Origin: Verrucomicrobiota bacterium
Lineage (GTDB): Bacteria > Verrucomicrobiota > Verrucomicrobiia > Chthoniobacterales > UBA10450
NCBI GenBank assembly: GCA_046734635.1
Contig: JBKPRQ010000155.1
Coordinates: 1 to 57,252, forward strand
Direction of reading: 5' to 3'
DNA length: 57,252 bases
The notes beneath the pieces were generated by a model. It was not told the origin of the DNA. It was given only the letters and a program-made list of their open reading frames with translations, and did not search any database. Positions within the stretch are counted from its first letter, which is position 1. Each line of letters starts with the position of its first letter. Positions 1-57,252 of the stretch are shown here, one piece after another. Both the position numbers and the translations under genes were made by a program.

Positions 1-582
1 AACGCTGGTAGGTGGATTCCAACCCGCTCCAGCTCTTTGCAGATCATAAATTTCGATGGTTCGACTTGTACCTCCGGTTTGCGTGAGCCCGGACATGGCC
101 ATAATGCGACCATCGGCAAGGGCGGTCGCTGTCGCATACCAACGCCCATCCACCATATTCTGAGACTGCACATACTGGCTGGTTGCTGGATTGAAGATCG
201 AAGCCCGGTTTTCGCCCGTGAACGAGTAGTCCGACGTTCCACCGACAATCAACGATCGCCCATCGAACAGAGCGGCTGTACCGCTGCAAAAGACATCATA
301 CGTAAGATTCTGAACGCTGATGCTGCTCTCATTAGTGCCGCTTGGGTCCCACACTGCCGCGCGATAGCTCTCCGCACCTTCTGAGTTGTTGCGTGCGTCA
401 TTCTCCGATCCCGCCACAATCAGCACCTTGCCATTAGGCAGCAAATTGGCCGAGATTGGATTGATCGGCATTTGATACGGGAGCACGGTCCATGTCCCAG
501 TGATATGTGGGACATTGGTGGGACACTGCGCGAGGGCGCTTAAATGAGTAAGCGCAGCCACAACGGCTGAAACGAGGAACAT
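1..582 (-). CDS. Secreted kelch / beta-propeller protein, glyoxal-oxidase or galactose-oxidase-like (N-terminal 194 aa only; C-terminus runs off the window)
   Basis: Absent from the ORF track because it has no stop inside the window. The minus-strand frame from ATG 582 (alternative GTG 606) is open to base 1. It reads MFLVSAVVAALTHLSALAQC (signal peptide), then ...NLLPNGKVLIVAGSEND...YDVFCSGTAALFDGRSLIVGGT...DGRWYATATALADGRIMAMSG, i.e. repeated kelch-like blades. Confidence 0.6.
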   Translation of the reverse strand, partial: MFLVSAVVAALTHLSALAQCPTNVPHITGTWTVLPYQMPINPISANLLPNGKVLIVAGSENDARNNSEGAESYRAAVWDPSGTNESSISVQNLTYDVFCSGTAALFDGRSLIVGGTSDYSFTGENRASIFNPATSQYVQSQNMVDGRWYATATALADGRIMAMSGLTQTGGTSRTIEIYDLQRAGAGWNPPTSV

Positions 583-916
583 CGAAGAGCAGCGAATCGC
601 TGCCACGAAGGGTATATTCATAGTAATCTCCGGTTCTTGCCATTCGATGCGAGAGATTACTAAACGGAGGGCCCTGACTTACCGTTGAGAAGGCCTAATA
701 GTCCGCAAACATCGATTCGGATCGACTTTTACGAAAAATTGTGGACGCTGGTCAAGTACAAAATTGCGCATTTCAAGAAAACCTGTCACGGCTCCTTGAA
801 ATCGCCTCTGTGTTCGTGCGTATCGATCGCGTTGCCTCCCTCATCGTAACCGCGGTAAACGTCTAAATCGCTGATTTCACGAGGGAAAATGCCGTTCACG
901 AGCGTGAAAAGAAGTG

Positions 917-989
917 AGCCGACGACGGGATTTGAACCCGTGACCTGCGGTTTACGAAACCGCTGCTCTACCAGCTGAGCTACGTCGGC
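917..989 (-). tRNA. tRNA-Thr (anticodon CGT)
   Basis: The reverse complement folds as GCCGACG-TA-GCTC-AGCTGGTA-GAGC-A-GCGGT-TTCGTAA-ACCGC-AGGTC-ACGGG-TTCAAAT-CCCGT-CGTCGGC-T. That is 73 nt with a canonical cloverleaf and anticodon loop TT-CGT-AA. No CCA is encoded. Confidence 0.9.
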
Positions 990-1146
990 GCGAGCGGGTG
1001 CAAACATTGCATCCACCGGCGCTGGAGACAAGCGGTCTCGCTGTAGCCGCTTCGTTGTGCGAAGTGCTTCGGAGTAATGTCCTCAGCAAGATATTCCCTA
1101 AAGTGCTTGCGACGCTCTCCGCCTGCGGGTCTCACAGAGATGCGGC

Positions 1147-2082
1147 TTACAACAAGGGCAGCACGAAAGTCTCACCAATTTCACGCAGTGCGATGCGTTC
1201 CGGAGCGTTTCGAAGGACGGCTTGGAAGCGTTCGATTGGTTCACGCAACGGCTCAAAGCTGAGCCGAAAGGTTTGGTGATGCACCGGCATGATGAATTGG
1301 GCGCCTGCGGCCGTTGCCATCTCAACGGCCTGTTCAGGTGTGCAGTGCGACTGGATCCACGGATTGTAGGCGCCGATTGACATGATCGCGACATCGATTG
1401 GGTGCCGTACCTTTGCAAAGCTGTCGGTCATGGCGGTGTCGCCACCGAAGAGAATGCGTCGGCCATTTCGCTCCATCACGTAGCCATTATAACCGCGATA
1501 ATCATCGCGTTGCTTTCGTGCACCCCAGTGTTTCACTTCAAAGGCGCTGATCGTGATGTCGCCCTTCGTTTGATTGGAGAAGCTGACGATTTTCGTTTCA
1601 CCCCAGCCAAGTTCTGAGACGTCTCGGAGACGCGCCCATTTTAGTAAGTCTGCCGTGTTTGGAGCGGTGATTACACGGGTGTTTTCATCAAAGCGGTGTA
1701 GCGTTCGCAAATCGAAATGATCGAAGTGCGCATGGGATAGAAGAATAAGGTCAATGCGAGGCAGTTCATGAAGTTGGAGCGCAGGCGCGGTCAATCGCTT
1801 CGGACCAATCGTGAATCCCGGCAGCCGAATTCCAATACGGGGAAAGAGCACCGGATCGGTGAGAATGTTGATACCGAAGAAGTTGATGAGGACGGTGGCG
1901 TGGCCGATCCAGGCTGCCGTTACGCGGCCATCATTCCACGTCAACGGCTCGGGTTTCGCGAAGGCGGGAACGATGGGGCGCCAACTTTCGACTGTCCATT
2001 CACGCCAAAGATGCGCGAGCCAACGGCGTACGCGCGCGCTGCGTAAAGTTGGTTGTTCGGGTTCGTCCCTATTGATGCTCAT
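1147..2082 (-). CDS. MBL-fold metallo-hydrolase
   Basis: 311-aa ORF with IGHATVLINFFGINILTDP, the metal-binding motif LLSHAHFDHFD and a later GGDTA, typical of beta-lactamase-fold Zn hydrolases (NAPE-PLD/UlaG-like). Confidence 0.8.
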   Translation of the reverse strand: MSINRDEPEQPTLRSARVRRWLAHLWREWTVESWRPIVPAFAKPEPLTWNDGRVTAAWIGHATVLINFFGINILTDPVLFPRIGIRLPGFTIGPKRLTAPALQLHELPRIDLILLSHAHFDHFDLRTLHRFDENTRVITAPNTADLLKWARLRDVSELGWGETKIVSFSNQTKGDITISAFEVKHWGARKQRDDYRGYNGYVMERNGRRILFGGDTAMTDSFAKVRHPIDVAIMSIGAYNPWIQSHCTPEQAVEMATAAGAQFIMPVHHQTFRLSFEPLREPIERFQAVLRNAPERIALREIGETFVLPLL

Positions 2083-2191
2083 ACTCCTGCTCGTGCTCGA
2101 CGGGTCTCTGAAGAAGAAGCAGCACGAGCATGGGCATGAGCATGATTAAGAATACGAGCCGGAAGCGAACAAGAGACGACGTTGGTCCTTC

Positions 2192-3070
2192 TTACTCTCT
2201 GCTAAATAATCCCTTGATGGCTTTCCAGAGCGTTCTGGTTGCTTTTGGTTTGCCGGCGCGCGCAACAAGTACCGGGCAATTGGCGCGGTTCAAAATGCTG
2301 CGGGTCAAATCGCCCATAATGTAATGACCCAGGAGGCCGCGCGCCTGCGAGGTACCGGTCACGATCAAATCGTAATCGCCCGCGCGCGCTTCGTCGAAAA
2401 TTTGATCGATTGCAATACCATGTCGAAGCCGCACTTCGGCTGGAACCGCGAGGCGTTCGAGCTCTCTTTTTTCCCGGCGGAGATTTGTCCCAAGCTCCGA
2501 TTTCGATTCCAGTAACTGATCAACATTCTCTTCCAAGAGAACCAGGTTTGCGTACATGGCAGGAGGTTCAGCCATCACATGCAGTAACGTGACTGAAGCA
2601 TTCACGGCGGCAGCAAGTTCGCCGGTAAACTCCACTGCCTTCTCGATGAATTCTTTTCCGCCTGTGCAAACTAGAAAGCGCTTCAACTGCTCGCATTCGC
2701 CGATGGCTACCAGCACCGGGGGCTGAATGGACTTGATAACTTCGTAAGTCTTTTGCGAACGCCAGTAATACCCGGTCGCTCCCGTCCATCGCGCTCCGAT
2801 AACAACCAGATCGTAGCTGGTTTTTGATGTTTGATCTACAATTTGCCTAACGGGCTCGCCAGCTTGGACGATGATATTCGGCGATACGCCATGCCCGTGG
2901 AGCGAATCCGCCTGCTTCTGGAGCGCATCCCGCAGTGGCTGGTCATCTTGTGATGTCTCCGCAATTCCAAGGAGCGTGGCTTCAGCTTTGAGTGGGCCGG
3001 CAAAGGAGCCTCCAAGGTGGATCGCTGTGTCAGCTGACGATGTTCCATCGCTGCAAATCAAAATTTTCAT
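2192..3070 (-). CDS. Universal stress protein, tandem UspA domains
   Basis: 292 aa made of two Usp-like halves, each ending in a DLIVxG...G...GS/T...V....A.CPVLV-type ATP-binding motif (DLVVIGARW...; DLIVTGTSQARGLLGHYIMGDLTRSILNRANCPVLVA). Confidence 0.8.
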   Translation of the reverse strand: MKILICSDGTSSADTAIHLGGSFAGPLKAEATLLGIAETSQDDQPLRDALQKQADSLHGHGVSPNIIVQAGEPVRQIVDQTSKTSYDLVVIGARWTGATGYYWRSQKTYEVIKSIQPPVLVAIGECEQLKRFLVCTGGKEFIEKAVEFTGELAAAVNASVTLLHVMAEPPAMYANLVLLEENVDQLLESKSELGTNLRREKRELERLAVPAEVRLRHGIAIDQIFDEARAGDYDLIVTGTSQARGLLGHYIMGDLTRSILNRANCPVLVARAGKPKATRTLWKAIKGLFSRE

Positions 3071-3072
3071 GG

Positions 3073-3999
3073 CTAGAGTTTGTGACCCGTCATGAGCGTG
3101 TAAATAACGATAGCGACGCCAATCAATGGCAGTGGTACAAAGGCGAGCCGAATCTTCGGCCCCGCGAAATATTGCGTAGCAACCACGCCGATCTGCGCAC
3201 CGATGACTGCGCCGGTGTGCATGACGAGCGCGATGAGAATATCCACGTTGCCTTTAATCGCGTGGGTAAGCGTTCCATAACTTGCTGAAATCACGATCTC
3301 AAAAAGATCGGTTCCCACTGCCAGATGCGTGGGAATCCCGATGACGTAAACCATCGAGGGCATTCGAATGTAACCCGCGCCGCCGCCAAGAAAACCGCTG
3401 AAGACACCCCCAACAAAGGCGACCAGAAGTATGATCCATAGAGAAATTTCAGGTATGCCTGAAGTGGGCAGCGCGATCATCGGCGGAATTTTCATCCGTT
3501 GAATCGCTTGCGTGACTGGTCCGAAGGCGGAGCGATCCTTTTTCGACGCCGCGCCCTTTACCAGCCCAGGTTGACGCTTTCTTTTGTCCGACCGCAGGGT
3601 CTTTCGGCTTTCCCAAAGCATGAAGCCCGAAATGGCGGCGTAAACGGCGATCGCGACAAAGCTGACAACCGTGTTCACATTGCCGGCACGCTTTAGCGCC
3701 TGAATAAACTGCGCCCCGGCTTCGGCGCCAGCAATTGTTCCCAACGCCATGATAAGTCCCAGTTTAAGATCGACGTTGCCAAGTGTGCGATGTTGTCTCG
3801 CTGCTACGATCGATTTGCCAACGATATGTGCGAGGTCCGTTCCAACCGCATAATTCCAATCGACTCCCATCAGACGCAGTGCCGGGCCGGCAATGAAACT
3901 TCCGCCTACACCAAAGAACCCCCCCAAAATTCCAATAATAAAGCCTACAACAGCCAGATAAATCGGGTTGATGTCAGCGTGGGATATTGGAAAAAACAT
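3073..3999 (-). CDS. TauE/SafE family sulfite-exporter-like membrane protein
   Basis: 308 aa, polytopic. Duplicated GGFFGVGGSF / GFLGGGAGYI glycine-rich TM motifs are separated by a charged loop, as in the DUF81/TauE family. Confidence 0.8.
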   Translation of the reverse strand: MFFPISHADINPIYLAVVGFIIGILGGFFGVGGSFIAGPALRLMGVDWNYAVGTDLAHIVGKSIVAARQHRTLGNVDLKLGLIMALGTIAGAEAGAQFIQALKRAGNVNTVVSFVAIAVYAAISGFMLWESRKTLRSDKRKRQPGLVKGAASKKDRSAFGPVTQAIQRMKIPPMIALPTSGIPEISLWIILLVAFVGGVFSGFLGGGAGYIRMPSMVYVIGIPTHLAVGTDLFEIVISASYGTLTHAIKGNVDILIALVMHTGAVIGAQIGVVATQYFAGPKIRLAFVPLPLIGVAIVIYTLMTGHKL

Positions 4000-4002
4000 G
4001 AG

Positions 4003-4245
4003 TTATCTCCAGCGTCCCCGTAGAAGGCGAAGCAGAAGTGTGCTCACCGTGTCTAGAACGACGGCCTGACCAGCGATGAGCAAAAGAGCAACGCCCGCAT
4101 AAATGTAGCGATGCTGCGTTTCGAGGTGGTAGAGCCAATCACCAAGAAGATGAAGGACCAGAAAGAAATAAATGATGACAAGGACCGAATAGATCGCCAA
4201 TTCGCTTCCAAAAGTTCGCAGACTTTTGGCAGTTTCCTTTTTCAT
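4003..4245 (-). CDS. Small two-TM membrane protein (hypothetical)
   Basis: 80 aa with two hydrophobic helices. Its stop lies 3 nt upstream of the TauE start, so it is probably co-transcribed. Confidence 0.5.
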   Translation of the reverse strand: MKKETAKSLRTFGSELAIYSVLVIIYFFLVLHLLGDWLYHLETQHRYIYAGVALLLIAGQAVVLDTVSTLLLRLLRGRWR

Positions 4246-4462
4246 AAGGCGGAGGTTTTCAAAGCGTTGAGATGCTACTTCGTTAAGTTGCTAGATTAGT
4301 CGAGCGTTATTGGGCGATGATTTGCTTTGAGCTTCAACGTTTTACCGATTTAACGTGCAGCCGGCACCTGCTGGTTGCGTCGTAGCGCGATTGGGCGGAA
4401 ATTATTTTGCACACGGGGTGTTTCCTTCCTAACGTTCCACTTCATTTTTTAAGGGAAAAGCC

Positions 4463-4696
4463 ATGGCCGATGCCGCGAACAAATACGCCGAAAACGTACC
4501 GGGCAAGTTCTACGTCGATGATCAATGCATCGATTGCGATTTGTGCCGCGAAACTGCGCCGGCCAATTTCAAACGAAACGACGACGGCGGCCATTCGTAC
4601 GTCTATAAGCAACCTGAGACGCCAGAAGAAGAAGGGCTTTGCAAGGAAGCGATGGAAGGTTGCCCCGTCGAAGCGATCGGCAACGACGGAGCGTAA
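4463..4696 (+). CDS. Ferredoxin (single Fe-S cluster type)
   Basis: 77 aa with [20 protein letters not shown] ... CPVEAI, i.e. a CxxCxxC...CP cluster-binding motif. Confidence 0.85.
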
Positions 4697-4698
4697 TT

Positions 4699-4772
4699 CT
4701 GTAGCGGCGGTCTATGACCGCCGAATCCCATGGGTAAGCAACGCAGTCGGCGCTCACAGAGCGCCGCTACAG
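4699..4772. repeat. Double-hairpin palindromic (REP/MITE-like) element, copy 1
   Basis: CTGTAG-CGGCGGTC-TAT-GACCGCCG, a 24-nt spacer, then CGGCGCTC-ACA-GAGCGCCG-CTACAG. The spacer contains the thiD ATG (4730). Confidence 0.85.
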
Positions 4773-5632
4773 TTCCGATCGCCCTCAGCATCGCAGGTTC
4801 CGACAGCAGCGCAGGTGCTGGTATCCAGGCCGACCTGAAAACGTTTTCCGCACTCGGTGTTTACGGATTGACCGCTGTCACCTGCATTGTCGCGGAGATT
4901 CCCGGAAAAGTTTCGCGGATTGAGCCAGCCAGCGCGCGAATTGTGCGTGAGCAAATCGAAGTGCTCGTCAAAAGTTTTCCGATCGCTGCGATCAAGACTG
5001 GTTTGCTGTGTTCGCGGGAAATTATTTCCGCTGTAGCGAAAACGATCCAGCGCATCCGCAAGACGTTTCAGCCGCGGATTCAGTTAGTGATCGATCCAGT
5101 CTTTGTCGCGACGAGCGGTGATCCTCTCCTGGAGCCGACGGCCATCGAAATGTACGAGAAGGAATTGTTCCCGCTTGCCAGCTTGATTACGCCAAATCTC
5201 GATGAAGCGGGCAGGTTGCTTGCATCGAAAATCAAGGACCGGCGATCAATGCATCTCGCGGGGAAAGAGTTGGAGAAGAAATTCGGAACTCCAATCCTTC
5301 TCAAGGGTGGTCACCTGGTGGGAGATCGTGCTATCGATCTTCTGTTTGTCGATGGAAAAGTTACCGAGTTTTCAGCTGCATTCGTTCGCGGCTTGTCGAC
5401 TCACGGCACCGGCTGCACCTATTCGGCAGCAATCACGGCCGGGCTTGCTAAAGGCCTGTCACTCGAAGAGGCGATCACCGAGGGCAAGAAATTCGTCACT
5501 GCATCGATTCGTAGTCACCTGCAATGGGGCGATCTTCATGCACTGAATCATTCGATACGACCTGGTAGGGCGCGACCGCCGGGCGAGCCCAAACGCGGAA
5601 CGGACGGCTCGGCGATCCGTCCCTGCCCGTAG
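4730..5632 (+). CDS. thiD: Hydroxymethylpyrimidine / phosphomethylpyrimidine kinase
   Basis: [30 protein letters not shown] near the N-terminus and [17 protein letters not shown] near the C-terminus are ThiD/PfkB-family signatures. The first 13 or so and last 25 or so codons are repeat-derived (see findings). Confidence 0.85.
5563..5632. repeat. Degenerate palindromic element related to the CTGTAG family
   Basis: TGGTAGGGCGCGACCGCC ... GGACGG-CTCGGCGAT-CCGTCC-CTGCCCGTAG. It has GTAG/CTAC-type inverted ends and an internal hairpin, and sits at the convergent thiD/rnc junction. The terminal TAG is the thiD stop codon. Confidence 0.5.
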
Positions 5633-5641
5633 ATCGCGACT

Positions 5642-6343
5642 TTAGGCCTCTTCGCGTTCCTTTTTTTCCCAATGCTTTAGCCGCATCGCTTCGATCGCAG
5701 CCGCAGTTTCCGCTTGTTTCTTGCTGCGTCCGCCACCCTGACCGAGAACGATTCCCTCCCAAATAACTTGTGAGACAAACATCTTCTCGTGCTCGGGCCC
5801 GCTTTGCGAAACTAATTCGTAAACCGGACTGTGCGGCGAGATGCTTTGCAACAGCTCCTGAAGCTGGCCCTTCGGATTGATGTCCACTGGCGTTTCCGCC
5901 AGCTGTTCGAGATCGCCGCGAGTCTGCGTCAAAATAAAGTCTTTCGCCGCTTCGAGACCACCGTCGAGGTATATGGCGCCGATAAGTGATTCAAATGCAT
6001 CCGCCAGTGTGGACGTGCGTTCCCTGCCGCCACTGCTTTCTTCGCCGCGCCCCATCAAAATGTAGCGTCCGAGGCCGAGCGTGGCCGCATGCGTCCTCAA
6101 CGCTTCGCGAGAGACCAACCGGGAGCGGAGTTTCGTTAGTTGACCTTCAGCTTCGGATCGAAAATGGCTAAACAGATACTCCGTAATAACGAGCTGGAGA
6201 ACGGCGTCGCCCAAAAATTCCAAACGCTGATAATCAAAATGATAACGTTGCGCCTCATGACCGAGGCTGGGGTGCGTGAGCGCCTCCGCCAGCAAAAGTG
6301 AGTTCCGGAATTTGTAACCGATGCGTTCTTCGAGCGGTGTCAC
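5642..6343 (-). CDS. rnc: Ribonuclease III
   Basis: LEERIGYKFRNSLLLAEALTHPS, the RNase III signature ERLEFLGDAVL, and a C-terminal dsRNA-binding domain (GPEHEKMFVSQV...GGGRSKKQAETAAA). Confidence 0.9.
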   Translation of the reverse strand: MTPLEERIGYKFRNSLLLAEALTHPSLGHEAQRYHFDYQRLEFLGDAVLQLVITEYLFSHFRSEAEGQLTKLRSRLVSREALRTHAATLGLGRYILMGRGEESSGGRERTSTLADAFESLIGAIYLDGGLEAAKDFILTQTRGDLEQLAETPVDINPKGQLQELLQSISPHSPVYELVSQSGPEHEKMFVSQVIWEGIVLGQGGGRSKKQAETAAAIEAMRLKHWEKKEREEA

Positions 6344-6472
6344 TTCTTTGCCATTCTGAGCGAAATCGAAAAATCTCTCAACTCAGTATAACGACCATGA
6401 ATTGCCGGGCGAGAACAAGGTCCGCCAGCATTAGCAAAGTCGTGGAAAGCGAGGCCGCGAAGACGCCGTCCG

Positions 6473-7630
6473 CTATCGCTTTTGATAAACCTCGAGCGAG
6501 GTGACCACATCAAGTGCGCGTTGCAATACCGGATCGTGCGCTGGCGGCTTTTCCGGCGCGCGACCACGCCGTTGCTGCGCGGCCTCCGCCGCTTCAACCT
6601 CAGGATTTGTTCCGGCCAGCAGCGCTGCCTCGTTCATGTGCGGGCGGCCGGCTTCGTAAACAAACGGTCCCATTCCTTTTTCGCCGCTCATTTGGAAAAT
6701 CTGTCGCTTATCTGCTATCGACATTTCGACCGGCAGATCCGGCTTTATCCCATCGGGAAACAGTGGACGACCGTCGGGGGAAACCATTTCCGCGACGGCA
6801 ACACGCAGAATTTTGCCGCTCGGCAATGACAAATCGGAATATTCAGCTGCGCGACCAGCAGTCGTTTGCCCGATAAGCAGGGCCCTGTTGTAAAATCTCA
6901 GTGCAGCAGCCATCGCCTCGGCCGCCCCAACCGTATCGCTATCTGTGAGCACCATGACAAGGCCGCGAAACGCCGGATCACGTTCGGAATTAAAGACGCG
7001 GTCCTGACGTCCCGTGGGCTTGCGCAGGGTAAAAAGCGTTTTGCCTTTTGGAGAAAACCGCTTTGCAAATTCAGCGGCCAGCGGCAAATCATTCGTCGCC
7101 TGGCTGGCGCGAAGATCGACGATTACCGCGTTGATGTTTTTGGCGGCAAAATTGCTCAGACTCTTGTCCAACGCCTGAAGGTTAGCTGCGTTTAATGAGC
7201 CGACGCGCAAGTATCCGGTGTGCCCCCCGATGATCTCGCTGTAAGAGACGCTTGGCGCTTCTGCCGGAGCGTTCTCCTTGGCGGGCAAAAGCATGACCCC
7301 GCGCGGAAGCCGGACGACGAGACCCTCAACGGTCGCCCGATTCAACTCGGTATCTGTAATTGCATCCGGATTTGTAAAATTAGTTCTTAATAACGTGATG
7401 ACTGCCTGCAGGTCAGCCGCGCCTAACGAATTCACCACATCCTCCGTTGTTGGGCTGGCGAAGGGTGAAGGCGATGAGGGTGCGGATGGTCTTGCTGAAG
7501 CGGCGGGCCTGCCTGGCGGCATTGCAGTCGGCGGCGGAGTTTGCGCCAGCGCGTTTATCACCATGAAAAAGCTAATGAAGGACAACGACGTGAATTGAGA
7601 CATGGAAACAGATGCCGACCTATAGCGCAT
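6473..7630 (-). CDS. S41 (C-terminal processing peptidase) family homologue, secreted, probably catalytically inactive
   Basis: Signal peptide and Pro/Ser-rich linker, then an S41 core (GYLRVGSL..., AVIVDLRAS, VMVLTDSDTVGAAEAMAAALRFYNRALLIGQTTAGRA..., GIKPDLPVE). The Ser and Lys dyad positions read Gly and Arg (see finding). Confidence 0.75.
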   Translation of the reverse strand: MRYRSASVSMSQFTSLSFISFFMVINALAQTPPPTAMPPGRPAASARPSAPSSPSPFASPTTEDVVNSLGAADLQAVITLLRTNFTNPDAITDTELNRATVEGLVVRLPRGVMLLPAKENAPAEAPSVSYSEIIGGHTGYLRVGSLNAANLQALDKSLSNFAAKNINAVIVDLRASQATNDLPLAAEFAKRFSPKGKTLFTLRKPTGRQDRVFNSERDPAFRGLVMVLTDSDTVGAAEAMAAALRFYNRALLIGQTTAGRAAEYSDLSLPSGKILRVAVAEMVSPDGRPLFPDGIKPDLPVEMSIADKRQIFQMSGEKGMGPFVYEAGRPHMNEAALLAGTNPEVEAAEAAQQRRGRAPEKPPAHDPVLQRALDVVTSLEVYQKR

Positions 7631-7680
7631 TTTCTAATTGCACGAAAATTCGAAATCTGAATATCGGATTTGAGGTTCTA

Positions 7681-8949
7681 TCAACTGGTCACGCCGAGCG
7701 CAATGTCGTGCCGGTAGTGGCAGTTTTCGAAATGGATCCGGGAGACAGCCTCGTAAGCGCGGGTGCGAGCGGTTTCGAGCGTTGATCCGAGCGCTGTGAT
7801 CGCGAGAACGCGACCGCCGGCCGTCTTAACTTCGCCCTCGGCGCGCTTGGTACCGGCATGGAAAACCTGAACGTCTTCAAGCTTTGCTGCATCCGTGAGA
7901 CCAGAAATCGTTTTTCCAGTTTCGTATTTGCCAGGGTAACCACCCGATGCCAGCACGACGGTGACCGCAGCGCGTGTATCCCATTCAATCGCATACTTAC
8001 CAAGATTTCCATCAATCGTCGCTTCCAACAGCGGTAGCAGATCGGATTTCAGCCGGGGCAGAATCGCCTGTGTTTCCGGGTCGCCGAAACGGCAATTGAA
8101 CTCCAGCACACGGGCGCCATCGCTCGTGATTATCAGGCCGGGATAAAGAAGTCCGCGAAATGTGATTCCCTCTTGTAGAAGACCGCGTAGCAGCGGTTGC
8201 ATGATTTTCGTTTCGAATTGGGATTGCAGCTTCTTGGTCCAATTGTTGGCCGGACTGAACGCGCCCATCCCGCCCGTATTCGGGCCGTGATCGCCGTCCA
8301 GGGCGCGCTTGTGGTCACGCGCCGATTCCAGCAGACGATAACTGCTTCCATCCACCAGGGCGTGCAGTGAACATTCCGTTCCGCGCAGGAATTCCTCGAT
8401 CACGATGCGCCGCCCTGCATCACCAAAACGGCCCTGATTTATCATCTCGTCGATGGCGGACCTCGCCGCGGCAGCATCAGCGGCAATAATAACTCCTTTC
8501 CCCAGAGCAAGGCCATCTGCTTTGATCACAACGGGAAATTTCACCTGTTCGCAGTAATCCAGGGCTTCGCTGCTGCCGGAAAATGTTCTCGCCTTGGCGG
8601 TGGGAATTTTTTGTGCGCGCATCAGCTCTTTTGCGAAGATTTTGGACGCCTCAATGCGCGCTGCGGATTTCGTTGGCCCAAACGCGCGCAGCTTTTCAGC
8701 CGTGAATAGATCGACAATCCCGGTGGCAAGTGGATCGTCCGGACCGACCACGGTCAGATCGATACAATTCCCCTTCGCAAACCGAGCCAATGCGTGCAGA
8801 TCATTGGCTGAGATCGCAACGTTCTCGGCAATTTCGGAAGTGCCTGCGTTTCCTGGCGCGCAGAAAATTCGGTCCGCGCCTGAAGACTGTCGGAGTTTCC
8901 ACGCAAGCGCATGTTCACGGCCGCCGCTGCCAATGACGAGAATTTTCAT
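7681..8949 (-). CDS. purD: Phosphoribosylamine--glycine ligase
   Basis: MKILVIGSGGREHALAWKL, an ATP-grasp core, and ...GPNTGGMGAFSP... over 422 aa. Confidence 0.95.
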   Translation of the reverse strand: MKILVIGSGGREHALAWKLRQSSGADRIFCAPGNAGTSEIAENVAISANDLHALARFAKGNCIDLTVVGPDDPLATGIVDLFTAEKLRAFGPTKSAARIEASKIFAKELMRAQKIPTAKARTFSGSSEALDYCEQVKFPVVIKADGLALGKGVIIAADAAAARSAIDEMINQGRFGDAGRRIVIEEFLRGTECSLHALVDGSSYRLLESARDHKRALDGDHGPNTGGMGAFSPANNWTKKLQSQFETKIMQPLLRGLLQEGITFRGLLYPGLIITSDGARVLEFNCRFGDPETQAILPRLKSDLLPLLEATIDGNLGKYAIEWDTRAAVTVVLASGGYPGKYETGKTISGLTDAAKLEDVQVFHAGTKRAEGEVKTAGGRVLAITALGSTLETARTRAYEAVSRIHFENCHYRHDIALGVTS

Positions 8950-9041
8950 TGCGAATCAGTTTTGACTGTAGAGGTAGCCGACTCGGCTGCAATTCTTTCG
9001 AACATCGCAGTAGCACGCCTGCCAATGTGTTGCGAGAAGGG

Positions 9042-10145
9042 TTACTCGGACCGCGATTCCGCCGGTAAGATCGGCAACTCCAGCTTCTCAGTGTGGCGAA
9101 TCACTGTGAGCGTGGCGCTCACGCCAATTTGTTCGCCGACCAAAACTTTGTGTAAATGATGCACGCTCCCGATTGGCTGATCGCCGAATGCAATAATCAG
9201 ATCACCTTCGCGCAATCCAGTACGCTCCGCAGGACTGTTCTTTTCGACTGAAACGACGAGGACAGCCGTCTCGAGAGGCAAACCATAAAATCGGATGATG
9301 CGGCGGTGAATTGGAACGTTTTGCCCAGCTACGCCGATGTAACCACGCCGGATTCGACCGTCGCGGATGAGCCATCCAGCAACTAACTTGGCTGTGTTAC
9401 TTGCGATGGCGAAACAGATGCCTTGAGCGGGTCGAATCATCGCTGTGTTTACGCCCACCACCTCGCCGGCTGAATTGACCAGTGGCCCACCGGAGTTGCC
9501 TGGGTTCAAGGCAGCGTCGGTCTGAATAATGTTATCAATCAATCGGCCCGATTGCGCGTGCATCGAGCGACCAAGTGCGCTGATCACGCCAGCGGTGACG
9601 CTCGCCTGGAAACCGAGCGGATTTCCAATCGCGACCACGAGTTGGCCTACACGCAAGCTCTCGGAGTCGGCGAGACGCACGTGAGTGAGTTGCGGCGCAT
9701 CGATGCGAATCACGGCCAGGTCAGTGTCCGGATCGTCGCCCGTCACTCGGGCCGGATATTCGCGCCCATCGGGCAAATTTACAGTGATGGAATTTGCCGC
9801 GTGAACGACGTGGCTGTTGGTCAGAATGAACCCGTCAGGCGCGATGATGAAACCCGACCCGTTGCCGCTGAGCTCGCGCGTTCCGCGCTGACCGTTGACG
9901 CGTTGCTTGACGTCGATGTTCACAACGGCTGGCGAAACACGCGCCACGGCACTCACGACAGTGCGCGAAAAGGCATCGAGCAAGGCCGAATCGTCCTGGC
10001 CCACTGCGGGGATATCGAGGTTCCTGCTCGCCCGTGATGGAGGAGGTTCCGTCTCATTTAAGACAAAATCCATCGAGACGGCGTTTTCCTTCGTAGGAGA
10101 TAAAATTGTCATACCCAAATTTCGGATGGCCAACCCATCAGTCAA
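9042..10145 (-). CDS. HtrA/DegP-family trypsin-like serine protease with PDZ domain
   Basis: Catalytic triad contexts LTNSHVV (His), DLAVIRI (Asp) and GNSGGPLVN (Ser), plus a C-terminal PDZ (GLREGDLIIAFGDQPI). The true start may be an internal Met. Confidence 0.85.
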   Translation of the reverse strand: MTDGLAIRNLGMTILSPTKENAVSMDFVLNETEPPPSRASRNLDIPAVGQDDSALLDAFSRTVVSAVARVSPAVVNIDVKQRVNGQRGTRELSGNGSGFIIAPDGFILTNSHVVHAANSITVNLPDGREYPARVTGDDPDTDLAVIRIDAPQLTHVRLADSESLRVGQLVVAIGNPLGFQASVTAGVISALGRSMHAQSGRLIDNIIQTDAALNPGNSGGPLVNSAGEVVGVNTAMIRPAQGICFAIASNTAKLVAGWLIRDGRIRRGYIGVAGQNVPIHRRIIRFYGLPLETAVLVVSVEKNSPAERTGLREGDLIIAFGDQPIGSVHHLHKVLVGEQIGVSATLTVIRHTEKLELPILPAESRSE

Positions 10146-10237
10146 CTACATATGATTTCAACCTATACATACCTTGCGGAGTGTTACTCTCTGCTTGCGC
10201 GTCAACGAGAATCGTTTTACACAGGAGCGTGCGAAAG

Positions 10238-10609
10238 GTGTCCTCCTCCGCTCCTTCCGTTCTGGATGCGCAGTGTCCCTCCCGCCTAGTGCTCGATCGA
10301 ATTGCCGATAAATGGACGGCACTCATCATCCAGATTCTGGCGCGCGGAACGATGCGTTATGCCGCGCTGCAGCGCGAAATCGGAGGCATTTCGCAAAAAA
10401 TGCTGACACAGACGTTGCGCACTCTCGAGCGCGACGGCCTGGTGCAACGCACTGTTCACCCCGTTGTGCCTCCGAAAGTGGAGTACTCTCTCACGAGATT
10501 AGGCCGAACCTTGATTGAACCGTTGCACGCACTTTGCCGCTGGTCTGAAAAACACCTCGCTGAGCTTCAGGCCAATCGCGCGCGGGCAAAGCAGGCGGCC
10601 GTGGAGTAA
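10238..10609 (+). CDS. HxlR-family winged-helix transcriptional regulator
   Basis: CPSRLVLDRIADKWTALIIQILARGTMRYAALQREIGGISQKMLTQTLRTLERDGLVQRTVHPVVPPKVEYSLT is the HxlR fold. The track ORF starts at 10106 and overlaps the htrA 5' end. I prefer GTG 10238, which lies 10 nt after AGGAG (10223-10227). Confidence 0.75.
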   Translation: MSSSAPSVLDAQCPSRLVLDRIADKWTALIIQILARGTMRYAALQREIGGISQKMLTQTLRTLERDGLVQRTVHPVVPPKVEYSLTRLGRTLIEPLHALCRWSEKHLAELQANRARAKQAAVE

Positions 10610-10674
10610 TGGAGTATCGGAGTGCTGGAGTAGTGAAATCTCATTACTCCATCACTCCACGACTCCAATGCTCC
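10603..10674. repeat. GGAGT-rich imperfect inverted repeat (34-nt arms, 4-nt loop)
   Basis: Left arm GGAGTAATGGAGTATCGGAGTGCTGGAGTAGTGA, loop aatc, right arm TCATTACTCCATCACTCCACGACTCCAATGCTCC. It spans the HxlR stop codon and the leader of the antiporter gene. Confidence 0.7.
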
Positions 10675-10685
10675 GGAATCTGATC

Positions 10686-12269
10686 ATGCATCAAGCGGAA
10701 ATCATTGTTCTTCTGTTCACGGTAGTCGCGGCTTCGGTGTTCATCGCCCGCAAGATGGCGCTGCCGTACCCGGTAGTGCTGGTGCTTGTTGGGTTGGTCT
10801 TGAGTTTCATTCCCCGTCTACCGGAGGTGAAACTGGATCCAAACATCGTTTTCTATTTCTTTTTGCCGCCACTGCTTTATCCAGCCGCCTTGTTCACTTC
10901 GTGGCGCGATTTTCGGCGAAATCTGCGGCCGATTGTTCTGCTCGCCATCGGCCTGGTGCTTTTCACGATGATCGTGGTCGCCTGCGTGGCGCACGCGATC
11001 ATTCCGTCTCTGCCGTGGGCGGCGGCGTTTGCCCTCGGTGCAATCGTTTCTCCTCCTGATGCGGTTGCGGCCACGAGTGTGATTCGCCGCCTCGCGGTGC
11101 CCCACCGGATCGTAAGCATCCTGGAAGGTGAAAGCTTGTTGAACGATGCGACAGCATTGGTGGCGTTACAATTCGCGGTGGCAGCGCTCGTGACGGGCAA
11201 ATTCTCAATTGGCCAGGCGTCGTTGCGTTTTGTCTGGGCTGCGGCCGGCGGAATTGGATTTGGCTTGCTCGTTGGTTTCGCGATTCGATGGGTGCATCGA
11301 CATCTCGACGATCCGCCGGTGCAAATCACTATTTCGTTGCTCACGCCGTTTCTCGCGTACCTGCCGGCGGAGCGCTTGCACGCTTCAGGTGTTCTGGCTG
11401 TTGTTGCCTCCGGAATTTATCTGGGCTGGCACTCGCCGTTGATTGTTACCGCACGCTATCGTCTGCAGGCGTTTGCCTTTTGGGAAATCGTCGTATTCCT
11501 TCTGAACGGTTTCGTTTTTACGGCTATCGGTCTGCAACTGCCGGCAATCCTTCGGTCGCTCAGAGGCGAGTCTCTTCTTTCGCCAATTGAAAACGCGCTT
11601 CTCGTGAGCGCCGCGGTGGTGCTGGTGCGGATCGCGTGGGTTTTTCCCGGTGCATATCTACCTTTTCTGCTGAACAAGGAACTCCGGGTACGCGAGCCTC
11701 TGCCCGAGTGGCAAAATGTGCTGATCATGGCCTGGTCGGGAATGCGCGGCGTGGTCTCGCTGGCGGCAGCGTTTGCGCTTCCCTACATCTTGCCGGACGG
11801 CAGCCCGTTCCCAGGAAGAAATTACATTTTGTTTCTGACTTTCTCTGTGATTTTGGTGACGCTGTTATTCCAGGGCCTGACGCTACCGATCGTAATCCGG
11901 AAACTTTGCATCAAAGCCGATGATTCAACGGACGAAGAAGAACGAACGGCACGGTTAAAAGCCAACAAGGCGGCAATCGAATTGATCGAAAAGGTTCGTG
12001 CCAACGGCGAGTTTTCGCCCGATACCGTGGATCGCTTACGTGCTGAGTACGACGAACGCCTGGAACAATTACAACTTTGCGCCGAGAACCCCGACGATTG
12101 TCGCGGCGAAATCGCCACGCCGCAATATCAGCGTTTGCAACGCGAAGCGCTGAGTGTTGAAAGGCAGACGATCATCCGTTTGCGAAACGAACGGGTGATC
12201 AATGACGACGCGTTGCGACGGATTCAGCGCGACCTCGATCTGGCCGAAGCGCGCCTGACAGGAAGCTGA
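10686..12269 (+). CDS. Na+/H+ antiporter (CPA1 / NhaP-type) with C-terminal cytoplasmic coiled-coil tail
   Basis: MHQAEIIVLLFTVVAASVFIARKMALPYPVVLVLVGL..., 11-12 TM segments, ESLLNDATALV and WSGMRGVVSLAAA motifs. The track start at 10515 translates the upstream repeat, so I prefer ATG 10686 (or 10668). Confidence 0.85.
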   Translation: MHQAEIIVLLFTVVAASVFIARKMALPYPVVLVLVGLVLSFIPRLPEVKLDPNIVFYFFLPPLLYPAALFTSWRDFRRNLRPIVLLAIGLVLFTMIVVACVAHAIIPSLPWAAAFALGAIVSPPDAVAATSVIRRLAVPHRIVSILEGESLLNDATALVALQFAVAALVTGKFSIGQASLRFVWAAAGGIGFGLLVGFAIRWVHRHLDDPPVQITISLLTPFLAYLPAERLHASGVLAVVASGIYLGWHSPLIVTARYRLQAFAFWEIVVFLLNGFVFTAIGLQLPAILRSLRGESLLSPIENALLVSAAVVLVRIAWVFPGAYLPFLLNKELRVREPLPEWQNVLIMAWSGMRGVVSLAAAFALPYILPDGSPFPGRNYILFLTFSVILVTLLFQGLTLPIVIRKLCIKADDSTDEEERTARLKANKAAIELIEKVRANGEFSPDTVDRLRAEYDERLEQLQLCAENPDDCRGEIATPQYQRLQREALSVERQTIIRLRNERVINDDALRRIQRDLDLAEARLTGS

Positions 12270-12277
12270 AAGTAGAG

Positions 12278-13168
12278 TTACGAAAAACCGTATCGTGCGG
12301 GCCAATCTCTGGCTGGCCCGCCGAGCCGCGCTGCGCAGGTCTTCAGTTCCTTCTTGAAGAACTTGGCGAGATGCGATCGTACACTATTTGTAAGGGGAAG
12401 CTTTTCCATCTTGGTCCAACTGTTGTAATCCGCCGGCAATCGGCTACTGGGCTTGTCTGGATCAGCGCCCAGGAAACGAACAATCGAGCGGCGCAATTCA
12501 GCCGGATTGCTTTGCAGGTCGTCAAAGAAATAAACGCGAAACTGCTCTGGACGGACATGACGTTTCCATCGCGCGACGACAGCACTCGGATACGAACGCA
12601 AGAGCATTCCCCGACGGAGCAAATTCCGATCGAGTTCGTCGATATTCGTTGGGTCAAACGCCTCGATCTGTCGGTAATGCACTTCCATCGACAAATGCGA
12701 CCAGACTCGCTCAACTGGATCGCGCGCCAGAAAGATCACCTTTAAGTTTGGGAAGTATCCGACGATCTGCCTGATGATTTCATCATTCAGCGTTGAGTAA
12801 TTTGGCGAGATATCGCCTGAAAGAAGCGATGCCTTGGGCTCAAACAATCTGCCGTAATTCTCGAGGTCGATACCCGGTTCAGCGCTAAGTTTCTTGAGCC
12901 CTTCCAGAAATCGAAGGTCGCGCTCGTCTCTGCGGCGCGGACCACCTCCCCGTTGAACTCTGCTCAGTTGATCGAAGTAATGCAATTCCTTTACCGGAGG
13001 CATCCAGAAATCCGGGTGCGAATCGAGCTGCTGATAAAGCCAGGTTGTTCCTGCCTTGTGAGCGCCGACGCACAAAAAATCAGGCCGCGCATTGCTCGCA
13101 GGAGCTTCGTTTCTGTCCTTATACCTGCCGTCGGTGCGCCGCGTCTTGAATGGCCAATCCCATTTCAC
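12278..13168 (-). CDS. Sulfotransferase family protein (paralogue 1)
   Basis: PAPS-binding 5'-PSB-like motif FLCVGAHKAGTTWLYQQL and 3'-PB-like VIFLARDPVERVWS; 296 aa. Confidence 0.8.
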   Translation of the reverse strand: MKWDWPFKTRRTDGRYKDRNEAPASNARPDFLCVGAHKAGTTWLYQQLDSHPDFWMPPVKELHYFDQLSRVQRGGGPRRRDERDLRFLEGLKKLSAEPGIDLENYGRLFEPKASLLSGDISPNYSTLNDEIIRQIVGYFPNLKVIFLARDPVERVWSHLSMEVHYRQIEAFDPTNIDELDRNLLRRGMLLRSYPSAVVARWKRHVRPEQFRVYFFDDLQSNPAELRRSIVRFLGADPDKPSSRLPADYNSWTKMEKLPLTNSVRSHLAKFFKKELKTCAARLGGPARDWPARYGFS

Positions 13169-13254
13169 GTCTCATTGTTTCCTCTTTGGAATTCATGGTA
13201 AGCGCACCGCGTTGCAATGCATCCCAGCGGTGACCGCAGCGCGCCGTCGCTACG

Positions 13255-14271
13255 TCAGGCGACCCAATCAACCCAGAAAAAGATATCCAAGTCATCCATC
13301 AGCTGCACAGCAAGAACGAGCAACGAAAAACCATATCGCGCAGGCCAGTGTTTCGCCGGGCCGCCGAGTTCTTCGGCGCAGGCTTTCAATTCCTGTTCAA
13401 AAAACTGTGCGACCCGTGATCTTACCTTATCGGTAAGTTGAAGCTTTTCCTTTCCGGCATCCCAGTTCTGCTCTGCCGTGCATCGACCGCTTGGTTTGTC
13501 CGGGTCTGCGCCTAGAAACAGGAGGATCGAACGACGTAGATCCGCCGGATTCTTTTTCAAATCATCGAAGAAATAGATGCGGAAGAGCGCTGGACGAACG
13601 TAGCGTTTCCAGCGCGCGACGATTTGACTGGGATACGACCGCAGGAACACTCCGGGGTTCAGTAAATTTCGTATTACCGCATCTGCATCGGTAGCATCGA
13701 AAGGGCCGATATTTCCCAGGCGTACGCCCATTGAAAGCTGCGACCACGCTCTCTCAACAGGATCACGGGCCAAAAAAATCACTTTCAAATTAGGAAAACG
13801 AACCACGATCTGTTCGATAATCTCATCACTCAGCATGGAGTAAGCTGGCGTGATGTCACCGGAAAGGAGCGCGCCCTTGGATTCGAACAGCCGCGAATAG
13901 GCGTCTAAGTCAATATGTGACTGCGTACCGAGCGCCGTCATTTTCTGCAGAAAGCACTGATCGCGCGCGTCCTTGCAACGGGGAGGGCTGCCCCGCTTGA
14001 CCTTGCTCAGCGCGTCGAAGTAATGCAGTTCCTTTACGGGAGGCATCCAGAAATCCGCGTGCCAGCTCAGTTGATAATAAAGCCACGAGGTCCCACCTTT
14101 CTGAGCTCCGACGCATAAGAAATCAGGGTGCGGATCGCAATTTGCATGGCCACCGTTTAAGTTAATGTGGTCGTTACCGACGCGAGATTTGAATGGCAAG
14201 GGCAGGGACACGGGCGCATTATTTTCCATTGCCCGGTCAAAAGGCAAGACCGGAACACCGGGCAGGCTCAC
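13255..14271 (-). CDS. Sulfotransferase family protein (paralogue 2)
   Basis: FLCVGAQKGGTSWLYYQL and VIFLARDPVERAWS. It is collinear and highly similar to 12278-13168 over the whole catalytic domain. It has extra N-terminal residues and a roughly 22-aa C-terminal tail after the shared ...WPARYGFS end. Confidence 0.8.
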   Translation of the reverse strand: MSLPGVPVLPFDRAMENNAPVSLPLPFKSRVGNDHINLNGGHANCDPHPDFLCVGAQKGGTSWLYYQLSWHADFWMPPVKELHYFDALSKVKRGSPPRCKDARDQCFLQKMTALGTQSHIDLDAYSRLFESKGALLSGDITPAYSMLSDEIIEQIVVRFPNLKVIFLARDPVERAWSQLSMGVRLGNIGPFDATDADAVIRNLLNPGVFLRSYPSQIVARWKRYVRPALFRIYFFDDLKKNPADLRRSILLFLGADPDKPSGRCTAEQNWDAGKEKLQLTDKVRSRVAQFFEQELKACAEELGGPAKHWPARYGFSLLVLAVQLMDDLDIFFWVDWVA

Positions 14272-14339
14272 ATTCGTTAACTACAAGGCGCGGCTCGATC
14301 TCCTTGCGTCGGCCACTTGTATCGGAAAATTAACAACTA

Positions 14340-14981
14340 ATGAATAACACCGCGCGTCACCGCATTTTCCTGCTCTCGCCGGCTTACGCGGGCGGTCAAC
14401 GAGCGAGAATGATTCTGAGCGACCGCGCGGAATTCGAACTCGCGCGAAAATTGCGCGACAAACAGGGCGCACCAATCGCCGAGGTGTTCACCTTTCTCAG
14501 CGGCCTCTACTTTCGCGGCAAGATCGCATATGCGACTAGATTTGCGCTGCCCCCGCCCGGCATTCCCGGCGTTTTTGTGATCACGCCCACTCGAGGTCTT
14601 GTCGATGCCGGGACACGAATTCGCCTCGATGACCTGCGTGAGTTCGCTACGGTCGACATCCATAAGGACGATCCGCGTTATCGAGCGCCACTTGAGCGAG
14701 ACGCGCGTGTTCTCACAAAAACATTGCCGTTTCAGAGCGAGATCATCCTTCTCGGCAGCATTGCCACAGGAAAATATGTCAATGTTCTAGTCGCGACGTT
14801 TGGCGATCGCCTCCGATTTCCTGTGGAATTCGTTGGTCGCGGGGACATGAGCCGCGGCGGATTGATGTTACGCTGTGCCGTAGATCGGCAGGAGCTCTCG
14901 TACATTCCAATGACGGGCGCGATTGTTAATGGAAAACGCCCGCCCAAGCTCGCACCGCGGAGATATCAGTCCGCATCGTGA
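14340..14981 (+). CDS. Conserved-looking hypothetical protein (no family recognised)
   Basis: 213-aa ORF with compositionally normal sequence and distinctive strings (IFLLSPAYAGGQRARMIL, LSGLYFRGKIAYA, ILLGSIATGKYV, FVGRGDMSRGGLMLR). It is divergent from the sulfotransferase pair. Confidence 0.6.
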   Translation: MNNTARHRIFLLSPAYAGGQRARMILSDRAEFELARKLRDKQGAPIAEVFTFLSGLYFRGKIAYATRFALPPPGIPGVFVITPTRGLVDAGTRIRLDDLREFATVDIHKDDPRYRAPLERDARVLTKTLPFQSEIILLGSIATGKYVNVLVATFGDRLRFPVEFVGRGDMSRGGLMLRCAVDRQELSYIPMTGAIVNGKRPPKLAPRRYQSAS

Positions 14982-15068
14982 TTGCTATTTATTTGTTTTG
15001 CGTCGCAGGCTGGTGTTGCCTTATCTTAAAGTTGCTGCTGTTTCGGCGGCAAAAATTTTCTGGATGAT

Positions 15069-15521
15069 ATGGATGTCAGCGGCACGATCGGCGCAATTTT
15101 GAAGCAGAAAAGCAAAGACATTTTTTCCATCCGCTCCGACGCAACGGTTTCTGAAGCCATCCAAATGATGGACGAAAAAAATGTCGGCGCGCTGTTGGTG
15201 ATGGATGGGGATCAATTGACTGGGGTCATTTCGGAGCGCGATTACACCCGCAAGGTTTTCCTTCGCGGCAAACGCTCCCGGGAAACCAAAGTTTCCGAGA
15301 TCATGTCCACTAATGTGACCGTTACGCATCCGCGCGAACCGGTGGAGACGTGTCTGCGGCTGATGACCGATAAACACATTCGGCATCTGCCCGTGGTCGA
15401 AGCTGATCAAGTGGTGGGTGTGATCTCGATCGGCGACCTGGTCAAGCACGTCATTTCCTGCCAGCAGGCCGCAATCGCACACTTGGAAAACTACATCCAC
15501 GGCGGATACGCCGAGGGATAA
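15069..15521 (+). CDS. CBS domain pair protein
   Basis: 150 aa with two CBS repeats (VSEAIQMMDEKNVGALLVMD...LTGVISERD; VETCLRLMTDKHIRHLPVVE...VVGVISIGD). Confidence 0.85.
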   Translation: MDVSGTIGAILKQKSKDIFSIRSDATVSEAIQMMDEKNVGALLVMDGDQLTGVISERDYTRKVFLRGKRSRETKVSEIMSTNVTVTHPREPVETCLRLMTDKHIRHLPVVEADQVVGVISIGDLVKHVISCQQAAIAHLENYIHGGYAEG

Positions 15522-15524
15522 ATT

Positions 15525-15589
15525 CTGTAGCGGCGCTCTGTGAGCGCCCGGGCCAACATATCTTCCGCGGTCATAGACCGCCGCTACAG
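15525..15589. repeat. Double-hairpin palindromic element, copy 2 (opposite orientation to copy 1)
   Basis: CTGTAG-CGGCGCTC-TGT-GAGCGCC ... GCGGTC-ATA-GACCGC-CGCTACAG. It fills the convergent CBS/pyrC junction, and its terminal CTA is the pyrC stop (TAG on the minus strand). Confidence 0.85.
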
Positions 15590-16888
15590 TTTCCAAACTG
15601 TCTTACCGCCGACGATTGTTCGCACAGCGCGACCTTTCAATTTCCAGCCGTCAAAAGGCGAATTACGCGACACCGATTGAAATTGGTCGACATTGACGGT
15701 CCACTCCAAATCCGGATCGATTAGGGTGACATCGGCGTGGGTACCAGGTGACAGGGTGCCGGCGTCAAGCCTCAGCAATCGCGCGGGCTCGACGGTGTAC
15801 ATCTCGATCAAACGCGCGATATCGATCTTAGCGTATTTGTGCACGAGCAGATTGATAAAAAGACCGAGCTCGGTTTCCAACCCAATGATACCGAATGGCG
15901 CGACGTCGAACTCAACTTCCTTTTCGAAATTCGCGTGCGGCGCATGATCAGAACACAGAATCGATAAGGTTCCATCGGCGATGCCCTCCAGCAGCGCATC
16001 GACGTCTGTTTGCGAGCGTAACGGCGGGTTCACCTTGTAGTTCGTGTCGAAATTTTGAACCGCTTCGTCGGTTAAAGCGATGTGATGCGGACAAACCTCG
16101 CCGCTGATTTTTACGCCGCGCGCCCTGGCTTGGCGCAGCAGGCGAACACTTCCAGCTGTTGTGACGTGCTGACAATGAATCGGCTGATCACAAAGTTCGG
16201 CGAGCAAAATGTTGCGCATGACTATCGCTTCTTCGCCTGCCGCGGGCCAGCCCGGTAGACCGAGGAGCGTGCTCCAGTAACCCTCGTGCACGACTCCGTT
16301 GCCGGCCAGATTGTAATCCTGGCAATGATCCAGCACTGGCACACCAACCATGCGCGCATATTCGACGGCGCGCCGCATCACTTCATGGTTTTGAATGCAA
16401 TGGCCGTCATCTGTGATCGCCACAACCCCAGCCTGTGCAAGCGAGCCGATCGGCGCGAGTTCTTCGCCCGCGAGATTTTTTGAAATTGCGCCCGTTGGCA
16501 AAACATTCACGCGCGCGAGAGCGGAGGCACGATCTTTGATCCACGCGATCGTGCTTGGATTATCCGGGACTGGCGAAGTGTTTGGCATGCAAACGACAGT
16601 GGTGAATCCACCGGCCGCTGCCGCGCGCGCACCCGATTCAATCGTTTCTTTATGGCTAAATCCGGGCTCGCGCAGATGAACGTGCATGTCGATCAAACCC
16701 GGCGCGACGATCAAACCTTTCGCGTCGATCTCTTCAGTTTCGGATTTCCCGCCGCGGCGGGTAAACTCCTTTCCGATTTCGGATTTAGACGCGACAATTT
16801 TTCCATCAGCGATGTAAAGGTCGGCAATTTCATCTCGTTTGTTTGCAGGATCGATCACGCGACCGTTTCGAATGATTGTCGTGCTCAC
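15584..16888 (-). CDS. pyrC: Dihydroorotase
   Basis: [10 protein letters not shown]..., [13 protein letters not shown], and an amidohydrolase core with ...DHAPH.... The track ORF extends to 17038 through an Arg-rich region inside pyrB. GTG at 16888 overlaps the pyrB TGA stop (GTGA), giving a normal 434-aa PyrC. Confidence 0.9.
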
Positions 16889-17814
16889 GCCGAGATCCCT
16901 CCGCACAGATAGAGAACGGCCATTCGCACAGCGAGACCGTTGGTGACCTGATCGAGAATGACGCTCTGCAACCCATCGGCGACCTCGCTGTCGATCTCGA
17001 CACCGCGATTGATGGGGCCGGGATGCATGATCAGGCAATCCGGCTTCAAAAGTTTTGCGCGTTCTTTGGTCAGACCGAAAAAGCGAATGTATTCGCCGAG
17101 TCCGGGAAAATATTCCCTGCGCTGGCGTTCGTGCTGAATGCGCAACAGGTTCACGACATCGGCTTTGGGCAGTATCTCATCGATCTTGTAAGAAACTTCG
17201 ACGCCGAGTTTTTCAAGTTCTCGGGGAACCAGTGTGCTCGGGCCGACCAGGGTGACGTGCGCGCCGAGTTTAAGCAGGCCGAAAATGTTCGAGCGCGCCA
17301 CGCGACTAAACAAAATGTCGCCGACGATGGCCACGCGCAGTCCGGCGATTTTCCCTCTGCGCTCGCGGATCGTATAAAGATCGAGGAGCGCCTGAGTCGG
17401 ATGTTCGTGTGCGCCATCGCCGGCGTTGATCACGCTCGCCTTAAGCCTGCTTGCCAGAAACTGCGGTGCGCCAGCTGAGCTATGACGAAGGACGAGAATA
17501 TCGGCATGCAACGCCTCCAGGTTGCGCGCGGTATCCTTGAGCGTTTCGCCTTTGGTCAGACTGGAAGTAGTTGCTGAGATATTGATTACGTCCGCGCTCA
17601 ACCGAAGTGCGGCCAGCTCAAAAGAGGTGCGCGTTCGTGTGCTCGGCTCGACAAAGAAATTTATCAATGTCTTTCCTCGCAGAGACGGCACTTTTTTGAT
17701 CTCACGAGTGCCGACTTGTTTAAATGCGTCGGCAGTTTCGAGAATGAAATTGATTTCGTCTGCCGATAATTCGCGCAGGCCTAACAAATCTTTTCGTGTC
17801 CAGCGCGTGGTCAT
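16885..17814 (-). CDS. pyrB: Aspartate carbamoyltransferase catalytic subunit
   Basis: [18 protein letters not shown] and HPTQALLD, plus a C-terminal HPGP; 309 aa. Confidence 0.95.
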
Positions 17815-17833
17815 GGTGCGGTGAATACGGTCA

Positions 17834-18415
17834 TTACTTTTCCAAGACTACCTCGTCGGGCTCGTGGTCGGTTTGTTGAAGCCGCACGCGCACCTTCTCA
17901 CCGCCCGACGTCGGCAGATTCTTGCCAACGTAGTCGGGACGAATGGGTAGCTCGCGATGACCGCGGTCGATCAGTACGGCAAGCTGAATTCGCGCGGGCC
18001 GTCCGAATGAATTGATGGCATCCATCGCGGCGCGCGCGGTCCGCCCGGTATAAAAAACGTCATCAACAATAATGATGGTGCGTTCCTCCAGCGGCAGCGG
18101 AAGATTCGATTCGCGTACAATCGGCAAATCAGGACGCGTTCCCACGTCATCGCGATGCATCGCTACATCGATAACGCCGGTCTCAATGTTGAACTTCTCG
18201 ATCCCGCGAATGAAAGCGGCGATGCGCTGGGCGATCTCCACTCCGCGCGATGGAATTCCCGCCAGCGCGACGTGCGTCAGTTGTGGATTTCGCTCAATGA
18301 TTTCGTGCGCAATTCTTTGAAGCGCTCGACGAATTGCCTCCGCGTCCATGATTGGGACGGCGGCGCCAGATATCTTTTGTTTTGGTTGTTTCATCAGTTT
18401 CCTTGGCGACCTCAC
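17834..18415 (-). CDS. pyrR: Bifunctional pyrimidine operon regulator / uracil phosphoribosyltransferase PyrR
   Basis: [21 protein letters not shown]..., the PRPP loop [17 protein letters not shown], and [22 protein letters not shown]. This is near-collinear with B. subtilis PyrR as I recall it. The start may be the internal Met at 18394. Confidence 0.9.
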
Positions 18416-18441
18416 AGGATCGCATTAAAGGAACAAAAAAA

Positions 18442-18687
18442 TTAGGAGGCGGACTTTTCGGTGCGCGCCTCCTTTCTTCGTCGCTCTCGCCAGTTGGAGC
18501 GATATTTCACGATCCAATCGAGCAACGCCTTTTCGAAGCCGATATCTTTCCCGGCTTTTTCGCTTTCGATCCATTTGTGTTTCAGGATCTCGGCACGTTC
18601 TGCGAGAAACTCCTTGTACAGGACCGAATTCTTAACGAATTGAGATTGAGCCTCCTCTGAAGATGGCATCTCAGAATCCTCTTTCAT
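18442..18687 (-). CDS. Small conserved-looking protein (hypothetical)
   Basis: 81 aa with EILKHKWIESEKAGKDIGFEKALLDWI, a motif I recall from small bacterial proteins of unknown function. It lies between the mrp-like gene and pyrR on the same strand. Confidence 0.6.
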   Translation of the reverse strand: MKEDSEMPSSEEAQSQFVKNSVLYKEFLAERAEILKHKWIESEKAGKDIGFEKALLDWIVKYRSNWRERRRKEARTEKSAS

Positions 18688-18788
18688 ACAATTGGGGCAG
18701 AGTCAACAAAATCGACGCGATCGAATCTGACGTGGTAATCACCCTATTTATTTAACTCTCGCTTCTCAGTACGGTTGTGGACGCCTTA

Positions 18789-19829
18789 CTACACAAGCGT
18801 CTTACGAAGGTTTTCGGCGATTTTTTTGAACTCGGTGGCCACTGGAGACTTTGGATCTTCGCCCACAATTGGGATCCCGCGATCGCCCGATTCACGCGTG
18901 GCGATGTCGATCGGAATCTGACCGAGCAACGGGACGCGGAGTCGTTTCGCTTCGCGTTCGCCGCCGCCGCTACCAAAAATGTTGTAGCGTTTGCCGTCGG
19001 AAGGCGAGGCGAAATAGCTCATGTTCTCGATGAGGCCGAGCACAGGTACATTGACCTTCTCGAACATGGTAGAGGCTTTACGAGCATCGATGAGCGCAAC
19101 TTCCTGAGGCGTGGTTACCACAATCGCGCCGGAAAGCGCAACCGACTGGACAATCGTGAGCTGAATGTCACCGGTGCCCGGAGGCAGATCCAGCACCAGA
19201 TAATCCAGTTCACCCCATTCGACCTGCCGCAAAAATTGCTGGGTGTACCGCGTCACCATTGGTCCGCGCAAAATCGCCGGTGAAGTATCGTCGAGCAGAA
19301 ATCCCATCGACATGAGCCGCACTCCATATTGCTCGATCGGGACGATCTTATTCTCTTCCGTCGCCATTGGTCGCTCGCGCGTGCCGAACATCAATGAAAT
19401 GCTCGGGCCATAGATATCGCAATCGCACAAGCCGACGCGAGCGCCGGCCTGCTCCATAGCGACCGCAAGATTTGCAGCGATCGTCGATTTGCCTACTCCG
19501 CCTTTACCGCTTGCCACCGCAACCACGTGTCTGATCCCCGGGATTCGGGTGGCTCCCATGCCGGTGCCAGCGCCTGCCGGCGGCGCGTGAATATCGATCA
19601 AAACCTTTGCCGTCTGAACACCCTCGATGGTCCGCAGCGCTTTTTCAGCGTCGTTTTTGATTGCCGCTGGAATATTTGGATCATTCGTCGCCAGCGCGAT
19701 CTGAACCTTGACCTCGCCATCATCGATTTGGACCGATTTCACAAGACCGAATGAAACAATATCGCGAGTGAAGCCGGGATATTTCACCGACTTCAAAGCC
19801 TTCTTCACCCTCTCTTCGGAAATCGACAT
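18789..19829 (-). CDS. apbC: Mrp/ApbC/NBP35-family Fe-S cluster carrier ATPase
   Basis: N-terminal DUF59-like domain (ALKSVKYPGFTRDIVSFGLV), deviant Walker A VAVASGKGGVGKST, and the CDCD motif. Confidence 0.9.
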   Translation of the reverse strand: MSISEERVKKALKSVKYPGFTRDIVSFGLVKSVQIDDGEVKVQIALATNDPNIPAAIKNDAEKALRTIEGVQTAKVLIDIHAPPAGAGTGMGATRIPGIRHVVAVASGKGGVGKSTIAANLAVAMEQAGARVGLCDCDIYGPSISLMFGTRERPMATEENKIVPIEQYGVRLMSMGFLLDDTSPAILRGPMVTRYTQQFLRQVEWGELDYLVLDLPPGTGDIQLTIVQSVALSGAIVVTTPQEVALIDARKASTMFEKVNVPVLGLIENMSYFASPSDGKRYNIFGSGGGEREAKRLRVPLLGQIPIDIATRESGDRGIPIVGEDPKSPVATEFKKIAENLRKTLV

Positions 19830-19976
19830 CTCAGCAACTTACCCGCACCGCGCTAGAGGTAAACCCGTGTGCTCGGGTCCTCTTTCCACTGCGTTGTGCT
19901 AGCAGCAAATTCCAGACGCCAAAGTCGCAGTAGCCAAAGCGTTAAGGAGTCGCTGCGGTGACCGTTCCACCTACGG

Positions 19977-20819
19977 TTATCGTCCCTGATAATCCATTTT
20001 GTAGCGAATCTGATACTCGTTTCCGCCAGAAAAGCGGGAAGGTTGCTCGCGCCCTTTCGCTACGAAGTCCGGGTTTTGCCAGTCAGACCAGGCGCGATAT
20101 TTCTCCCTCATGGGATTGGCCGGCAGTTTGAGCCGGAAAAGCCGGTCTGTGTCGCCTGGAAATTTCAACACGAAGAACCGTTGCGAAGTACGGAAGTAAA
20201 GTTCGACGTAACCCGCGCGCACGGCCGGATTTTGAGGCGGATCGGTGTGCCAGTAACCTGGCATTGTGTTTCGGTCTGTATCGAGTTCCGGCTCAACGTT
20301 GGCAAGACTTTCGACGGACTGGCCGGCCGGCGGTTTCACTTCAAATTCCAGCAACGGCGTCGGTCCATTGATATTCAGAACATGCGGTTGTCCCGCATAC
20401 CAAATTCCAAAACCGGACACCGCAATAAGAACGAGCGATAAACAAACCGCTATCAACCCAAGAAAAAGATAAATCCCTCTTGTGCCACGCCAGTAAAGTG
20501 TAAGAAGAACCAGGCCCGGTGCGACCATGCACGTGACGAGCAGCGCGATGGCAGCGGCAAAATAGCCGGCCCCGCCTTCAAACGAAGAGACATGAAACGC
20601 GGCCGCGAGCGCTGCGCCCAAAGCGAAGCCGAGAAACAGTCCAGCCGCGATGCCGATAACTCCCGCGAGAATTCCGAAAAGAATTCCGCTGACGGAAAGT
20701 TTTTTTGTCGCGGGTTGCACCGGTGCAGTCAGGGCGAATTTGCCGACATGGACTTCTGGAGAAGGTCGATCCGCTGATGCGTTTTTGCGATCTCTACGAC
20801 GAGACCTGAATAGTTCCAT
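19977..20819 (-). CDS. Membrane protein, hypothetical (4 TM plus C-terminal soluble domain)
   Basis: 280-aa ORF with a Gly/Ala-rich TM bundle and then a roughly 140-aa soluble region. The annotated 5' end overlaps the upstream gene by 91 nt, so the true start is uncertain. Confidence 0.55.
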   Translation of the reverse strand: MELFRSRRRDRKNASADRPSPEVHVGKFALTAPVQPATKKLSVSGILFGILAGVIGIAAGLFLGFALGAALAAAFHVSSFEGGAGYFAAAIALLVTCMVAPGLVLLTLYWRGTRGIYLFLGLIAVCLSLVLIAVSGFGIWYAGQPHVLNINGPTPLLEFEVKPPAGQSVESLANVEPELDTDRNTMPGYWHTDPPQNPAVRAGYVELYFRTSQRFFVLKFPGDTDRLFRLKLPANPMREKYRAWSDWQNPDFVAKGREQPSRFSGGNEYQIRYKMDYQGR

Positions 20820-21181
20820 CTACCGAGTGATTTGTTTGCTGCGACGTAAATCGTCCCTTTCCCGTTTGGACCGGAAATCGGGACGGAGAGGTTTGCTTCT
20901 CCGGATGCGCCATTCACGTTTGTGTTTCCCGAGACAAGAAATCCCTCTGTAATGGGAGAGCCGAGGGCGTCGATTACGGCAGAGTCCGCTTTGGCTCGCG
21001 CCAAGGCTTCTTTGTAAACGTCAGTGGATTTCATCGCGCTGAACACGATCAACGCGATTGAGCAAGCGAAAGCGATGAACAATACCAACAAGCTGAAACA
21101 GCCAGTCGGAACGAACCATTTCCAGTTTCGCTGCCACCAGTTGGGTCTTGGCGTTAAAGGAACCGCCGGATTTTGCTCCAC
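20729..21181 (-). CDS. Coa1-like (cytochrome oxidase assembly factor 1 family) membrane-anchored protein
   Basis: NWWQRNWKWFVPTGCFSLLVLFIAF (N-terminal anchor), then ...YKEALARAKADSAVIDALGSPITEGFLVSGNTNVNGASGEANLSVPISGPNGKGTIYV. The family assignment is from memory of similar bacterial proteins. Confidence 0.55.
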   Translation of the reverse strand: MEQNPAVPLTPRPNWWQRNWKWFVPTGCFSLLVLFIAFACSIALIVFSAMKSTDVYKEALARAKADSAVIDALGSPITEGFLVSGNTNVNGASGEANLSVPISGPNGKGTIYVAANKSLGRWNYSGLVVEIAKTHQRIDLLQKSMSANSP

Positions 21182-21362
21182 GCAGCCTTTCTACTTCAGC
21201 GGCGAACATTTTTGCAATCATTCCTTATACCTGGCGCTCCGCTTCAGGCTTGGTTGGTCCTGTGCGGGCACCGGAAAGAACGTGCTACTCGCGTAGCATC
21301 AAAAGTAAGCGCCAGTCACTAAAGACAGCACGACTCAATTGGCGCCACTGCCTTTACAAGTT

Positions 21363-21602
21363 CTAGATTCGGTCTTTCAACTGCGTTTTGCCAGCCGTGC
21401 GCGCGCAATGAACGCAGCAGTAGATTTGTCCATCAGCTTCCACACCGTGCCCGACAATTCGGCAATTGCAGTGTGGGCAGACCGGCGCCAGGGCGTGGAT
21501 CGCGCATTCGAAGCTATCGAATGTGTGATGCTTTCCGGCTACGACCACTTCGAACGCCTTGTCATATTCATTTTCGCAAACTTCGCACGTACCCATACAC
21601 AA
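21363..21602 (-). CDS. Small Cys/His-rich putative metal-binding protein
   Basis: 79 aa with 10 Cys, including CEVCENEYD, CPHCNC and CCVHC clusters. Confidence 0.65.
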   Translation of the reverse strand: MCMGTCEVCENEYDKAFEVVVAGKHHTFDSFECAIHALAPVCPHCNCRIVGHGVEADGQIYCCVHCARTAGKTQLKDRI

Positions 21603-21697
21603 TTGTTTCGCTCCTCGGGAGCTTTGCGGTGGTGTCCGCCTGCCATTGAGGCAGTAGAGATCACCGAGGAAAGTGATAGTTTCCTTCGGAGGCGGCT

Positions 21698-22183
21698 ATG
21701 GAAATACCAAAGCACCTGATCGACTGTCTGAAAGAAAACAAAGTCTCTTACGAGGTTCTGACTCATCCCGAGGCAGTAACCGCGCAACGAATCGCCCAGG
21801 CCGAGCATGTGAAAGGTCGTTATCATGCCAAGGTCGTCATGGTCAAATCGGGCGATCAGCATTTAATGATGGTGCTGCCAGCGGACCACCATATTGATCT
21901 GGAGAAGATCGAGAAAGCGATCGGCAAAGCTGTCTCGCTCGGAAAGGAACAGGAATTCAAATCACTGTTCCCTGACTGCGCGATTGGAGCGATGCCTCCC
22001 TTCGGGAATCTCTATGGTCTGCCAACGTACGTTGACCAGGATCTGGCAGAACAGGACTACATCGTGTTCGAAGCAGGCACACACACCGACGCGATCAAAA
22101 TGAGTTATCGCGATTACGAGAAGATTGTGAAGCCAAAGGTAAACGATCTGGCGATCAAGCTGCAGCCCATGAAAGGAGCATAA
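21698..22183 (+). CDS. YbaK/EbsC-type aminoacyl-tRNA editing-domain protein
   Basis: 161 aa with ...YEVLTHPEAVTAQRIAQAEHVKG...AKVVMVKSGDQHLMMVLPADHHIDLEKI...GAMPPFGNLYG.... Confidence 0.75.
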   Translation: MEIPKHLIDCLKENKVSYEVLTHPEAVTAQRIAQAEHVKGRYHAKVVMVKSGDQHLMMVLPADHHIDLEKIEKAIGKAVSLGKEQEFKSLFPDCAIGAMPPFGNLYGLPTYVDQDLAEQDYIVFEAGTHTDAIKMSYRDYEKIVKPKVNDLAIKLQPMKGA

Positions 22184-22184
22184 C

Positions 22185-23531
22185 TTGCGCATCACAGCGC
22201 AGCCCGTGAGGAAAGCTCGCATTCCAAGTGCAGTCACGGGGTTTGTTCTCTGGCTTGCTTGCGCAGTTGCGGCAACACCTGTCGCAGCGGAAAAGGTTTC
22301 TCTTATTAATATCGACGGAGCGATTGGGCCAGCGACGGCCAGTTACATAGCGCGCAGTATCGACGAAGCTCAGGCGCAGAACGCTCAATGTCTGATCATT
22401 CAACTAAACACGCCTGGTGGCCTGCTCGATTCAACACAGAAGATTGTCCAGAGCTTTCTCGGTTCCCCGGTGCCGGTTGTCGTTTACGTCGCTCCAACCG
22501 GCGCCACAGCAACCAGCGCAGGTTGTTTCATCACCGTCGCAGCCAGCGTCGCCGCCATGGCGCCGGCCACGACAATTGGGGCCGCGCATCCGGTCTCGAT
22601 AGGCGGTATTCCCAGCGGTGGAGAGGAAAAGACCGACGAAACGATGAAACAGAAGTTGGAAAATTTTTCGGTGAGCTACATCGAGACAATCGCTGGCAAG
22701 CGCCAGCGTAACGTCGAATGGGCCAAGTCGGCGGTGAAAGAAAGTGCATCGATCACCGCTGAAAAAGCGCTGCAGCTAAAAGTCATTGATCTGATCGCCT
22801 CCGATATTTCTGATCTGTTACAAAAATTGAACGGTCGCGTGGCGGATGGGAAAACGCTCAAGACAGCGGGTGCTGAGGTCTCGGAGATCAAGATGTCGGC
22901 GTCGGAACATGTTTTTCAAAAACTGTGGCGACCAGAAGTGATGTTCATTCTGATGCTCATCGCGATCTATGGAATCATTGGTGAACTGACCACACCGGGA
23001 GCGATTCTTCCCGGGGTCGTAGGAGCGATCGCGCTGGTCCTGGCGCTTTATCTCGCCGCCGTTTTGCCAGTCAACGTCACCGGACTCGTTTTGATCGCGC
23101 TGGCTTTGATGCTTTTTGTTTTCGATGTTTATGCAACTACCCACGGCGTCTTGACCGTAGGCGGCATCATTGCGTTCCTGATCGGTTCCCTGATGCTGTT
23201 CAATCGCGCTGATCCGCTGTTTCGGTTATCGCTCAATTACATCATTCCGGCGACGTTGGTGACTGCAGCGTTCTTTATTTTCGTCATTGGAAAAGGTCTG
23301 CGCGCGCAACGGTTACCGGTGAAGGTCGGGGCGGAAACACTCATTGGAAAAACGGTGACTGCATTGACTCCAGTTGATTCGCGCAGCGGCAGGATTTTCG
23401 TCGAAGGCGAATACTGGAACGCTGTCAGCGATACGCCGATCGAAAAGGACGAACCGGCTGAGATCGCGGCCGTACAAGGGTTAACTGTAAAACTGCAACC
23501 TAAAGGAAAACATAGCCATGGAATCAATTGA
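22185..23531 (+). CDS. nfeD: NfeD-family membrane-bound ClpP-class serine protease
   Basis: TTG start. N-terminal ClpP-like domain ([15 protein letters not shown]..., [13 protein letters not shown]), a central TM bundle, and a C-terminal NfeD OB-fold ([15 protein letters not shown]). Confidence 0.85.
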
Positions 23532-24303
23532 AGCTTTGCCGCGATTAATCGGTTGGGCCATCCCGATCATTATTCTCATCATCATTGTCCTGCCGCAGGC
23601 CGTTCGCGTCCTGCGCGAATATGAGCGTGGCGTCATTTTTCGTTTGGGAAAATTGCTGGGGGCAAAAGGACCGGGTCTGATTCTTCTCATCCCGATCGTT
23701 GATCGCATGGTGCGAATGGATTTGCGCGTTGTCACCATCAGCGTCGAGAAGCAGGAGGTGATGACGCGTGACAACGTGCCGGTAACGGTCGATGCGGTTG
23801 TTTATTTCCGCGTGGTCGATCCGCAAGCCGCCGTCGTGAAAGTCGAGAACTTTCTCAAAGCGACTTCGCTGATGTCGCAGACGACGCTGCGCAGCGTCCT
23901 CGGCCAGGCCCCCTTGGACGACCTGCTTTCGCAGCGCGAGTCGATCAACCAGAAGTTGCAGGAGATCATCGACCGGCAAACTGAACCATGGGGTGTGAAA
24001 GTCACGGCCGTCGAGGTAAAGGACGTTGCGCTGCCCGACACGATGAAGCGCGCGATGGCGAAGCAGGCTGAAGCCGAGCGCGAGCGTCGCGCAAAGATCG
24101 TCAACGCCGAGGGCGAATTTCAAGCTGCGGAAAAAATGGTGCAAGCAGCGGCGATGATGAGCAAGGAGCCAATTGCGCTGCAACTGCGTTTCCTCCAAAC
24201 CATGCGCGAAATTTCCAGCGAACATAACACCACGACTTTTTTCCCCCTTCCGATCGATCTCTTGACGGCATTAATCAAGAAGGGCGAACCCCCCAAGTCG
24301 TAG
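23518..24303 (+). CDS. SPFH / band-7 (stomatin-like) protein
   Basis: [36 protein letters not shown]...VDLRV...[18 protein letters not shown]. It overlaps the nfeD stop by 14 nt, the classic nfeD-stomatin pair. Confidence 0.9.
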
Positions 24304-24336
24304 GACGATTAACGTCCGCACGCTGGAGATCAATCC

Positions 24337-25971
24337 GTGTCCGATACTCAAGAACGGCTGTTTGCTTTTCTTGAATCGCCTGAGTCGTATCCTCACAAGC
24401 CAACGGAAGTTCGCGCAATTCAGACCCACATCTCATTGGTCTTCATTGCGTCTCCGTTTGTCTTCAAAGTGAAGAAACCGGTGAACCTGGGATTTCTCGA
24501 TTTCAGCACGCTTGAGAAGCGGCACCACTTTTGCCAGCGCGAGATTGCACTGAATCGACGACTCGCTCCTGAAATCTACCTGGGAGTTGTCCCGATCCAC
24601 AAAACAACTTCTGGTTTTTCCTTTAACGACGAAGGCGAGATCGTCGAATACGCCGTTAAAATGAAGGAGCTACCGAATGGTTTCTTCTTAAACGAATTAC
24701 TCGAGAAACATTTGGTCGGCGAAAAAGAAATCAATCGGGTGATCTCTGTCCTGCATCGATTCTATCAGGCCGAGACGGCGACGCCGCAGATCGAGAAGTG
24801 GGGTACGCCCGAAAAGTTAAAGATCAGCACCGACGAGAATTTTGCACAGGTCGAGTCTTTCATAGGCAAGACAATTTCATCTGTCGCTTTCGAGGCGATT
24901 CGCCATTACACGAACCAGTTCTACAAGCTGAATGAGGGCTTGTTCCATCAACGCATACAGCAACATCGGATTCTCGATTGCCATGGCGATTTGCGTCTCG
25001 ACCATGTTCATCTCGCTCCGAAAGAGACCAGCATCTTCGATTGCATTGAGTTTAACGATCGGTTTCGCTTCATCGATATCGCCAACGATCTCGCCTTTCT
25101 GGCGATGGATTTCGATTTCAAAGGCCGAAGCGACCTGGGAAACCTGTTTCTCCGAAATGCTGCACGCCAACTAGATGACCTTGGAATGCTAAAGATCACG
25201 AATTTCTATAAGTGCTATCGCGCCTTTGTGCGTGGCAAGGTCGAAAGCATCCAGGCTGCAGAAAAAGAAACGAAAAATCGGCAGGAGCACGAAAGACAAG
25301 CCGCCCGCTATTTCCGCCTCGCACTTCGATACGCCGTCGCCGGTTCGGAGCCATTGATTGTTGTCGTGATGGGTCGGATCGGCACGGGCAAGAGCACTAT
25401 CGCGCAACGACTCGCCGCTAAGTTGGATTGGCCGTCCTTTTCTTCCGATGAGATTCGCAAAACACTCGCCGGCATTTCGGTTACTAAACGAGCGGTGGCA
25501 GAGGTGCGCGACAAGATCTATTCAGCGCGAATGACGCAACGAACTTACAGGAAGCTTGTTAGAGACGGCCTCGCTGCGATTGGCTGTAACCGAGGGCGTC
25601 GACTCCCGCCGCTTCAACCTCATGACGGCGTCATCCTCGACGCTACATTCTCCACACACGCGCTTCGTAAATTTCTCCGTGACGAATGCAAGAAAGCGAA
25701 GGTGCCAATTCAGTTCATCGAACTCGAGGTCGATTCTAAAGAAATCAAAAAGCGGCTGAAAGATCGCGATAAAAAAACGGCTGAGACGTCCGACGCACGT
25801 CTCGAAGACTTCGAGAAATTGAGCGCTGCCTATGAGCCGCCATCTGAACTCGAGCCTGACTTGATCAGCATTTCGACTGCGAACACTATCTCCGACGCTG
25901 TGAAAACAATCCTCCTGTGCCTGGCCGGAAAGCAAGCAATCGTGGCCATTGACGCCATCGGATCTGGCTAG
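24337..25971 (+). CDS. Bifunctional aminoglycoside-phosphotransferase-like kinase / P-loop (AAA_33-type) ATP-binding protein
   Basis: N-terminal IQTHISLVFIASPFVFKVKKPVNLGFLDFSTLEKRHHFCQREIALNRRLAP, an APH-like HGDLRLDHV, and a C-terminal Walker A VVMGRIGTGKST. Confidence 0.75.
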   Translation: MSDTQERLFAFLESPESYPHKPTEVRAIQTHISLVFIASPFVFKVKKPVNLGFLDFSTLEKRHHFCQREIALNRRLAPEIYLGVVPIHKTTSGFSFNDEGEIVEYAVKMKELPNGFFLNELLEKHLVGEKEINRVISVLHRFYQAETATPQIEKWGTPEKLKISTDENFAQVESFIGKTISSVAFEAIRHYTNQFYKLNEGLFHQRIQQHRILDCHGDLRLDHVHLAPKETSIFDCIEFNDRFRFIDIANDLAFLAMDFDFKGRSDLGNLFLRNAARQLDDLGMLKITNFYKCYRAFVRGKVESIQAAEKETKNRQEHERQAARYFRLALRYAVAGSEPLIVVVMGRIGTGKSTIAQRLAAKLDWPSFSSDEIRKTLAGISVTKRAVAEVRDKIYSARMTQRTYRKLVRDGLAAIGCNRGRRLPPLQPHDGVILDATFSTHALRKFLRDECKKAKVPIQFIELEVDSKEIKKRLKDRDKKTAETSDARLEDFEKLSAAYEPPSELEPDLISISTANTISDAVKTILLCLAGKQAIVAIDAIGSG

Positions 25972-26708
25972 GCGATTTCGTCTACTACCTTTCCGATTTG
26001 CTGGCGAAAAAGTTTGGCACCGCCGGAAGCGGGATGGCGAATTCGATGGGATTCCACATTCAGTTCCTTCAGTTGCGACGCGGCGACATTGCCAAGCGCT
26101 ACGATTTCGTCGCACGGAAAAAGATTGAGGAAAATTTTGAGCATCGACAGGCCTGCGGATCGCTCTTTTTGTGTAGGCATCCGATTGCTCAACATGCCGC
26201 GACGCGGATTAAATGAATGCCACGGGAACGCATTCCACAGCACGAATTCCTCTGGCTTTACGCCAAGCCTGAGCAAGGAGCCCCAAACAATCGTCGCTGT
26301 CGGCTCGGAAAAGCCGTCCGGGCATTTCTCAGGTTGGCTGGTGCGGCGCGGCTTGATGCCTTCAATCACCTGTAGCGGAGGTCTGTGACCGCCCTGCTTG
26401 CTTCTGGGAGGTCGGCAATCATAGAGCGCCGCTACAATTTCTTTCTTTTTTCCCAGCAGGATTCGCTCGGAGGTCATGGGAATTCCGCTGAAATGGCCGC
26501 CGCGATAACCCAGCGCTTCACCAATCACAACGAGCTTCACGCCGCCGAGGCGTCTGCGAAGATAAGCGCGCAAATGTCTTCTTCGAATGGCAGGCGCATT
26601 GCGATCGCCATCGTTTTCTTTATCCACCTGCCACCACGGGTTAAAGACGGCGCCCGGTGGCGACTCTTTCAATAGTCGCAGGAAGTCGTCGATTACTTGG
26701 AAAGACAT
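25968..26708 (-). CDS. Uracil-DNA glycosylase superfamily protein carrying an in-frame repeat insertion
   Basis: LVVIGEALGYRGGHFSGIPMTSE (GEAxG-type motif), FVLWNAFPWH, and a C-terminal HPASGG. Codons encoding ...[22 protein letters not shown]... are the palindromic element at 26370-26437. Confidence 0.7.
   Translation of the reverse strand: MSFQVIDDFLRLLKESPPGAVFNPWWQVDKENDGDRNAPAIRRRHLRAYLRRRLGGVKLVVIGEALGYRGGHFSGIPMTSERILLGKKKEIVAALYDCRPPRSKQGGHRPPLQVIEGIKPRRTSQPEKCPDGFSEPTATIVWGSLLRLGVKPEEFVLWNAFPWHSFNPRRGMLSNRMPTQKERSAGLSMLKIFLNLFPCDEIVALGNVAASQLKELNVESHRIRHPASGGAKLFRQQIGKVVDEIA
26370..26437. repeat. Double-hairpin palindromic element, copy 3 (inside a CDS)
   Basis: CTGTAG-CGGAGGTC-TGT-GACCGCC ... 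ATCATAGAGCGCC-GCTACAA. It has the same ends and arm structure as copies 1 and 2, slightly decayed. Confidence 0.75.
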
Positions 26709-26800
26709 CGGTGCGAATAAATTTCAACGCGGACGTGACGCAGGCAATCGCGCCTGCGAGATTTGGGTTCGCAGACCGGATTGCCTGCGTGACGTTTCCC

Positions 26801-27604
26801 ATGCCAGAGTTGCCTGAGGTTGAAATATTCAAACGATACCTTGACGCCACATCGTTGCACCAGCGCATCGCTAACGTCGATGTGCGAAATGCGTACATCT
26901 TGAAAGGGACTTCAGCGCGAGAGCTTGCGAGTGGATTGAAAGGGCGCAGTCTCGAATCGACTCGGCGCCATGGCAAAAATCTGTTTGTACGCGCCGATGA
27001 TGGGCTTTGGTTGCGGCTCCACTTCGGCATGACCGGCTCGCTTGAGTATTCCAAAAACGACAAGCGAGCGCCGCGGCACGCGCGAGTGGTCTTTAGTTTC
27101 GCCAACAACCGTCGCCTCGCGTTCGATGATCAACGTCAGTTCGGCCAGATCGAGTTATTGAAAGATGTCGATGAGTGTTTGAAAAAGCGCGCACTGGGAC
27201 CGGACGCACTCAAGCTCGATCTCACGAAATTCAAAAAAATTCTGGGGAGACGCCGCGGCGCCGTGAAATCGATTCTACTCAACCAGAAACTGATCGCAGG
27301 CATTGGAAATCTTTACGCGGACGAGATTCTTTTCCGCGCGCAGATCCATCCGGCGGTCGAAATCTCTCGCCTGAACGACAAGCTCCTCACAAAACTCTTC
27401 CGGGCCACTCATTACGTCTTGCGAAAAGCGATCGCGGCAAAGGCCGATACCAATCAGATGCCACAAACATGGCTGCTGCCACATCGTGGGAAAGGTGGGA
27501 GATGTCCTCGTTGTGGGAGGAAACTCAGATCAGCGACGATCGGTGGGCGCACCGCGTGGTTTTGTCCGCATTGTCAGAAGCGCGTTACGCCTGCGATTTT
27601 CTAG
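26801..27604 (+). CDS. mutM: Fpg/Nei-family DNA glycosylase / AP lyase
   Basis: Canonical N-terminus MPELPEVE (catalytic Pro2/Glu3), H2TH (LLNQKLIAGIGNLYADEILF), and a C-terminal zinc finger CPRCGRKL...WFCPHCQ. The track start at 26657 is an upstream extension. Confidence 0.85.
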   Translation: MPELPEVEIFKRYLDATSLHQRIANVDVRNAYILKGTSARELASGLKGRSLESTRRHGKNLFVRADDGLWLRLHFGMTGSLEYSKNDKRAPRHARVVFSFANNRRLAFDDQRQFGQIELLKDVDECLKKRALGPDALKLDLTKFKKILGRRRGAVKSILLNQKLIAGIGNLYADEILFRAQIHPAVEISRLNDKLLTKLFRATHYVLRKAIAAKADTNQMPQTWLLPHRGKGGRCPRCGRKLRSATIGGRTAWFCPHCQKRVTPAIF

Positions 27605-27683
27605 ATTTCGCAACACGCCGCCGGTGCACGTTTATTTCCCGAACTGGCTTGCTGCTATTTTACCGAATCGCTATTCTGCACAT

Positions 27684-28094
27684 ATGAAATGGGACCGCAC
27701 TGCCTTGCTGGCTTCGATTGCTTTAGTTGCGACTGCCTCCGCCATGTTTTCAGCGGAGCCGACCTGGGCAGGCGAGTACGCAGACAAAAAATTCTTGAAT
27801 GGTCAGGCGGTTTTTCAAATGAGCATTCAGCAATCGGGAAATGCGATTCAGGTGGCGTTCGATGCTGCCTACGTCGATGCGCACGGCGCAGCGCCCGAGG
27901 GCGATGGTCGGGCAAACATCACCGGCGCGAATACACTGGAGTTCAAATGGGAAGACAGTTTTAAGAACTCCGGCACTGGGACGATTGCTCGTGCGGGCAA
28001 GGACATCGTCGTGTCGATGAAGACGACGCGAGTAGTCGATTCACGTTGCCTCGCTTTCTACGGGCAGAACATGCGGCTCAAACGCGTGAAGTAA
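27684..28094 (+). CDS. Secreted hypothetical protein
   Basis: MKWDRTALLASIALVATASAMFSA signal peptide followed by a 110-aa domain of unknown function. The track ORF (27486) is extended upstream into the mutM 3' end. Confidence 0.55.
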   Translation: MKWDRTALLASIALVATASAMFSAEPTWAGEYADKKFLNGQAVFQMSIQQSGNAIQVAFDAAYVDAHGAAPEGDGRANITGANTLEFKWEDSFKNSGTGTIARAGKDIVVSMKTTRVVDSRCLAFYGQNMRLKRVK

Positions 28095-28102
28095 AGTGGG
28101 TA

Positions 28103-28144
28103 GGTCATCGCGCTGCAATGACCGGACGCCGCAGCGCGGCGTCC
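28103..28144. terminator. Two adjacent GC-rich hairpins at a convergent gene junction (possible bidirectional terminator or repeat)
   Basis: GGTCAT-cgcgctgca-ATGACC, immediately followed by GGACGCCGC-agc-GCGGCGTCC (9-bp stem). No U-tract on either strand. Confidence 0.4.
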
Positions 28145-28148
28145 CTAT

Positions 28149-29999
28149 CTACACCATCGGGCGAAACCGGCCGACCACTTCCTGTAACCGGCTAGTAATT
28201 TGGCCTAACGAACAGACTTCCGCTGCTTCGAGCAACATTGGGAAACAGTTTTCACCGCGTTCGACAACATCGGCGAGCTTATCCAGCGCGCGTTTGGCTT
28301 TTTCGGCGTTTTTCTTTTTGAATTTCGCAAGCCGATCAACCTGCAATTCCTGTTTCTTCCGCGAGGTGCGCGCCAGTTTCACCTCCGGCATATCTTCGGC
28401 GCCGTCACGATAGCGATTGAGTCCGATAATCGGCCGAGTTCCATTGTAAATCTGCTGCTCGTACCGATGCGCGGCGTTTTGAATCTGGCTGCGCTGATAA
28501 CGGTCTTCGACCGCGGCCAGCACGCCACCCAGGCGCTCGATCTCGCGGAATTCATCGAGAATGGACGCTTCCACCGAGCGCTCGACGGCTTTCATGCCGG
28601 GCGAACCGCTCAACATGTTCATGGTGTGTTTGAAAATTCCGGACTCCTCGAGCAGGATCGCCTGCCCGTGCGCGGCAAGACGAATCCATTCTTCGCTCGG
28701 TGTTGTGAACGGTTCGTCCGCGCTGTTGGAGTGACATGAATTGGTCGCGTTCATGTAAGCAAGCACTAGTTCGGCCGCAGTGCGGGTCAGATTGTTTTTG
28801 AATTCCGCTGCGATGAGCGAGCGACCGCTCGTCTGGGTATGCAATTTGAAAAGCTGCGCTCGCGGTCCTGCGCCAAACACGTCCCGCATTCCAATCGCCC
28901 AGATACGCCGCGACACGCGAGCGAGCGCGATATATTCGGCATCGAGGCCGCAATCGAGAAAGAATGAAAGGCGCGGCCCGAATTGATCGACCGGGATTCC
29001 GCGTGCCGCGAACATTTCCGCGTAGGCGAAACCATTCGAGAGCGTATACGCGGCTTGTTGCACCGGCGTCGAGCCGGCTTCTCCAATGTGGTAGCCGCTG
29101 ATCGAAATCGGATACCACCGCGACATTTCATGCGTGGTGAACTCAACCATGTCAGTGAGAAACCGCAGCGAGGCTTCGATCGGGAAAATCGTTTCGTTCT
29201 GTGCCTGGACTTCTTTGAAGATGTCGGCCTGAATTGTGCCGCGGAGCTTTGGAACAACTTTCGGACCAAACCGGCGTTTCGCGGCAGCGATGTACATCGC
29301 CATGATAATCGGCGCCGGCCCGCTGATGGTCATCGACGCGGAAAAATTAGGCGAGCCGAGATCAAAACCGTCGTAAAGCCGGACCATGTCTTCGACCGTG
29401 TCGATCGCGACGCCGCCCTCGCCAATTTTTCCGAATACTCCATCCGCGTCGCTATCGATGCCGTAGAGCGTCGGCCCATCGAAGGCGGTGCTGAGTCGGT
29501 GAGTGCGTTGATGCCGCGTTAGATAATGAAAACGCTCGTTGGTATCTTCGGCCAGCATCAAGCCAGAGAACAAACGCGTCGGTTCTTCGGCTTGAGGCAA
29601 TGGCGGCCGCGTTTTCGAACTCTTCGCAGGCGACACGGTCCGAGCCGGACTGGCATTTGCCGCTACAGTTTGGCCGTTTTTCTCGAAGCTTTCGACCTCG
29701 CGGACCGGCTCCAGATACATCTCGCGATACGCCCCATTGAGAAACGGAAACTCGCCTGGTAATCCTTCTCCGAAAAGATAACGCGCAATCTCGCCCGGGT
29801 CATCGATCTCGGGCAACGCCAGACGCGGCAATGGTACACCGGTGGGCGTACGCGTGATCGGAATTTTTGCTTTGACGTCGTTCCAGCGACCCAGCAGTTC
29901 GCGCCCGAATTCTTGATCAGCGCGTGCGCGCTTCACCTCATCGAGAACGAACTTGTTGTACTTCTCGATCGACTCAACAACTTGTCCAAGCTTGCTCAT
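28149..29999 (-). CDS. IcmF-like acyl-CoA mutase, substrate-binding (TIM-barrel) part
   Basis: 616 aa of the methylmalonyl-CoA mutase family (SMTISGPAPIIMAMY, GTIQADIFKEVQAQNETIFP, HTQTSGRSL). A Gln stands where MCM has the substrate Arg (..VQAQNE..), pointing to isobutyryl-CoA-mutase type. Confidence 0.85.
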   Translation of the reverse strand: MSKLGQVVESIEKYNKFVLDEVKRARADQEFGRELLGRWNDVKAKIPITRTPTGVPLPRLALPEIDDPGEIARYLFGEGLPGEFPFLNGAYREMYLEPVREVESFEKNGQTVAANASPARTVSPAKSSKTRPPLPQAEEPTRLFSGLMLAEDTNERFHYLTRHQRTHRLSTAFDGPTLYGIDSDADGVFGKIGEGGVAIDTVEDMVRLYDGFDLGSPNFSASMTISGPAPIIMAMYIAAAKRRFGPKVVPKLRGTIQADIFKEVQAQNETIFPIEASLRFLTDMVEFTTHEMSRWYPISISGYHIGEAGSTPVQQAAYTLSNGFAYAEMFAARGIPVDQFGPRLSFFLDCGLDAEYIALARVSRRIWAIGMRDVFGAGPRAQLFKLHTQTSGRSLIAAEFKNNLTRTAAELVLAYMNATNSCHSNSADEPFTTPSEEWIRLAAHGQAILLEESGIFKHTMNMLSGSPGMKAVERSVEASILDEFREIERLGGVLAAVEDRYQRSQIQNAAHRYEQQIYNGTRPIIGLNRYRDGAEDMPEVKLARTSRKKQELQVDRLAKFKKKNAEKAKRALDKLADVVERGENCFPMLLEAAEVCSLGQITSRLQEVVGRFRPMV

Positions 30000-31156
30000 T
30001 TTGATCCTCTTGAAATTAGCTCGAATAATTCATCCACGCCAGGATCGCGATGCCGTTTTGCGACGGTATCAATCAGCTGTTGATTACGCCGGTTTTGTTC
30101 CAGACGTTGTTCGATTTCCGTGTGCGCGGTGCGAGCCCGCTGAAGATCGCTTTTGTTCACCACCACGATATCGGCGAGATCGAGCATCACGATTTTTTGC
30201 AACTGCAATCTGCTGCCGTAATCAGGATTCATCACCAGGACCGTCTGATCTACAATGCCATTTTTCTGAAACGGCATCGCCTCCTGACCGGTGCCCACAG
30301 TTTCAATGATCACGTAATCGAAGCCCGAATCGGCGAGCAGCGCCAGACAATCGTGTGTGGCGGGCGACAGGCCCCCGGCCTGTCCGCGTGTGGCCATGCT
30401 GCGCATGAACACACGATCATTCTGCGAATTGATCATCGTGGCCCGATCGCCCAATAACGCTCCTTCGCCAATTACGCTCGGATCGTGCGACAAGATCGCG
30501 ATCCTTCCCTTGGGATTCTGATTCAGGAAACGCAGCACCAGTTCATCAATCAACGTAGTCTTGCCAGCACCACCGGGGCCGGTGAAGCCGATGACCTTTG
30601 TATTTTTGATTTTCGGTCCGAGCCGGACCGGCATCTTTCGATTTTCGATTTTTCCCCTGGGCGTTCGGCGTTTGCCTCTGGCATAAGCGTCCTCAATTTC
30701 GGTCAGCTTGTGGCCGAGTTCCTGGTCGAGCGATTTCGGACGCGACCGTTTCCCGCGCGGCTTTCCGTAGTGCCGAACATACTCGGTCATTTCCGCGAGC
30801 GAAGTTCCAGCAAAGAAAATGTTGTCGACGCCTTTGCGCTTCATTGCTGCAGCGTCCTCATGGGTGATCGTTCCACCGCCGCCGCCAAAGACTTTGATGT
30901 CGTTTGCGCCACGCTTCCGCAAAAGCTCAATGACTTCTGCGAAGAATTCGATGTGCCCGCCGTTGTAACTCGAGATGCCAATGGCGCGTACGTCCTCCTG
31001 GATGGCGGCGCGCACGATATCACCAACCGATCGATGATAGCCGAGATACACGACTTCGATTCCGTGGCGGATGAACTCCAGATTGATCGTGTTAATTGCG
31101 CTGTCGTGTCCGTCGCAAATGGGGACTGCGGTTAAAATTCTAACGGGTGAAGCCAT
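29996..31156 (-). CDS. IcmF-like mutase, B12-binding domain fused to MeaB-type G3E GTPase
   Basis: ILTAVPICDGHDSAINTI...VVYLGYHRS...GISSYNGGH (B12 domain), then P-loop GFTGPGGAGKTTLIDEL and VVVNKSD (NKxD). Its stop overlaps the downstream start as ATGA. Confidence 0.85.
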   Translation of the reverse strand: MASPVRILTAVPICDGHDSAINTINLEFIRHGIEVVYLGYHRSVGDIVRAAIQEDVRAIGISSYNGGHIEFFAEVIELLRKRGANDIKVFGGGGGTITHEDAAAMKRKGVDNIFFAGTSLAEMTEYVRHYGKPRGKRSRPKSLDQELGHKLTEIEDAYARGKRRTPRGKIENRKMPVRLGPKIKNTKVIGFTGPGGAGKTTLIDELVLRFLNQNPKGRIAILSHDPSVIGEGALLGDRATMINSQNDRVFMRSMATRGQAGGLSPATHDCLALLADSGFDYVIIETVGTGQEAMPFQKNGIVDQTVLVMNPDYGSRLQLQKIVMLDLADIVVVNKSDLQRARTAHTEIEQRLEQNRRNQQLIDTVAKRHRDPGVDELFELISRGSK

Positions 31157-31207
31157 CGGAAAAATCTAGCGTTGAACCGTTAAATCGTTAAATCGTTAAC
31201 TCGTCAA

Positions 31208-31963
31208 ATGCCAGATTCACTAGATTTCACAGGCAAAACCGTGCTCGTCACAGGTAGCTCCCGAGGAATTGGCGCGGAGATGATCAAGGCATTTGGCCAG
31301 CGCGGCGCGCAATGTGTGGTGAATTATGTGGCCGACGCACACGGACAAAACAAGACCGACGCAGCCAGCGTGGCCAGTGAACTCAATGGGCCGTTGGTGA
31401 TTGAATGCGACGTGACGCAACCGCCGCAGGTCGAGGCGATGATGAAGCAAATACAAGATAGGCATGGTGGACTCGATATTCTCGTGAACAATTCCGGTAT
31501 CATCAGCGATCGCACGATCAAGAAAATGTCGGCGGAGACTTTTGAGAGCGTGTTGCGTGTCAATCTCATCGGCACATTCACGGTCACGCAAAAGGCCGGC
31601 GCCATTCTGCGAGATGGCGGTCGGATCATTAACTTGTCTTCCGTCAGCGGCCAGCTCGGGTTGTTCGGTCAGGCAAATTATTCATCGAGTAAGGCTGCCA
31701 TCATTGCCCTCACGAAAGTTTCGGCGCGTGAGTTTGCGCGTCAGAACATTACCGTGAACGCCATTGCGCCTGGCTTCATCGACGTCGGCATGAGCAAAGG
31801 CATGCCGGACGAGGTCACGCAAAATTTCATAAAGCAAATTCCGCTCGGCCGGCTTGGCGATGTCAGCGAAATTGTAAACGCCGCGCTTTTTCTAGCGTCT
31901 CCGATGGCTTCGTATGTCACCGGACACGTCTTGAACGTAAACGGCGGTTTCTACATGGGCTGA
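31208..31963 (+). CDS. SDR-family oxidoreductase (3-oxoacyl-ACP reductase FabG-like)
   Basis: TGSSRGIG cofactor motif, NNSG, catalytic YSSSK and PGFI; 251 aa. Confidence 0.85.
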   Translation: MPDSLDFTGKTVLVTGSSRGIGAEMIKAFGQRGAQCVVNYVADAHGQNKTDAASVASELNGPLVIECDVTQPPQVEAMMKQIQDRHGGLDILVNNSGIISDRTIKKMSAETFESVLRVNLIGTFTVTQKAGAILRDGGRIINLSSVSGQLGLFGQANYSSSKAAIIALTKVSAREFARQNITVNAIAPGFIDVGMSKGMPDEVTQNFIKQIPLGRLGDVSEIVNAALFLASPMASYVTGHVLNVNGGFYMG

Positions 31964-31985
31964 TTTGCGGCGTCAGCCCGGACAA

Positions 31986-32201
31986 CTAGTCCAGCTTCTG
32001 CACCAGCAACCAAACCAACGCCGAAAGCATCGCAGCAAATGCCGATAACACGAACGTCGCGCGCTTCGTCTGACGTATCTTGAAGGCGGGCTTGGGGATG
32101 TCGTCGTGAATGTGACTAGCCTCGAACAGTTTCATCAGCGCAAACGCGACGATGAAACCGACGGCGGCCCATTTCAGGCATCCAAGAAACATGTCAAGCA
32201 T
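31986..32201 (-). CDS. Small two-TM membrane protein (hypothetical)
   Basis: 71-aa ORF with two hydrophobic helices and no recognisable family. Confidence 0.4.
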   Translation of the reverse strand: MLDMFLGCLKWAAVGFIVAFALMKLFEASHIHDDIPKPAFKIRQTKRATFVLSAFAAMLSALVWLLVQKLD

Positions 32202-32433
32202 CCCGGCCCGATTCTAGCGCAGGCGCCCGCCGCCCTCAACTCGCGAAAGCTTTCGGAGTCAAGCCCGCGCGCTTCCGCCCGGCTTGAATGTTCGAGCCGG
32301 CCAGGGCAACGTTATTTCCCTGGTGGTATGGGATGCGAAGTTGCAACGGTTTTGATGTTTTTCCGCGCCTAAAAACCTGCTGTGCTTGGAAATACGTTGA
32401 CTGTAATCCCGCGGTCTAGTTACGCTCGCCTGC

Positions 32434-33039
32434 ATGACTAAAAGATTCTTTACTCTCTTCCTCGCAATCAGTCTTGCCAGTGTTTGCGCTATCCAAGCTC
32501 AGTCGCCCACGCCGGGTGAGTCGCCGGCAAAACATGGCGGGCGCAAGAAAGCTGAAACGGCGGCATCGGCCAGCGAGACTGCCGCGTCGCCTTCACCTGC
32601 GGAGTCCCCTGCTGGTGCACCAAAACCGAAGCGCGGGCGCAAGAAAGCGGAAGCCGGCACCGCAGCCAGTCCGGCTGCATCGCCAGCTGCCTCGCCCGCA
32701 GTCACGCCCAAGCCAAAAGGCGCTCGCAAAAAAGCGGCCGCAGCAACGAGTCCGTCGCCGTCGCCTTCCAGATTCTCGCTTGGCGACTTATTCAAGCCGA
32801 AAAGTTCCGCCGCAGCCAGTCCAGCTGCTGTGAGCGCCCCTGCAAAGAAAACGAGCGCCGCCGCAGCATCTAATCCGCCGGCGCCCGGTGGTGGTCACGG
32901 ATTGGTGTGGGTAAACACGGATTCGCATGTATACCACAAGGAAGGATCACGTTTTTACGGCACGACCAAGAAGGGCAAGTACATGACTGAAGCGGAGGCG
33001 CAAAAAGAAGGAAACAGGGCTGCAGGGAAAGGCGAGTAA
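32434..33039 (+). CDS. Secreted Ala/Pro/Ser-rich repeat protein with conserved C-terminal module
   Basis: Signal peptide MTKRFFTLFLAISLASVCAIQA. Three roughly 30-aa low-complexity repeats each contain G(G/R/A)RKKA(E/A). The C-terminal module is GLVWVNTDSHVYHKEGSRFYGTTKKGKYMTEAEAQKEG. Confidence 0.65.
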   Translation: MTKRFFTLFLAISLASVCAIQAQSPTPGESPAKHGGRKKAETAASASETAASPSPAESPAGAPKPKRGRKKAEAGTAASPAASPAASPAVTPKPKGARKKAAAATSPSPSPSRFSLGDLFKPKSSAAASPAAVSAPAKKTSAAAASNPPAPGGGHGLVWVNTDSHVYHKEGSRFYGTTKKGKYMTEAEAQKEGNRAAGKGE

Positions 33040-33087
33040 AGCTAGAAAATTCAGGCAAAGCCGGTTCAATTCAGAGTTTACAAGGCC

Positions 33088-33115
33088 GGGCGTAGCGACT
33101 GCACCAGCTACGCCC
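33088..33115. terminator. Hairpin between convergent genes (weak terminator candidate)
   Basis: GGGCGTAGC-gactgcacca-GCTACGCCC, a 9-bp stem with no clear U-tract. Confidence 0.35.
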
Positions 33116-33126
33116 CGCTGCTTTGT

Positions 33127-33495
33127 TCATTCCCTGGTCAGACTTTGCAGCGCGTCGGCCAATGATTCGAAAGTAGCGATTTGGATCTCGGGGCCGTAAT
33201 GGAATTGTGACAGAATATTAAGACCAATATCCTTGTGTGGATCGGGCATAACTCGCGTCACAGAGGCAACCTGTTTTTCAGTGAGCGCGTCCATGATTTC
33301 AGCAATGTAAGGCGCGGACGCCGAATCCATAGACTCCAACCACCGGAAATCAGCCAGAACGCGGAAGCCAGGTGCAACGCCTCGCAAGAGCTCGCGCATC
33401 TGCTGCGCAGCGAGCTTTGCCTCCTCGGCCGTGACTCGCTGCAGAGCGCTGAGTACAACAAGACGTTTCGATCGATCGATCTCCACGGCATACAT
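33127..33495 (-). CDS. Hypothetical protein (possibly STAS/SpoIIAA-like fold)
   Basis: 122-aa ORF of normal composition. The pattern ...RLVVLSALQRVTAEEAK...FRVLADFRWLESMD... resembles small anti-sigma-antagonist-like domains, but the assignment is weak. Confidence 0.5.
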   Translation of the reverse strand: MYAVEIDRSKRLVVLSALQRVTAEEAKLAAQQMRELLRGVAPGFRVLADFRWLESMDSASAPYIAEIMDALTEKQVASVTRVMPDPHKDIGLNILSQFHYGPEIQIATFESLADALQSLTRE

Positions 33496-33609
33496 TCTTT
33501 GTGATCACACGACGCGGTCGCTCCCGCAAGTGTCTCTGCTCCCGGTAGCAATCGGCTGCATAGCAGGTGATAGGTTGTCGCTTACACGTTTTGCTTCTTT
33601 ATTCTTCTC

Positions 33610-33825
33610 GTGAGTGCGACCGATATCACCGTCTGGATCATGTCAGCGCTTCTCGCGATCGGTATCGGCTTGAGCAAGTATGCGAAGTGGAGAACGCGCG
33701 ACAAATTCGTGCGCGACCTGGCAGCGATGGATCCCGAGCGCCGTGAAAAAATCCTCAGCCGCATGAACCCTGAGCTCGCGATGGAGGCTCGGCAGGAATT
33801 AATGCGGCGATTTCATATCAGCTGA
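33610..33825 (+). CDS. Small single-TM protein (hypothetical)
   Basis: 71 aa, GTG start, one N-terminal TM helix and a charged helical tail. Confidence 0.4.
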   Translation: MSATDITVWIMSALLAIGIGLSKYAKWRTRDKFVRDLAAMDPERREKILSRMNPELAMEARQELMRRFHIS

Positions 33826-33878
33826 TCTGCCGCGCAATCCGTTGTGAGTTTGTAATTCTAACTTTCCCGAACTCTCCA

Positions 33879-34277
33879 ATGTCCTCCGCGCGTTTCGAAA
33901 TGATCCTTCCGGTGCAGCCAGGCGATATTGACGAGCAGGATCATGTCAACAACACCGTTTACCTGCGGTGGGTCCAGGAGGTTGCGACCGCGCACTGGCG
34001 AGCTGTCGCCAGCGCCGAGGCGCAAGGGACCATTGGCTGGGTGGTCTTGCGACACGAGATCGACTACAAAGCTCCTGCCGTACCAGGTGACGAAGTCGTG
34101 CTTCGCACCTGGGTAGGCAAAGCCACTCGGCTAACGTTTGAGCGATTCACAGAAATCCGACGCAATCGCGATGGCCAGCTCTTGGCAGAGGCTCGGACTC
34201 TCTGGTGCCCGATCAATACGCAAACCAGCCGGCCGATCCGCGTATCGGCAGACGTGCGCGCACAGTTCTCGACATGA
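33879..34277 (+). CDS. Acyl-CoA thioesterase, 4HBT/YbgC hot-dog fold
   Basis: VQPGDIDEQDHVNNTVYLRW and the ...RHEIDYKAPAVPGDEVVLRTWV pattern; 132 aa. Confidence 0.8.
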   Translation: MSSARFEMILPVQPGDIDEQDHVNNTVYLRWVQEVATAHWRAVASAEAQGTIGWVVLRHEIDYKAPAVPGDEVVLRTWVGKATRLTFERFTEIRRNRDGQLLAEARTLWCPINTQTSRPIRVSADVRAQFST

Positions 34278-34312
34278 GCTGGGAAATCAGGCGGCGAAGG
34301 CGCAGATATCAA

Positions 34313-34354
34313 GTTGATCATTGAGTATTGAGCGTTGAGCGTTGGGCGTTGGAA
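34313..34354. repeat. Six tandem heptamers (consensus GTTGAGC)
   Basis: GTTGATC ATTGAGT ATTGAGC GTTGAGC GTTGGGC GTTGGAA. This lies immediately upstream of, and overlapping, the annotated TTG start of the glycosyltransferase. Confidence 0.8.
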
Positions 34355-35521
34355 GTTCCATCTCCCGATTCACGTCCGGTTATCGCTTGTTATTGCGCGA
34401 CATTTCTTAAGCCGGAGATGTTGCACATCTACCGGCAAATCACAGCGCTAAAGCGATGCATTCCCCTCGTGATTGCGCAGAAACGCGAACAACAAGAGCG
34501 CTATCCGTTTGAGCCTGTCCACATCGTTCCCAAGCCAGCGACACATTTCCTGCGACGTTTTTGGTTCAGGCAATTGCGCGATGCGCCATGGAAGATTTCA
34601 GACGCCGAACTGCGCGCGTTGCAGAGCATCTTGAGCAGGAACGGCGCGCGCCTGTTGCACATTTACTTTGGTCAGATTGCCGTCCACCTCCTCCCGCTGA
34701 TTCGTGCGTGGGAAAGACCGTCCATTGTTTCCTTTCATGGCGCCGATGTGCTAGTGGACATGAACAAGCCAGCATATCGCGAAGCCACACGACAAATGCT
34801 TGAAGCGGTCAACCTGGTCCTGGTTCGCTCCGAATCGCTTCGACGCGCAGTCATTGATCTTGGTTGCGACGAAGGGAAAGTCCAAATCCAGCGAACTGGG
34901 ATTCCATTGGGTGAATTTCCTTTTCATGAACGAAGCTTCGTCGCGGGGGCGGCGACCGAATGGCGGTTCGTGCAAGCTGGCCGTTTGATCGAAAAGAAAG
35001 GTCTGCCAGTTACGCTCCGCGCTTTTGCAGTTTTTCTGCGCCAACATCCCAACGCGAAGCTAACAATTGCAGGAGAGGGACCATTGCTTGTTCAGCTTCA
35101 GGATTTGGCGCGTGACCTGAAGATCGATAGTCGCGTTTCATTCACAGGTTTCGTCTCGCAGGAAAAACTGCGCGAAATCTATTACGCGTCGCATATTTTT
35201 TTACATCCCAGCCAGACGGGCCGTGACGGAAATCAGGAAGGCGTCCCAAATTCGATGTTGGAAGCAATGGCCAATGGCCTTCCCGTGTTTGCTACTCGGC
35301 ATGGCGGCATTCCCGAAGTGATCGAGAACGGCGTTTCCGGCGTGCTCGTGGGTGAGGGTGATCATGAGAAATTGGCAGCGGCGCTTCTCGATGCGGCGAC
35401 CGATCCTGGATTCCTTTCGCGGATCGCGCGCAACGGCACCGAGATTGTTCGAAAAAATTTCGATCTACGCGCTCAAGCGCAAAGGCTGGAAGAAATTTAT
35501 TTGCGGATGACACAGATGTAG
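34328..35521 (+). CDS. Glycosyltransferase family 4 (GT-B)
   Basis: C-terminal EGVPNSMLEAMANGLPVFATRHGGIPEVIENGVSG (E-x7-E type motif). The N-terminal half resembles WcaL-like GT4. The first 9 or so codons are the heptamer repeat, so the start is uncertain (TTG 34328 or 34349). Confidence 0.8.
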   Translation: MSVERWALEVPSPDSRPVIACYCATFLKPEMLHIYRQITALKRCIPLVIAQKREQQERYPFEPVHIVPKPATHFLRRFWFRQLRDAPWKISDAELRALQSILSRNGARLLHIYFGQIAVHLLPLIRAWERPSIVSFHGADVLVDMNKPAYREATRQMLEAVNLVLVRSESLRRAVIDLGCDEGKVQIQRTGIPLGEFPFHERSFVAGAATEWRFVQAGRLIEKKGLPVTLRAFAVFLRQHPNAKLTIAGEGPLLVQLQDLARDLKIDSRVSFTGFVSQEKLREIYYASHIFLHPSQTGRDGNQEGVPNSMLEAMANGLPVFATRHGGIPEVIENGVSGVLVGEGDHEKLAAALLDAATDPGFLSRIARNGTEIVRKNFDLRAQAQRLEEIYLRMTQM

Positions 35522-35625
35522 CGCGTGGCGCCCTGGTTGCGATTTCTTCCATATGCTCATTGCGCCGTTTTTCCTCTATTTCATGCGGCTGGACTTATGG
35601 AGCATTGCGAAATAGAGATGCTATT

Positions 35626-36177
35626 ATGAAGTCTTTCAGAGTTTCATTCATTGCGCTCATATTCCTGCTAGCGGTTGGCTTCAGTGGGCAGTCCCAAACA
35701 CCGGCGGAAAAACCCTCGGCACCCCTGAAAGCTGTCGCTGTGCTTCATCCCACCGCGGGTAGTAAAGTCGGCGGTACAGTTACCTTCACTGAAGAAGCCG
35801 ATGGAGTGAAGGTCCGTGCGGAAATCACCGGTCTGCCGGCTGGGAATCATGGATTTCACGTCCATGAGTTCGGTGATTGCAGCGCGGCCGATGCGAGTTC
35901 GGCCGGAGCTCATTTTAATCCGACGCACAAACCGCATGCAGGACCAGACACACCCGAACGGCATGTAGGCGACATGGGAAATGTGCAAGCCGACGCTTCT
36001 GGAAAGGCGACGCTGGAATATGTGGACCATCAAATCTCGCTCACGAACGACGAACGCTCCGTGATCGGGCGTTCCGTAGTAGTTCACGCGAAGGCGGACG
36101 ACCTTAAATCCCAGCCTTCTGGCGACTCTGGTGCGCGCGTTGCATGTGGCGTCATCGGGCGGGCGAAAAACCAGTGA
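35626..36177 (+). CDS. sodC: Cu/Zn superoxide dismutase, periplasmic
   Basis: Signal peptide MKSFRVSFIALIFLLAVGFSG, then GFHVHEFGDCS, HFNP, HVGDMGNV, and GRSVVVHAKADD...GDSGARVACGVIG. Confidence 0.9.
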   Translation: MKSFRVSFIALIFLLAVGFSGQSQTPAEKPSAPLKAVAVLHPTAGSKVGGTVTFTEEADGVKVRAEITGLPAGNHGFHVHEFGDCSAADASSAGAHFNPTHKPHAGPDTPERHVGDMGNVQADASGKATLEYVDHQISLTNDERSVIGRSVVVHAKADDLKSQPSGDSGARVACGVIGRAKNQ

Positions 36178-36306
36178 GGGCAATTACGCCGTTGCGTCTG
36201 TGCATCTCTTGCCGTCTGGTCATATCATTCCTGAAACTCTTATCTCTTTGCTCGACAGCGCTCTTTTCGTTTGCTCAAATTGGGAAAACTAACGCCGTCC
36301 ACGCCT

Positions 36307-36705
36307 ATGCCACGAATACCCAAAACTGAATTGTCGCCGGATAACGGCTGCGTCATCGACATGAAATGGCAACTTGGTCCGCTGAGTTATCACTCGTCTG
36401 CGGCTGGAAAAGACCCCGTACCCCTTGTAACGCAGTCAACTCGCCTGCCGGAGATCGTGCTTTACGATCACGTGGGATTCAAAGGCGCCTACGCTCGCAC
36501 GAATCTGAGTTTCCATTACGTCGGAGATTTTTGGAACGACCGCATCAGTTGCCTGATTGTGGTGAATGGCGTTTGGCGATTTTATCGCGACGACTATTAC
36601 AAAGGGCCTTACTGGGATCTCGGTCCAGGTTATTACGAAAGTTTTTTTGCTGAAAAAGGTCCAGACGACGTCGTCAGTTCGTTTCAGTGCATCGCGCTGA
36701 CATAA
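36307..36705 (+). CDS. Beta/gamma-crystallin domain protein
   Basis: Two Greek-key signatures, LYDHVGFKG...DRISCL and FYRDDYYKG...DVVSSF. The start is uncertain (TTG 36271, ATG 36307 or ATG 36361). Confidence 0.6.
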   Translation: MPRIPKTELSPDNGCVIDMKWQLGPLSYHSSAAGKDPVPLVTQSTRLPEIVLYDHVGFKGAYARTNLSFHYVGDFWNDRISCLIVVNGVWRFYRDDYYKGPYWDLGPGYYESFFAEKGPDDVVSSFQCIALT

Positions 36706-36717
36706 GGCAGCCCCGCG

Positions 36718-37674
36718 CTAGTCAGCACTGTCGGTTGCGAGCTCGACTACTTCTTTGGCGCAGCCCCAGGAGAGCGTGAATCCCGAGCCGCCGTGGCCGT
36801 AGTTGTGGATGACGGTGCGACCGTCGTCCAAGTGAGCGCACTCGAGGCGAACGCCTGATTTGCGAAACGGGCGCAGTCCGACGCGCTCCGCGAGAACATT
36901 CGGTTTGTCGATCTTCAATACCCGGCTGCACTCAACGACCATTCGCGCGGTTGTTGCGGAATCGACGGCAAGATCGTTGCTGAGATCGTTCGTCCCTCCG
37001 AAGACACAATCGTTTCTGCGCGGTATCGCGTACATCAACGGGGCGTCGTCACAAACGACGGCGTATGAAAGATCTTTGATCGTCGGCACAATCGCCACCT
37101 GGCCACGGTGTGGCTGAAGATCGGCATCCCTGGCGAGTTCGCGGGCGCCGATTCCGGCGCAGTTAATCACAACATCAAATTTTGCATCGACATCTTCGAG
37201 CTTTTCGAAGCGCACGTTTTCGGTGATTTCACCGTCTGCTTTCAGAAATCGCGCGGCCAGATAGTCGAGATAAATCGTCGTGTCCGTCAGTGGAACCGTA
37301 ATTGCAAAGCCACTGGTAAATTCACGGGGTCTCTCGACCTCGCTCGGGATGACTGAAGCCCCGACCGGAATCGCCCAATCTGGAATTTGAATTTCTTCAG
37401 TGCGCGAAAATTGATGGAGCTCGATTATGGAAACACCGCTGTCGGGATCACGAGCTAGGTCGATGAGAACCCGCCGAGTCTGGAGCCCCCAAGGGATCAC
37501 TTTGTCCGCGGGCTCTACATCGTACGGAAACCAGAGCGCGGCAGCGGCTCCGGATGTTGTTCGCTGGCCGATTTCTTTGGCGAAGATCACAGTCCGGTAT
37601 CCACGCTCGGCGAAAACGACTCCGCAGGTAAGGCCTGAAACGCCGGCGCCCACGATTCCCACACGATGGTTCAT
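36718..37674 (-). CDS. FAD-dependent D-amino-acid oxidase
   Basis: N-terminal dinucleotide fold VGIVGAGVSGLT and C-terminal DAAO signature HNYGHGGSGFTLSWGCA. Confidence 0.8.
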   Translation of the reverse strand: MNHRVGIVGAGVSGLTCGVVFAERGYRTVIFAKEIGQRTTSGAAAALWFPYDVEPADKVIPWGLQTRRVLIDLARDPDSGVSIIELHQFSRTEEIQIPDWAIPVGASVIPSEVERPREFTSGFAITVPLTDTTIYLDYLAARFLKADGEITENVRFEKLEDVDAKFDVVINCAGIGARELARDADLQPHRGQVAIVPTIKDLSYAVVCDDAPLMYAIPRRNDCVFGGTNDLSNDLAVDSATTARMVVECSRVLKIDKPNVLAERVGLRPFRKSGVRLECAHLDDGRTVIHNYGHGGSGFTLSWGCAKEVVELATDSAD

Positions 37675-37725
37675 TCGGAATCATCTACGTGCAATCGACT
37701 AGCGCGTCATATAAAATGGCGGGCG

Positions 37726-38817
37726 ATGGTTTCTTTAAATCGAGATGGACTGACTGAAAAAGTGCTCGCGGGTGAACGAATCTCAACCGACGCGGCGCTT
37801 GAATTATATCGCTGGCCGCTGGAGGAGCTGGGCGCGCTAGCCAATAGGAGGCGCGATTTGGTAAAAGCGAAAAGTTACGCCGGACGTGGACGTGAGATCG
37901 TCACCTACATCGTCGATCGAAACATTAATTACACGAACGTTTGCAATGTTTACTGCAAGTTCTGCGCATTTTATCGAACCGAGAAAGATGAAGATCATTA
38001 CGTACTCTCGTTCGAGCAAATCGATCAGAAGCTGGACGAACTTTCCTCGGTTGGTGGTGTTCAAATCCTAATGCAGGGGGGGCATCATCCGAAGTTGCCG
38101 TTCCAATGGTACGTCGATCTGCTGCGTCACATCCGGGAAAAATATCCCCACATCAATATTCACGGATTCAGTCCGCCTGAGTTTCAACATTTCGCCGAGA
38201 CATTTCGAATGCCGCTGCGCGAAGTGATTTCAGAATTTAAGAACGCCGGACTTGGATCGATTCCTGGCGGCGGCGGGGAAATTCTGGTTGATCGGGTGCG
38301 GAGGAAAATTTCGCCGTTGAAAATTAATAGCGACGAATGGTTGGAGGTGATGCAAACCGCACATGAGCTCGGATTGAAATCCAGCGCGACCATGATGTTT
38401 GGACACGTGGAAACCATTGAAGACCGGGTCGAACATTTGCTGCGCATCCGTGATCAACAGGACCGCAGCGGTGGATTTACGGCGTTCATCTGCTGGACAT
38501 TTCAACCTCAGCACACGGTCTTGAAGACCAAACACCCAACCGGCGTGGCAGAATATCTGCGCACGCAGGCACTGGCCCGCATTTTTTTGGACAACATCGA
38601 AAACATCCAAAGCTCCTGGGTAACGCAGGGGCCGGAGATCGGTCAGATCGCGCTCCGATACGGTGCGAACGATTTCGGATCGGTAATGATGGAAGAGAAC
38701 GTTGTCAGCAGCGCCGGCACAACATTTCGATTGGATGCCCCGCAAATTGAATCGCTTATTCGCGACGCAGGTTACGAACCGCGCAGGCGAAATAACTGGT
38801 ATGAACTTTTGAATTGA
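37726..38817 (+). CDS. Radical SAM enzyme of the futalosine menaquinone pathway (MqnC/MqnE family)
   Basis: DRNINYTNVCNVYCKFCAFYR (CxxxCxxC), and later PGGGGEIL. I cannot separate MqnC from MqnE by eye. The track start at 37666 overlaps the divergent DAO gene; Met at 37726 is preferred. Confidence 0.85.
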   Translation: MVSLNRDGLTEKVLAGERISTDAALELYRWPLEELGALANRRRDLVKAKSYAGRGREIVTYIVDRNINYTNVCNVYCKFCAFYRTEKDEDHYVLSFEQIDQKLDELSSVGGVQILMQGGHHPKLPFQWYVDLLRHIREKYPHINIHGFSPPEFQHFAETFRMPLREVISEFKNAGLGSIPGGGGEILVDRVRRKISPLKINSDEWLEVMQTAHELGLKSSATMMFGHVETIEDRVEHLLRIRDQQDRSGGFTAFICWTFQPQHTVLKTKHPTGVAEYLRTQALARIFLDNIENIQSSWVTQGPEIGQIALRYGANDFGSVMMEENVVSSAGTTFRLDAPQIESLIRDAGYEPRRRNNWYELLN

Positions 38818-38861
38818 AGGAGCGGCCCGCATATGGCCAAATCGCCTGCCTAAATCTCACC

Positions 38862-38890
38862 TTGACGACTGACCCCTTCTTTCCGATATA
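38862..38890 (+). promoter_or_regulatory. Candidate sigma70-type promoter upstream of bamA
   Basis: TTGACG (38862-38867), a 17-nt spacer, then GATATA (38885-38890), about 50 nt upstream of the bamA ATG. This is a pattern match only. Confidence 0.25.
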
Positions 38891-38940
38891 GCCGCCTGTC
38901 CTGCGTGGGCTCGCTTACGCGGGGCCGCGCTTCTTAACCT

Positions 38941-41277
38941 ATGAGATATTTTTCTGGATGGATGCGCCCCCCGCCGTTTGCAATCTGGGCCGCTTCGATT
39001 TGCGCGCTGCTTGGCGCCACCTTGGCGCGGGCACAGGCACCGCAGGCGCCGCCGCAGGGGCCTCCCATCGTGCGCTCGATTGACGTCGAATACACAGGAC
39101 CTGGCACGGTCAGCAAGGAACGAATTCTCGCCCAGATGCGGACCAGAGTGGGCCAGCCGTATTCCAACGAGGTGGTCGAGCAGGATATTGCCGCTCTTTA
39201 CAAGACCGGCTCGATTCAAAACGTTCGCATTTTTGCTCAGCCGCAAGGCGATGGATTACGGGTGATCGTCGCTGTGCAAACGCGTTCAGTCCTGCGCGAG
39301 ATCGTAATTGACGGCGCCGAGCGCGTGAAAGCACAAAGGCTGCGCAAAGAAATCAAATTGAGACTGAACCAACCGGTTAACGAACAGCAACTCGAAGAAG
39401 CCCGGCAGAAAATTATCGAAGTTTATCAGGGGCGCGGCTTCACCGACGTCAGCGTCCAATTTCGAGTGGATCCGATTGACGAGAAACACGGGACAGCGCG
39501 GGTCGTTTACACGATCACTGAGGGAGCAAAGGGCGCAGTGCGCCAGATTAATTTCGAAGGAAACACGCATTTTAGCACCAGGGTGCTGCGCAAACAGATG
39601 AAGACGCGCGGCAAGACCCCCATTTATTTCCTGGATAAATCCGGCCGCCTGGATGAAGCGCAGTTGCAACAGGATCTCGACAAGATCCGCGAATTCTACC
39701 AGGACCACGGCTACATCGACGTCGAAGTCAAAGACGTGCGCAGGGAACGCATGGAGAAGGGCCCCATGATTCTTACTATCGCCGTGGTCGAAGGTCCGCA
39801 GTATCACGTGCGCAAACTGACCGTTACAGGTTATGAGAATACGACCGAGGAAAGGGTTCGTGTTCTGCTAAAAATGAAGGAAGGCAGTGTCTATTCGCCC
39901 AAGCAGTTGCGCGATGACGCCAAGGCATTGGCCGATGCTTACGGCAGTGGCGGCTATGTCGATACCGTGATCCAGCCCGAGGGCATGCCGGCCGGTCCTG
40001 CTTTGATCGATGTGCACTATAGTATTGAGGAAGGCGTTCGCTCGTTTGTAAATCGAGTCAATGTCGAGGGAAACACCCGCACGAAAGACAAAGTCATCCG
40101 CCGCGAAGTGCTCGTCGCGCCGGGCGACGTCTTCAACACCGTGCGCGTGGACATCACCAAGAAGCGTCTCGAGAACCTCGGGTATTTTGCAAAAGTTGAG
40201 ACTTATCCAGAAGAGACTGAGATTCCCGGGCGCAAGGATCTCACCATCCTCGTGCAGGAAAAGCGGACCGGTTCGCTTAGTTTCGGCGGTGGGTACAGCA
40301 CAGTCGATCAGTTGGTTGGCTTCGCGGAACTTACACAAGGCAATTTCGATCTTTTCAACTGGCCTTCATTTACCGGAGGAGGCCAAAAATTCAGGCTGCG
40401 CATCCAGTACGGCACGGAACGAAAGGACTTCGTTCTCTCGATAACCGAACCGTATTTCCTGGATCGGCGATTGTCATTGAACGGCCAGGCGTTTTTTAAC
40501 GAGGCAAACTATCTGAGCGCCGAGTACAACCAGAGGAACTACGGATTTGCCTTCGAATTACGCAAACCGATCAATGCTTATACATCTGCAACATTGGGGT
40601 ACATGTTGCAGGACATCGATATTTACGATGTGGCCATTAGCGCATCTGATTTCATCCAATCGCAAAAGGGCTCGTTTACTGAGAGCAAGATTTTCGGCGG
40701 CGTCGTGTTCGACTCGCGCGACAATCCGTTGCTCACGCGCCGGGGACGACGCATCAACTTTTCGCCCTATATCGCAGGCGGTCCTCTTGGAGGCGACGTT
40801 CAGATTTACGGATTGGATCTTGAAGCGTCGCAATATTTTCACCTTCCGTGGGACACCATACTCGTGATCAACGGCGAAGTCGCCACCGTGAGCCAGTGGG
40901 GAAACGGGGATGATGTACCAGTTTTCGAGCGGCTTTACCTGGGCGGTTCAAATAACCTGCGCGGATTTCCCTATCGCGAAGTGGGACCGCAAGATGAGAA
41001 TGGCGAACCAACTGGCGGAAAGACGATGTGGCGCACGACGATTGAATGGACTTTCCCGATCATCGAAAAAGCCCGCGGAGCAGTTTTTTACGATACCGGT
41101 TTCGTGAACAGCGAAGAGTGGTCTTTCGGCTTCAACCATATCGCCTCGGATATCGGTATTGGACTTCGACTTGATCTGCCGATCGGCCCGTTGCGCCTCG
41201 ATTATGGATATCCGCTACAGCGTGACGGATATCACGGCGGCGGTCGTTTCAACTTCAACGTGGGTTATCAATTTTGA
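38941..41277 (+). CDS. bamA: Outer membrane protein assembly factor BamA (Omp85)
   Basis: 778 aa with a signal peptide, five POTRA-like repeats (I..I.VEGN... pattern), a C-terminal beta-barrel, and a terminal aromatic residue (...NFNVGYQF). Confidence 0.9.
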   Translation: MRYFSGWMRPPPFAIWAASICALLGATLARAQAPQAPPQGPPIVRSIDVEYTGPGTVSKERILAQMRTRVGQPYSNEVVEQDIAALYKTGSIQNVRIFAQPQGDGLRVIVAVQTRSVLREIVIDGAERVKAQRLRKEIKLRLNQPVNEQQLEEARQKIIEVYQGRGFTDVSVQFRVDPIDEKHGTARVVYTITEGAKGAVRQINFEGNTHFSTRVLRKQMKTRGKTPIYFLDKSGRLDEAQLQQDLDKIREFYQDHGYIDVEVKDVRRERMEKGPMILTIAVVEGPQYHVRKLTVTGYENTTEERVRVLLKMKEGSVYSPKQLRDDAKALADAYGSGGYVDTVIQPEGMPAGPALIDVHYSIEEGVRSFVNRVNVEGNTRTKDKVIRREVLVAPGDVFNTVRVDITKKRLENLGYFAKVETYPEETEIPGRKDLTILVQEKRTGSLSFGGGYSTVDQLVGFAELTQGNFDLFNWPSFTGGGQKFRLRIQYGTERKDFVLSITEPYFLDRRLSLNGQAFFNEANYLSAEYNQRNYGFAFELRKPINAYTSATLGYMLQDIDIYDVAISASDFIQSQKGSFTESKIFGGVVFDSRDNPLLTRRGRRINFSPYIAGGPLGGDVQIYGLDLEASQYFHLPWDTILVINGEVATVSQWGNGDDVPVFERLYLGGSNNLRGFPYREVGPQDENGEPTGGKTMWRTTIEWTFPIIEKARGAVFYDTGFVNSEEWSFGFNHIASDIGIGLRLDLPIGPLRLDYGYPLQRDGYHGGGRFNFNVGYQF

Positions 41278-41332
41278 ACGAATATATGTGGTTGCAGTCT
41301 AACGCGATTCCGAGCACTGTATCCTCCATTTT

Positions 41333-41965
41333 ATGAAAAAGTCTCTGTCTACAATGCTTGCATTGACCCTGGCGTTTCCGATTGCGGCCCTCGCACAAGG
41401 CACAATGAAAATCGGAACAGTTGATATGCAGCGCGCGTTCAAGGAATACAACAAGACCAAGGAAGCCGAAGTAAAAATTAATGACGCCAAAAATTCCGCC
41501 AAAAAAGAATACGATGATCGAGCGGAGGCTTACAAAAAGGCCTTGGACGAAATCAATAATCTGAACAAGCAGCTGGAGTCGCCAGCCCTGAGCGCAGATA
41601 AGAAGACTCAAACGGCAAAGGAACGGGACGACAAGATCGCCAACATCAAAAACATGGAGCGTGAGATCAGCGATTTCCGTCAAACTCGCGAACGACAATT
41701 ACAGGAACAGTTGATGCGCGTGCGAGAAGGAATCGTTAAGGAAATCACCGATGTGGTGCTGGAGAAGGTAAAAACCAATCATTTCGATATGGTGTTCGAC
41801 AAATCGGGCATGAGCATTAACGGTGTCCCGATCTTGTTGTATGCGCCGGACAATGTCGATTTTACCAACGACATCATCGCCGTGCTCAACAAGCCAGGAC
41901 GCGCTGCAAGCTCAACTGCGAAAGCAAATCCATCAGCCAGCCCGGCAAAGGCCGCCAAGCCTTAA
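41333..41965 (+). CDS. skp: OmpH/Skp-family periplasmic chaperone
   Basis: Signal peptide, KIGTVDMQRAFKEY, and long Lys/Glu coiled-coil arms. It lies directly downstream of bamA. Confidence 0.85.
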   Translation: MKKSLSTMLALTLAFPIAALAQGTMKIGTVDMQRAFKEYNKTKEAEVKINDAKNSAKKEYDDRAEAYKKALDEINNLNKQLESPALSADKKTQTAKERDDKIANIKNMEREISDFRQTRERQLQEQLMRVREGIVKEITDVVLEKVKTNHFDMVFDKSGMSINGVPILLYAPDNVDFTNDIIAVLNKPGRAASSTAKANPSASPAKAAKP

Positions 41966-41986
41966 CATTTAGATTCACAATTTGGA

Positions 41987-42020
41987 AATACACGCGAGCT
42001 AAACTCGCGTGTATTTTTTT
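41987..42020 (+). terminator. Rho-independent terminator after skp
   Basis: Perfect 12-bp stem AATACACGCGAG-ctaaa-CTCGCGTGTATT followed by TTTTT. Confidence 0.85.
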
Positions 42021-42026
42021 GTACGA

Positions 42027-42899
42027 ATGAAAAGCAGCGCGCCACGCGAAAAGGAAACGATTAATCAGCACGTGCGGTCTGCGAAAATATCGATTCTAAT
42101 CCGACCTCGGGTTTTGCTGGCGATCTTTGCGTTTCTCGCATTCTGCTCCAGTTCGCTCGCGGGGAATTGGGAGGCGACACTCAGCAAAGATCCGGCCGGA
42201 AATTTTCCTGAACTGCGCCCTTTGCGTGCCTCCTACCGCTTCGGGTGGTCGGGGCTTACGGCAGCTACCGGAGATGTCCACTTTACAAAGCCATCTGCAG
42301 ACAAGCTTCAACTCGATGGGACCGGCCGAACCATCGGCCTGGTTCGGGCGTTGTGGAAATTCGACGTCAATTATCGAGCAACCGCCAGTGCCGGGACGTT
42401 GCAACCGATCGAAACCGAGCAAATCGAAAATTATCGATCAAAGAAAGTTGTCACTCATCTCACTTTCACAAATAACGGAGTGACGCGTGTGAGAACAGAG
42501 GGTAAAGCCGCAGCCGAAGCCAAGACTCGCCAGTTTAATTTCCCCAATCTCTTCGACCTATTTTCGGCCATGCTTTATCTACGCAGTCAGCCGCTTAAAA
42601 ACGGTAGCGTTTACCGTGTGGTGGCGTATCCCGCCACGAATGCTTACCTTGCTACCGTCACGGTAGCTGGCCACGAAAAAATCTCGGTGCACGCTGGCAA
42701 TTACAGCGCAATTAAACTCGAGTTGCAGCTCAAGCGGATTGGCAAGCAACGCCAATTAGAACCGCACCGGAAGTTTCGTCGCGCTATTATTTGGGTATCG
42801 GATGATGCCGAACGACTTCTGCTTCGTATTGAAGCGCAGGTCTTCGTCGGCACTGTTTTTGCCGAACTGCAATCGACGCACTTCGACAATCCTCAATAG
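42027..42899 (+). CDS. Secreted protein, tentatively DUF3108-like
   Basis: The track start (GTG 42009) lies inside the skp terminator, so ATG 42027 is preferred. Signal-like LLAIFAFLAFCSSSLA, then a beta-rich domain. The family call is tentative. Confidence 0.6.
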   Translation: MKSSAPREKETINQHVRSAKISILIRPRVLLAIFAFLAFCSSSLAGNWEATLSKDPAGNFPELRPLRASYRFGWSGLTAATGDVHFTKPSADKLQLDGTGRTIGLVRALWKFDVNYRATASAGTLQPIETEQIENYRSKKVVTHLTFTNNGVTRVRTEGKAAAEAKTRQFNFPNLFDLFSAMLYLRSQPLKNGSVYRVVAYPATNAYLATVTVAGHEKISVHAGNYSAIKLELQLKRIGKQRQLEPHRKFRRAIIWVSDDAERLLLRIEAQVFVGTVFAELQSTHFDNPQ

Positions 42900-42944
42900 C
42901 GCATGAACCTTGCTGCCGCGGCGAGCCGTTACGCTCAGGCTACG

Positions 42945-43679
42945 TCACTCGGGCACCCATTCGCCGCGAACTGGCGGACCGGGCGGGGGACGCCAACGTC
43001 TGTGGGAGGGATCGTAAAATGGTTGACGTGGTTGCGGTAACAACCGAAGCGCGGCGAGCGTTTGCAGATCAAGCCGGCCTGTCACCGGAAGTTGTGTCCG
43101 TGCTTGATACGCTCGCAGGGAAAACTCCATTGCCGGCCCGTAGATTCCATTGACCTCTTCCTGATAAAGTCCCCGCCGCGCCAGCGCGATTTGAGCAGAA
43201 ACAATCACATTGTGTTGCACCTCGGGCGGGGCAGCTTCAAAAGGCGTCTGCGCGAGGACTCCGGCCGCAGAAGTAGGTGGGGCGACCGGGTTGGAGGGAT
43301 ACACTTGCTGCTCTTGCGGCGCATTCGTAAAAGGCTCGACAGGTGGCGGCGTTACGTTCGTTCCTCCGATTGGCGATTGTTCGGCAGGTTTGGATAAAGC
43401 GGGGCCGGGTGACGCAGGCTTTGCCGCCGTTTGGGGAGAAGAAGAGTTAACTCCCAGCGACTGAATCGTCTCACCGTTGAGCTGACCGTTGACCTGCAGT
43501 CCACTGCGAATTTGATAACGACGAATGGCCGCCGTTAAATCCGAACTCGTCTGACCGGTGATCTCACCGTAGTAAAAGCCCTGGTCTTTCAAGGCTTGCT
43601 GCACTTTTTCAATCATCTGGTCCGCTTGCGCCAGCATAAGCGAGCCAAGGAAGATCAGCGCAGCGATCCTGGCCTTCAT
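42945..43679 (-). CDS. Secreted protein with two peptidoglycan-binding (PG_binding_1) domains
   Basis: Signal peptide, LKDQGFYYGEITGQTSSDLTAAIRRYQIRSGLQVNGQLNGETIQSLG, a Pro-rich linker, then LARRGLYQEEVNGIYGPAMEFSLRAYQARTQLPVTGRLDLQTLAAL. Confidence 0.8.
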   Translation of the reverse strand: MKARIAALIFLGSLMLAQADQMIEKVQQALKDQGFYYGEITGQTSSDLTAAIRRYQIRSGLQVNGQLNGETIQSLGVNSSSPQTAAKPASPGPALSKPAEQSPIGGTNVTPPPVEPFTNAPQEQQVYPSNPVAPPTSAAGVLAQTPFEAAPPEVQHNVIVSAQIALARRGLYQEEVNGIYGPAMEFSLRAYQARTQLPVTGRLDLQTLAALRLLPQPRQPFYDPSHRRWRPPPGPPVRGEWVPE

Positions 43680-43711
43680 TGTGATGTTATTTTGACGCCC
43701 TTGTTTTCCGT

Positions 43712-44512
43712 CTATTCAGCGCTCTCCCGAATTGTTACCGCCAACGTTGGTTTCCGCTGATTCATCGCATCGCGATAACGCAAAATACCGTCAGCAACGG
43801 CTGCGGCGATCTGGTCGCGGTAATCTTCGCTTACAAGTTTGGAAATATCTTCCTTGTTGGTCAGAAATCCTCCTTCGATCAAGACGGCAGGGGAAGTCAC
43901 GTTTGCGATCACAAAAAATTGTCCGGGCTGTGTGCCACGATTATTGGCCCGTGTGCGTGCGACCAGAGCTTCTTGAATGAATCCAGCAAGGCTTTGACTT
44001 TCAGGATTCGGCGACTCGGAGAGTGGTCGCCATAAAAAAGGCAGCCACGAAGCGACAGAAGACCCGGTGGTGATTTGATGCGAGGCATAGTAAGTCTCCA
44101 CCCCGCTGGCGACCGGTTTGTTGTCTTCGTTGAAATGAATGCTGACGAAAATGCAATTTCTGATGCGATTAGCGAACGCCGCGCGATCTGCCAGCGAGAC
44201 ATAAGTATCTCCCAGGCGAGTCATCAATGTCGCGATTCCTTCGGAGTCGAGTAATCGATCAATTCGTCGTGCCACGTCGAGAGCGAGATCTTTTTCGAGT
44301 AAGCCTCCGCACATTGCACCGGAATCCTGCCCTCCGTGCCCGGGATCAAGAACGACTACTGCAAACGGACCGGCTGCAGCCGCGGGCTGCGCTGGTCTCG
44401 GCTCTGTGGCAGCCGACTTAGCTCTTTCCGTCTGGTCGAACTGCATCCAGACGAAAGACGCCATCATCACCAACAAGCCAGAGAGAGCCAGGATATTCCG
44501 AAGCGATTTCAC
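43712..44512 (-). CDS. N-acetylmuramoyl-L-alanine amidase (Amidase_3, AmiC-like)
   Basis: VVLDPGHGGQDSGA, SIHFN, and VLIEGGFLTNKED; signal peptide present. Confidence 0.85.
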   Translation of the reverse strand: MKSLRNILALSGLLVMMASFVWMQFDQTERAKSAATEPRPAQPAAAAGPFAVVVLDPGHGGQDSGAMCGGLLEKDLALDVARRIDRLLDSEGIATLMTRLGDTYVSLADRAAFANRIRNCIFVSIHFNEDNKPVASGVETYYASHQITTGSSVASWLPFLWRPLSESPNPESQSLAGFIQEALVARTRANNRGTQPGQFFVIANVTSPAVLIEGGFLTNKEDISKLVSEDYRDQIAAAVADGILRYRDAMNQRKPTLAVTIRESAE

Positions 44513-44546
44513 TTGTGACCTCCGGACAATGATTTTTTCCCATATC

Positions 44547-45326
44547 TTAGTCGCGGATCAAGGGACGTAATTCATTGTCTGACAGCGAACGATAGCGAAT
44601 TGCGCGGCCGGCGTCACGCTCAAGCAATGCCCCTTCGATTGCAGCATTGGCGAGCTGTTCCTGTAGATGTTTTCTTACGGCCGCGCGCTCTGGTGGTTCC
44701 TTTGTATCGGTGGTTTGTAAAGTCATATGCCCGATGCTCCATGCATCGAGCGCGGAGTTGAACGCTGTCTCGAGGTTGGCGCCCGTCGCGTGCTGCGTCG
44801 CAAGAAATGTTTCCATCAGCTCTCTCGACTGCTGTGTCCCGCTGAGTGCAGCGAAGTCCCGCCGCGCTTGAGCGTGCGTTGCGCCGTTGGTCGCAATCTC
44901 ACCGTCGTATTCTACTCGTAAAAACAAATCCCCCTCGGGATGTTGTGCGACCTCCGCAAAGAGCATTCGCGCTAGGTATGGTGGCCCATAAATCTGTTCA
45001 AATGCGGTCTTCATGACCGGACTGAGCGAGTAATGCACGAGCCGTCGCAACGAAACATCCGCCGCGGAACGGGTGAAGCCTTCAGTGCTCGCCAGTTCGA
45101 TCGCCGCCATTCGCAGTCGTTCGATGTCGCCGGGATGACCAATCGCACCCATCCCAATCCGGTCGTAGATCTCAAAAATCTTCTGGCGCGTCTGGCCGAG
45201 CGTAACAAACAAAATACCGTCGCGAAAACCCAGCGCTGCGATTGGACTGCCCGGAGCGAGCTGCGCTTCGATATACTCGCGACGATTCGCGATCGCTTCG
45301 ACCCAACGATACGGTTCTTCAATCAT
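44547..45326 (-). CDS. prcA: 20S proteasome alpha subunit (bacterial PrcA type)
   Basis: MIEEPYRWVEAIANRREYIEAQLAPGSPIAALGFRDGILFVTLG...KIFEIYDRIGMGAIGHPGD... is collinear with actinobacterial PrcA as I recall it (PY..E.A...R.E...IA...VAL.Y..GVLFV...KI.E.YDR.GFAAAG). Its start overlaps the prcB stop (ATGA). Confidence 0.8.
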   Translation of the reverse strand: MIEEPYRWVEAIANRREYIEAQLAPGSPIAALGFRDGILFVTLGQTRQKIFEIYDRIGMGAIGHPGDIERLRMAAIELASTEGFTRSAADVSLRRLVHYSLSPVMKTAFEQIYGPPYLARMLFAEVAQHPEGDLFLRVEYDGEIATNGATHAQARRDFAALSGTQQSRELMETFLATQHATGANLETAFNSALDAWSIGHMTLQTTDTKEPPERAAVRKHLQEQLANAAIEGALLERDAGRAIRYRSLSDNELRPLIRD

Positions 45327-46147
45327 GCAACCGTTTCCTTGAACACCGCGGCAATTTTGCTCTCCGGCAACGTTGTGATTCCTTCGCGCGATACAATCTT
45401 GATAAGCGGATAAATCTTTCCACTGCGATCGACGCCGCCTGTCGATGTGTCGGATTCCGCAGCGGTATCCAATGCGCGCAACGCGATAGATACCGCTTCG
45501 TCATCGCCCAATTCAAGTAGCGGCTTTGCTCCCCAATTGTTTTCGTAATAAAGAATGCCGCGCACCGCCGGCGATCCCGACCCCGTCGCTGCGTAATCAG
45601 TTACTTCAAATTGTGCGCCCATTGCGTCGTAAAAATAAAGACGCGCCTCGGGCTTGGGATGAGAATCGTATGTCGCAAAGATCGGCACCACGACCCCCAC
45701 GCCCTGCATGACGAACCCGAAATTGTCGCGCAACAGCTTGGATAGGGCGCGCACTTTTCCGTCTACGCTCATTTCCTGCAGTTGTGTTCGCCGAAAGTAT
45801 TGGAATGAGTGTTCGAGCACGCGCGCCATTTCCCACGCCGTTGCCGGCACACCAGCAATCGCCATGATCGAGTGCCGATCAATCTCCAAAACCTTGTCGG
45901 CGCGATCATACACGACCGTGTTACCAGCTGTCGCCCGACGGTCGCCGGCGACGAGGACGCCGCCTGAAAATTTGAAAGCGAGAATCGTGGTTGCTTCCGT
46001 TGGCTGCCAGCTCTTTTGGGAAGTCCCTGCCTGGGGTAGAGGATTTACAGCCGCCGGAGCGAGCAGGCCTTCGCGGCGCAGCAGCGCAGGGAAATCGCCG
46101 GCTGCGCCAGAGAAATTCTGGTCAAACGCCACCTGGGAGCGCTCCAT
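45323..46147 (-). CDS. prcB: 20S proteasome beta subunit with propeptide (PrcB type)
   Basis: A 52-aa propeptide, then the mature N-terminus TTILAFKFSGGVLVAGDRRATAGNTVVYDRADKV, giving Thr1, Asp17 and Lys33. TGSGS lies further on. The track start at 46381 is rejected; Met at 46147 overlaps the stop of the upstream small ORF (TAATG). Confidence 0.85.
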   Translation of the reverse strand: MERSQVAFDQNFSGAAGDFPALLRREGLLAPAAVNPLPQAGTSQKSWQPTEATTILAFKFSGGVLVAGDRRATAGNTVVYDRADKVLEIDRHSIMAIAGVPATAWEMARVLEHSFQYFRRTQLQEMSVDGKVRALSKLLRDNFGFVMQGVGVVVPIFATYDSHPKPEARLYFYDAMGAQFEVTDYAATGSGSPAVRGILYYENNWGAKPLLELGDDEAVSIALRALDTAAESDTSTGGVDRSGKIYPLIKIVSREGITTLPESKIAAVFKETVA

Positions 46148-46323
46148 TATTGGCCGGTGCGCTGGCGATAGCGCTTGGATTGATTTGGATCCACCTTGCG
46201 CATTTTTTTTAAGAGATCCTTCGTGTCCGGCCGTGAAACGTCCGGTGAACGTGGACCTCCACCATCGCCTTGTTTTGGACCCCAGGGAGCCGGTTCTGCA
46301 GGTTTTTGAATGCGCTCGGGCAT
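46147..46323 (-). CDS. Pup/UBact-like small protein modifier candidate (58 aa)
   Basis: MPERIQKPAEPAPWGPKQGDGGGPRSPDVSRPDTKDLLKKMRKVDPNQSKRYRQRTGQ*. The N-terminal half looks disordered, the C-terminal half is a basic helix, and it ends in Gly-Gln. It lies immediately 5' of prcB and is coupled to it. It is hidden inside a 130-aa track ORF. Confidence 0.6.
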   Translation of the reverse strand: MPERIQKPAEPAPWGPKQGDGGGPRSPDVSRPDTKDLLKKMRKVDPNQSKRYRQRTGQ

Positions 46324-46473
46324 AAAAAAATCTAAGAGCAAATATTGGAAAGGCAAGCTGTCGCGTCGCATGATTCGCCAACTCGTTACAATTAACACCG
46401 GATTTCCGTTCAACGATTCAATGTGGCGAAGGCGCTTGCCAGACAAATCCGCTGATGGCAAAGTTTTGCCCCG

Positions 46474-46953
46474 ATGAAGCTCGCATTGATTTTTTGTGCG
46501 ACGGTCCTTTTCGGATTGCTTTGCCCGATTTCGGCTCAAACGGAAGCGCCGAAATCTCGGAAATCAGATCATGCCACTCAACTTGAAGCGTTGGCGAAAA
46601 AGATAGACGAACAGAATGCGAAGATTGATGCGCTTTCTCAGGAGATTCTCAAGCTGGAACAGCAAATCGCACACATGCGACCGGGTGTAATGATCGGAGA
46701 AAGCACGCCGTCGGCAGCCAGTCCTGCCGCTGCGGTCGCCGCCGGATCTTCACCACATCCGGCTGGCGCAAATACGCACATCGTCTCACGCGGTGAGACA
46801 CTCACTTCGATCGCGAAAATGTACAAGGTGACTGTGGATGAATTGCAGGCGGCCAATCACATCGAAGATGGCCGTAAGCTGCAGGCGGGACAGACCATCA
46901 TGATCCCCGCTGCGTCGCCGGCGGCCTCCAGTTCGCCGTCGCCAACAGAATAG
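46474..46953 (+). CDS. Secreted LysM domain protein
   Basis: Signal peptide, a short coiled coil, an Ala/Pro/Ser linker, then LysM: HIVSRGETLTSIAKMYKVTVDELQAANHIEDGRKLQAGQTIMIP. Confidence 0.8.
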   Translation: MKLALIFCATVLFGLLCPISAQTEAPKSRKSDHATQLEALAKKIDEQNAKIDALSQEILKLEQQIAHMRPGVMIGESTPSAASPAAAVAAGSSPHPAGANTHIVSRGETLTSIAKMYKVTVDELQAANHIEDGRKLQAGQTIMIPAASPAASSSPSPTE

Positions 46954-46958
46954 AGCTC

Positions 46959-47507
46959 GTGAATCCAAGCTGGTTTCTGCGCAAACACGAAGATGGAAGC
47001 ACCTTTGGCCCGGTGCGTTTTGATCAAATCGCGCGCTGGGCTGCAGCTGCGCAAATCGCGCCCCACGATACGCTTTCTAACGATCGGCAGAGCTGGGTGA
47101 AAGCGCCGATGCTGCCTCAGCTCGGTATGGACTGGTTGGTTGAACTCACGAGCGAGCATTATTACGGACCGACAACCCTGGGCGCGCTCCAGGAATTTAT
47201 CCGGCTCGGCGAAATCGATAGCGAGACCGAGGTCATCAACACCCGCAATGGCGCGCGTTGCAAGATTCAGGAAATGCCGCAGCTCTGGGAAAGCGGAGAA
47301 GCAGATGCCCTGGATGCCCAGACTGAAATTCAACTGGGCGATCCTATCGGACCAACAGTGGCCAGAATGTCGATTCGTCTCCGGGAGCAGATTCGTGATC
47401 TCGAACGGAGCTTGGAAGAAGAGCGCCGCGCTCTGATCGAAGCGGAGCGACGATACGCTGAGCTAAAAGAAAAATACGAAGCGGCTATTCAGGGTGCCGG
47501 AACCTGA
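46959..47507 (+). CDS. GYF_2 (DUF4339)-like repeat protein
   Basis: GTG start. Two W...GP......I......G.I......V.......W......P.L modules (WFLRKHEDGSTFGPVRFDQI...; WLVELTSEHYYGPTTLGALQEFIRLGEI...) and a C-terminal coiled coil. Confidence 0.6.
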   Translation: MNPSWFLRKHEDGSTFGPVRFDQIARWAAAAQIAPHDTLSNDRQSWVKAPMLPQLGMDWLVELTSEHYYGPTTLGALQEFIRLGEIDSETEVINTRNGARCKIQEMPQLWESGEADALDAQTEIQLGDPIGPTVARMSIRLREQIRDLERSLEEERRALIEAERRYAELKEKYEAAIQGAGT

Positions 47508-47553
47508 CAACGTGGAGCAAAGGGACTTTCCGGGCCGATAAGGCTCTAGTATG

Positions 47554-47628
47554 CGTAGTGCTCAGCGCACCCGACAGGATTGGGCAAATTTCTCGCACGT
47601 GATCTGCTGAGGACAGCGGACCCTACGG
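47554..47628. repeat. Degenerate palindromic element (CGTAG...CTACG ends)
   Basis: CGTAGTGCTCAGCGCACCC ... GGACAGCGGACCCTACG at a convergent gene junction. It has similar size and architecture to the CTGTAG family, but the arms have diverged. Confidence 0.4.
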
Positions 47629-47636
47629 CCTTTCTA

Positions 47637-49472
47637 TCAGCAGACCGGCAATTGTTCCTCTGCGTCCGGCGTTTGTGAACCGGCAATTTCTTCCGTCGAT
47701 TCCGTTTCCCGTGGCGAGGCAGTTTCGAGCAAACTTTGCTGGCATAGCCGCGCATATTTTCCGCCCAGCGCCAGTAATTCGTCATGGGTGCCCCGCTCGA
47801 TGATCCGCCCGTGATCGAGAACGAGAATTTGGTCCGCATGTACAATTGTGGAAAGCCGATGCGCGATGACAATCGATGTGCGGTTCGCCATTAAACGCTC
47901 GAGTGCTTCCTGAATCAGGCGCTCTGTCGTGGTATCCACGCTCGCAGTCGCTTCATCGAGAATCAAAATCGGCGGATCTTTCAACAACGCTCGAGCAATA
48001 GAGAGCCGTTGCTTTTCGCCTACGCTCAATTTCACTCCGCGCTCGCCCACGACGCTTTCCAAGCCGTCCGGTAAGCGTTGGATAAAGTGCTGCGCGTTCG
48101 CCGCAACGACTGCGCGCCATAATTCGTCGTCAGTCGCTCGCGGTTTTCCCATGAGCAGATTTTCGCGAATCGATCCATTAAACAGAAAACTTTCCTGCGT
48201 CACTACACCGATCGCATCACGCAATGCGCGCAGGTCATATTCGCGAATCGGTTTCCCGTCGATGTAGATTTGTCCAGTGGTGAACTCATAGAAACGCACG
48301 AGCAGATTCACGAGCGTTGATTTACCGGCACCGGTTGTACCGACCAGCGCGATAGTAGCACCCGGCGCCGCGTGGAAAGAAACATGACTGAGAGCGGGCA
48401 ATTCCTCGACGTAGCCGAAACTCACGTTTTCATAGCGAATGTCGCCTGCAATTCGCATTTTCTCACTGGGATCGGTGATCAGCGCACCGCGTTCGCCTTC
48501 AGAAGCTGCAGCCCCCGGCTCCACCGGTTCGTCGACAATCTGGAACACGCGTTCGCCGGCAGCGCGTCCGGCTTGCACAAGTTGATTAAGCTGGTGCAAT
48601 TTCCCAATCGGTTCGTAAAGAAATCCGCTGAGCATGAGAAAAGCGATGAGATCGCCGAGTTGCATGGTGCCGGCCAGAACAGCTTTTGTTCCAACCGCGA
48701 TTAAGAGGAGAACTCCTAACGAGCCAATCAGGTACATCGACGGGTGATACATTGCCCAAACCCGCATGACGACGAGCGTGGCGCGCCGCAATTCATTGCT
48801 GGCGTCGTTGAATCGATTGTGTTGTTCGCTCTCGCGGCCAAAGCTTTTGATTTGCCGAATCCCAGCGAGATTATCGTGCAGCAGCGCGTTCATCGCTGAG
48901 GAAGCGCGCCGTTGCAGTCGATAACGGCGATGCGCGGTGAGCGTGTACCAAAGTGCGCCGCCGGCCAGAAACGGCGCAGGCACCAGGCCCAACAGCGTCA
49001 ATTTCCAACTCAAATAAAACATCACGCCGAGAACGACGATCACTTGCAGCGCCGCGACGACGCCTTGCTCGATTCCATCAATCAATACCCGTTCGACTGA
49101 GTTGACGTCCTCAATCACGCGCGTCATCAGATCGCCGGTAGCGCGATTGTCGAACCATCGCAGAGGCAGCAGTTGGATGTGCGAATACAAATCACTGCGC
49201 AAATCAAAGATCACTTTTTGCTCAAACGTGTTGTTCAGAATAATGCGCAGGGAATTGAAGCCGTGTTGAAGCAGAAATGCGACCGCCGCCAGCAACAGCA
49301 GAGGCAGCAATTTGTCAGGTTGATTCGCCCGCACCACATCGTCGATGATCCATTTCGTTGTTGCCGGAAAGACAATCACCGTGACCGTGCTCAGGATCGC
49401 GCAGATCAACGTCCCCGCGGCCATCCAGGGATACCGCTTCAAATAAGCAAAAACACGCCAGACCGTTTTCAT
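47637..49472 (-). CDS. ABC transporter, fused permease/ATPase (MsbA-like exporter)
   Basis: Six-TM N-terminal domain, Walker A GTTGAGKST, signature LSVGEKQRLSIARA, and Walker B ILILDEATS. Confidence 0.9.
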   Translation of the reverse strand: MKTVWRVFAYLKRYPWMAAGTLICAILSTVTVIVFPATTKWIIDDVVRANQPDKLLPLLLLAAVAFLLQHGFNSLRIILNNTFEQKVIFDLRSDLYSHIQLLPLRWFDNRATGDLMTRVIEDVNSVERVLIDGIEQGVVAALQVIVVLGVMFYLSWKLTLLGLVPAPFLAGGALWYTLTAHRRYRLQRRASSAMNALLHDNLAGIRQIKSFGRESEQHNRFNDASNELRRATLVVMRVWAMYHPSMYLIGSLGVLLLIAVGTKAVLAGTMQLGDLIAFLMLSGFLYEPIGKLHQLNQLVQAGRAAGERVFQIVDEPVEPGAAASEGERGALITDPSEKMRIAGDIRYENVSFGYVEELPALSHVSFHAAPGATIALVGTTGAGKSTLVNLLVRFYEFTTGQIYIDGKPIREYDLRALRDAIGVVTQESFLFNGSIRENLLMGKPRATDDELWRAVVAANAQHFIQRLPDGLESVVGERGVKLSVGEKQRLSIARALLKDPPILILDEATASVDTTTERLIQEALERLMANRTSIVIAHRLSTIVHADQILVLDHGRIIERGTHDELLALGGKYARLCQQSLLETASPRETESTEEIAGSQTPDAEEQLPVC

Positions 49473-49627
49473 TGCGTACTCAACCTCAACGCGCGCGCCA
49501 CCGCGTCAAGCTAGTCACTGTTTTGGCGACATCTGCTTTCAACTCCTGTCCTTGATGCGGTACAGGCTGCGCCCCTTAACTTTGTGCTTGCCAATTAGGA
49601 TGGCCGGGGTCAAACGCTGTCGAGCTG

Positions 49628-49852
49628 TTGCCCGTTAGTAAAGATGTCATACGGGGTCCATTGTTGATCGAATACCTCGCTTTCATTTATGCGTGGACTG
49701 GCGAGAAGGATCGCGCAATCGAGCGATTAGATGAGGCGGCGAAACTTCCAAGTTTTTTGAGTTATGGCAGGCTGCTTCTGCGTCCGCGGTGGGACCCGTT
49801 GCGCGGCGATCCGCGCTTCGACACAATTGTCGCGTCGCTTGCGCCGAAGTAA
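49628..49852 (+). pseudogene. Orphan C-terminal fragment of a TPR-type protein
   Basis: The 74 aa end in ...YAWTGEKDRAIERLDEAAKLP...LLLRPRWDPLRGDPRFDTIVASLAPK. This resembles the extreme C-terminus of large TPR-containing proteins. There is no upstream coding partner in the 150-nt gap. Confidence 0.4.
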
Positions 49853-49909
49853 GGCCAGTTGTCGACGAAACGAATGTTGTTCTGAGCGCCGGCGCAGTAA
49901 TCTTGGCGA

Positions 49910-50290
49910 ATGCCCAACGAACCAAATCCGCCCTCCGATCGGATTCATATCGAGCAACTCGAAATCTTCGCACACATTGGGGTTCCGGAAAAAGAACGTT
50001 CTACCCCGCAGCGGCTAACTGTCAGCATTTCTTTCTGGCCATATTACGACCAGCGCGATATGGAGGACAAAATCGACAACACGGTCAATTATTCGATCGT
50101 TGCTGAGGAAACGAAGAATTTTGTGCGAGATCAGTCGACAAATCTGATCGAGACACTCGCCGATCGTTTGGCAACGCACTTGCTCAAAACTTTCCGCATT
50201 CAAAAGATCACGGTGGAGCTGCGAAAATTTCCTTTGGAAGATGCCAAACACGTCTCTGTGACCGTAACGCGAACTGCATCCGTCGCTTGA
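49910..50290 (+). CDS. folB: Dihydroneopterin aldolase
   Basis: DRIHIEQLEIFAHIGVPEKERSTPQRLTVSISF...TVNYSIV...LIETLA; 126 aa. Confidence 0.85.
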   Translation: MPNEPNPPSDRIHIEQLEIFAHIGVPEKERSTPQRLTVSISFWPYYDQRDMEDKIDNTVNYSIVAEETKNFVRDQSTNLIETLADRLATHLLKTFRIQKITVELRKFPLEDAKHVSVTVTRTASVA

Positions 50291-50327
50291 GAATATCGTC
50301 GCGCAGATCAAGCGCTGAAAAGCGAAG

Positions 50328-50442
50328 CTGTAGTCGCTTCCCTGTGAGAAGCGCGGCTCTCAGTGTTTAACAAGGAACAGGCCGGCGTCGCCTGATGGGC
50401 GACGGCGACAGAGTTTGCCGGTAAGGATAGCGGCCACTACAC
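50328..50442. repeat. Decayed CTGTAG-family element with expanded spacer
   Basis: CTGTAGTCGCTTCCCTGTGAGAAGCG ... (spacer with hairpin CGTCGCC-tgatg-GGCGACG) ... GGATAGCGGCCACTACAC. Confidence 0.35.
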
Positions 50443-50451
50443 TTCACCGTT

Positions 50452-51030
50452 ATGCAAAACAGCTGGGAAACCGTGTCTAGCGAGCGCCACTTCGACAATG
50501 CGCATCTTGAAGTTGTGACCGACCATGTGCGAACCCCCGCGCGTTCCCTGCCACAGGCATGGACAATTGTGCACCGGAAAGCAGCCGTGATCATTGCGCC
50601 GATGACGCGGGACGGAAAAATCGTTCTCATTCACCAGGAGCGCATTCCAATTCGCACAGCTATTTGGGAAATGCCGTCCGGGCAGATCGACGGCCCCCTT
50701 CAAGAAACCGTTGAGCAGGTCGCGCTGCGCGAACTGCGTGAGGAAGCAGGTTACGAGCTCTCGACGGATGGCGAACTCATCGCGCTTGGCCAGTACTTTA
50801 CCTCACCCGGATTTACAGACGAATGCGGCCATTTCTTCCTGGCGCGACCCGTCCAAAAATGCAAACAGCCATCGGCCGGAGACGAAGCAGAATCGATTCT
50901 CGATTGCCGCGAATTTAGCGTGCCTGAGATTTGGCGAATGATTGCCGAGAACGAAATTCGCGATGCCAACACGCTAAGCATTTGGGCGCGACTGTCTGCG
51001 CGCGGCCTCCTTCCAGACAAGGAGGGCTGA
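50452..51030 (+). CDS. NUDIX hydrolase (ADP-ribose pyrophosphatase-like)
   Basis: Nudix box PSGQIDGPLQETVEQVALRELREEAGYE. Confidence 0.85.
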   Translation: MQNSWETVSSERHFDNAHLEVVTDHVRTPARSLPQAWTIVHRKAAVIIAPMTRDGKIVLIHQERIPIRTAIWEMPSGQIDGPLQETVEQVALRELREEAGYELSTDGELIALGQYFTSPGFTDECGHFFLARPVQKCKQPSAGDEAESILDCREFSVPEIWRMIAENEIRDANTLSIWARLSARGLLPDKEG

Positions 51031-51076
51031 TTGCTCATAATTTGTTTATTGGCGGTTGTTTTCGGATTTTTAACCA

Positions 51077-51859
51077 ATGGCGCTGAAAGACATTTTTAAA
51101 TTTCGCGAACTGCCGGAGAACGAAACTTCCAAACCGTTTCTGGAGCATCTGGAAGAGTTGCGGTGGACCATTGTGAAGATGGCAATCGCGGTGGCTTCAG
51201 CGATGGTGATTTGCTTTGCATTTCGCGCGACCCTGGTGCGGATATTGCAGGCGCCGTTACGTGATGTCGGATCACAGATCGGGACACTCAAGGCGCTCGG
51301 CATCACCGACTCAATCGTGATCTCGTTTCATCTGGCGTTTTACGCCGGTATCGTTGTCTGTTTTCCGCTTCTGCTTTATTTCGTGGCGGAGTTTGTGCTG
51401 CCCGCGCTCACCGCTGTGGAAAAGCGCTTTTTGTTCCCGGCTATCCTGGTTAGCTTCGCGCTCTTCCTTCTCGGTGTGAGTGTTTGTTATTTTTGGTTGC
51501 TGCCGAAAACGATTCTCTTTTTCTTTCGCGACACAGAGTCGCTCGGCTGGGCGCCTACCTGGACCGTGCAACAATATTATTCCTTCGTGACGCGCTTTAC
51601 GATCGGCTTCGGGCTTGCTTTCGAACTGCCAGTGGTAGTGCTGGCTCTCGTTCGATTTGGATTGATTACGTACAGGTTCATGGCGCGCACACGGCCTTAT
51701 GCCGTGGTCCTGATTTTTATTCTGGCGACGATCATCACCCCGACACCGGACATTCTGACCTTGATCGCGATGGCGCTTCCCATGTGTCTGCTTTACGAAA
51801 GCTGCATCTGGATTGCGTGGCTAATGGAGCGCCGCAGCTCCAGGGCGATCACCCAATAA
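51077..51859 (+). CDS. tatC: Twin-arginine translocase subunit TatC
   Basis: FLEHLEELRWTIVK, six TM segments, and the ...ITPTPDILT... motif. Confidence 0.9.
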   Translation: MALKDIFKFRELPENETSKPFLEHLEELRWTIVKMAIAVASAMVICFAFRATLVRILQAPLRDVGSQIGTLKALGITDSIVISFHLAFYAGIVVCFPLLLYFVAEFVLPALTAVEKRFLFPAILVSFALFLLGVSVCYFWLLPKTILFFFRDTESLGWAPTWTVQQYYSFVTRFTIGFGLAFELPVVVLALVRFGLITYRFMARTRPYAVVLIFILATIITPTPDILTLIAMALPMCLLYESCIWIAWLMERRSSRAITQ

Positions 51860-51865
51860 TCGAGC

Positions 51866-52960
51866 GTGGCGCACTCTGTTTACCAGTTTCTCTTCGGTGC
51901 ATTTGCCTTTGTTCTCGGCGCTGCGGTCGGCTCGTTTTTGAACGTCTGCATCTATCGTTGGCCGGTCGAGCTTTCCATTAACAAGCCCCGTCGTTCTTTT
52001 TGTCCAGCATGCAAACAGCCGATTCCATGGCATCAAAATCTGCCGTTGGTCAGCTGGATTTTGCTCGGTGGTCGTTGCGCGAATTGCGGCGCGAAAATCG
52101 CCTTTCGTTATTTCGCGGTGGAGTTGATCACTGCGCTGCTGTTCCTGGCGATTTGGCAGAGCTTTCCGCGGCAAATGGCGATTGCGTACTGGATTTTGGT
52201 TTCGCTCCTGATCGTTGGAACATTTATCGATCTCGAACATTTCATTATTCCGGACCGCGTAACGATCGGCGGAATTATTGCTGGTCTTGTTTGCAGTGTG
52301 GCTGTGCCAGCTTTGATGGAAACGGATTCACGGCTTGCCGCATGCGTTCGCTCGTTGCTGGCCGCCGCCCTGGGCTACGTAATCCTGTTAATTGTCCTCG
52401 AAGCTGGCAAGATTGCTTTTGGGAGAAAACGGATCGAATTCGATGCCCCCACACCGTTCACCTGGACGAAACACGGGGATGACGCCGATCTGGTGGTAGG
52501 CACCGAAGAAAGCCTGTGGAGTGACTATTTCGCCCGGGAAAAAGATCGGTTATTGCTTGAATGCGATGAGGCCAGGATCGACCACCACACGTATGGAAAC
52601 GTGACACTGGACTTTCGCTACGATCGCGTCACGGCCGAGGGCCACGTGATGATGCTGGACGATGTGACGCAGATTTCCGGCGTGGCGCGTGAACTTGTGA
52701 TCCCGCGTGAAGCGATGGGCCGCGGCGATTTGAAATTTCTCGCTGCGATCGGCGCGTTCCTCGGCTGGCGTGCAGTGTTATTTAGTCTTTTCGCCGGATC
52801 ACTTGTCGGTTCCTTTGTTGGCCTGATCACGCTGGTCGTGGGCAAACGTGTCTGGTCTGCCAAGCTGCCGTTTGGACCTTATCTGGCGTTTGGCGCTCTG
52901 AGCTGGATGTTTTTCGGGGGTACATTTCTTCATTGGTATGCGGGACTGCTGACTCCCTAG
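51866..52960 (+). CDS. Prepilin peptidase (A24 family) with large internal insertion
   Basis: GSFLNVCIYRWP, Cys box CPACKQPIPWHQNLPLVSWILLGGRCANCGAKI, first Asp region FIDLEHFIIPD, and second Asp motif GRGDLKF. About 100 extra residues lie between the Asp motifs. Confidence 0.85.
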   Translation: MAHSVYQFLFGAFAFVLGAAVGSFLNVCIYRWPVELSINKPRRSFCPACKQPIPWHQNLPLVSWILLGGRCANCGAKIAFRYFAVELITALLFLAIWQSFPRQMAIAYWILVSLLIVGTFIDLEHFIIPDRVTIGGIIAGLVCSVAVPALMETDSRLAACVRSLLAAALGYVILLIVLEAGKIAFGRKRIEFDAPTPFTWTKHGDDADLVVGTEESLWSDYFAREKDRLLLECDEARIDHHTYGNVTLDFRYDRVTAEGHVMMLDDVTQISGVARELVIPREAMGRGDLKFLAAIGAFLGWRAVLFSLFAGSLVGSFVGLITLVVGKRVWSAKLPFGPYLAFGALSWMFFGGTFLHWYAGLLTP

Positions 52961-52971
52961 CCTGGAGCGAC

Positions 52972-54123
52972 ATGATCCTTACCAATGCGCGTTTGATTTT
53001 CTCCGAAGGCATTCGCGACGGCCTTGAGCTCGTTGTTGAAAAAGGAAAAATCACCACAATTCGCGACCATGGTCAGGCGCGCGAAAAACGCGTTGTCGAT
53101 CTGAGGGGAAATTATCTCGCTCCGGGCCTCATTGATCTTCACCTGCACGGCGCGCGGGGCCGCGACACCATGGAAGGGTCTGCGGAAGCGTTTCGTGCCA
53201 TCTGTGATTATCATGCCGGTGGAGGCACCACCTCGCTTTTGCTGACCACGGCGACTGCGCCGCTCGATGGCATCACCGATGTTCTGAACGCTGTCCGTGA
53301 TTGTCGCGGCTCGATTAAACAAATTGTCGGCGTTCATGTGGAGGGCCCTTTTATTTCGAAGGTCAAATGCGGTGCGCAACGCGCTGAATTCATTCAAAAT
53401 CCGTCTGGAGCTTTAGTCGACCAACTACTCGACTACGCGGACGTGATCAGGCGAATCACGATCGCGCCCGAGTTACCGGGAGCGCTGGAAGCGATCGCGA
53501 ATTTTCACTCGCGCTCTATCAGTGTAAGTGGAGGCCACAGCGACGCATGGGACGAGGACGCGCGAAAAGGTTTCGCACGTGGCATCCGCAGCGTCACTCA
53601 CACTTTCAACTGCATGTCGAGCGCGCGTCGCCGCGGCATTTATCGCGTTGGTGGTTTACTGGAGTTTGCGTTAAGCGAACCACAGATCAGTTGCGAACTA
53701 ATCGCCGATGGTCACCACGTCTCCGAAACCTTGATGAAGATGTTGTATCGCGCGAAAGGCCCGCGTGGGATTTGTCTGGTATCGGATTCAACCGCCGGCG
53801 CTGGGTTGCCGGATCAATCACGGTTTTCGCTTTTTGGAAGGGATTGCATCGTGGAAGGCGGCGTCTCTCTGCTTGCAGACCGTACAGCGCTCGCGGGTAG
53901 CGTGTCGCGCCTGATCGACCTGGTACGCACGATGGTCATGAAAGTAAACGTGCCGCTGCATGAAGCCGTCATGATGGCCACGGAAAATCCTGCGCATGCC
54001 ATCGGTCTTGAAACAAAGGGCCGTCTGGAGGTGGGCGCCGATGCGGATTTGGTCGTTGTGTCGCCGGAATTGGAAGTACTCCGAACATTCAGCGGCGGGG
54101 AGGAAATTTGGTCATCTGACTAA
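52972..54123 (+). CDS. nagA: N-acetylglucosamine-6-phosphate deacetylase
   Basis: GLIDLHLHGARG, VHVEGPFIS, an HTFN-type motif, and ...DSTAGAG.... The track start at 52933 overlaps the upstream gene, so ATG 52972 (MILTNARLI) is preferred. Confidence 0.85.
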   Translation: MILTNARLIFSEGIRDGLELVVEKGKITTIRDHGQAREKRVVDLRGNYLAPGLIDLHLHGARGRDTMEGSAEAFRAICDYHAGGGTTSLLLTTATAPLDGITDVLNAVRDCRGSIKQIVGVHVEGPFISKVKCGAQRAEFIQNPSGALVDQLLDYADVIRRITIAPELPGALEAIANFHSRSISVSGGHSDAWDEDARKGFARGIRSVTHTFNCMSSARRRGIYRVGGLLEFALSEPQISCELIADGHHVSETLMKMLYRAKGPRGICLVSDSTAGAGLPDQSRFSLFGRDCIVEGGVSLLADRTALAGSVSRLIDLVRTMVMKVNVPLHEAVMMATENPAHAIGLETKGRLEVGADADLVVVSPELEVLRTFSGGEEIWSSD

Positions 54124-54144
54124 AGCCGCGTTGTTAATGAGACG

Positions 54145-55245
54145 TCAGATCGACAGCAAAAAGTCGGCGATATCGAGCGCGGCGCGCGGCCGGCTGAGCT
54201 TGCTGATATTCGCAGACCATTCGCGCCATTGTTTTGCGTCGTCGGCAAACGCGCGCTGAATCTGCGCGATGACTTCTCGTGGCGATTTTGCGATCACACC
54301 CGAATTCGTCTCAACGATCAACCGGGCGTTCCCTTCCTCCTGACCGGCGACGACGTAATTGATAATCATCGGACAACCGGCAGCGACCGTTTCCTGTACT
54401 GTTGCCCCTCCGGCTTTCCCGATGAGCAAATGGCTCTCGTGAAGCATGCGCGGAAGGTCGTCGGTCCAGCCAACGACTTTTGCCTTATCTCCCACCGCCG
54501 CTTTGATCTCCGGCATCAGTCTGTCCGCACGGCCGATGGTCACGGTGAGGTCCACACCCAAGTCCGCGAGTCGCTGTGCCAGTTCCGGCGCGCCGCGGGT
54601 GGCCGCATGGATCATATACAAAACGCGACGCTCAGAGTTGATTGACGGCAGCACGCAGTTCGACCTCGCGGAGTCGGTAAATTTTGGACTTACAGGAAAG
54701 CCAAAGATCTTGATTTTTTCCGGGGCGACTCCGACCGCTTGCAAAACGGCGGCACTCTGCTCGTTTGCGACAAGAAAATAGTCGGCGTCACACCGATACC
54801 AGACTGAGTTGATCGTAATCGAATCGGTGATTACAACGGCAATTTTGCAAGACGGAAAGCCTGCGGCGTTTCGGGCCTGAATTCGCCTGAGTACATTCGG
54901 ATAGGCGGGAAACGTGCAGGCCATCACGTCTGGTTGAAAACGCTCAAGTAATGCGGCGAAATGATCTTCCAGTTGCGAGAAACGCGCGAATTCAGTGTCG
55001 AAATCTTTTTTCCGTTCGAGCCAGCGATAAACGGCTCCCCACGCCCCAGGCGCATGATTAACGAGCGCCAGGTAGCTTTTTCGCACCAGCTCATTGACCG
55101 GCCCGTAGGCTTCGGCAAATAAATCGCGCAATTCTACATCGGTCCCTTCTGGGGCAATGCGGGCGAGACCATCGCGAATTCCGCGTGCAGCGCTGTTGTG
55201 ACCTTCTCCGAAACTCGCCGTGAGGATCAATATTCGTTTTTTCAC
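54145..55245 (-). CDS. MGDG-synthase-family glycosyltransferase (diacylglycerol glycosyltransferase-like, GT28)
   Basis: MKKRILILTASFGEGHNSAARGI N-terminus and C-terminal ...LIGKAGGATVQETVAAGCPMII.... Confidence 0.8.
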   Translation of the reverse strand: MKKRILILTASFGEGHNSAARGIRDGLARIAPEGTDVELRDLFAEAYGPVNELVRKSYLALVNHAPGAWGAVYRWLERKKDFDTEFARFSQLEDHFAALLERFQPDVMACTFPAYPNVLRRIQARNAAGFPSCKIAVVITDSITINSVWYRCDADYFLVANEQSAAVLQAVGVAPEKIKIFGFPVSPKFTDSARSNCVLPSINSERRVLYMIHAATRGAPELAQRLADLGVDLTVTIGRADRLMPEIKAAVGDKAKVVGWTDDLPRMLHESHLLIGKAGGATVQETVAAGCPMIINYVVAGQEEGNARLIVETNSGVIAKSPREVIAQIQRAFADDAKQWREWSANISKLSRPRAALDIADFLLSI

Positions 55246-55370
55246 AGTTGATCAGGCCATCGTAACGTCCATTGGGAAACTCGTCTCAGGAGGCAGCGAA
55301 GACAGAGGCTTACCGAAGCATTCGGAGTTTAATGGATATTTATATCCGGCAAAGTAAACTCTCCTTGCAG

Positions 55371-56261
55371 ATGAAATATCTCGGATTTCTCTGGCGCGTT
55401 TTGCGGCGGCTGGTTTGGGAAACGGCAACCGATACCACGACCGGGTTGGCCGCGCAGATGGCATACCTGCTTCTTTTTGCGCTGGCTCCCGGATCGCTGT
55501 TTCTGTGGCATCTGCTGGGGTTGTTCGGCACCGATCCGACAAAGTTGCATCGGATGTTTCTTCTCTTGAAAAGCTTCATGCCGCCGGACCCGAAAGTGCA
55601 GGACATTCTGGATTCTACGATGGCGAATGTGGTTGTGACAGGCTCGAGCGGCTTGCTGGCGAACGCCGGCATCATTCTCGGAATTTATTTCGGGACCGTC
55701 TTCGTTGCTACGATCTCGCGCGCGCTCAGCCATACATACGGAATGCGGGAAGATCCCCATTGGTGGTCGAAGTATATCATCTCATTTTTCATGCTGTTTT
55801 GGTTTGGGATCATCATCGTGTTCTGCTTCAACGCGATCGTCTTTGGCGAACGGCTTGCCGGTCTTGCAGAAGTCAATTTTCAGCTGGCCTTTCCACTCCA
55901 AGCATGGATTACGACGCTCAACTTGCCGTTTACATTTGTGGCGCTGGTCCTTCTCGCGCTGGGGCTTTATCTCCTGACGCCGGAAAATTATTTGACCGTC
56001 CGCCAGGCTTTACCCGGCGCGATTTTCTTTTCGGTAGGCTGGATCATCGCGACGAAGCTCTTTCAGCTCTATGTCGCGCGGTATGATCGCTACAACCCCA
56101 CCTATCTCGCGCTCGCGTCCATCGTGGTATTGCTCACGTGGATGTATCTGACCTGTCTCTTGCTATTGCTGGGCGGAAAGTTAAACGCCATTCTTCGGCG
56201 TGAAGGCGAAAAAATGCGCGCGCCTGTACCGCCTGCGCCTGAGCCCGCGGCGGCAAGTTAA
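55371..56261 (+). CDS. YihY/BrkB (RNase BN-like) family membrane protein
   Basis: ...GLAAQMAYLLLFALAP... and six TM segments. The alternative starts at 55272 and 55332 seem less likely. Confidence 0.8.
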   Translation: MKYLGFLWRVLRRLVWETATDTTTGLAAQMAYLLLFALAPGSLFLWHLLGLFGTDPTKLHRMFLLLKSFMPPDPKVQDILDSTMANVVVTGSSGLLANAGIILGIYFGTVFVATISRALSHTYGMREDPHWWSKYIISFFMLFWFGIIIVFCFNAIVFGERLAGLAEVNFQLAFPLQAWITTLNLPFTFVALVLLALGLYLLTPENYLTVRQALPGAIFFSVGWIIATKLFQLYVARYDRYNPTYLALASIVVLLTWMYLTCLLLLLGGKLNAILRREGEKMRAPVPPAPEPAAAS

Positions 56262-56314
56262 CTTTTTTTAACGATTCCGTTGATCACGTCGCGCGCTCTG
56301 TTACGCTCCGCGCA

Positions 56315-57252
56315 GTGGTGCGCTTTCGCATTTGGCTCACACCTGCGCTCGTTTCTGGCGTAATCATTGGAAGTCTCCTCTGCGCGCAGGTCGATGACGA
56401 AGAAAAAAAACGGAGCGACGAATCCGAGCAAATCGAGACCCACTCTTCGCCGTCCCCTAAACCAAAAAAATCTCCAAGTCCGGTAGCAAAAACATCGAAG
56501 AGCAAATCGGGAAAAAAACATCAAGGGTCTGCAACTCCGGAAAAAGCGCCAACCGCGATTCCCCACGCAAAATTGGCAAACGAAGAGCCGGAAAAGAAAG
56601 CAGACTCTTCCGCGAAGAAAAAAAAATCGTCGACCAGCGACGATAACGCGGATGCAGGGGAATCCCCGCGTCCTCGCAAAGCTACGCTGGCGAAAAAGTC
56701 TGACGACGAAGAAGAAGCGACGGCAAAGCCGACACCACGTGAGACACCCGAGGGGAGCGCGTCAGCAAAATCAAAACGGCGCCACACGCCCACACCCAAA
56801 CCGAAATCAAAGAAATCCAAGGAGGTTTCGCGCAAAACAAAGAAGACAACCAAATCGGCGCGAAAAGAAGAGGAAACACCAAAGCCGGAAAAGACGCCGC
56901 CGGCCCTAACCGAACAGCCCGCTGCGGCGTCAGAACGGCCGACGCCAGTACCGAAAGCGGTCGGAGCCGCGGTGCCGACACCAGCGGCGTCGGTCGAACA
57001 AAAAACTCAGCGTGCTACAGGCGGCGACCGTGCGCAGGTTGTGATCGAAAAGTCCGGTCTCGAAGAGGACCAGGGTTTTGAGCCTCCGCCGTCACCTCCG
57101 CCGAAACGAGGGTTCTGGCCGTGGTCTCGCAGTTCGGGCAACTACCGTTATTTGACGAGATCCGTCATTGACGCAATCCGACGCGCGCCAGTGAAGCGGC
57201 GTCGCTGGCAATTCATTGTAGTGCACAATAGCGGCACGCGGCAGGGAAATGC
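56315..57252 (+). CDS. Membrane-anchored Lys/Pro/Ser/Glu-rich protein with C-terminal Amidase_2-like domain (partial, runs off window end)
   Basis: Not in the ORF track (no stop). The frame from GTG 56315/56318 is open to 57252. It reads VRFRIWLTPALVSGVIIGSLLCAQ (anchor), about 240 aa of KKS/PKP/EE-rich low complexity, then ...RRWQFIVVHNSGTRQGN, resembling the start of an N-acetylmuramoyl-L-alanine amidase (PGRP/AmpD-type) domain. Confidence 0.55.
   Translation, partial: MVRFRIWLTPALVSGVIIGSLLCAQVDDEEKKRSDESEQIETHSSPSPKPKKSPSPVAKTSKSKSGKKHQGSATPEKAPTAIPHAKLANEEPEKKADSSAKKKKSSTSDDNADAGESPRPRKATLAKKSDDEEEATAKPTPRETPEGSASAKSKRRHTPTPKPKSKKSKEVSRKTKKTTKSARKEEETPKPEKTPPALTEQPAAASERPTPVPKAVGAAVPTPAASVEQKTQRATGGDRAQVVIEKSGLEEDQGFEPPPSPPPKRGFWPWSRSSGNYRYLTRSVIDAIRRAPVKRRRWQFIVVHNSGTRQGN

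Follow-up and report, generated by a model that had tools for sequence, protein, structure and literature searches.

A UBact-PrcB-PrcA gene trio in a Candidatus Udaeobacter-like verrucomicrobium, the probable tag and protease module of a dispersed UBact-proteasome system

Why should what appears to be a Gram-negative genome carry a 20S proteasome of actinobacterial type, and which partners would such a particle work with? The question is raised by two adjacent genes in a contig of 57,252 nucleotides (the window, by which the whole stretch analysed is meant), read in a first-pass annotation as an actinobacterial-type prcB-prcA pair in a PVC-like background. The features on which the answer depends are as follows.

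46147-46323, minus strand: UBact, a Pup-like modifier, MPERIQK...RYRQRTGQ (58 aa; PF20513, NF033388)
45323-46147, minus strand: prcB, 20S proteasome beta precursor (274 aa; matches to PF00227, TIGR03690 and the Mycobacterium tuberculosis and Rhodococcus PrcB)
45992-46147, minus strand: PrcB propeptide (52 aa)
45989-45991, minus strand: codon of the PrcB catalytic residue Thr1
45941-45943, minus strand: codon of the PrcB catalytic residue Asp17
45893-45895, minus strand: codon of the PrcB catalytic residue Lys33
44547-45326, minus strand: prcA, 20S proteasome alpha (259 aa; matches to TIGR03691, PF00227 and PrcA chains of the PDB)

The coordinates first given for the pair were exact, with both genes on the minus strand and the prcA ATG overlapping the prcB TGA as ATGA at 45323-45326. 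The same annotation had mentioned UBact as a possible companion of such pairs and had left unnoticed that UBact is the next gene upstream, lying directly before prcB, with its stop overlapping the prcB start as TAATG. UBact, PrcB and PrcA are thus encoded by three translationally coupled genes, the beta subunit having a complete Thr1/Asp17/Lys33 active site, and PrcA directly follows PrcB in all 82 of the 82 loci with enough flank.

Assignment of the pair to true alpha and beta subunits of the bacterial PrcB/PrcA type, rather than to Anbu, BPH or HslV, is supported by profile and structure-database matches. In the Pfam search that had been proposed as a check, PrcB scores 102.6 bits against PF00227 and PrcA 24.2 bits, the cut-off being 22.4. 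That PrcA barely passes would fit a single-ring homologue (Anbu, BPH or HslV) mistaken for an alpha/beta pair, a reading to which we give practically no chance: HslV models reach 26-31 bits on PrcB (cut-offs 137-158) against 170.2 bits for its top NCBIfam family, TIGR03690 (bacterial 20S beta), no Anbu, BPH or HslV chain occurs among its top 60 PDB matches, PrcA matches only the bacterial 20S alpha subunit in NCBIfam and the PDB, and there are two distinct adjacent subunit genes with UBact in front. Specifically, the sole NCBIfam match of PrcA is TIGR03691 (77.6 bits over residues 11-257), and its PDB matches are confined to the M. tuberculosis and Rhodococcus PrcA (1e-14 with the single sequence; 5e-19 with profile A5, residues 11-205). 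For PrcB, likewise, the PrcB chains of M. tuberculosis and Rhodococcus rank first in the PDB, at about 1e-29. The archaeal 20S proteasome (Thermoplasma alpha and beta) is of the same Ntn-hydrolase family and has the same catalytic residues and, like the pair, two subunit types, but resembles it much less: the archaeal beta family scores 91 bits on PrcB and the best archaeal beta chain 5e-14, while no archaeal alpha chain in the PDB matches PrcA at E <= 0.01 with either single sequence or profile. AF2 monomer predictions were unusable because the alignments were too shallow, with a pLDDT of 39.7 for PrcB (25 aligned sequences, all at least 85% identical) and of 37.8 for PrcA, modelled without an alignment.

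The description of the pair as actinobacterial-type holds in part. While the best matches are indeed actinobacterial PrcB and PrcA, both subunits, unlike their actinobacterial counterparts, fall below the NCBI equivalog cut-offs (170.2 against 191.9 bits for TIGR03690; 77.6 against 139.05 bits for TIGR03691), and therefore belong with a divergent Gram-negative subcluster rather than with the actinobacterial family proper. In being nearest to actinobacterial PrcB and PrcA and yet forming a divergent group, they resemble the subcluster of Gram-negative 20S alpha and beta subunits already described (Fuchs et al., 2017, PMC5666114). The resemblance of the two products to proteasome subunits goes well beyond chance. 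Matches to PrcB are numerous, with more than 4,700 database proteins at E <= 1e-10 and more than 100 clusters 83-95% identical to it, all of the same 274-aa length; an exact-sequence look-up returned no identical record.

PrcB begins MERSQVAF... and carries a 52-residue propeptide ending ...QPTEA, after which the sequence continues TTILAFKFSGGVLVAGDRRATAGNTVVYDRADKV. The propeptide length and the placement of the catalytic residues, both claimed from the outset, are borne out by alignment with M. tuberculosis PrcB, in which Thr1, Asp17 and Lys33 are paired with the same residues here; alignment with the M. tuberculosis and Rhodococcus proteins spans the propeptide, from its residue 19, as well as the catalytic residues. 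The M. tuberculosis alignment and the relatives also reveal Gly47 (G99), a GSGS motif holding Ser129, and Asp166/Thr169/Gly170 (ESDTSTGG). Comparison with 25 relatives shows no variation in columns T53, D69, K85, S190 and D233 and at least 90% conservation of G99. The cleavage site reads EA/TT, with Ala at -1 instead of the usual G/TT, and the positioning of Gly(-1) matters for autolysis in yeast (PMC4792962), both of which would suit a catalytically dead or non-processing relic. We regard such a relic as very improbable, given that Ala or Ser occupies -1 in 7 of 14 canonical UBact-type and 4 of 14 actinobacterial-like PrcBs and that every catalytic residue is invariant in relatives. Almost every window-type locus has Ala or Ser at this position, and the verrucomicrobial locus L083 has Gly; the counts in the two comparison sets led to the rejection of Ala(-1) as a lineage-specific trait.

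The UBact assignment is clear, with 82.1 bits against PF20513 (cut-off 27.8) and 84.5 bits against NF033388 (cut-off 35). Its C-terminal RTGQ conforms to an R-[TS]-G-[QE] motif found in 108 of the 150 family representatives listed. Among the 45 closest loci, identity to the protein is 91-100% in 44 and 88% in one. Like Pup, UBact has a terminal Gln, a sign that deamidation precedes ligation; unlike Pup, with its GGQ end, it belongs to the UBact family. The same gene has already been called UBact in one related locus (L002). Elsewhere, annotation errors hide it: the gene is not called, PrcB starts are placed too far upstream and so span it, and a beta subunit is labelled alpha. The searchable literature apparently contains no experimentally characterised UBact system.

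As to the host, the initial proposal of a diderm, non-actinobacterial organism on the strength of bamA, skp, tatC and a futalosine-pathway gene was upheld. BamA (TIGR03303, 549 bits), TatC (TIGR00945, 169 bits) and MqnC (TIGR03699, 488 bits) models all score above their cut-offs in the window, and homologues of the ORF at 41333-41965 carry the Skp/OmpH domain PF03938. The closest named relative of PrcB is 92% identical and comes from a MAG of Candidatus Udaeobacter (Verrucomicrobiota), in which the gene order is conserved over 20 kb, and the best 80 genome loci are all from Udaeobacter, Chthoniobacterales or Verrucomicrobiota. By these sequence comparisons, the host is a diderm, non-actinobacterial soil verrucomicrobium of the Ca. 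Udaeobacter/Chthoniobacterales lineage, and the supposed PVC-like genome with a 20S pair is accordingly verrucomicrobial. Contamination with actinobacterial DNA, or an island acquired by recent transfer, might be suspected, as the closest solved relatives are actinobacterial and an ancient transfer of the proteasome from Actinobacteria to Gram-negative phyla has been proposed (PMC5666114). This suspicion, exceedingly improbable in our estimation, is refuted by a flat GC content (0.53-0.58 across 42-50 kb), by the same neighbours in dozens of independent verrucomicrobial assemblies, and by the low identity to the M. tuberculosis proteins together with the separate Gram-negative subcluster. The ancient transfer remains the accepted origin.

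The trio is in conserved synteny with cell-wall genes, and four neighbours are of particular relevance.

42945-43679, minus strand: secreted PG_binding_1 protein (PF01471, 87.5 bits)
43712-44512, minus strand: Amidase_3, a secreted N-acetylmuramoyl-L-alanine amidase (PF01520, 173.6 bits)
46474-46953, plus strand: secreted LysM protein (PF01476, 51 bits)
46959-47507, plus strand: cytoplasmic GYF_2 protein (PF14237, 35 bits)

The amidase gene lies 35 nt downstream of prcA on the same strand, with no terminator-like site in the gap, and a promoter and terminator scan of 42.7-46.7 kb gave counts not above the shuffled expectation. Of the 77 loci with sufficient flank, 66 have an Amidase_3 gene downstream of prcA; the PG_binding_1 gene, next after the amidase and co-oriented with it, recurs in 71 of 74 loci, and the LysM gene, divergent from UBact, in 73 of 79. 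The N-termini of all three proteins are signal-peptide-like by eye. These three are therefore conserved neighbours of the trio, to which a functional tie is putative. The GYF_2 protein, whose C-terminal tail is heptad-like and probably a coiled coil (by eye), was detected in 43 of 79 loci. It directly adjoins UBact in the distant loci L085, L086 and L092, as judged by Pfam GYF_2, and in L089 tblastn placed a homologue of the window protein at the same position beside UBact. GYF_2 is thus a recurrent UBact neighbour, and any role for it is speculative.

Unlike canonical UBact loci, the window locus is without Mpa, Dop and PafA. The scanned ORFs of the 57-kb window include no PF03136 or Mpa-type gene, and tblastn with Mpa, Dop and PafA queries from verrucomicrobial locus L083 and from Chthoniobacterales loci gave no match within it. 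Across the 92 loci (1.54 Mb in total) covered by this partner search, the three genes were absent within about 10 kb of some 86 window-type loci, save for PafA in L086 and L089, both of which had been retrieved via PafA. In distant Chthoniobacterales loci, the large ORFs beside UBact or prcA were considered as candidates for Mpa, Dop or PafA and proved to encode phosphofructokinase, sulfite reductase, a TonB receptor and GlmS; a weak Mpa match in L007 was spurious (30 aa, E = 0.004).

The partners do occur elsewhere in the lineage. Firstly, PafA-type proteins named as Chthoniobacterales are 63-65% identical to the PafA of L083 and are without the Dop loop; their genes stand alone in L087, L088 and L090, while in L086 and L089 they are situated upstream of the GYF_2/UBact block, at a distance of about 2 kb. 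NCBIfam models are unable to separate PafA from Dop in these systems. Secondly, at least 14 metagenome loci contain an Mpa-Dop pair with no UBact, PrcB, PrcA or PafA in the available flank, which in four of them (L096, L111, L133 and L145) comprises the full 10 kb around the pair. Exact-sequence clusters of these Mpa and Dop proteins bear the names Dop [Chthoniobacterales bacterium] and Verrucomicrobia bacterium 13_2_20CM_54_12, with 1,106 and 2,310 members. Additionally, the GC content of the Mpa-Dop loci (0.53-0.55) matches that of the window (0.545). Judged from taxon names, abundance and GC across separate assemblies, one organism may encode all components. Since Mpa-Dop and PafA are not beside the trio, the picture is of an apparently complete system divided among two or three loci.

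Taken together, these data make it probable that the window contains the tag and protease module of a UBact-proteasome, with Mpa-Dop and PafA encoded elsewhere in a Ca. Udaeobacter-like verrucomicrobium. By analogy with the mycobacterial Pup-proteasome, PrcA and PrcB would assemble into an alpha7-beta7-beta7-alpha7 barrel, and the 52-residue propeptide would be removed autocatalytically to expose Thr1, the autolysis of proteasome beta subunits having been described mechanistically (PMC4792962). On the same model, and in keeping with the established mechanism of Dop, PafA and Mpa (PMC3511204), a Dop-type enzyme would deamidate the C-terminal Gln of UBact to Glu, a PafA-type ligase would join the resulting side-chain carboxylate to substrate lysines, and an Mpa-type AAA ATPase would recognise the tagged proteins and feed them to the 20S core. 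In this lineage Mpa and Dop form a two-gene locus of their own, the PafA gene is solitary or some 2 kb upstream of the trio, and the trio itself is set among conserved cell-envelope genes. The Mpa proteins of the lineage end in -GVI, unlike M. tuberculosis Mpa with its GQYL docking motif, and docking to the 20S core may therefore differ.

It is conceivable, if unlikely, that the trio operates independently of pupylation-type tagging, with the 20S core served by another activator or by no ATPase and UBact in another role, which might involve the GYF_2 protein or the co-oriented cell-wall genes. The physical uncoupling from Mpa, Dop and PafA in some 86 loci, the conserved synteny with Amidase_3, PG_binding_1, LysM and GYF_2, and an Mpa in the lineage that has no GQYL motif all point in this direction. 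Against it, UBact retains a ligation-competent R-T-G-Q end and the high identity noted above, and the lineage has abundant orthologues of Mpa, Dop and PafA. Moreover, the Amidase_3, PG_binding_1 and LysM proteins, with their signal-peptide-like N-termini, would be periplasmic while the proteasome is cytoplasmic, and a gene order shared within one bacterial order can be a matter of simple inheritance.

A UBact-proteasome system with separately encoded partners, the reading preferred here, has close precedents. Systems of this kind are already documented for verrucomicrobia (Iyer, 2008, PMC2588565; Fuchs, 2017, PMC5666114), and UBact-proteasome loci of Gram-negative phyla have been described by Lehmann et al. 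(2017, BBRC 483:946, as cited in PMC12751074). As in those UBact loci, the tag gene of the window immediately precedes prcB-prcA and its product ends in R-T-G-Q, and the host belongs to a phylum already on the list. As in the actinobacterial Pup system (M. tuberculosis Mpa-Dop-Pup-PrcB-PrcA ... PafA), the tag gene is immediately upstream of prcB-prcA and the beta precursor has a homologous propeptide and the Thr1/Asp17/Lys33 site. The presence of UBact and a Gram-negative proteasome in verrucomicrobia is thus already published and the finding essentially known, the separate placement of the ATPase, deamidase and ligase genes being the only feature that is unusual with respect to known systems. 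The canonical order Mpa-Dop-UBact-PrcB-PrcA-PafA is found in other verrucomicrobial and metagenomic loci (L083, L093, L094, L120, L121, L129 and L134-L136) and not in this lineage.

Beyond its layout, the system is an added member of a known family and introduces no new mechanism. There is a slim chance that a UBact-20S module cut loose from its partners and fixed in an operon-like block with the amidase and PG_binding_1 genes, beside the GYF_2 gene, signifies a changed regulatory logic. If so, possible examples are recognition of the proline-rich UBact N-terminus by the GYF_2 protein, joint control of the module and envelope remodelling, or a different mode of docking for Mpa, which ends in -GVI and not in GQYL. 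The dispersed layout itself contradicts older claims, according to which gene order in the Pup locus is 'rigidly conserved' and a PafA-family gene 'invariably' adjoins the Pup gene (PMC3511204, PMC2588565), as neither statement holds in the window. Genome mining that relies on neighbouring genes would thus overlook or mis-score this lineage, which ranks among the most abundant of soil bacteria worldwide and carries a proteasome and UBact tagging system that look complete.

Three adjoining genes make up the proteasome locus of the window:

46323 down to 46147, minus strand: UBact, 58 codons, directly upstream of prcB
46147 down to 45323, minus strand: prcB, 274 aa
45326 down to 44547, minus strand: prcA, 259 aa

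The first-pass annotation had placed prcB and prcA at these coordinates, with a 52-residue propeptide, active-site Thr1, Asp17 and Lys33, and an ATGA in which the prcA start codon overlaps the prcB stop, all of which translation, alignment and the sequence itself bear out. Specifically, the PrcB propeptide (MERSQVAF...WQPTEA) is followed by TTILAFKFSGGVLVAGDRRATAGNTVVYDRADKV, the Thr1 codon lies at 45989-45991, and the alignment to Mtb PrcB reaches into the propeptide, with Thr1, Asp17 and Lys33 falling on the Mtb residues. Gly47, a GSGS motif including Ser129, and Asp166/Thr169/Gly170 are also present, in columns conserved among relatives. In a mechanical ORF list prcB has 352 aa, with a TTG at 46381 as its start codon; the 274-aa reading is correct, since this form and its invariant N-terminus recur in more than 100 homologue clusters and the extension crosses another gene in a different frame. 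Alanine at position -1 of the cleavage site was considered as a lineage-specific trait and rejected, being common in other bacterial PrcBs too. AlphaFold models of both subunits are of very low confidence because the alignments are too shallow.

The UBact gene, overlooked in the first-pass annotation, encodes MPERIQKPAEPAPWGPKQGDGGGPRSPDVSRPDTKDLLKKMRKVDPNQSKRYRQRTGQ and scores 82 bits against Pfam UBact and 84.5 bits against NCBIfam NF033388 (cut-off 35). Among 1.84 billion representative proteins searched, its family comprises 158 clusters at 50% identity, with an R-[TS]-G-[QE] C-terminus in 108 of the 150 clusters listed. Its TAA stop and the ATG of prcB have one A in common and, given the overlap at both junctions, UBact, prcB and prcA form one translationally coupled unit of three genes. 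Public annotation obscures UBact in several ways (window 45323-46381, minus strand; database proteins P0010, P0029 and P0086; related locus L001): PrcB is over-extended across it in the 352-aa TTG-start ORF and in 320-aa database entries, the gene is uncalled in L001, and P0010, a beta subunit, is misnamed 'proteasome subunit alpha'.

Both subunits match Pfam PF00227 (PrcB, 102.6 bits; PrcA, 24.2 bits against a cut-off of 22.4). The best NCBIfam model for PrcB is TIGR03690, bacterial 20S beta (170.2 bits; curated cut-off 191.9), with archaeal beta at 91 bits and HslV at 26-31 bits, while the only model matched by PrcA is TIGR03691, bacterial 20S alpha (77.6 bits over residues 11-257; curated cut-off 139). 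The closest PDB relatives of PrcB are Mtb and Rhodococcus PrcB (~1e-29), followed by Thermoplasma beta (5e-14); PrcA matches Mtb and Rhodococcus PrcA only (1e-14 as a single sequence, 5e-19 as a nine-sequence profile). These NCBIfam scores and PDB matches exclude an Anbu, BPH or HslV identity, and the pair is, judged by sequence, a true alpha/beta 20S proteasome of bacterial type. That both score beneath the NCBI equivalog cut-offs fits the published finding that a separate Gram-negative subcluster (armatimonadetes, nitrospirae, verrucomicrobia) radiates from the actinobacterial one (PMC5666114).

The closest named PrcB, at 92% identity, belongs to a Candidatus Udaeobacter MAG, on a 1.7-Mb contig that is collinear with the window for 20 kb around the gene. 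With each GTDB species represented by one genome, a scan gave at least 579 stretches that code for a relative of UBact; the best 80 all come from Udaeobacter, Chthoniobacterales or Verrucomicrobiota MAGs. Additionally, BamA, TatC and MqnC of the window exceed curated cut-offs, and the GC profile of the region is flat. Together these data identify the host as a diderm verrucomicrobium and the cluster as native, neither contaminant nor recent island; the synteny and flat GC rule out an actinobacterial contig. The first-pass reading of a true 20S proteasome in a diderm, non-actinobacterial host is thus upheld.

Gene order around the trio is widely shared.

Neighbours of the trio, counted only in loci with enough flank
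PrcB, after UBact: 83/83
PrcA, after PrcB: 82/82
LysM gene, upstream, divergent: 73/79
GYF_2 gene, upstream: 43/79
Amidase_3 gene, after prcA, same strand: 66/77
PG_binding_1 gene, further downstream, same strand: 71/74
DUF3108 gene, further downstream: 58/71

Loci with more distantly related UBact types (L084, L085, L086, L091, L092) have the block too. In the window, secreted Amidase_3 and PG_binding_1 proteins follow prcA on the same strand (42945-44512, minus), and the 35 nt separating prcA from the amidase gene contain no terminator-like site; the three may form an operon or only reflect inherited gene order. Since the amidase, PG_binding_1 and LysM proteins carry signal-peptide-like N-termini (judged by eye), they have no evident direct link in function with a cytoplasmic protease, and the cell-wall neighbourhood is treated by default as inherited synteny unless shown otherwise. 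The divergently transcribed GYF_2-domain protein beside UBact (46959-47507, plus) is cytoplasmic, with a heptad-like C-terminal tail that is probably a coiled coil (judged by eye), and its gene still directly adjoins UBact in distant loci from which the LysM gene is gone (L085, L086, L089). Proline-rich peptides are ligands of GYF domains, and the N-terminal half of UBact is proline-rich.

Of 73 window ORFs with 150 aa or more, 45 were judged likely genes, and Pfam scans of these 45 detected neither a Pup_ligase nor an Mpa-type ATPase. The window lineage differs in this from L083, a locus of another verrucomicrobial lineage with the canonical order Mpa-Dop-UBact-PrcB-PrcA-PafA. In tblastn searches, L083 UBact, PrcB and PrcA match every UBact-bearing locus searched (~53-72% identity), and L083 Mpa, Dop and PafA have no match in the window or window-type loci. 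Lineage-specific Mpa, Dop and PafA queries over 92 loci (1.54 Mb) found none except in L083 and in L086-L090, five loci retrieved through PafA. Chthoniobacterales-named PafA-type proteins are 63-65% identical to L083 PafA and do not have the ~35-residue Dop loop; PafA is an orphan in L087, L088 and L090, and lies ~2 kb upstream of the GYF_2/UBact block in L086 and L089, which also carry the trio.

A metagenome scan with a reconstructed Dop as query retrieved loci of two kinds: six-gene clusters of the canonical type, in several lineages, and at least 14 loci with an Mpa-Dop pair, in whose available DNA UBact, PrcB, PrcA and PafA were not found (full 10-kb flanks in four: L096, L111, L133, L145). 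Dop and Mpa from these pair-only loci belong, by exact sequence, to 90%-identity clusters (one Dop cluster of 1,106 members; Mpa cluster of 2,310) with named members including depupylase/deamidase Dop [Chthoniobacterales bacterium] and Verrucomicrobia bacterium 13_2_20CM_54_12, and their GC (0.53-0.55) matches that of the window (0.545). Linked by taxon names, abundance and GC content, these loci are best read as parts of a UBact-proteasome system that is probably complete in the lineage and dispersed over two or three loci.

Several further observations concern the partner genes. Mpa-type ATPases of UBact lineages (L095-L097, L103, L106-L108, L111, L112, L114, L133, L145; L083 6500-8420) end in -GVI, -HVI or -VV with no penultimate tyrosine, unlike mycobacterial Mpa with its GQYL docking motif. 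Metagenomic locus L095 (7000-16953) has Mpa-Dop-UBact and no PrcB or PrcA in 5.4 kb downstream, and is either a further form of cluster division or a UBact system lacking a proteasome. In UBact systems, PafA and Dop are not told apart by NCBIfam models (L083 11872-13305; L086 10001-11410): the L083 gene downstream of prcA, without the Dop loop, scores 354 bits with the Dop model and 336 with the PafA model, both beneath cut-off. In L083 (925-kb contig; 6777-9994 and 11086-11875), Mpa, Dop and PrcA are interrupted by frameshifts, which may be assembly errors, pseudogenes being another possibility.

Elsewhere in the window are:

916-989: tRNA-Thr(CGT), the sole tRNA
12278-14271, minus strand: two adjoining sulfotransferase-family genes, 296 and 338 aa
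24337-25971, plus strand: 544-aa protein with an AAA_33 kinase-like P-loop domain at the C-terminus; no Pfam or NCBIfam family matches the N-terminal ~330 residues
28149-31156, minus strand: MeaB GTPase-B12-binding domain fusion (386 aa) adjoining a methylmalonyl-CoA-mutase-family catalytic subunit (616 aa), an IcmF-like system split in two genes

With gene identities, active-site residues, coupled arrangement, lineage and, in related genomes, separate Mpa-Dop and PafA loci established here, the steps of a mechanism can be modeled on the mycobacterial system (PMC3511204) and on proteasome autolysis (PMC4792962). By analogy, PrcA and PrcB would assemble into an alpha7-beta7-beta7-alpha7 core, the PrcB propeptide being removed via Thr1; the terminal Gln of UBact would be deamidated by a Dop-type enzyme and UBact ligated to lysines in a PafA-type reaction, and Mpa would unfold substrates into the core.

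Pup-proteasome neighbourhoods were described in verrucomicrobia, Chthoniobacter included, by Iyer, Burroughs and Aravind in 2008 (PMC2588565), and the Gram-negative subcluster, likely originating by transfer from Actinobacteria, by Fuchs et al. in 2017 (PMC5666114); Lehmann et al. (2017; BBRC 483:946), as far as its citation in PMC12751074 conveys, named UBact in Gram-negative phyla, together with the homologues of Mpa, Dop, PafA and the proteasome associated with it. Because these sources already hold the system, the first-pass interpretation is correct yet not new, and the locus is a further member of a described kind. However, two published statements fail at this locus, namely that a PafA-family gene invariably adjoins the Pup gene (Iyer et al., PMC2588565) and that gene order is rigidly conserved (Barandun et al., 2012; PMC3511204), and the modest twist is that a soil lineage of very high abundance has the genes in a dispersed layout.

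What the first reader, a model, noticed from the sequence alone, without database searches (positions are those of the whole stretch)
46147..46323. Hidden 58-codon ORF ending in ...RYRQRTGQ directly upstream of prcB: Pup/UBact-like modifier candidate
The ORF track shows a 130-aa ORF (46147-46539) and an over-extended prcB (to 46381) overlapping in different frames. Starting at Met 46323 gives MPERIQKPAEPAPWGPKQGDGGGPRSPDVSRPDTKDLLKKMRKVDPNQSKRYRQRTGQ. The N-terminal half is Pro/Gly-rich and probably disordered, the C-terminal half is a basic helix, and it ends in Gly-Gln. Its TAA stop shares one base with the ATG of the prcB propeptide (TAATG at 46145-46149). Position, size, disorder and the G-Q terminus mirror pup in actinobacterial pup-prcB-prcA operons. 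The K(R)YRQR(T/S)G(E/Q) tail matches my recollection of the UBact family described by Lehmann, Udasin, Livneh and Ciechanover (2017). A C-terminal Gln would require deamidation by a Dop-like enzyme before ligation.
Basis: partly seen in the sequence, partly recalled or inferred. Interest (0 to 1): 0.8.

Follow-up and report, generated by a model that had tools for sequence, protein, structure and literature searches.

The report
UBact tag gene upstream of proteasome
This is a real 58-codon gene for UBact, the ubiquitin-like tag of Gram-negative bacteria thought to mark proteins for degradation, sitting directly in front of the proteasome genes of a soil Verrucomicrobium; the family has been described since 2017 and public databases already name this protein, so the find is correct but ordinary.

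Summary
The ORF 46323->46147 (minus strand) encodes MPER...RYRQRTGQ, and its TAA stop overlaps the prcB ATG (TAATG). It scores far above the curated cut-offs of both UBact models: Pfam PF20513, 82 bits against 27.8; NCBIfam NF033388, 84.5 bits against 35.

Across 80 related Chthoniobacterales / Candidatus Udaeobacter genomes:
- The ATG is conserved in every copy.
- Variation falls on third codon positions, with pN/pS of 0.10.
- The competing prcB-extension frame carries stop codons in 61 of 71 relatives.

Near-identical proteins are already deposited as "ubiquitin-like protein UBact [Candidatus Udaeobacter sp.]". The feature is therefore already known.

The one unusual point is the gene layout. 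No Dop, PafA or Mpa gene lies in the 57-kb window or within 10 kb of UBact in the 80 relatives. In this order Mpa and Dop form a separate two-gene locus, found in 83 loci, none of which carries UBact, prcBA or PafA. UBact-prcB-prcA instead runs in one direction with a peptidoglycan amidase and a peptidoglycan-binding protein.

I could not show that this genome has Dop, PafA or Mpa. No paper I found reports an experiment showing UBact conjugation.

The parts
46147..46323 (-). UBact coding sequence: 58 codons plus a TAA stop. The protein is MPER...RYRQRTGQ. Residues 1-33 are Pro/Gly-rich with no predicted structure; residues 34-56 are basic and predicted to form two helices.
   Evidence: - Pfam PF20513: 82.1 bits against a cut-off of 27.8.
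- NCBIfam NF033388 (equivalog): 84.5 bits against 35.
- pN/pS 0.10 with third-position variation across 71 orthologues.
- ATG conserved in all 81 sequences compared; C-terminal Q in 75 and E in 6.
- AlphaFold2 on the single sequence: helices at 34-42 and 46-56, no secondary structure in 1-33, mean pLDDT 68.6.
45323..46147 (-). prcB, the 20S proteasome beta subunit (274 aa) with a 52-residue propeptide. The catalytic Thr1 is residue 53 (TTILAFKF). The ATG overlaps the UBact stop by one base.
   Evidence: - Pfam Proteasome, E 2.6e-29.
- Best NCBIfam model is TIGR03690, bacterial 20S beta, at 170 bits; this is below its equivalog cut-off of 191.9.
- Best solved relative is M. tuberculosis PrcB. 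The mature N-terminus TTIVALKY aligns with TTILAFKF.
- Asp17 and Lys33 were read directly from the sequence.
- The stop-start overlap (TAATG or TGATG) is present in 59 of 81 sequences.
44547..45326 (-). prcA, the 20S proteasome alpha subunit (259 aa). Its ATG overlaps the prcB stop.
   Evidence: - Pfam Proteasome, 24.2 bits against a cut-off of 22.4.
- Best NCBIfam model is TIGR03691, bacterial 20S alpha, at 77.6 bits; this is below its cut-off of 139.
- Present downstream of prcB in 77 of 80 related loci.
46324..46473 (.). Divergent intergenic region between UBact and the LysM gene. On the minus strand it holds a conserved block: TTGCCT (46356-46351), a 16-nt spacer, TAGATT (46334-46329), then TTTTT and the ATG. 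This is a possible sigma-70-type promoter placed so that the mRNA would start at or next to the ATG.
   Evidence: - The rest of the upstream region is poorly conserved and full of indels.
- TTGnnn, 15-18 nt, TAnnnT ending 4-7 nt before the ATG occurs in 76 of 80 sequences. Shuffled controls give 0.8 on average and 5 at most.
- No Shine-Dalgarno-like motif in any of the 81 sequences.
- The tool's stricter 9-of-12 promoter scan did not report this site.
- Promoter function is inferred, not shown.
43712..44512 (-). Amidase_3 (N-acetylmuramoyl-L-alanine amidase, 266 aa, hydrophobic N-terminus), 34 nt downstream of prcA and in the same direction. It is a conserved neighbour and possibly in the same operon.
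   Evidence: - NCBIfam amidase models, E 1e-34 to 1e-21.
- Present in the same direction at the same offset in 64 related loci, out of 68 that have enough downstream sequence.
- Co-transcription is inferred only from the short gaps.
42945..43679 (-). Protein with two peptidoglycan-binding (PG_binding_1-type) stretches (244 aa), 32 nt downstream of the amidase. It is the last gene of the run of five genes in one direction.
   Evidence: - NCBIfam hits over the PG-binding repeats.
- Pfam PF01471 on the orthologues.
- Present in the same direction in 68 related loci.

Best explanation
The ORF is the UBact gene of a Candidatus Udaeobacter-like member of the Chthoniobacterales (Verrucomicrobiota).

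Shown here:
- It is a real gene under strong purifying selection.
- It starts at the conserved ATG 46323.
- It belongs to the UBact family.
- It is translationally coupled, through a one-base stop/start overlap, to prcB and prcA. These encode a 20S proteasome whose beta subunit has an intact Thr1/Asp17/Lys33 active site.

Inferred by analogy with the actinobacterial Pup system (Striebel 2009, Burns 2010 and Guth 2011, as summarised in PMC7947786):
- The C-terminal Gln is deamidated to Glu by a Dop-type enzyme.
- A PafA-type ligase joins that Glu side-chain carboxylate to lysines of target proteins.
- An Mpa-type AAA ATPase binds the helical, basic C-terminal half of UBact and threads the unstructured N-terminal half, followed by the substrate, into the 20S core.
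- Dop also removes the tag.

In this lineage the genes are split. UBact-prcB-prcA is one locus. Mpa-Dop is a separate two-gene locus in the same order. The location of PafA is unknown.
For: - Family membership: both far above the curated cut-offs.
- Already annotated: near-identical proteins (98-100% identity) are deposited as UBact in Udaeobacter MAGs and JGI metagenomes.
- Selection and frame.
- Start codon.
- Synteny: UBact-prcB in 80 of 80 and prcA in 77 of 80 related genomes.
- Proteasome active site.
- Family tail: [RK]Y[RK]QR[ST]G[EQ], with Y, Q and G invariant across 30 diverse members. Both Q and E termini occur, the same pattern as Pup (PMC2588565).
- Shape: unstructured N-terminal half and two C-terminal helices. 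Iyer et al. describe a 'bihelical unit' for Pup.
- Complete clusters exist elsewhere: Mpa-Dop-UBact-prcB and UBact-prcB-prcA-PafA around a UBact 71% identical to this one (L090/L091), and Dop-UBact-prcB...PafA in L088.
- Partners in the same order: Chthoniobacteraceae have Mpa-Dop operons. Their Dop passes the TIGR03688 equivalog cut-off (500 against 492 bits) and their Mpa best matches TIGR03689.
- Literature: Brewer et al. state that Ca. [quoted passage not shown]
Against: - No Pup-ligase-family or Mpa gene is in the 57-kb window or within 10 kb of UBact in 80 related genomes.
- None of the 83 Chthoniobacterales-type Dop loci carries UBact, prcBA or a second Pup-ligase paralogue.
- No PafA was seen anywhere in this order.
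- I could not place a Dop/Mpa locus and a split UBact locus in the same genome.
- None of the top 120 Dop hits carries a Udaeobacter name. Those lists stop at about 71% identity, so this says little.
- UBact shows no detectable sequence similarity to Pup. It is strongly basic (14 Lys/Arg against 7 Asp/Glu, counted from the sequence), whereas Pup is acidic (my own knowledge). The analogy is therefore functional, not demonstrated.
- None of the papers I searched and read reports an experiment showing UBact conjugation.
Confidence: 0.8

Rival explanations
1. UBact in this lineage is a non-covalent partner of the proteasome, such as an assembly factor, gate regulator or adaptor, and is not a conjugated tag. 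This could follow if the ligase genes were lost during the genome reduction of Udaeobacter.
For: - No Dop, PafA or Mpa within 46 kb on one side and 11 kb on the other in the window, or within 10 kb in 80 relatives.
- No Udaeobacter-named Dop among the best 120 hits of two searches.
- Udaeobacter has a reduced genome (10.1101/053942).
- UBact conjugation is not shown experimentally in any paper I found.
Against: - The last eight residues, RYRQRTGQ, are the commonest tail among the homologues collected. The terminal G[EQ] is kept, with Q in 75 and E in 6 of 81 sequences. That pattern is what a ligase/deamidase substrate requires and is hard to explain otherwise.
- Mpa-Dop operons are common in the same order, at the same G+C content, in the same kinds of soil metagenomes.
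- Brewer et al. report all proteasome components in Ca. U. copiosus.
Confidence: 0.1
2. Conjugation occurs but with a single Pup-ligase-family enzyme. The Dop-type protein encoded next to Mpa would both deamidate and ligate or deligate, and there would be no separate PafA in Chthoniobacterales.
For: - 0 of 83 Dop loci and 0 of 85 UBact loci of this group contain a second Pup-ligase paralogue.
- In the canonical loci L088 and L091, PafA follows prcA. Here that position is taken by an amidase.
- PMC7947786 reports single Dop/PafA homologues in some Planctomycetes and examines how substitutions can turn the hydrolase into a ligase.
Against: - Only 10 kb on each side of each locus was inspected, so a third unlinked locus for PafA is the simpler explanation.
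- The Chthoniobacteraceae enzyme scores as Dop (500 bits, above the cut-off) and clearly below the PafA cut-off (403 against 551 bits).
Confidence: 0.07
3. The small ORF is not a gene. On this view the real products are an N-terminally extended PrcB starting at TTG 46381, or the 130-aa ORF starting at TTG 46539.
For: - Both longer ORFs exist in the window.
- Gene callers extended the UBact gene upstream in 118 of the 120 best database clusters, giving 66-102 aa products.
Against: - The prcB-extension frame has stops in 61 of 71 orthologues and pN/pS of 2.1.
- The extensions called upstream of MPER are unrelated in sequence between homologues.
- In-frame stops lie within 5 codons of the ATG in 17 of 79 sequences, and 22 have no alternative start codon at all.
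- The 130-aa ORF would run into the divergent LysM gene, which starts at 46474.
Confidence: 0.01

Closest known systems
UBact (Pfam PF20513, NCBIfam NF033388; Lehmann, Udasin, Livneh and Ciechanover 2017, BBRC 483:946) in its canonical Mpa-Dop-UBact-PrcB-PrcA-PafA cluster
   Same: - Same protein family by both curated models.
- Same length class and the same RYRQRTG[EQ] tail.
- Same position directly upstream of prcB-prcA.
- Canonical clusters were seen here in L088 and L090/L091.
   Different: - The Dop gene that normally precedes UBact and the PafA gene that normally follows prcA are missing from the locus, as is Mpa.
- In Chthoniobacterales, Mpa-Dop is a separate locus.
- UBact-prcBA is followed by a peptidoglycan amidase and a PG-binding protein.
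Pup (prokaryotic ubiquitin-like protein) of Actinobacteria, in pup-prcB-prcA operons
   Same: - Small protein directly upstream of prcB.
- Terminal G[EQ], with Gln forms needing Dop deamidation.
- Unstructured N-terminal part with a helix-forming C-terminal part (PMC2588565).
- The associated enzymes (Dop, PafA, Mpa) are homologous.
   Different: - No detectable sequence similarity: no Pup model hit at E <= 1 and no Pup chain in the PDB at E <= 10.
- The tail is TGQ, not GGQ.
- UBact is strongly basic, whereas Pup is acidic (my own knowledge).
[quoted passage not shown] That is not the case here.
Single Dop/PafA-homologue systems of Planctomycetes (PMC7947786; PMC2588565)
   Same: Pup-ligase-family genes occur outside Actinobacteria, in the PVC group, with a non-canonical gene organisation.
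   Different: - According to PMC2588565, the planctomycete Rhodopirellula lacks the link to proteasome genes.
- Here the 20S genes are tightly coupled to the modifier, and it is the ligase-family genes that are unlinked.

Membership tests
UBact (PF20513 / NF033388) | Sequence matches the curated family HMMs above their cut-offs | tested here: met
   Pfam: 82.1 bits against 27.8, E 2.4e-23, profile positions 2-43 of 43. NCBIfam equivalog: 84.5 bits against 35, profile positions 2-54 of 54.
UBact (PF20513 / NF033388) | Short protein (about 50-70 aa) ending in [RK]Y[RK]QR[ST]G[EQ] | tested here: met
   58 aa ending in RYRQRTGQ. This is the commonest tail among the homologues collected. Y52, Q54 and G57 are invariant in an alignment of 30 diverse members.
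UBact (PF20513 / NF033388) | Encoded directly upstream of the 20S genes prcB and prcA | tested here: met
   The stop overlaps the prcB ATG. prcB and prcA were identified. The same order is found in 80 (prcB) and 77 (prcA) of 80 relatives.
UBact (PF20513 / NF033388) | Gene cluster also holds Dop, PafA (Pup-ligase family) and an Mpa-type AAA ATPase. This was the context used in the original description; it is not part of the HMM definitions. | tested here: not met
   None in the 57-kb window (tblastn). None within 10 kb in 80 relatives. Mpa-Dop occurs as an unlinked operon in the same order.
UBact (PF20513 / NF033388) | Dop, PafA and Mpa present somewhere in the same genome | not testable with these tools
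   Only the window is available. Attempts to link loci through contig lengths, names and shared flanking genes failed. The only support is indirect.
UBact (PF20513 / NF033388) | Occurs in Gram-negative phyla (Verrucomicrobia, Nitrospirae and others) rather than Actinobacteria | tested here: met
   The closest genomes are Candidatus Udaeobacter, Chthoniobacterales and Verrucomicrobiota MAGs.
UBact (PF20513 / NF033388) | Covalent attachment through the C-terminal Glu to substrate lysines | not testable with these tools
   This needs mass spectrometry or reconstitution in vitro. No experimental report turned up in the paper searches.
Pup (actinobacterial prokaryotic ubiquitin-like protein) | Sequence similarity to the Pup family | tested here: not met
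   UBact was the only Pfam hit at E <= 1. A 30-sequence UBact profile finds no Pup chain in the PDB at E <= 10.
Pup (actinobacterial prokaryotic ubiquitin-like protein) | C-terminal G[EQ] signature (PMC2588565) | tested here: met
   The protein ends in Gly-Gln. 75 of 81 sequences end in Q and 6 in E.
Pup (actinobacterial prokaryotic ubiquitin-like protein) | Modifier gene adjacent to a PafA-family gene (PMC2588565: 'invariably') | tested here: not met

The most novel reading that the evidence does not exclude
In Chthoniobacterales, including the globally abundant soil genus Candidatus Udaeobacter, the UBact-proteasome module has been uncoupled from its ligase genes. It has instead become fixed in a five-gene run in one direction with an exported peptidoglycan amidase and a peptidoglycan-binding protein, with LysM and GYF-domain genes placed divergently upstream.

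The most novel reading my evidence does not exclude has two parts. First, no PafA exists in this order, so UBact would either be handled by the Dop-type enzyme alone or act without conjugation. Second, the module would be functionally tied to cell-wall turnover.
Probability: 0.08. Interest if true: 0.6.

Novelty: already known. Interest (0 to 1): 0.2.

Why it matters
UBact is the proposed Gram-negative counterpart of Pup. I found no experimental test of it in the papers searched, so any well-defined locus has some value. This one shows three modest things.
- The gene is easy to miss or mis-call. 118 of the 120 best database clusters carry false N-terminal extensions, and in the window the gene is hidden inside two longer overlapping ORFs.
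- One of the most abundant soil bacterial lineages carries it under strong constraint.
- The rule that the modifier gene sits next to a ligase-family gene does not hold in Chthoniobacterales.

None of this changes what the gene is, and the organism is uncultured, so the window does not make the open question of whether UBact is conjugated any easier to test.

Tried and rejected
**Searching for the partner genes**
- I scanned 50 window ORFs against Pfam. I also ran tblastn with complete Mpa and Dop sequences and with PafA fragments taken from canonical UBact loci. Nothing was found. The 544-aa ORF at 24337-25971 has only a kinase-type P-loop domain (AAA_33), so it is not Mpa.

**Trying to put Dop and the split UBact locus in one genome**
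- Two protein searches with verrucomicrobial Dop sequences.
- Comparison of contig lengths between Dop hits and UBact loci.
- A look-up of cluster members, which returned no names or accessions.
- A metagenome scan for Dop loci.
- An all-against-all comparison of flanking genes, which found no shared genes.
- A G+C comparison, which gave the same distributions but proves nothing.
- None of these made a link. NfeD genes lie near Mpa-Dop in three loci and in the window, but they are only about 25% identical and are therefore paralogues, not conserved gene order.

**Other dead ends**
- Extending the view beyond the window with the TatC protein returned only a 7.7-kb contig without DNA.
- The UBact paper itself is not in the library. 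Brewer et al. has no supplementary files held.
- The PDB profile search found no Pup and only chance hits at E of about 1.
- The antisense ORF 45708..46325 (+) and the other overlapping ORFs were rejected as non-coding on stops and pN/pS in relatives.

Full report
**Observation**

On the minus strand an ATG at 46323 opens a 58-codon frame ending in TAA at 46149-46147. The last A of that stop is the first base of the prcB ATG, giving TAATG. The mechanical ORF list shows two longer ORFs: a 130-aa ORF from TTG 46539 and a prcB ORF extended to TTG 46381. They overlap in different frames and hide the short gene.

**What it is**

The peptide MPERIQKPAEPAPWGPKQGDGGGPRSPDVSRPDTKDLLKKMRKVDPNQSKRYRQRTGQ matches both curated UBact models.
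- Pfam PF20513 (UBact): 82.1 bits against a cut-off of 27.8, E 2.4e-23.
- NCBIfam NF033388, the 'ubiquitin-like protein UBact' equivalog: 84.5 bits against 35, covering the whole profile.

No other Pfam family, Pup included, matches at E <= 1.

The next two genes are the proteasome subunits. prcB (45323-46147) is the beta subunit. Its best models are TIGR03690 and M. tuberculosis PrcB, and the mature N-terminus TTILAFKF aligns with TTIVALKY. Asp17 and Lys33 are present. prcA (44547-45326) is the alpha subunit, best model TIGR03691.

A search of 5.8 billion proteins returned 483 homologues. The best 120 are 91-100% identical, and several are already named 'ubiquitin-like protein UBact', one of them from a Candidatus Udaeobacter MAG. 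At least 579 species-representative genomes encode a relative. The 80 closest are all Udaeobacter, Chthoniobacterales or Verrucomicrobiota MAGs. The nearest of these are 83-87% identical to the window in DNA.

**Is the gene real, and is the start right?**

- In all 81 sequences (window plus 80 genomes) the frame begins with ATG at the same place and is 56-59 codons long. 75 end in Gln and 6 in Glu. 59 have the one-base stop/start overlap with prcB.
- Among 71 distinct 177-nt orthologues, variability at codon positions 1, 2 and 3 is 0.054, 0.048 and 0.362, and pN/pS is 0.10.
- The prcB-extension frame has stops in 61 of 71 and pN/pS of 2.1. All other frames are also broken by stops in some or most relatives.
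- The N-terminal extensions that gene callers added in 118 of the 120 best clusters are unrelated in sequence.
- 17 of 79 sequences have an in-frame stop within five codons upstream of the ATG.
- No Shine-Dalgarno-like motif precedes the ATG in any sequence. Instead, a TTGnnn, 15-18 nt, TAnnnT element ending 4-7 nt before the ATG is present in 76 of 80, against 0.8 on average in shuffles. This suggests, but does not prove, a leaderless transcript.

**Family features**

Thirty diverse members align over the whole length, with G23/P24, P32 and the tail Y-x-Q-R-x-G-[EQ] conserved. Both Q and E termini occur across the family. AlphaFold2 on the single sequence gives no structure for residues 1-33 and two helices at 34-42 and 46-56, with moderate confidence. 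Iyer et al. inferred the same general shape for Pup (PMC2588565). The protein is strongly basic: 14 Lys/Arg against 7 Asp/Glu, counted from the sequence.

**Context: the one unusual point**

In the canonical arrangement the modifier lies between Dop and prcB, with Mpa upstream and PafA after prcA. I recovered that arrangement around more distant UBacts.
- L090/L091 (UBact 71% identical): Mpa-Dop-UBact-prcB on L090 and UBact-prcB-prcA-PafA on L091.
- L088: Dop-UBact-prcB...PafA.
- L086: Dop-UBact.

The window has no Pup-ligase-family gene and no Mpa-type ATPase anywhere in its 57 kb (Pfam scans; tblastn). None of the 80 related genomes has one within 10 kb of UBact. Instead, the following genes run in one direction:
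- UBact-prcB-prcA;
- an Amidase_3 peptidoglycan amidase, after a 34-nt gap;
- a protein with PG_binding_1 repeats, after a 32-nt gap.

This five-gene run is present in 64-68 of the 68 loci with enough downstream sequence. LysM and GYF_2 genes lie divergently upstream, and DUF3108, Skp and BamA lie beyond.

Conversely, verrucomicrobial Dop queries found many Chthoniobacteraceae and Chthoniobacter proteins. These pass the Dop equivalog cut-off and sit directly after an Mpa homologue. Across 83 such loci (0.89 Mb), Mpa is adjacent to Dop in 69. UBact, prcB, prcA or a second Pup-ligase paralogue occurs in none.

The system is therefore split in this order into at least two loci, and no PafA was located. 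This departs from Iyer et al.'s statement that the modifier is 'invariably' next to a PafA-family gene.

**What could not be shown**

I could not demonstrate that the genome of this window, or any genome with the split UBact locus, also encodes Dop, PafA and Mpa. Linking by names, contig lengths, cluster members and shared flanking genes all failed. The indirect support is of three kinds:
- the near-invariant ligase-type tail under strong selection;
- matching G+C content between the UBact loci and the Dop loci, both of which include contigs from soil metagenomes;
- Brewer et al.'s statement that Ca. [quoted passage not shown]

**Mechanism**

Shown here: a real, constrained UBact gene, translationally coupled to an apparently active 20S proteasome.

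Inferred by analogy with Pup: Dop deamidates the terminal Gln. PafA ligates the resulting Glu to substrate lysines. Mpa binds the helical C-terminal half and threads the disordered N-terminus into the 20S core. Dop also reverses the modification.

My confidence that this is the UBact gene is about 0.97. My confidence that it works as a conjugated degradation tag in this organism is about 0.75-0.8.

The rivals are a non-covalent proteasome partner after loss of the ligases (0.1), a single-enzyme system without PafA (0.07), and the view that the ORF is not a gene (about 0.01, refuted).

**Comparison and novelty**

The protein is a member of the UBact family by the family's sequence definition, its tail and its position upstream of prcBA. 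Clustering with Dop, PafA and Mpa was part of the context in the original description, and that is not met here. It is not a member of the Pup family by sequence, although it probably works like Pup.

The family was published in 2017 (reference in PMC5751360), is modelled in Pfam and NCBIfam, and this protein is already named in public records. The finding is therefore already known. Only the split gene organisation and the conserved cell-wall gene neighbours are worth a note.

**Verdict**

Novelty: already known. Interest: 0.2.

Noticed in passing
window 42945-46323 (-); L006-L085: UBact-prcB-prcA is followed, after gaps of 34 and 32 nt and in the same direction, by an Amidase_3 peptidoglycan amidase and a protein with PG_binding_1 repeats. 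The five-gene order is kept in 64-68 of 68 related loci, across prcB identities of 62-95%. Whether the cell-wall genes are co-transcribed with the proteasome genes, or functionally linked to them, is unknown.
   Followed up: partly
window 46474-46953 (+) and 46959-47507 (+); L089 6623-7153: A LysM protein and a GYF_2-domain protein are encoded divergently from UBact. The GYF_2 gene recurs there in 37 of 80 relatives. It lies directly next to a UBact only 63% identical in L089. From my own knowledge, eukaryotic GYF domains bind proline-rich peptides, and the N-terminal half of UBact is proline-rich. An interaction is pure speculation.
   Followed up: partly
window 46324-46360 (-): There is a conserved TTGCCT, 16 nt, TAGATT, TTTTT, ATG block and no Shine-Dalgarno motif. 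A TTGnnn, 15-18 nt, TAnnnT element ends 4-7 nt before the ATG in 76 of 80 sequences, against 0.8 in shuffles. This suggests a leaderless UBact mRNA.
   Followed up: partly
database clusters P0001-P0120: 118 of the 120 best UBact cluster representatives were called with spurious N-terminal extensions, giving 66-102 aa instead of 58. The extension sequences are unrelated to each other. This looks like a systematic start-codon error for this gene in metagenome annotation.
   Followed up: yes
L093 8301-11521; L094 4366-7575; L096-L175: In Chthoniobacteraceae-type contigs, Mpa and Dop form a stand-alone two-gene unit, adjacent in 69 of 83 loci, without UBact, prcBA or PafA. The Mpa homologues end in ...SHVI...GHVI or ...SPVA rather than the GQYL tail of M. 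tuberculosis Mpa (the GQYL motif is from my own knowledge). How they dock on the 20S core may therefore differ.
   Followed up: partly
window 44547-46147 (-): Both proteasome subunits score well below the NCBIfam equivalog cut-offs for bacterial 20S: beta 170 against 191.9 bits, alpha 77.6 against 139. The alpha subunit only just passes the Pfam Proteasome model (24.2 against 22.4 bits). These are divergent 20S subunits compared with the actinobacterial ones.
   Followed up: no
window 24337-25971 (+): This 544-aa ORF has a C-terminal kinase-type P-loop domain (AAA_33, residues 342-502). About 340 N-terminal residues match no Pfam family. It is not an AAA+ unfoldase.
   Followed up: no
window 12278-14271 (-): Two adjacent sulfotransferase-family genes (296 and 338 aa) lie next to a Na+/H+ exchanger gene. 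Their substrate is unknown.
   Followed up: no
window 45708-46325 (+): A 205-aa antisense ORF covers the UBact/prcB junction. In relatives, all three antisense frames across the UBact part of this ORF carry stop codons (in 19 to 69 of 71). Two of them have pN/pS of 1.8 and 2.7; the third shares wobble positions with UBact and has stops in 69 of 71. It is an artefact of the composition of the coding strand.
   Followed up: yes
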